Shown here: positions 1 to 4,510 of the stretch, piece by piece
Position numbering within the stretch: position 1 is the stretch's first letter
How the letters are laid out: every line of letters begins with the position of its first letter
IMG/VR virus record: IMGVR_UViG_2737471843_000002
Location: 1 to 4,510 of that record
Strand: one strand, 5' to 3'
Length of the DNA stretch: 4,510 nt
DNA from: a virus
Lineage: Duplodnaviria; Heunggongvirae; Uroviricota; Caudoviricetes
Made by a program: the position numbers and the translations under genes
The notes under the pieces: model-generated
Database searches by the model: none
Told to the model about the DNA's origin: nothing
The model's input: only the letters and a program-made list of their open reading frames with translations

Positions 1-20
1 ATTGATGCGGAGGGCAGCGC

Positions 21-647
21 ATGAGCAACGCACCGACCATTAAATCGGGAAATGCCGACTTATTACACGCCGAAGCCACACCGCACGGCGTCAATATCAT
101 GACCCGCAATGATGCCGGGGGATATGAGCAGGTTGCTCTTATCAGCTACGAGAGCGCCGTGAACGGCCTTGACGCCGGAGAGTACGACGATAAGCCAGAT
201 ATCGGATACGCCATTCATTTTGCCGTTGCTGATGGCGGGGCGCGTGGCTGGTTCGACTTCACCGCGCAGCATAACGTCACTATGTGGCGCTGGCTGATTG
301 CTGCGACGTTCATTTCTGAGATGAAGCGCGAAAACGGCACAACCACGGTAACTGAGTCTGACGGCACTTCATCGCAGGTGGCGATTTACTCCAATGGCAC
401 GGCGGGGATTGTGGTTTACCCGTTCGCGGAACGTCTGGCGATGGCTAACAACATGGAGGGCGCAATGGTTGAGCGCTACGGCATTGAGCAGGGAACAGCG
501 AACGCCATTGTTTTTTATCAGGCCATGATCGACACGGAGCGCGGCGAGTTGACCCCGTTCGGGCGTGAAACGCTTGCTGAACTTCACAACAGCTTTATAG
601 CTGAACTGGATGAAAACGGCTGGCCTGAAATGCCGCTGGCGCACTGA
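21..647 (+). CDS. Hypothetical acidic protein, 208 aa, function unknown
   Basis: Complete ORF from the six-frame track. ATG at 21 is preceded by GGAGGG at 9-14 (6-nt spacer). The stop TGA at 645-647 is followed after 9 nt by the next start at 657. By my hand count the protein has about 29 Asp+Glu against about 11 Lys+Arg. No catalytic motif recognised. Confidence 0.7.
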   Translation: MSNAPTIKSGNADLLHAEATPHGVNIMTRNDAGGYEQVALISYESAVNGLDAGEYDDKPDIGYAIHFAVADGGARGWFDFTAQHNVTMWRWLIAATFISEMKRENGTTTVTESDGTSSQVAIYSNGTAGIVVYPFAERLAMANNMEGAMVERYGIEQGTANAIVFYQAMIDTERGELTPFGRETLAELHNSFIAELDENGWPEMPLAH

Positions 648-656
648 GGGGGCGAC

Positions 657-998
657 ATGATTACTAAAAATTTCCGACTTAATGCGCTGGCGAATAAGTA
701 TGCGTCGGCACTGTATAACCACATTACGGCTATCAATGGTGGCAATTACTTCATGGTTGACGCGGCAGGCCAGCAAATCCGTGTGGAAATCGTCAATGGA
801 GTAAAAGGCGTTCGCAGCCTGATCGATAGCTACACACTGGCAGCCATGAAAGTGTCCTACCCGCAGTGGGAAACCGTGGGGATAGAGCTTCTTGATCGTT
901 GCGTCACTAATGACGGATTGACTGACGTCGGGCGTGAGATATGGCAAAGCATGGTTAAAGACATGGGCGCGACCGTGGCAGGGGGCAACCATGCGTAA
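657..998 (+). CDS. Hypothetical protein, 113 aa, function unknown
   Basis: Complete ORF. ATG at 657 is preceded by GAGGGGG at 646-652. Its stop TAA at 996-998 overlaps the ATG at 991 of the primase-helicase (ATGCGTAA), indicating translational coupling. No recognisable motif. Confidence 0.7.
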   Translation: MITKNFRLNALANKYASALYNHITAINGGNYFMVDAAGQQIRVEIVNGVKGVRSLIDSYTLAAMKVSYPQWETVGIELLDRCVTNDGLTDVGREIWQSMVKDMGATVAGGNHA

Positions 999-3432
999 TA
1001 TCGACATTATCCGCGAAGTGACCAGTGCCGCCGCCGGGCGCTGGCCTTATGTGCTGGCTGGATTGTCTATCGACGTGCCTGATTCATCGCGCCGCCATTC
1101 TCCATGCCCTGCATGTGGTGGGAAAGACCGTTTCAGATTCGACGACAACGGGCGCGGTAGCTTTATCTGCAATCAGTGTGGCGCTGGTGACGGTTTAGAC
1201 CTGATTAAGAAGGTGAACAACTGCGACACCACAGAAGCGGCGAGGCTTGCCGCTGATGTGCTGGGTATTGATTACCGGGCAGCGCAAACCGACCCGGTGG
1301 CAGCGAGCCATAGAAGAGAGCAACTGGAAGCTGACCGCCAGCAGCGTGAGCAGGAGCGCCAGAAACAGGCAGCAGAGGATGCAGAGCAGCGAAGGGCTAC
1401 GTTTGCCCGTCTGTATGCCGGAATGCGCCAGAGTGCCACACAGGGCGAATCTGATTACCTGCAATCAAAAGGGCTGACCGGGTTTAAATATCCGGTAATG
1501 CCGGATGGTTCGTTATTGCTGGAGCTGGTGGACGAATCCGGCGCAGTGGCAGCAGCGCAAACCATTACACCGCAGGGAGAGAAGCGACTCCTGACAGGTT
1601 CAGCAAAGCGCGGGGCATATCACGCCGTTAACGCACCGGAACAGCCGCAGGCGGTGATTATTGCCGAGGGGCTGGCAACCACTTTATCAGTCCACCTGAT
1701 GCGCCCTGACGCGCTGACAGTGTGCGCCATTGATGCGGGCAACCTGCTACCCGTTGCCGAAGTGATGCGCCGGAAACACCCGCAGTCGCAAATTATCATT
1801 GCCGCAGATAACGACCACCAACAGGACGAACAGGCGAACACGGGCAAAGATGCCGCAGAGAAAGCCGCCTTATCCGTGGCTGGCTGGGTGGCGCTGCCGC
1901 CGACAGACTACAAAGCCGACTGGGACGACTACCGCCAGCAAAACGGGCTGGAAGTCGCTACGGCTGCGTTTAACGATTCGATGTACCAGATTCAGGGGGA
2001 AACCGTGAAACCACAACTACAGGCCATTGCGGGCGGTAAATCCCGCCGTAAAGCCGAAGTCGGAGATATTGCACAAATGGCAGCCAGCCAGAAAGCGCGG
2101 TTGCTTTCATCTCGATGGGATATGTTGGCGGTTAACCCTGATAGTGGCACTGTTTACTGCTACGAATCTGGCGTATGGGAGAAGCTACCAGACAGTGAAT
2201 TAGAAAGGGTTATGGTGGCAATTTTCGACGAGCACGAAGCCCACTACACCGAAAAGGGGATTAAATCGGTTGTCGCAACCATGAAGCTGCAAATACCGGT
2301 AATTGGTGAGCGGAGCGGGGATTTGATTGGTTTTGATAACGGCGTTTATGACCTCGCTACGCAGACGTTTTCCGCCCATTCGCCGGGTAACTGGCTGATG
2401 AACCACAATGGGATCACCTACACCCCGCCAGCGCCGGGGGAAAATATTACCACCAGCGCCCCCAATTTTACCAGTTGGCTGAATCATGCAACGGCTGGCG
2501 ACCATCATAAGGCCGAGCGTATCAAAGCAGCCTTGTTTATGGTGCTGGCGAAGCGTCACGACTGGCAGCTATTCATTGAGATAACTGGCGAGGGCGGCAG
2601 TGGAAAATCCGTATTCAGCAGCATAGCAACCACGCTGGCAGGTGAACACAACACCGCCAGCGGTAGCATGATGACGCTGGACACCGCACGGGGACGGGCG
2701 CAGTTCGTAGGAAAAAGCCTGATTATTATGCCTGACCAGACCCGCTATGTTGGAGAGGGTGCGGGGATTAAAGCCATTACGGGCGGCGATCCGGTAGAGA
2801 TTGATGGGAAATATGAAAAGCAGTTCACAACCGTGATAAATGCCGTTGTTATGGCAACCAATAACGAGCCGATGACATTCACGGAGCGAAACGGGGGCAT
2901 TGCCCGCCGCCGCGTGATATTCCCGTTTAATAACCCGGTATCAGACGCAGACAAAGACCCGGATTTAACAGCAAAAATCAGGCGAGAAATCCCGGTGATT
3001 ATCCGCCACCTGCTAACCACCTTTGCCGACCAGAACAAAGCAAAAGCACTATTACTAGAGCAGCGCGATTCGCAGGAGGCGCTAGAGGTTAAACGCGGCA
3101 CGGATCCGGTTGTCGATATGTGTGCGGCGCTTTTTTTCATGAACGAACCCAAAGGCATGATGATGGGCGGAGGTACATGGGCAGGCCAGCCAGAGCCGAG
3201 GACGTATCTTTATCATCTTTATCTGGCGTTTATGGAGTATCACGGTTTGGGTAAACCGCTTTCCGTCAATAAGTTTTCACGCGCCATAAAATCAGCAGCA
3301 AAAGAGTACCGAGCCAGCTACCTGACGAGAAGCATTAACGGCAGAGCGCAAACCAACGTTGGCTATAACGAGAAGGCTGAGGAGTTCATGCCCCGTGCTT
3401 ACGGTGTGGAGAGCGGGCAGAGTGATGATTGA
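991..3432 (+). CDS. Primase-helicase (Zn-ribbon + TOPRIM primase + SF3/D5-type helicase), P4 alpha-like replication initiator
   Basis: Long ORF; the track gives 934-3432 from a GTG, but I prefer ATG 991 (GGGGG at 981-985, overlap with the upstream stop), giving 814 aa. Cys4 motif CPACGG...CNQCG is encoded at 1105-1179. TOPRIM-like IIAEGLATT has its Glu at 1666-1668 and IIAADNDH its Asp-x-Asp at 1807-1815. Walker A GEGGSGKS is at 2587-2610, Walker B-like SLIIMPD has its Asp at 2734-2736, and SF3 motif C VVMATNN is at 2842-2865. A C-terminal region of about 190 aa follows the helicase core and is a candidate DNA-binding domain. Confidence 0.92.
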   Translation: MRNIDIIREVTSAAAGRWPYVLAGLSIDVPDSSRRHSPCPACGGKDRFRFDDNGRGSFICNQCGAGDGLDLIKKVNNCDTTEAARLAADVLGIDYRAAQTDPVAASHRREQLEADRQQREQERQKQAAEDAEQRRATFARLYAGMRQSATQGESDYLQSKGLTGFKYPVMPDGSLLLELVDESGAVAAAQTITPQGEKRLLTGSAKRGAYHAVNAPEQPQAVIIAEGLATTLSVHLMRPDALTVCAIDAGNLLPVAEVMRRKHPQSQIIIAADNDHQQDEQANTGKDAAEKAALSVAGWVALPPTDYKADWDDYRQQNGLEVATAAFNDSMYQIQGETVKPQLQAIAGGKSRRKAEVGDIAQMAASQKARLLSSRWDMLAVNPDSGTVYCYESGVWEKLPDSELERVMVAIFDEHEAHYTEKGIKSVVATMKLQIPVIGERSGDLIGFDNGVYDLATQTFSAHSPGNWLMNHNGITYTPPAPGENITTSAPNFTSWLNHATAGDHHKAERIKAALFMVLAKRHDWQLFIEITGEGGSGKSVFSSIATTLAGEHNTASGSMMTLDTARGRAQFVGKSLIIMPDQTRYVGEGAGIKAITGGDPVEIDGKYEKQFTTVINAVVMATNNEPMTFTERNGGIARRRVIFPFNNPVSDADKDPDLTAKIRREIPVIIRHLLTTFADQNKAKALLLEQRDSQEALEVKRGTDPVVDMCAALFFMNEPKGMMMGGGTWAGQPEPRTYLYHLYLAFMEYHGLGKPLSVNKFSRAIKSAAKEYRASYLTRSINGRAQTNVGYNEKAEEFMPRAYGVESGQSDD
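1105..1179 (+). other. Cys4 zinc-ribbon motif within the primase N-terminus
   Basis: Cys codons at 1105-1107, 1114-1116, 1168-1170 and 1177-1179 give CxxC-N17-CxxC. Confidence 0.75.
2587..2865 (+). other. SF3 helicase core (Walker A, Walker B, motif C) within the primase-helicase
   Basis: GEGGSGKS at 2587-2610; hydrophobic stretch plus Asp (SLIIMPD) at 2716-2736; ATNN at 2854-2865. The order and spacing are typical of SF3 (D5-like) helicases. Confidence 0.8.
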
Positions 3433-3450
3433 AACTTTTACGGCGGCACT

Positions 3451-3698
3451 TATCCCTACTGCCCTACTAAAAACGAGACGAGGCCAGACGTAGCAAGGCT
3501 TTAAACTAGGTAGGGATATATATTTTTATCCCTACTTATCCCTACATATCCCTACCAAATAAAACAGGCAGCAAAATGCCGTTGAAGTGATTTAGTAGGG
3601 ATAAGTAGGGTTATGTAGGGCAACAAAATTGAATGCCTACCAGTCTGAAAGCCTTGCCATTCGTGGCCTGAGCCAGTTAGTAGGGATTGGTAGGGATA
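3451..3698. repeat. Iteron array: about 11 copies of the 9-mer GTAGGGATA in both orientations
   Basis: Top-strand TATCCCTAC (reverse orientation) at 3451-3459, 3527-3535, 3537-3545 and 3547-3555, plus a degenerate copy at 3459-3467. Top-strand GTAGGGATA at 3510-3518, 3595-3603 and 3690-3698, with degenerate copies GTAGGGTTA at 3605-3613, GTAGGGCAA at 3615-3623 and GTAGGGATT at 3680-3688. Copies inside each block are spaced exactly 10 bp apart. Confidence 0.85.
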
Positions 3699-3703
3699 TT
3701 ACA

Positions 3704-3728
3704 CCCCCAAAAAGATTCTATGGGGGGG
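3704..3728. other. C5/G7 inverted repeat (possible stem-loop) including a G7 homopolymer tract
   Basis: CCCCC at 3704-3708 and GGGGGGG at 3722-3728 are separated by an A/T-rich loop. It lies 23 bp upstream of the ATG at 3751. No U-tract follows on either strand. Confidence 0.3.
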
Positions 3729-3750
3729 TAGCTTATAACGAAGGTGGGCA

Positions 3751-4053
3751 ATGAATACAGAAACCAGCCAGAAAATGACCTATCAGGAGCGTGAAGCATT
3801 GAAGGGGTTTACTGACAAACGCGCATTACAGGGCGACACCCAAAGCCTGCAAATGACCTTGAGGATGATCGCCCACTGGATGAGGCAGCCAGCAGAAATT
3901 GGATTTACAGAATATGCAACACACTGGACGGCAGCACAGGCCGGACGTGATGACGGGAATCACTCGACCGCAGCAATGGCGGAGCAGTGGCCTTTAAGGG
4001 AAGAAATGAAAATTATCCCCGGAGGTAGTGACTACATGAGGAAATATCTATGA
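3751..4053 (+). CDS. Hypothetical protein, 100 aa, function unknown
   Basis: Complete ORF. ATG at 3751 is preceded by AAGGTGGG at 3741-3748. Its stop TGA at 4051-4053 overlaps the ATG at 4050 of the SSB-like gene (ATGA), indicating translational coupling. An alternative start is the ATG at 3775. Confidence 0.6.
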   Translation: MNTETSQKMTYQEREALKGFTDKRALQGDTQSLQMTLRMIAHWMRQPAEIGFTEYATHWTAAQAGRDDGNHSTAAMAEQWPLREEMKIIPGGSDYMRKYL

Positions 4054-4510
4054 CAGCACAAATTTCAGCATACGGGCGGCTGGTGGCAGATCCCCAGACC
4101 CGTACCACAGCAAACGGTACAAGCATGGCAATGGGACGGTTAGCGGTGGCACTGCCCTGCCATGCAGCAGAGGGCGGAGAGGTTACTTTCTGGCTGGGCG
4201 TGGTGGCATTCGGCAAACAGGCCGACGCACTGGCAGGACACGTTAAAGGCGATTTAGTCAGTGTTGCCGGAGCGATGCAGATCAATCAGTGGACGGGCAA
4301 GGATGGCGGTACACAGCAAGGTTATCAGGTAGTAGCCGACAGCGTGATCAGCGCCAGAACGGTACGCCCCGGCGGGAAGCGGGCCGAATCAGTCAAAGCA
4401 AGCGGAGCCAGCAGGGGCCACACAACACAATCCGCGCCGGGATGGGAGTTATATAATACCCCTGATGATTTTGACCAACGCCCACCATTCGACGATGAAA
4501 CGCCATTCTG
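4050..4510 (+). CDS. Single-stranded DNA-binding protein-like (OB-fold) with acidic C-terminal tip; 3' end at the window edge
   Basis: Not in the ORF track because no stop falls inside the window. My manual translation from ATG 4050 (GAGG at 4038-4041, 8-nt spacer) gives MTAQISAYGRLVADPQTRTTANG...FWLGVVAFGKQADALAGHVKGDLVSVAGAMQINQWTGKDGGTQQGYQVVADSV...PPFDDETPF. Block-wise this resembles E. coli SSB ([60 protein letters not shown]; tip DDDIPF). The last two bases of the window are TG, so a TGA stop immediately after ...DDETPF is plausible. Confidence 0.85.
   Translation, partial: MTAQISAYGRLVADPQTRTTANGTSMAMGRLAVALPCHAAEGGEVTFWLGVVAFGKQADALAGHVKGDLVSVAGAMQINQWTGKDGGTQQGYQVVADSVISARTVRPGGKRAESVKASGASRGHTTQSAPGWELYNTPDDFDQRPPFDDETPF

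Follow-up and report, generated by a model that had tools for sequence, protein, structure and literature searches.

The window, i.e. the whole 4,510-nucleotide stretch of DNA analysed here, contains a dense cluster of short repeats directly behind a gene for a primase-helicase, which raises the question of what the cluster does and which protein reads it. The array is very probably the single-site vegetative replication origin of a ~12-kb PICI-like satellite island, located at tRNA-Thr/proA in E. coli. An origin built of iterons had already been proposed for this locus from the letters alone (the sequence-only reading), and four independent computational lines now make it highly probable: the scaffold shared with the tested origin of EcCICFT073, the covariation of the repeat with the C-terminal domain of the initiator (together with the match of this domain to the structure 1KA8), the selective conservation of the iteron cores, and the position of the least stable duplex.

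The 9-mer GTAGGGATA is present in seven exact copies in the 4,510-bp window (0.02 expected), a number reached in 0 of 200 dinucleotide-preserving shuffles. Four of the copies are in the reverse orientation (3451-3459, 3527-3535, 3537-3545, and 3547-3555) and three in the forward orientation (3510-3518, 3595-3603, and 3690-3698). A search with mismatches allowed adds three degenerate forward copies, GTAGGGTTA at 3605-3613, GTAGGGCAA at 3615-3623, and GTAGGGATT at 3680-3688, while the reverse site GTAGGGCAG at 3459-3467 retains the 6-bp core alone (3462-3467). The core GTAGGG is found 11 times in the window, always within 3454-3695 (1.3 expected, 0 of 200 shuffles with 11). The earlier count of seven perfect and four degenerate copies in about 250 bp of non-coding DNA is confirmed in this way, by the numbers as well as by the shuffles, and the exact 10-bp phasing reported for the oppositely oriented blocks holds for all three of them (start-to-start distances in 3527/3537/3547, 3595/3605/3615, and 3680/3690). 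In the leftmost iteron pair the core-to-core distance is 8 bp. The array starts 18 bp past the stop codon of the primase gene (3432) and ends 52 bp ahead of the next gene (3751), and the 318-bp gap in which it lies (3433-3750) holds no open reading frame of at least 60 amino acids.

Two features of the array go beyond the sequence-only reading, namely its dyad symmetry, with the centre at ~3575 and six sites on each side, and a twelfth site. The latter is the degenerate reverse copy GTAGGCATT at 3632-3640, the mirror of the forward iteron at 3510, and a good copy is found at the matching position in five relatives (L003, L006, L007, L002, and L034). The 80-nt arms 3481-3560 and 3590-3669 are 73% complementary. 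From left to right, the array begins with the outer left iteron pair (3451-3467, reverse), composed of TATCCCTAC and tgCCCTAC, the second of which is a core only; in the relatives a pair is present at the same offset. A non-iteron spacer element follows (3481-3502, AGGCCAG..GCAAGGCTTT, inverted repeat I1), with conserved columns in an alignment of 10 origins. The lone forward iteron GTAGGGATA (3510-3518) faces the inner left triplet (3527-3555, three reverse copies of TATCCCTAC spaced by 10 bp), and between these facing iterons lies a 14-bp tract of pure A/T, ATATATATTTTTAT (3516-3529), a candidate DNA-unwinding site. The central spacer (3556-3594, ~64% A+T) forms the dyad centre and contains a small hairpin, GGCAGCAAAATGCC, at 3567-3580. 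On the right side, the inner triplet (3595-3623, forward; GTAGGGATA, GTAGGGTTA, GTAGGGCAA, 10-bp spacing) is followed by the conserved non-iteron element CTGAAAGCCttGCCATTcgTGGC at 3645-3667, the mirror of 3481-3502, which is common to EcCICFT073 (there CTGAAAGCCGCGCCATTACTGGC) and other relatives. The outer right pair (3680-3698, forward; GTAGGGATT, GTAGGGATA, 10-bp spacing) closes the array, and a border motif, CCCCCAAAAAGATTCTATGGGGGGG, is found at 3704-3728. Its AAAA(G/C)(A/T)TTT..G-run hardly varies, if at all, across the 10-origin alignment, and in several relatives the G-run doubles as the ribosome-binding site of the next gene.

Of all 20-mers in the window, the one with the lowest duplex stability lies inside the array, at 3515-3534 (z = 3.3), and the GC content at the A/T tract 3516-3529 is 0.25-0.30. 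An AT-rich or T-rich tract is retained at this position in the 10 aligned origins. The placement of the unwinding site is tentative, since the strongest A/T tract does not coincide with the centre of the array but belongs to its left half, whereas the published summary places an AT-rich region between two sets of iterons. With respect to selection, the iteron cores of diverged GTAGGG-class origins are 87% conserved in comparison to 54% for the rest of the gap, and none of 317 circular shifts reaches this difference; the sequences compared were those of the window, Buttiauxella, the locus L010, and a diverged copy (L003) from a different attachment site of E. coli. When the 10 origins of differing classes and genera are aligned, the columns that never vary fall mostly on the GTAG/CTAC of the individual sites. 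In the iteron word, GTAG is the constant half, and the other half (GGATA in the window) varies.

Other signals were searched for in the same region. No DnaA box, IHF site, Fis-like site, or GATC is present in 3433-3750. A structured RNA finds no support in the databases, as Rfam, applied to the whole window at a permissive threshold, gave no match in the array; the sole match is a sub-threshold aceE-II inside the primase coding region. The dyad nevertheless folds strongly as a single strand, with 3445-3705 forming, as single-stranded DNA, one long hairpin of -57 kcal/mol (z = -8.75). A full-text literature search for the 9-mer GTAGGGATA gave nothing relevant among the matches listed.

The window is part of a ~12-kb PICI-like island of E. 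coli at tRNA-Thr/proA. Matches to it are found in 390 E. coli chromosome records, of which 69 cover 80% or more of the window, and in a few small Klebsiella and Raoultella 'plasmids'; a megablast search of phage genomes gave no DNA-level match. In the genome CP131_Sichuan the island adjoins tRNA-Thr and proA. Its genes are, in order, integrase, AlpA-like HTH, antA/B, DUF4222, Icd-like, hypothetical proteins, P4-family primase, the array, a 100-residue ORF, ssb, and further hypothetical proteins. In the island locus L001 all genes share one strand except for a single gene at the far end, the AlpA-like HTH corresponds to phrog_66/2790, and a separate lambdoid prophage comes next. The distance between tRNA-Thr and the next integrase is ~12 kb, and a 12-bp repeat at 15159 and 27111 of L001 tentatively marks the island ends, ~12 kb apart. 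The integrase, the alpA-type regulator, the unidirectional operon, the size in the range of ~8-15 kb, and the dedicated attachment site, by which membership of the PICIs is judged, are all found in L001, and no capsid, terminase, or other packaging genes were recognised in the island. Among complete E. coli genomes the identical array occurs in 78 of 5426, and it is also found, beside the same primase, in 5 IMG/VR contigs. Elsewhere in L001 neither GTAGGGATA nor its core forms a second cluster, which points to a single-site origin, as in EcCICFT073. A related island has been deposited as a circular Klebsiella 'plasmid'; its only replication gene is a primase of the same type, and its only iteron cluster directly follows this gene.

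The first gene past the origin (3751-4053, forward) encodes 100 amino acids, and no similarity was detected between its product and the counterpart ORF at the same position in EcCICFT073. It is followed by a gene for a single-stranded DNA-binding protein (4050-4510, forward; Pfam SSB, E = 1e-14), which runs off the window end and is a member of the same replication module. The order of primase, origin, small ORF, and ssb is common to EcCICFT073 and other E. coli PICIs.

The presumed initiator is the 813-residue primase-helicase encoded at 991-3432 (forward), identified from its open reading frame and Pfam domains. The latter comprise a Zn ribbon (residues 34-69), Toprim (222-319), D5_N (381-499), an SF3-type NTPase (532-639), and the Pox_D5 C-terminal region (736-796). 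The protein shares 38% identity with P4 alpha across 98% of its length, and residues 390-649 match the structure of SaPI5 PriRep (7OLA). P4 alpha combines origin recognition with helicase and primase activities. The presumed reader of the iterons is a C-terminal winged-helix origin-binding domain (codons 704-796, 3100-3378, forward), which phmmer relates to the origin-binding domain of P4 alpha (PDB 1KA8) with E = 3.9e-8.

Relatives of the primase were collected from 76 loci, with one genome scanned per species, and arrays were sought in the 400 bp past the gene. The sequence-only reading had named as a check a search for the same 9-mer past homologous primases, and such GTAGGGATA arrays are indeed found in Kluyvera, Atlantibacter, Buttiauxella, and Shimwellia, as well as in a contig labelled Chryseobacterium. 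Other words occupy the same place elsewhere: GGTAGGGTT in Aeromonas allosaccharophila, GGTAGAGATA in Rosenbergiella, GGTAGAGAG in Aeromonas molluscorum, GTAGATAGT in Yersinia pekkanenii, GGTAGACC in Tolumonas, and GTAGAsGTA in the circular Klebsiella record. The P4 type I iteron, GGTGAACA, is found in Rahnella, Tatumella, Erwinia, Serratia aquatilis, and the published PICIs EcCIRM13514 and EcCI224, while CTGAAYA is found in Yersinia and CTGTGCAC in Proteus. The arrays of Xenorhabdus (GATGTATAG) are weaker, with 3-4 copies of the word only. The scaffold of the window array recurs at the loci of Kluyvera, Atlantibacter, Buttiauxella, Shimwellia, Aeromonas (GGTAGGGTT), Rosenbergiella, Yersinia (GTAGATAGT), Klebsiella, Tolumonas, Rahnella, Tatumella, Erwinia, Serratia, and EcCIRM13514. 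The arrangement is not universal, as the 400 bp past the primase of Serratia fonticola (L009) contain no array.

The class of the word goes together with one part of the initiator. When 44 initiators are ranked by their identity to the window protein over residues 704-800, all GTAG-class loci have at least 52% and all loci of other classes at most 49%, whereas identity of the helicase domain does not separate the iteron classes. In the case of Tatumella (L044), which has P4-type iterons, the helicase is 88% identical and the C-terminus 45%; along the chain, residues 1-700 are 71-87% identical, residues 700-760 41%, and residues 760-813 24%. The Aeromonas locus L040 has GTAGGG iterons, and in its initiator the body is just 35-66% identical but the C-terminus 66% and 53%. 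The EcCICFT073 initiator, with GTAG-type iterons, shows 64% identity in the helicase and 52% in the C-terminus. Taken segment by segment, these identities to the window protein show modular exchange, and across ~45 loci the iteron class follows the C-terminal domain of the initiator and not the rest of the protein. A class-specific segment can be seen in the alignment, SVNKFSRAIKSAAKEY...TRSINGRAQTN in the GTAG class and TLTRFGSDFPKVMKEY...KAKTKAGIRYN in the GGTGAACA class, and inside the GTAG class the GTAGGG and GTAGA readers differ by a few substitutions.

The Gram-negative PICIs were described by Fillol-Salom et al. 2018 (PMC6092414), with EcCICFT073 as the prototype. In that work, a plasmid with pri and ori of EcCICFT073 is kept at the restrictive temperature, and colony numbers fall upon deletion of pri or ori (PMC6092414). 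EcCICFT073 has the same layout as the island of the window, from int and the AlpA-like HTH through to ssb, and in EcCICFT073, too, the array lies directly 3' of pri-rep, ahead of the small ORF and ssb, in a gap of about 290-320 bp (288 bp there and 318 bp here). The order of the sites is likewise shared: 2 reverse, 1 forward, the AT tract, 3 reverse, 3 forward, 1 reverse, 2 forward. The approximate site offsets agree, with a spacing of ~10 bp in the reverse triplet and in the inner forward sites of EcCICFT073, and the inner forward block of EcCICFT073 consists of two GTAGA cores and a degenerate third repeat in place of the three repeats of the window. Also common to both are the spacer CTGAAAGCC..GCCATT.CTGG, the right-hand AAAA..TTT..G-run, and the GTAG half in every iteron. 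Homology between the initiators extends from the D5_N domain through the C-terminus. The position 3' of the initiator gene, the opposed iteron sets around AT-rich DNA, and the shared architecture, which characterise a PICI origin, are all present in the window.

The two elements differ in the iteron, which is GGTAGAYA in EcCICFT073 and GTAGGGATA in the window, and in the front part of the initiator. The window protein (813 residues) is of the P4-alpha type with an N-terminal Zn ribbon and Toprim, whereas the EcCICFT073 protein has 584 residues and can be aligned only from residue ~360. The window island, without recognisable capsid or terminase genes, occupies tRNA-Thr/proA, another attachment site than that of EcCICFT073. 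EcCICFT073 and the window have a common scaffold in which half of the recognition word has been exchanged. Among the published E. coli PICIs, GGTAGAYA is found in CFT073, IHE3034, and ATCC 25922, GGTGAACA in RM13514 and Ecol_224, AAGTGAGG in 042, and AAGTGGGG in D i14 and 11368. None of these 8 islands, the published ones compared, carries GTAGGGATA, which is probably a new specificity allele, the fifth beside the four found among them. The architecture of the origin and its function have already been described and tested in the sister element EcCICFT073.

The sequence-only reading had used P4 as the yardstick, and the type I iteron it named, TGTTCACC, is correct according to the P4 record. 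Its claim that the motif differs from the P4 iteron and would represent a distinct specificity stands (GTAGGGATA as opposed to the 8-mer TGTTCACC), but the closest relative of the array is the single-site origin of the Gram-negative PICIs and not the P4 ori/crr. The resemblance to P4 includes an initiator homologous over its full length, with the origin-binding winged helix 1KA8, and short iterons in both orientations with 10-11-bp spacing, one cluster of which directly follows the initiator gene. The left half of the array has the layout of P4 ori (2 reverse, 1 forward, 3 reverse), and its right end resembles the P4 crr unit (1 reverse, CTGAA.., 2 forward, A/T run). P4, however, has its sites divided between ori and a duplicated crr, at a distance of 4.5 kb, whereas those of the window are contiguous and no second cluster is present. 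For the gene upstream of the primase no homology to P4 ORF106, which we take to be cnr, was found, and no homologue of Cnr was detected. EcCIRM13514, in which P4's own iteron is placed on the PICI scaffold, provides a bridge for the alignment, and by way of this element P4 ori aligns with the left module and the P4 crr unit with the right end of the single origin. P4 ori and crr may thus be two modules of one origin that were pulled apart; as the alignment of P4 to the single origin is largely driven by the iterons, this is a lead and not a result.

The alternative that survives best also comes from P4. The array could be an accessory site similar to crr, bound by the initiator and needed in cis, with synthesis starting elsewhere in the island: in the P4 record the cluster right past alpha, beginning 46 bp after its stop codon, is crr, a cis-required region and not the site of initiation, ori being 4.5 kb away, and the right-hand part of arrays such as the present one aligns with the P4 crr unit. 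It is nevertheless quite improbable, as L001 has no second cluster of GTAGGGATA or its core, the left part of the array has the layout of P4 ori with the AT tract, so that both modules stand side by side, and the matching EcCICFT073 region, with pri alone, gave plasmid maintenance in the published experiments (PMC6092414).

Instead of an origin, the repeats could be operators, either for a regulator of the ssb operon or for the end or attenuation of primase transcription, read by a repressor encoded elsewhere or by the primase in autoregulation. Phased inverted repeats are typical of operators, the array is situated between two co-directional gene blocks, and binding of the initiator may have a regulatory side-role. 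That operators are the whole explanation is very improbable. No sigma-70-like promoter is predicted in 3300-3900, and a terminator scan of the same interval gave a single weak hairpin, which lies on the minus strand in the middle of the dyad and is no better than chance. Twelve sites over 250 bp are far above what an operator needs, and the matching region of EcCICFT073 acts as an origin (PMC6092414). The word co-varies with the C-terminal domain of the primase and not with a neighbouring regulator, and this covariation argues directly against an unrelated repressor as the reader of the repeats. A packaging (cos/pac) or partition (centromere-like) site is extremely improbable, for although helper-phage packaging sites occur in satellites and centromere-like sites are arrays of short phased repeats, a search of the island for lambda-type cos gave chance-level matches only, no partition or terminase genes were recognised beside the array, and the covariation is with the replication initiator.

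The reading of the array as a replication origin can also be set against two further groups of origins. In SaPIs the origin lies directly past rep and has 6-12 short iterons, oppositely oriented, on the two sides of an AT-rich region; the iterons are read by the C-terminal winged helix of Rep, a self-loading SF3 helicase for which two hexamers have been proposed (PMC9371898). The helicase core of the window protein matches SaPI5 PriRep (7OLA), and the likeness is limited to the design and the helicase fold. The SaPI iterons are 5-6 bp long, their sequence is unrelated, and the hosts are Gram-positive. Plasmid iteron origins (pSC101, R6K, RK2, F, P1) also have initiator sites beside an AT-rich unwinding region and binding by winged helices. 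Their iterons, in contrast, are direct repeats of 17-22 bp with ~22-bp spacing, in comparison to inverted 9-bp sites with 10-bp spacing here; they have DnaA boxes, IHF sites, and often GATC clusters, none of which is found in the array; and the plasmid Rep is not a helicase, whereas the initiator here is the helicase-primase itself. A plasmid iteron origin of the Rep_3/pi/TrfA type was rejected on the basis of the inverted 9-bp sites, the absence of DnaA boxes and IHF sites, and an initiator that joins a primase to an SF3 helicase.

For the proposed replication origin the following mechanism can be suggested. The C-terminal winged helix of the primase-helicase (991-3432) would recognise the 9-bp iterons, which are arranged as two mirror-image halves of six sites (2 reverse, 1 forward, 3 reverse and 3 forward, 1 reverse, 2 forward), and the 10-bp spacing would put neighbouring sites on one face of the helix. 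Cooperative binding would bring the subunits of the SF3-type helicase together on the DNA, probably in the form of two hexamers, and the duplex would open at the A/T tract 3516-3529. The N-terminal Zn-ribbon/Toprim primase would then prime synthesis by the host polymerase, and the SSB of the island would coat the single strands. Two published systems are in agreement with this scheme. Binding, the melting site, loading of a double hexamer, and bidirectional synthesis at this locus are what we infer from the comparisons above.

A wider reading, put forward tentatively and somewhat doubtful as a whole, is that the initiator-origin pairs of these elements, all on a fixed scaffold, are mutually orthogonal and make up a natural set; it includes non-cross-reaction between pairs, hexamers placed on 6 + 6 sites, and the split of the origin in P4. 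GTAG would be constant, and a few winged-helix residues may suffice to read the other half of the word (GGATA, AGATA, ATAGT, ACAG, ACGTA, ACC). The candidate reader segment may be TR-S-IN-GR-A-QTN in the GTAGGG class and TR-K-VK-G-x-T-QTN in the GTAGA class. The 6 + 6 mirror may correspond to one winged helix per subunit of two head-to-head hexamers, by analogy with the origins of SV40 and papillomavirus. If such a set exists, the GTAGGGATA pair would not cross-react with the EcCICFT073 pair, and the satellites could coexist in one cell.

None of these results overturns the current understanding. A conspicuous non-coding repeat cluster, found in E. coli and several other enterobacterial genera, is given a predicted function. 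Of greater interest are the covariation series and a possible connection of the long-puzzling ori/crr of P4 with a single contiguous origin. The series is a graded natural one, in which the scaffold is the same, GTAG is fixed, and the other half tracks the C-terminal domain, and it may lead to an understanding of how a winged helix reads a 9-bp word. It could also be used in the design of compatible small replicons and in predicting which satellites can share a cell.

Elements other than the iterons are kept across origins whose iteron words differ. One of these is a spacer element, CTGAAAGCC..GCCATT.CTGG, found at window positions 3645-3667 and, as a mirror-image copy, in the left arm of the array at 3481-3502. 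The other, at the right border (3704-3728), reads AAAA(G/C)(A/T)TTT and is followed by a G-run, which in several relatives serves as ribosome-binding site for the gene that follows.

The satellite phage P4, with its two separate iteron sites (ori and crr; the regions compared are L080 545-648 and 5368-5667), shares the iteron TGTTCACC with the contiguous PICI-type origin of EcCIRM13514 (L083 8055-8340), a published phage-inducible chromosomal island of E. coli. The left module of the latter origin (two reverse, one forward and three reverse iterons) aligns with P4 ori, and its right-end module (one reverse and two forward iterons) with one crr unit, the alignment being driven largely by the iterons themselves. 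Since ori matches the left module and a crr unit the right-end module, the comparison of sequences suggests that the two-part ori/crr arrangement of P4 may be a single origin that has been split.

A circular record of 22.9 kb, annotated as K. pneumoniae 'plasmid unnamed1' (L089, NZ_CP033626.1), contains ~1.25 copies of a related island of roughly 18 kb, with the integrase still present. No replication gene besides the P4-family primase was found in this 22.9-kb record, and its sole iteron cluster (GTAGAsGTA) comes after that primase gene. The record is probably the excised or replicating circle of the island, assembled as a plasmid.

The placement of an array after the primase is not universal among the relatives. 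In Serratia fonticola (L009) no repeated word is present within 400 bp 3' of the primase (5415-5815), and coding-looking sequence follows the gene directly, while the Xenorhabdus/Photorhabdus relatives (Xenorhabdus loci L012-L032) have just 3-4 copies of GATGTATAG. In the closest database match, E. coli ET650 (L097, NZ_CP100936.1), the array is split in two by ISKpn26 (IS5-like), inserted at the CTAG directly 5' of the forward iteron 3510 (window coordinates 3506-3509). This locus, in which the annotated primase is also ~48 codons shorter, has the appearance of a degenerating island copy. Two contigs titled Chryseobacterium sp. 18061 (L010 and L060) carry an enterobacterial-type primase, 82% identical, together with a GTAGGG array; this assembly is probably mixed or mislabelled.

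Within the window, two genes have a start codon that overlaps the stop codon of the ORF upstream: the primase gene (ATG at 991, 113-aa ORF; ATGCGTAA, 991-998) and ssb (ATG at 4050, 100-aa ORF; ATGA, 4050-4053). These overlaps suggest that both genes would be translationally coupled to their upstream ORFs. A match to the Rfam aceE-II family inside the primase coding region (2774-2961; 20.9 bits, E = 0.023, against a gathering score of 100) is most likely due to chance.

At the E. coli CP131_Sichuan locus (L001), a 12-bp direct repeat, ATGGGGGTACTT, occurs between tRNA-Thr and the island integrase (15159-15170) and again just ahead of the integrase of the adjoining lambdoid prophage (27111-27122). 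The repeat may represent the attachment core, a 12-mer match being by itself near chance expectation; if so, the island would be ~12 kb long and lie in tandem with the lambdoid prophage.

Follow-up and report, generated by a model that had tools for sequence, protein, structure and literature searches.

The perfect palindrome at positions 3510–3535 of the window (the whole 4,510-nt stretch of caudoviral DNA analyzed here) is, judged from its sequence, very probably an initiator-binding junction that forms an integral part of a known type of replication origin. On balance, we favor the fuller reading that the origin is a mirror-symmetric one of the P4-alpha/PICI type and that the palindrome marks the point of inversion within one of its halves, at which the initiator would bind in opposed orientation and might melt the spacer between its sites. 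The origin adds a member to a known kind, and the mechanism is not new.

The palindrome arms, GTAGGGATA (3510–3518) and TATCCCTAC (3527–3535), are perfect over 9 nt and separated by the 8-nt spacer TATATTTT (3519–3526), exactly as the first-pass annotation had described them. That annotation also placed an A/T core at 3516–3527; the string ATATATATTTTT was read correctly, but it overlaps both arms, and the uninterrupted A/T-only run extends over 14 nt (3516–3529). Taken by itself, the 9-bp palindrome is unremarkable and lacks statistical significance: 26% of 500 dinucleotide-shuffled versions of the window also contained one or more perfect inverted repeats whose 9-nt arms lay at most 20 nt apart. 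The case therefore rests on context, namely the enrichment of iterons and the recurrence of the junction in relatives, which is the part that exceeds chance. The iteron core GTAGGG (extended form RGTAGGGATA) was observed 11 times in the window vs. 1.3 expected, a count reached in none of 200 shuffles, and all copies were confined to 3454–3695. Both arms are members of this 11-copy array, which lies just 3' of a P4-alpha homologue, bearing out the earlier identification of the arms as two iterons in inverted orientation. The site had further been held to be structurally distinct from the direct-repeat blocks. The distinction is incomplete, since the three-repeat block at 3527–3555 begins with the right arm; moreover, a degenerate mirror twin, GTAGGG-N14-GCCTAC, is present at 3615–3640.

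The array starts 19 nt past the stop codon of the primase-helicase gene (Table 1) and forms a large imperfect dyad centered near 3575, with 80-nt arms that were 73% complementary in a repeat search. It consists of two 3+1 modules arranged head-to-head, each comprising three iterons, N14, one inverted iteron, ~40 nt, and two iterons, with the mirror copy at 3595–3695; the palindrome forms the 3+1 junction on the left side. The hexamer centers of the lone iteron (3510) and the first opposed iteron are 20 bp apart, corresponding to two helical turns. The left direct block contains 2, 3, or 4 copies among E. coli strains, in 10-bp steps. On the right side, the lone iteron is a perfect CCCTAC at equal spacing in six relatives (L004, L057, L007, L045, L081, and L092), and the AAA(G/A)(A/C)TTTT motif and G-run of the right boundary are conserved in relatives.

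Table 1. Features of the putative origin and its surroundings, in coordinates of the window.
Feature	Position	Strand	Remarks
P4-family primase-helicase, 813 aa	991–3432	+	Zn-ribbon, Toprim, D5_N, SF3 helicase, and C-terminal winged-helix origin-binding domain (OBD; residues ~704–796)
Left boundary motif AAACTTTT	3432–3439		Overlaps primase stop codon; AAA(C/G)TTTT at left array edge in most relatives, any iteron class
Outer left iteron pair	3451–3467	−	CCCTAC at 3454–3459 and 3462–3467; kept in all GTAGGG-type relatives
Segment S1, 42 nt, 55% A/T	3468–3509		Contains GCAAGGCTTT at 3493–3502
Lone inverted iteron GTAGGGATA, palindrome left arm	3510–3518	+	Same relative position in relatives
A/T-only tract ATATATATTTTTAT	3516–3529		True spacer between the 9-mers is 3519–3526; least stable duplex of the window
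Three direct iterons TATCCCTAC, 10-bp pitch	3527–3555	−	3527–3535, 3537–3545, 3547–3555; first is the palindrome right arm
Central spacer S3, 39 nt, 64% A/T, dyad center	3556–3594		Small hairpin GGCA-N6-TGCC
Three direct iterons GTAGGGATA, GTAGGGTTA, GTAGGGCAA, 10-bp pitch	3595–3623	+	Mirror of 3527–3555
Right junction spacer CAACAAAATTGAAT, 14 nt, 79% A/T	3621–3634		A-run mirrors T-run of left spacer
Degenerate lone inverted iteron (GTAGGCATT, minus strand)	3632–3640	−	Two mismatches; mirror twin of 3510–3518
Segment S5, 39 nt, 46% A/T, contains CTGAAAGCCTTGC	3641–3679		Core AAAGCCTTGC at 3648–3657 matches the S1 motif in reverse complement
Outer right iteron pair (GTAGGGATT, GTAGGGATA)	3680–3698	+	
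Right boundary stem-loop CCCCC-AAAAAGATTCTAT-GGGGGGG, then TA	3700–3730		Fold energy −7.9 kcal/mol, z −2.75
Downstream replication-module genes	3751–4510	+	100-aa ORF at 3751–4053; SSB from 4050, running off the window

Analysis of the upstream gene product showed Pfam matches to Zn_Ribbon_Prim, Toprim_3, D5_N, DUF5906, and Pox_D5. The protein is 38% identical to P4 alpha over 812 aa (E 1e-171), its C-terminus matched the P4 origin-binding domain (1KA8, E 4e-8), and its helicase matched SaPI5 PriRep (7OLA, E 4e-10), while residues 360–800 are 55% identical to EcCICFT073 Pri-Rep over 441 aa. By homology, the iterons are predicted to be the binding sites of the C-terminal winged-helix domain of this primase-helicase. 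The sequence of the OBD, and of its wing above all, sorted by iteron class (GTAGGG, GTAGAG, GTAGAT, GTAGAC, GTGAAC, and GTGYAY), the wing residues being SYLTRSINGRAQ in the window (GTAGGG iterons) vs. EYKTRLVKGKTQ in locus L009 (GTAGAG). No homology to P4 Cnr, epsilon, ORF151, or cI was found among the small ORFs of the window.

To assess conservation of the junction, loci were searched, irrespective of iteron class, for an arm with two inverted copies after it; this pattern was recovered in 44 of 55 loci vs. 24 of 1,100 shuffles (2%). The hexamer gap of the left junction was 14–15 nt in 14 of 16 hand-checked loci, with a degenerate form in the other two. From E. coli to Aeromonas and P4, and in no fewer than six iteron classes, the junction retained its position, orientation, and 14–15-nt gap; a change of iteron among relatives altered both arms together, and the spacing stayed at two helical turns. 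The origins of relatives, when reverse-complemented, aligned colinearly with that of the window, with the iterons in register. The two arms often differed by one or two bases (L007, L008, L009, and L011), which means that selection does not act on perfect palindromy as such. A mosaic E. coli origin had recombined exactly at the lone iteron and retained the palindrome, and the sole variant without it (L130) adjoins a truncated primase gene. The P4 iteron GGTGAACA is carried by L010, L021, L022, and L037. Viral and metagenome contigs were also scanned for three tandem GTAGGG repeats; most matches were unrelated tandem or telomere-like repeats, and only eight loci were relevant (L081, L092, L104, L111, L116, L130, L257, and the distant L076/L083/L131 group). 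Among 5,426 complete genomes, the origin was present in 78.

EcCICFT073 is an E. coli PICI whose pri-rep-ori segment has been shown to replicate autonomously. Its ori, experimentally shown to be necessary for pri-rep-driven replication (Fillol-Salom et al., 2018; PMC6092414), has the same layout as that of the window: an outer pair, a lone inverted iteron, N14, a three-block, a center, a second direct block (with two clear copies in EcCICFT073), a lone inverted iteron, and an outer pair. As in the window, the initiator gene (pri-rep) directly precedes it, and a small ORF and then an SSB gene (61% identical) come after it; it also contains a perfect GGTAGACAG-N10-CTGTCTACC palindrome and the boundary motifs of the window. 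The two islands share the backbone of int, alpA-like, Icd-like, DUF4222, and primase genes. They differ in the iteron core (GTAGGG in the window vs. GTAGAY), in the N-terminal primase module (Zn-ribbon plus Toprim in the 813-aa protein of the window, vs. a 584-aa protein in EcCICFT073), and in the att site, since Table S1 gives no E. coli PICI site at tRNA-Thr. The distribution of A/T also differs: the ~40 nt upstream of the lone iteron are 55% A/T in the window vs. 76% in EcCICFT073, whereas the junction spacer is 100% vs. 71% A/T. The tract of the EcCICFT073 type (~40 nt, 76% A/T) is absent from the window, where opposed iteron sets flank either 14 bp (100% A/T, junction) or 39 bp (64% A/T, center).

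A comparable relationship was found with the satellite phage P4, whose features were taken from GenBank annotation and secondary citations. P4 alpha is a full-length homologue of the initiator with an identical order of the five domains and the matching OBD, and crr lies directly downstream of alpha, where the array of the window sits. P4 ori (9310–9413) consists of three copies of GGTGAACA, N14 between octamers, an inverted copy, N35, and two further copies; the window likewise has clustered iterons in both orientations at a 10–11-bp pitch, as three direct, one inverted, and two. However, ori and crr are 4.5 kb apart in P4, whereas two head-to-head modules form one contiguous 250-bp array in the window, and the iteron of the window is GTAGGG(ATA) rather than the P4 type I iteron TGTTCACC. 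The junction spacer of P4 is 62% A/T, and its A/T tract is a stretch of 35–37 nt that flanks the lone iteron on the opposite side.

The SaPI Reps bind iterons via a C-terminal winged-helix domain and melt the origin without ATP; two of their hexamers are believed to be loaded at an A/T region that has iterons of opposed direction on either side (PMC9371898). Like the origin of the window, theirs lies directly 3' of the initiator gene (rep), with at least two short iterons on each side of an A/T region and in opposite directions; these are read by a winged-helix domain at the C-terminus of a hexameric SF3-type helicase, as is predicted for the window. SaPIs differ in having Gram-positive hosts and in a sequence similarity limited to the helicase core (distant homology), and their A/T region is described as central in the origin, vs. 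the 14-bp tract at the 1+3 junction of the window. SV40 large T antigen and papillomavirus E1 are likewise SF3 helicases with their own origin-binding domain, and the corresponding core origins place inverted recognition pairs beside A/T-rich or easily melted elements, where two hexamers assemble for bidirectional unwinding. Their OBDs and DNA sites are not homologous to those of the window, and the analogy is one of working principle rather than of family membership.

In nearest-neighbor calculations, the tract at 3516–3529 was the least stable of ~4,500 segments at 12, 14, 20, 30, 40, and 60 bp (z 3.3–3.9), and the junction spacer was also the least stable duplex in several GTAG-type relatives. 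In the mechanism that we propose, the lone iteron at 3510 points toward the opposed three-iteron block at 3527–3555, and because of the 20-bp (two-turn) spacing the bound domains would face each other on one helix face across the 14-bp A/T tract. The OBDs of a self-loading SF3 hexamer would occupy the 3+1 iterons, probably with one hexamer per half-origin. Such opposed binding may distort the intervening tract, presumably the most meltable DNA in this origin subtype, after which the helicase would encircle single-stranded DNA and its own primase domain would provide priming.

Whether the spacer itself would be the primary melting site is less certain, and we regard this as somewhat less likely than not. 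In EcCICFT073, P4 ori, and 34 of 42 relatives, a DUE-sized A/T tract (~40 nt, 75–88% A/T) adjoins the lone iteron, and the junction spacer is only 58–92% A/T. The A/T tract in EcCICFT073, P4 ori, and such relatives is flanked by divergent iterons, vs. convergent iterons around the spacer of the window; correspondingly, S1 is not A/T-rich in the window, in contrast to EcCICFT073 and P4-type relatives. A further possibility, slightly less likely still, is that this origin subtype has condensed its unwinding element into the 14 bp of pure A/T that separate the convergent iterons, in place of the ~40-nt flanking tract; the 46-bp 1+3 unit (3510–3555) would then be a minimal self-contained site of SF3 melting and self-loading. 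The idea that an A/T-pure spacer makes up for an A/T-poor S1 was considered and rejected: the correlation over all loci (rho −0.45) fell to rho −0.21 (p 0.35) once near-duplicates were removed.

An alternative, which we consider unlikely though by no means negligible, retains initiator binding at the junction but assigns to it an architectural, nucleating, or boundary role only, with melting and loading elsewhere, most likely in the central spacer (3556–3594). The published PICI/SaPI model, in which melting is presumed to occur in an A/T-rich region between two iteron sets (PMC6092414; PMC9371898), would fit such an arrangement. The central spacer is 64% A/T with divergent iteron flanks, like the A/T tracts of P4 ori and EcCICFT073, and the junction spacer of relatives is often only moderately A/T-rich. 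Against this, the central spacer was absent from the five least stable segments at every window size from 12 to 60 bp, it contains a G/C hairpin (fold energy −4.2 kcal/mol, z −1.5), it ranges from 16 to 86 nt in relatives with neither length nor sequence conserved, and it was never the most A/T-rich spacer in 13 segmented origins or in the P4 ori module. The palindrome could instead be an operator through which an initiator dimer or another regulator controls copy number or the level at which the downstream ORF and SSB are expressed, which we regard as improbable. The P4 OBD crystallizes as a pseudo-twofold dimer, on which the regulator Cnr acts, and this would suit an operator. Inverted iterons or half-iterons also act as Rep-dimer operators in many iteron plasmids (reviewed in PMC4980987). 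However, the typical arrangement of inverted half-iterons over a rep promoter, with autorepression, was not found in the window: the site lies downstream of the initiator gene, away from the initiator promoter, and a scan of 3380–3800 gave no promoter-like site and predicted no sigma-70-like promoter. The arms are 20 bp apart center-to-center, which is far for a compact winged-helix dimer, and the junction belongs to a conserved origin module shared by P4 ori, itself no promoter region.

The last two readings fared worse. That the palindrome is a passive by-product of iterons in two orientations, with nothing beyond two independent iterons, would agree with the frequency of comparable 9-bp palindromes in shuffled sequence (given above), with the slippage-driven variation in copy number of neighboring iterons, and with the imperfect arms of several relatives, but it is very improbable in view of the position, orientation, and gap kept across iteron classes and of a junction recovered in most loci and so rarely in shuffles. 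Least credible of all is a nucleic-acid structure, either a cruciform or ssDNA hairpin as initiation signal or an RNA terminator of primase transcription. The ssDNA fold, with a 9-bp stem closing a loop of 8 nt, has an energy of −6.8 kcal/mol (z −2.5 to −3.9), and the A/T-rich center would favor cruciform extrusion, but the stem is not followed by a T-run, the only terminator-like site in the terminator scan was on the minus strand at 3569–3581 with none at the palindrome, and no Rfam match reached the gathering score (a search at E up to 1 gave one weak unrelated match, at 2774–2961, and an RNA element was rejected). The fold is modest, and a hairpin or cruciform as the selected feature was rejected because the arms of relatives are imperfectly complementary. 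Mismatches at one or two positions break pairing but spare orientation and spacing, a pattern that fits protein recognition over base pairing.

Two further candidates were discarded. The sequence TTATCCCTA differs from the DnaA box TTATNCACA at two positions and was judged, from sequence alone, to be a chance resemblance. Helical phasing between the two junction centers was not supported either: their distances, computed by hand from coordinates, were 84–141 bp and not consistently multiples of 10.5.

The origin resides in an integrative island of ~12 kb, located at tRNA-Thr in E. coli. In the copy at L001, int lies beside tRNA-Thr, and an AlpA-like excisionase/regulator comes next. All genes between int and the ORF-3-family gene, both included, share one orientation, and a single ORF at the right end runs in reverse. 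The island thereby has the backbone of Gram-negative PICIs (EcCI), with an integrase, an alpA-like regulator, unidirectional genes, a size within ~8–15 kb, and an att site. Elsewhere in the 12 kb, one stray GTAGGG and no second iteron cluster were found. Unlike in P4, no sid, psu, or delta gene is annotated in L001, and none was detected by PHROGs searches of 10 of the island's proteins; the annotation of the L001 copy likewise lists no capsid, cos, or packaging genes.

The analysis identifies where a common family of E. coli chromosomal islands has its replication origin, resolves the parts of that origin, and ties a PICI-type origin directly to the classical ori/crr design of P4. If the unwinding element is indeed compressed into the junction spacer, the mirrored 1+3 units would play the roles that P4 splits between ori and crr. 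The conserved arrangement provides a recognizable signature for annotating origins beside P4-family primase genes, and the GTAGGG iteron and its cognate initiator constitute a defined pair for studies of incompatibility and specificity. With its fixed geometry and many iteron specificities, the 3+1 module could be a compact model of origin recognition, melting, and loading by SF3 primase-helicases.

Inspection of the sequence confirmed the perfect inverted repeat that the first-pass annotation had reported at 3510–3535, with 9-nt arms and an 8-nt spacer. It had been described as distinct from the direct-repeat blocks; however, its right arm is the first unit of three direct repeats, and the palindrome is therefore not a separate entity from these blocks. 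It is the head-on meeting point of a lone iteron and a block of three opposite iterons. Palindromes of this size are not rare: when the window was dinucleotide-shuffled 500 times, 26% of the shuffles had at least one. The iteron core is far beyond chance: GTAGGG occurs 11 times vs. 1.3 expected, a count reached in 0 of 200 shuffles, and all copies lie inside 3454–3695. A repeat search showed the whole array to be an imperfect dyad centred near 3575, with 80-nt arms of 73% complementarity and a degenerate mirror twin of the palindrome, the gap of which is likewise 14 nt.

Features of the iteron array and adjacent genes (>, GTAGGG; <, CCCTAC; positions of iterons are those of the hexamers)
Feature	Orientation	Position	Length or sequence
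ORF upstream of primase gene		21–647
ORF upstream of primase gene		657–998
Gene of 813-aa protein		991–3432
Shared N-terminal primase part		991–2040	350 aa
Outer left pair	< <	3454, 3462
S1		between 3462 and 3510 iterons	42 nt
Lone iteron	>	3510
Palindrome, left arm		3510–3518	GTAGGGATA
Palindrome, spacer		3519–3526	8 nt, TATATTTT
Palindrome, right arm		3527–3535	TATCCCTAC
Run of A/T only		3516–3529	14 nt
S2		between hexamers at 3510 and 3530	14 nt
Triple block	< < <	3530, 3540, 3550
S3, central spacer			39 nt
Triple block	> > >	3595, 3605, 3615
Mirror twin of palindrome		3615–3640
S4			14 nt
Degenerate iteron (GCCTAC)	<	3635
S5			39 nt
Outer right pair	> >	3680, 3690
Class-independent motifs		3432–3439, 3493–3502, 3648–3657, 3700–3730

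The array starts 19 nt past the stop codon of the gene for an 813-aa protein with Zn-ribbon primase, Toprim, D5_N, SF3 helicase and Pox_D5 C-terminal domains (Pfam). This protein is 38% identical to P4 alpha over 812 aa, and its residues 704–796 match the crystallised origin-binding domain of P4 (1KA8; E 4e-8). A small ORF and then an SSB gene lie 3′ of the array. The two ORFs that lie directly upstream of the primase gene and overlap it in part had no Pfam match and only function-unknown matches in PHROGs; the 113-aa ORF occupies the position of the replication regulator cnr in P4, and similarity to P4 cnr was not detected. The N-terminal primase part (Zn-ribbon and Toprim) is common to otherwise different E. 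coli proteins annotated as ‘TOPRIM and DUF927 domain-containing’ (87–96% nucleotide identity), and recombination therefore joins the primase module to differing helicase and origin-binding modules, with which the origins presumably travel.

Matches to the window came from E. coli chromosomes alone, phage records and close plasmids being absent, and the origin sequence was present in 78 of 5,426 complete genomes of E. coli. The copy of the window in strain CP131_Sichuan is part of a ~12-kb island adjoining tRNA-Thr, with the gene order integrase, AlpA-like regulator, Ant, Icd-like, several small ORFs, primase, origin, SSB and unknowns, all co-oriented except one reverse ORF at the right end. 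The same backbone has been described for Gram-negative phage-inducible chromosomal islands (PICIs; PMC6092414). A lambdoid prophage remnant with a second integrase, exo/bet/gam, an S24 repressor and a replication gene split by IS1 stands in tandem directly beside the island, on its downstream side, at the tRNA-Thr region (27224–36220 of this copy, L001).

Comparison with characterised origins pointed to a known origin type. According to its GenBank annotation and our own scan, P4 ori comprises three copies of GGTGAACA at 10–11-bp pitch, 14 nt, one inverted copy, a 35-nt A/T-rich tract and two further copies, and the same module is found in each half of the window array. The array lies directly downstream of the alpha homologue, as crr does of alpha in P4; crr is a related module present twice in tandem. 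No second iteron cluster was found in the window's island, and the two modules therefore sit head-to-head at one place. The layout in the island EcCICFT073 also matches, including a perfect palindrome, GGTAGACAG-N10-CTGTCTACC; its Pri-Rep is 55% identical to the window helicase and origin-binding domain, and its SSB 61%. When that origin was deleted, pri-rep-driven maintenance of the plasmid fell significantly, and no colonies were obtained with a rep mutant (PMC6092414). The feature therefore belongs to an experimentally grounded origin type and, judged by sequence, is the conserved junction of a P4-alpha/PICI-type iteron origin.

A scan with the helicase and origin-binding half of the protein, limited to a single genome for each species, yielded 68 related loci (48–97% identity over the best segment). 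Iterons of the GTAGGG class occurred downstream of the primase in Kluyvera, Atlantibacter, Buttiauxella, Shimwellia and an Aeromonas; GTAGAG, GTAGAT and GTAGAC classes in Rosenbergiella, Yersinia, Tolumonas and Aeromonas; the GGTGAACA class, exactly the P4 type I iteron, in Tatumella, Erwinia, Rahnella and Serratia; and GTGYAY variants in Xenorhabdus, Photorhabdus and Proteus. In P4, the C-terminal domain of alpha reads the iterons. The C-terminal domain sequences of the relatives, above all the predicted wing, sorted by iteron class, the signature expected if this domain reads the iterons here too. The layout was identical in all classes, the gap between lone iteron and block, measured from hexamer to hexamer, being 14 nt in GTAG classes and 15 nt for GTGAAC. 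Of 16 hand-checked loci, 14 kept this gap of 14–15 nt; in the remaining two (L007, L008) the junction was present with two mismatches in one arm. A class-blind search (any heptamer, its reverse complement 17–23 nt on and a second copy 9–12 nt further) was positive in 44 of 55 loci vs. 24 of 1,100 shuffles, mostly ~110–125 nt beyond the end of the primase match. Since both arms change together with specificity, they co-vary as a protein-recognised inverted pair; since they differ from each other by 1–2 bases in several relatives, orientation and spacing are conserved rather than base-pairing potential.

Other motifs of these origins are independent of iteron class and hold equivalent relative positions in loci L005–L071 and L260. 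The left edge carries AAA(C/G)TTTT and the right edge AAA(G/A)(A/C)TTTT with a GGGGGTA run (CCCCC/GGGGG stem-loop), both unchanged across classes, and GCAAGGCTTT or CTGAAAGCCTTGC occurs in either orientation in the ~40-nt segment between lone iteron and outer pair. Such motifs may be recognised by a host factor or by some conserved portion of the initiator, e.g., as a primase start site. Beyond the family, three environmental viral contigs unrelated at the DNA level (L076, L083, L131) carry GTAGGG in a single module of one iteron, N14–15 and three inverted copies, preceded by an outer pair in L076 and L083; only distant P4-alpha-like SF3 helicases (22–24% identity) were found nearby in L083 and L131. 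The 3+1 module may thus be much more widespread than the enterobacterial family.

Natural copies of the origin were variable. In E. coli the block next to the palindrome (window 3527–3555) has two, three or four units (compared with loci L002 and L003), and the right triple block of L104 has four, always in exact 10-bp steps, which points to slippage or unequal recombination inside the origin. The origin of E. coli DY612 (L261, 540–640; window 3432–3535 equivalent) is a mosaic that keeps the palindrome: up to the lone iteron it is of the strain 873.10/Shimwellia type (L004, L057), the remainder is of the window type, and the joint lies exactly at the lone iteron, GGTAGGG of the palindrome. The sole copy lacking the palindrome, an IMG/VR contig (L130), has lost it with the lone iteron through an 86-bp deletion between two ACTTATCCCTAC repeats (window 3460–3545 equivalent); only the last 170 codons of its primase gene remain, as if the copy had decayed.

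The palindrome very probably represents a junction that binds the initiator and forms an integral part of the origin. An operator for autoregulation is improbable, as promoter prediction gave no site in 3380–3800 and the palindrome lies 3′ of the initiator gene, the wrong side for this role. The strong conservation of junction geometry makes a passive by-product of the array somewhat less probable again. Least probable are a hairpin or cruciform and a terminator: relatives have imperfectly complementary arms, the stem is not followed by a T-run, and an Rfam search of the window returned no family match.

Where melting starts is less clear-cut. The first-pass annotation had proposed a possible initiator site over a plausible unwinding or helicase-loading point at the spacer, a reading that is supported in part. 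Nearest-neighbour energies rank the A/T run with its flanking DNA as the weakest duplex in the whole 4,510-bp window at 12, 14, 20, 30, 40 and 60 bp (z 3.3–3.9), and the spacer is also least stable, or nearly so, in GTAGGG, GTAGAG and GTAGAT relatives. However, in EcCICFT073, GTGAAC and Xenorhabdus-type relatives and P4 ori, an A/T tract the size of an unwinding element (~40 nt, 75–88% A/T) flanks the lone iteron on the side away from the block, and the junction spacer is only 58–92% A/T. In the window this flanking segment (S1) is 55% A/T and carries a conserved G/C-containing motif instead, so that the A/T element seems to sit on one or other side of the lone iteron. A/T contents of flanking segment and spacer were inversely correlated (rho −0.45, p 0.003), but not once near-identical loci were removed (rho −0.21, p 0.35). 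The published model of two iteron sets flanking an A/T region (PMC6092414, PMC9371898) favours melting in the central spacer; this spacer, however, is 64% A/T, varies from 16 to 86 nt among origins and was never the most A/T-rich one in 13 segmented origins and the P4 ori module, three weaknesses here, and we hold such a start to be unlikely. Melting that starts in the junction spacer is a reasonable possibility for this subtype, although we hold it at somewhat below even.

SaPI Rep and PriRep are hexameric SF3 initiators whose C-terminal winged-helix domains bind iterons; ATP is not needed for them to melt the origin, and loading is proposed to place two hexamers around an A/T region that is flanked by iterons pointing oppositely (PMC9371898). 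Applying this model to binding, melting and loading at the junction, we infer that each half-origin would recruit one hexamer via its 3+1 (+2) iterons. Two helical turns separate the lone inverted iteron from the block; a domain on this iteron would thus face the others across the A/T tract, and such opposed binding would concentrate distortion there. The mirrored module would supply a second hexamer for bidirectional replication, with the fused primase priming after loading. More tentatively still, the unwinding element of this subtype may have been condensed into the junction spacer of 14 bp; if so, a minimal loading unit of 46 bp would result for an SF3 primase-helicase.

Follow-up and report, generated by a model that had tools for sequence, protein, structure and literature searches.

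The 3′ end of the stretch analysed here (positions 1 to 4,510 of the viral record IMGVR_UViG_2737471843_000002; hereafter the window, meaning the whole 4,510 nucleotides) raises the question of whether a mobile element carries a functional SSB (single-stranded DNA-binding protein) of its own and, if so, where the host-like acidic tip of that protein comes from and what it serves. A reading made from the letters alone (the sequence-only reading) had proposed an element-encoded, divergent SSB with a compact OB core, ending in a tip that mimics that of E. coli SSB and standing beside a primase-helicase and an origin. Overall, it is probable that the gene encodes a functional SSB belonging to a replication module, composed of primase-helicase, iteron origin and ssb, of a PICI-type island of ~12 kb.

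To begin with, the limits of the gene were established. The ORF was read from the sequence as starting with the ATG at 4050, its translation ends in ...DQRPPFDDETPF, and the final residues of the 153-codon ORF, written out, are ...NTPDDFDQRPPFDDETPF. The last two bases of the window, 'TG', are completed to TGA in the chromosome of E. coli CP131_Sichuan (NZ_CP053720.1), to which positions 3700-4510 are 100% identical; this segment was found in 121 of 5,426 complete E. coli genomes, being chromosomal every time. Since the TGA follows the terminal Phe of ...FDDETPF directly in this identical chromosome, the ORF does not extend into a further domain, which was the outcome that the sequence-only reading had named as fatal to its proposal. 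Moreover, PGAP annotates a CDS of 462 nt on NZ_CP053720.1, with the product WP_045177224.1 and the name 'single-stranded DNA-binding protein'. The features are collected in Table 1.

Table 1. Positions of the ssb gene, of the parts of its product and of the neighbouring features; nucleotide positions are those of the window and residue numbers those of the SSB.
Feature	Position	Strand	Description	Basis
P4-family primase-helicase	991..3432	+	longest ORF from GTG 934	Pfam, TIGR01613, phrog_2249, RefSeq
Iteron array, putative replication origin	3448..3699	.	between the primase stop at 3432 and the ORF at 3751	
Hypothetical ORF, 100 aa	3751..4053	+	between origin and ssb; WP_052322821.1	ORF list
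Shine-Dalgarno sequence GAGGA	4038..4042	+	7 nt 5′ of the ssb ATG	read from the sequence
ssb gene of the island	4050..4510	+	153-aa product; last base of the TGA 1 nt past the window	
ssb codons without the stop	4050-4508	+	153 codons, complete protein	
OB fold (predicted)	residues 1-105			PF00436, AlphaFold2 model
Disordered variable linker (predicted)	residues 106-138			AlphaFold2 (pLDDT), family conservation
Conserved acidic tail	residues 139-153		DFDQRPPFDDETPF	family conservation

The start codon of ssb overlaps the stop codon of the preceding ORF within the tetranucleotide ATGA (4050-4053), which suggests co-transcription and translational coupling of both genes. A sigma-70 scan of 3400-4510 gave no promoter-like site, and the Rfam scan of the window gave no RNA family. 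The 100-aa product of the preceding ORF had weak family matches only (Pfam and PHROGs) and a homologue in just 2 of 40 related loci, being a variable, non-core part of the module.

Judging from profile and structural matches, the ORF almost certainly encodes an SSB of bacterial type. The Pfam SSB profile (PF00436) was matched with 54.7 bits (E 1.1e-14), its gathering cutoff being 26, phrog_44, a family of phage SSBs, was matched with an E of 5.9e-30, and a PDB sequence search returned 26 distinct SSB chains at E<0.01, all of which bears out the assignment proposed by the sequence-only reading. The NCBIfam model TIGR00621 (ssb) spans residues 7-153, including the tail, with a score of 50.8 bits that falls just below its whole-protein cutoff of 53.95. 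No equivalog or subfamily model of a host or plasmid SSB was reached, the plasmid-type model NF010292 giving 20.5 bits only. The AlphaFold2 model, built on 40 family members, predicts a five-strand OB barrel at residues 1-105 (strands 3-11, 16-19, 25-34, 46-54, 69-82 and 88-102, with a helix at 55-62), with block-mean pLDDT values of 68-91 across this region and values <50 at residues 108-137 and 147-153. When this model was compared with the PDB by Foldseek, the top 50 matches listed were bacterial SSBs throughout, with a TM of ~0.8 relative to the target. The barrel is followed by a predicted disordered linker and an acidic tip that ends in a hydrophobic residue (SSB-Ct). The protein is an uncharacterised member of a well-known kind, which RefSeq already names as an SSB.

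The compactness attributed to the OB core was not borne out, as residues 4-99 align with profile positions 3-101 of 104 and a single loop deletion of three residues was found relative to E. coli SSB. Judged from these alignments, the core is divergent yet of essentially full length, and the protein is short overall mainly because its linker is short (~35-40 residues, basic and Ser/Ala-rich, vs. 55 residues, Gly/Gln/Pro-rich, in E. coli SSB).

In the established structures of E. coli SSB bound to ssDNA, the residues W40, W54, F60 and W88 (mature numbering) stack on the DNA. Three of these four aromatic positions are present in the island SSB family: W48, F54 and W81 align with W54, F60 and W88, respectively, in the pairwise alignment and are invariant across the 40 family members. 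The position of W40 is occupied by an invariant Cys (C37) within an invariant L-P-C motif, adjoined by His or Asn, while the position of E. coli H55 is occupied by Leu in the island SSB. With these two replacements, the binding mode and the tetramerisation may differ from those of E. coli SSB.

The relationship to known SSBs was then considered. E. coli SSB (PDB 1EQQ/1EYG/4MZ9; the sequence compared was identical over 178 residues to that of 1eqq_A) has the same architecture of OB fold, disordered linker and acidic tip. However, it is longer (178 vs. 153 aa), it is essential and chromosomal while the island SSB is accessory and island-borne, and both are only 25% identical (BLASTP, E 3e-9), in agreement with the earlier description of an element-encoded and divergent protein. 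The closest solved structures were those of S. aureus SsbA/SsbB and B. subtilis SsbA (5YYU, 5XGT and 6BHW/6BHX), with 31-36% identity and an E of 2e-10 by sequence and an E of 3e-9 and a TM of ~0.8 by Foldseek, although these are host proteins of Firmicutes, unlike the island SSB. In the same PDB sequence search, E. coli SSB gave a weaker match (E 2e-5) than S. aureus SsbB/SsbA (E 2e-10). By sequence and predicted structure, the island SSB is thus nearer to SSBs of Firmicute or phage type than to the SSB of its own host, and a recent capture of an enterobacterial host ssb was rejected because Firmicute-type SSBs are closer and the identity to the E. coli protein is 25%.

Two other origins of the gene were also discarded. 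When the whole window was compared by megablast with 50,697 phage records, nothing matched, and tblastn of the SSB against the same records gave matches with at most 35% identity, mostly in phages of Gram-positive bacteria; given such distant matches only, the island ssb is not a known phage gene. Furthermore, the plasmid search gave partial matches only, with ~80-88% identity, and these corresponded to related islands assembled as small circles or located within a large plasmid, so that an ssb of a conjugative plasmid was rejected as well.

Regarding the C-terminus, the tail peptide of the island SSB is WELYNTPDDFDQRPPFDDETPF, and its last seven residues (FDDETPF) are identical to those of E. 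coli SSB (FDDDIPF) at five of seven positions. The E. coli tip DDDIPF is a documented docking hub for chi, DnaG, PriA, ExoI and other proteins (PMC5872125). The conservation of the tail was analysed in 35 intact orthologues, taking one genome per species, of which 31 have F as their last residue, and in 30 of the 35 two or more acidic residues stand among the six positions preceding it. Across this set, the fraction of residues shared with the query was 0.78 for the OB core and 0.74 for the segment DQRPPFDD, compared with 0.35 for the linker. The proportions of nonsynonymous differences (pN, Nei-Gojobori) were 0.17, 0.49 and 0.26 for the OB core, linker and tail, respectively, and only their relative values are meaningful because synonymous sites are near saturation (pS 0.63-0.73). 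These values show purifying selection on both the tail and the OB core of the SSB, the linker not being conserved.

The close family comprised 746 clusters at E<1e-5, those that are named belonging to Enterobacterales without exception. The tail DDETPF appeared in 33 of the 120 close-family clusters listed, and other tails of the close family included DDEDPF, DDEAQF, P[FY]DDDF and DDSIPL, which differ in sequence while being alike in character. The penultimate Pro, which in the tip of E. coli SSB is critical for partner binding (ssb-113), is absent in many members of the family (...DDDF and ...DDEAQF), and what the family conserves in its tail may therefore be a function other than the docking of host partners. 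An exhaustive search of representative sequences retrieved 6,414 proteins at E<1e-3, 321 of them at E<1e-10. Among the top matches, acidic tails with a hydrophobic end were found in 65 of 103 distant relatives of roughly full length (36-66% identity), typically in the form PFDDxIPF or PFDDxLPF. Since distant short SSB relatives mostly keep tails of the type PFDDxxPF, the tip is the ancestral C-terminal motif of SSBs, kept by descent, rather than a mimic evolved by the element. Thus, the presence of a host-like tip DDETPF stood, with its match at five of seven positions and the stop codon directly after it, while its description as mimicry did not, and host mimicry or convergence was rejected.

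The gene is carried by an island of 12.2 kb integrated in the E. coli chromosome at tRNA-Thr (thrW) adjoining proA. The 3′ end of the tRNA forms attL, an imperfect copy (TCCTATTATCG-CACCATT) forms attR, and a lambdoid prophage stands in tandem directly after the island. The genes are read rightward in the order tyrosine integrase, AlpA (PF05930, E 7e-20), a hypothetical protein, AntA/AntB antirepressor, DUF4222 protein, Ash/Icd-like protein, four small hypothetical ORFs, P4-family primase-helicase, the 100-aa ORF and ssb, and on the 3′ side of ssb there are three hypothetical ORFs and a PRiA4_ORF3 protein. At the right end, a hypothetical ORF (18934-19293 of locus L001) is placed on the opposite strand, unlike the rest of the island. 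No structural or lysis genes were recognised among the island ORFs with Pfam and PHROGs, and the ORFs 3′ of ssb yielded no recognisable packaging gene with Pfam, PHROGs and PADLOC. PADLOC gave no defence-system match for the SSB and nine neighbouring hypothetical proteins.

Gram-negative PICIs are characterised by a size of ~10-15 kb, a specific att site, the lack of phage structural and lysis genes, and int, alpA and pri-rep followed by ori, all read rightward (PMC6092414). They are further marked by induction, packaging and high-frequency transfer that depend on a helper phage, with a packaging or interference module (terS, rpp, cpm). The island has the described layout in its size, att sites, int, alpA and pri-rep followed by ori, with no structural genes among those recognised. 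P4-like satellites are characterised by psu, delta and sid, which redirect capsid size, together with alpha, epsilon, int and alpA. From this set, only int, an AlpA-like protein and an alpha-like primase are present. Psu, Delta and Sid appeared neither in the RefSeq annotation nor as Pfam or PHROGs matches of the ORFs scanned, which were all but three small ones (DUF4222, 59 aa and 87 aa). Judged from its gene content, the island is phage-satellite-like, of the PICI type, and a mosaic relative of EcCIMP1. The latter is a PICI from E. coli MP1, and the helper phage Kapi1 both induces and transfers it (PMC11773190). Both elements share the integration site (tRNA-Thr next to proA), three identical protein accessions (AlpA, WP_000035054.1; a 61-aa protein, WP_000188903.1; and pRiA4b ORF-3, WP_000284450.1) and homologous AntA, DUF4222 and Ash/Icd genes. 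However, EcCIMP1 has a TOPRIM+DUF927 primase, no ssb and DNA-ejection genes like those of Kapi1, while the island has a P4-family primase, an origin with GTAGGG iterons and ssb. This difference in primase and ssb content between otherwise similar elements implies that the replication module has been exchanged. Moreover, as EcCIMP1 is mobilised without ssb, an island SSB is not essential for elements of this kind.

Concerning the replication module itself, the primase-helicase, whose annotated start is at 991, contains in Pfam a zinc ribbon, Toprim_3, D5_N and a DUF5906/SF3 helicase region, and it matched TIGR01613 (111.2 bits vs. a cutoff of 108.7) and phrog_2249 (E 1e-149), being the predicted replication initiator of the island. 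The putative origin consists of the repeats (T)ATCCCTAC and GTAGGGAT(A), which appear in both orientations and with a phasing of 10 bp inside sub-clusters. The 11 GTAGGG hexamers of the window are confined to 3454-3695, against 1.3 expected by chance, and none of 200 shuffles reached 11. Furthermore, the array coincides with a local dip in GC content (0.40-0.44).

The linkage of these elements was examined in 40 loci, taking one genome per species, from ~20 genera of Enterobacterales, two of the record titles naming non-Enterobacterales. A primase-helicase homologue was found ~3 kb upstream of ssb on the same strand in 35 of the 40 loci, and in most loci iterons were arrayed upstream of ssb at a distance of no more than a few hundred bases, while the genes 3′ of ssb were not conserved. 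The placement of ssb with a primase-helicase and an origin, as the sequence-only reading had described it, is therefore a gene order that recurs across this set, the primase-helicase being of the P4 family and the origin of the iteron type. The iteron words differ by locus (AGACAAC, GAACCAAC, CGGGTTA, GAACCGA, GTAGACA, AGGTAGA and GTGTTCA). The remaining five loci had no primase match and showed an integrase adjoining ssb, a remnant of an AntA-DUF927 fusion or ssb pseudogenes; an alternative architecture was rejected for them, as they look like decayed or rearranged islands.

For the protein encoded in this module, we infer ssDNA binding, oligomeric state, the partners that it binds and a part in replicating the island, which most likely consists of coating ssDNA and linking it to the Pol III and restart factors of the host. 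After induction and excision, the primase-helicase would bind the GTAGGG iterons, open the origin, unwind the DNA and prime synthesis, and the OB fold of the SSB would coat the exposed single strands through W48, F54 and W81. The flexible tail ...PPFDDETPF would then dock onto host replication proteins in the way that the host SSB-Ct DDDIPF does, the chi subunit of Pol III being the most likely partner, followed by restart and repair factors, and it might also dock onto the primase-helicase of the island. For P4, the alpha protein together with host SSB, Pol III holoenzyme and gyrase suffices for replication in vitro. In the island, a gene of its own might provide a private supply of SSB while helper phage, host and island compete for the limited pool of the host.

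Mobile-element SSBs with such tips have long been known on plasmids and phages (PMC9849209, PMC5928155). SsbF of the F plasmid, encoded in the leading region, is able to complement ssb mutants in part and shows colocalisation with host Ssb (PMC9849209), and it resembles the island SSB in being a mobile-element copy beside an essential host gene. However, plasmid SSBs are close homologues of host SSBs that act at establishment after ssDNA transfer, while the island SSB is distant from them and its gene is linked to the primase-helicase and origin of a satellite-like island. The SSB of phage HK620, which shares the phage SSB profile phrog_44 with the island SSB, has a host-like tail (NDYPPF), the last six residues of which are needed with the phage partner Sak4 (PMC5928155); in contrast to HK620, there is no annealase gene near the island ssb. 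Finally, in SCC-type islands and pairs of A-family polymerases and SSBs, variable C-terminal tails of the SSBs are predicted to mediate pairing (PMC10061031). The SCC-type elements also have their own SSB beside their own priming and helicase enzymes, but their partners are PolA-derived primases and Cch helicases, their hosts are Gram-positive and their tails are different.

The result adds little to the biology of SSBs, mobile-element SSBs with a C-terminal docking motif being textbook knowledge. Its value is in the context, namely, a widespread enterobacterial lineage of AlpA-type islands in which ssb is fixed to a P4-family primase-helicase and an iteron origin of variable specificity. For the biology of satellites, this conserved cassette of primase, ori and ssb is a modest gain and no surprise. 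No paper mentioning an SSB was found in the literature on Gram-negative PICIs or P4-like satellites. The system is suited to asking why a satellite needs a private SSB and whether the tail of this SSB addresses host or island proteins.

The latter point bears on a different reading, in which the main partner of the tail would be the primase-helicase of the island and not the host proteins, with DQ[RT]PP[FY]DD as the specificity determinant; gp2.5 and gp4/gp5 of T7 offer the analogy of a cognate SSB-helicase pair. We consider this rather unlikely, even though DQRPPFDD is the best-conserved part of the tail (0.74) and the final tetrapeptide varies (ETPF, EDPF, EAQF, DF and SIPL), since tails like PFDDxxPF are general in distant SSBs without a known primase context of this kind. 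The strict linkage to one primase family (35 of 40 loci) and the lack of ssb in EcCIMP1, whose primase is of the DUF927 type, also favour a cognate pair, as does the HK620 tail in serving a phage-encoded partner (PMC5928155), but linkage by itself does not prove a physical interaction, and docking onto the primase and onto host proteins can coexist. A broader version, of which we are quite doubtful, would make the module an exchangeable, self-contained cassette of enterobacterial PICI-like satellites, whose SSB tail (DQ[RT]PP[FY]DD...F) has been retuned so as to load or stimulate the cognate P4-family primase-helicase and/or so as to keep the SSB partners of the host from the helper phage by titrating them; if it were true, the SSB would set replicon specificity or phage interference, beyond an additional housekeeping supply.

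Interference as the main function of the SSB, which takes up the competition for host factors considered in the sequence-only reading, appears very unlikely, whether by titrating the SSB-interacting proteins of the host or displacing the SSB of host or phage, thereby slowing the replication of helper phage or host to the benefit of the island, or by modulating defence systems that sense foreign SSBs, both variants being judged jointly. PICIs often carry phage-interference genes downstream of pri-rep (PMC6092414) and the tip is host-like, but replication is indicated by the site right behind the origin and by joint inheritance with the primase, PADLOC gave no match, and strong purifying selection acts on the OB core and its DNA-stacking residues, as would be expected of a working SSB. 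It is highly improbable that the protein instead serves recombination, as an accessory stimulating a single-strand annealing protein in the way that the HK620 SSB stimulates Sak4 (PMC5928155): two uncharacterised ORFs come after ssb, yet the flanking genes differ from locus to locus, with the primase and the iterons as the only constant parts. A partner of recombinase or annealase type adjoining ssb, following the HK620 model, was searched for among the neighbouring ORFs and discarded, as none of them had such a match in Pfam or PHROGs. Finally, ssb could be a decaying passenger with no current function, a few relatives being truncated or frameshifted (L035 and L037-L041) and five of the 40 loci looking degraded. 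This is extremely improbable, as the majority of copies, from many genera, are intact, pN is low (0.17 in the core and 0.26 in the tail vs. a pS of ~0.7), and the N-terminus and start are conserved, with a good Shine-Dalgarno sequence before the start.

With replication of the island as the preferred role of the SSB, one further record is worth describing. A related element of K. pneumoniae was deposited as a circular 'plasmid' of 22.9 kb with a duplicated overlap, in which the primase, a hypothetical ORF and ssb follow each other in the same order, and this circular record is consistent with an excised, replicating form.

The probable origin of the island was placed at a dense iteron array, which lies after the primase stop and before the next ORF and coincides with a dip in GC content. 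The window contains 11 GTAGGG hexamers, every one of which fell inside this array, appearing in both orientations and with a phasing of 10 bp. Arrays were also found at the equivalent place in related islands, where at least seven other iteron words were used; in the Edwardsiella hoshinae locus, GTGTTCA was present within the iterons. Upstream of the array, the primase-helicase ORF taken from the GTG overlaps the preceding gene. Downstream, a 100-aa ORF is predicted to be translationally coupled to ssb through their ATGA overlap. This ORF had weak family matches only (DUF5551, E 0.012; phrog_4935, E 2.6e-4), and as a homologue was found in just 2 of the 40 related loci, it represents a lineage-specific insertion in the interval between origin and ssb.

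Coordinates of the island features (in the window or in L001, the Escherichia coli locus NZ_CP053720.1 with a 100% identical region) and circular deposits of related islands
Feature	Location or accession	Description
Iteron array	window 3448-3699	dense repeats (T)ATCCCTAC / GTAGGGAT(A), both orientations
100-aa ORF	window 3751-4053	between the probable origin and ssb; ATGA overlap with ssb
Primase-helicase	window 934-3432	longest ORF, GTG 934, 832 aa; RefSeq start 991, 813 aa
Island ends (att)	L001 7326-7350 and 19493-19513	tRNA-Thr 3' end and imperfect direct copy
22-nt repeat	L001 7460-7481 and 19412-19433	ATGGGGGTACTT(A/T)TGGGGGTAT, just inside each island end
24-nt repeat	L001 8814-9116	GCGCTGACAAAGCGCAATTGCTCT, three copies upstream of alpA
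L044	NZ_CP033626.1	Klebsiella pneumoniae 'plasmid unnamed1', 22,859 bp
L043	NZ_CP146545.1	17,779 bp

Regarding the SSB itself, encoded at window 4050-4508, an L-P-C motif at residues 35-37 (codons at about 4152-4160) was invariant in all 40 aligned family members, its Cys aligning with W40 of E. coli SSB, one of the four aromatics that stack on ssDNA. Likewise, the position of H55 in the E. coli protein was occupied by an invariant Leu in the island family, and both substitutions may point to a somewhat different DNA-binding or oligomerization surface. At the C-terminus, the E. hoshinae orthologue ended in PPFDDDIPF, the exact host-type tip. The Budvicia aquatica orthologue carried 18 extra residues beyond the FDD motif, and thus the free C-terminal Phe was lost.

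The island in L001 was also compared with EcCIMP1, the experimentally mobilized PICI of E. coli MP1. The two have in common the att site and the genes at the right end, together with AlpA, AntA, DUF4222 and Ash/Icd, whereas EcCIMP1 harbours a TOPRIM+DUF927 primase and has no ssb. This difference clearly reflects the exchange of a replication module between satellites. The 22-nt repeat pair is a candidate arm-type site for the integrase; a lambdoid prophage, which encodes an integrase of its own, follows in tandem directly after attR. The 24-nt repeats (two identical copies and one with 75% identity) lie within the 650 bp that separate int from alpA, and may be bound by regulators of island induction.

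Finally, two related islands were found deposited as small circular non-mobilizable 'plasmids', which suggests that the cultures used for sequencing contained the islands in an excised, episomal form. In L044, about 4.6 kb of its own sequence was repeated at both ends, which represents overlap left by the assembly of a circular or concatemeric molecule. Additional genes were present in L044 (tape-measure, PerC and superinfection-immunity).
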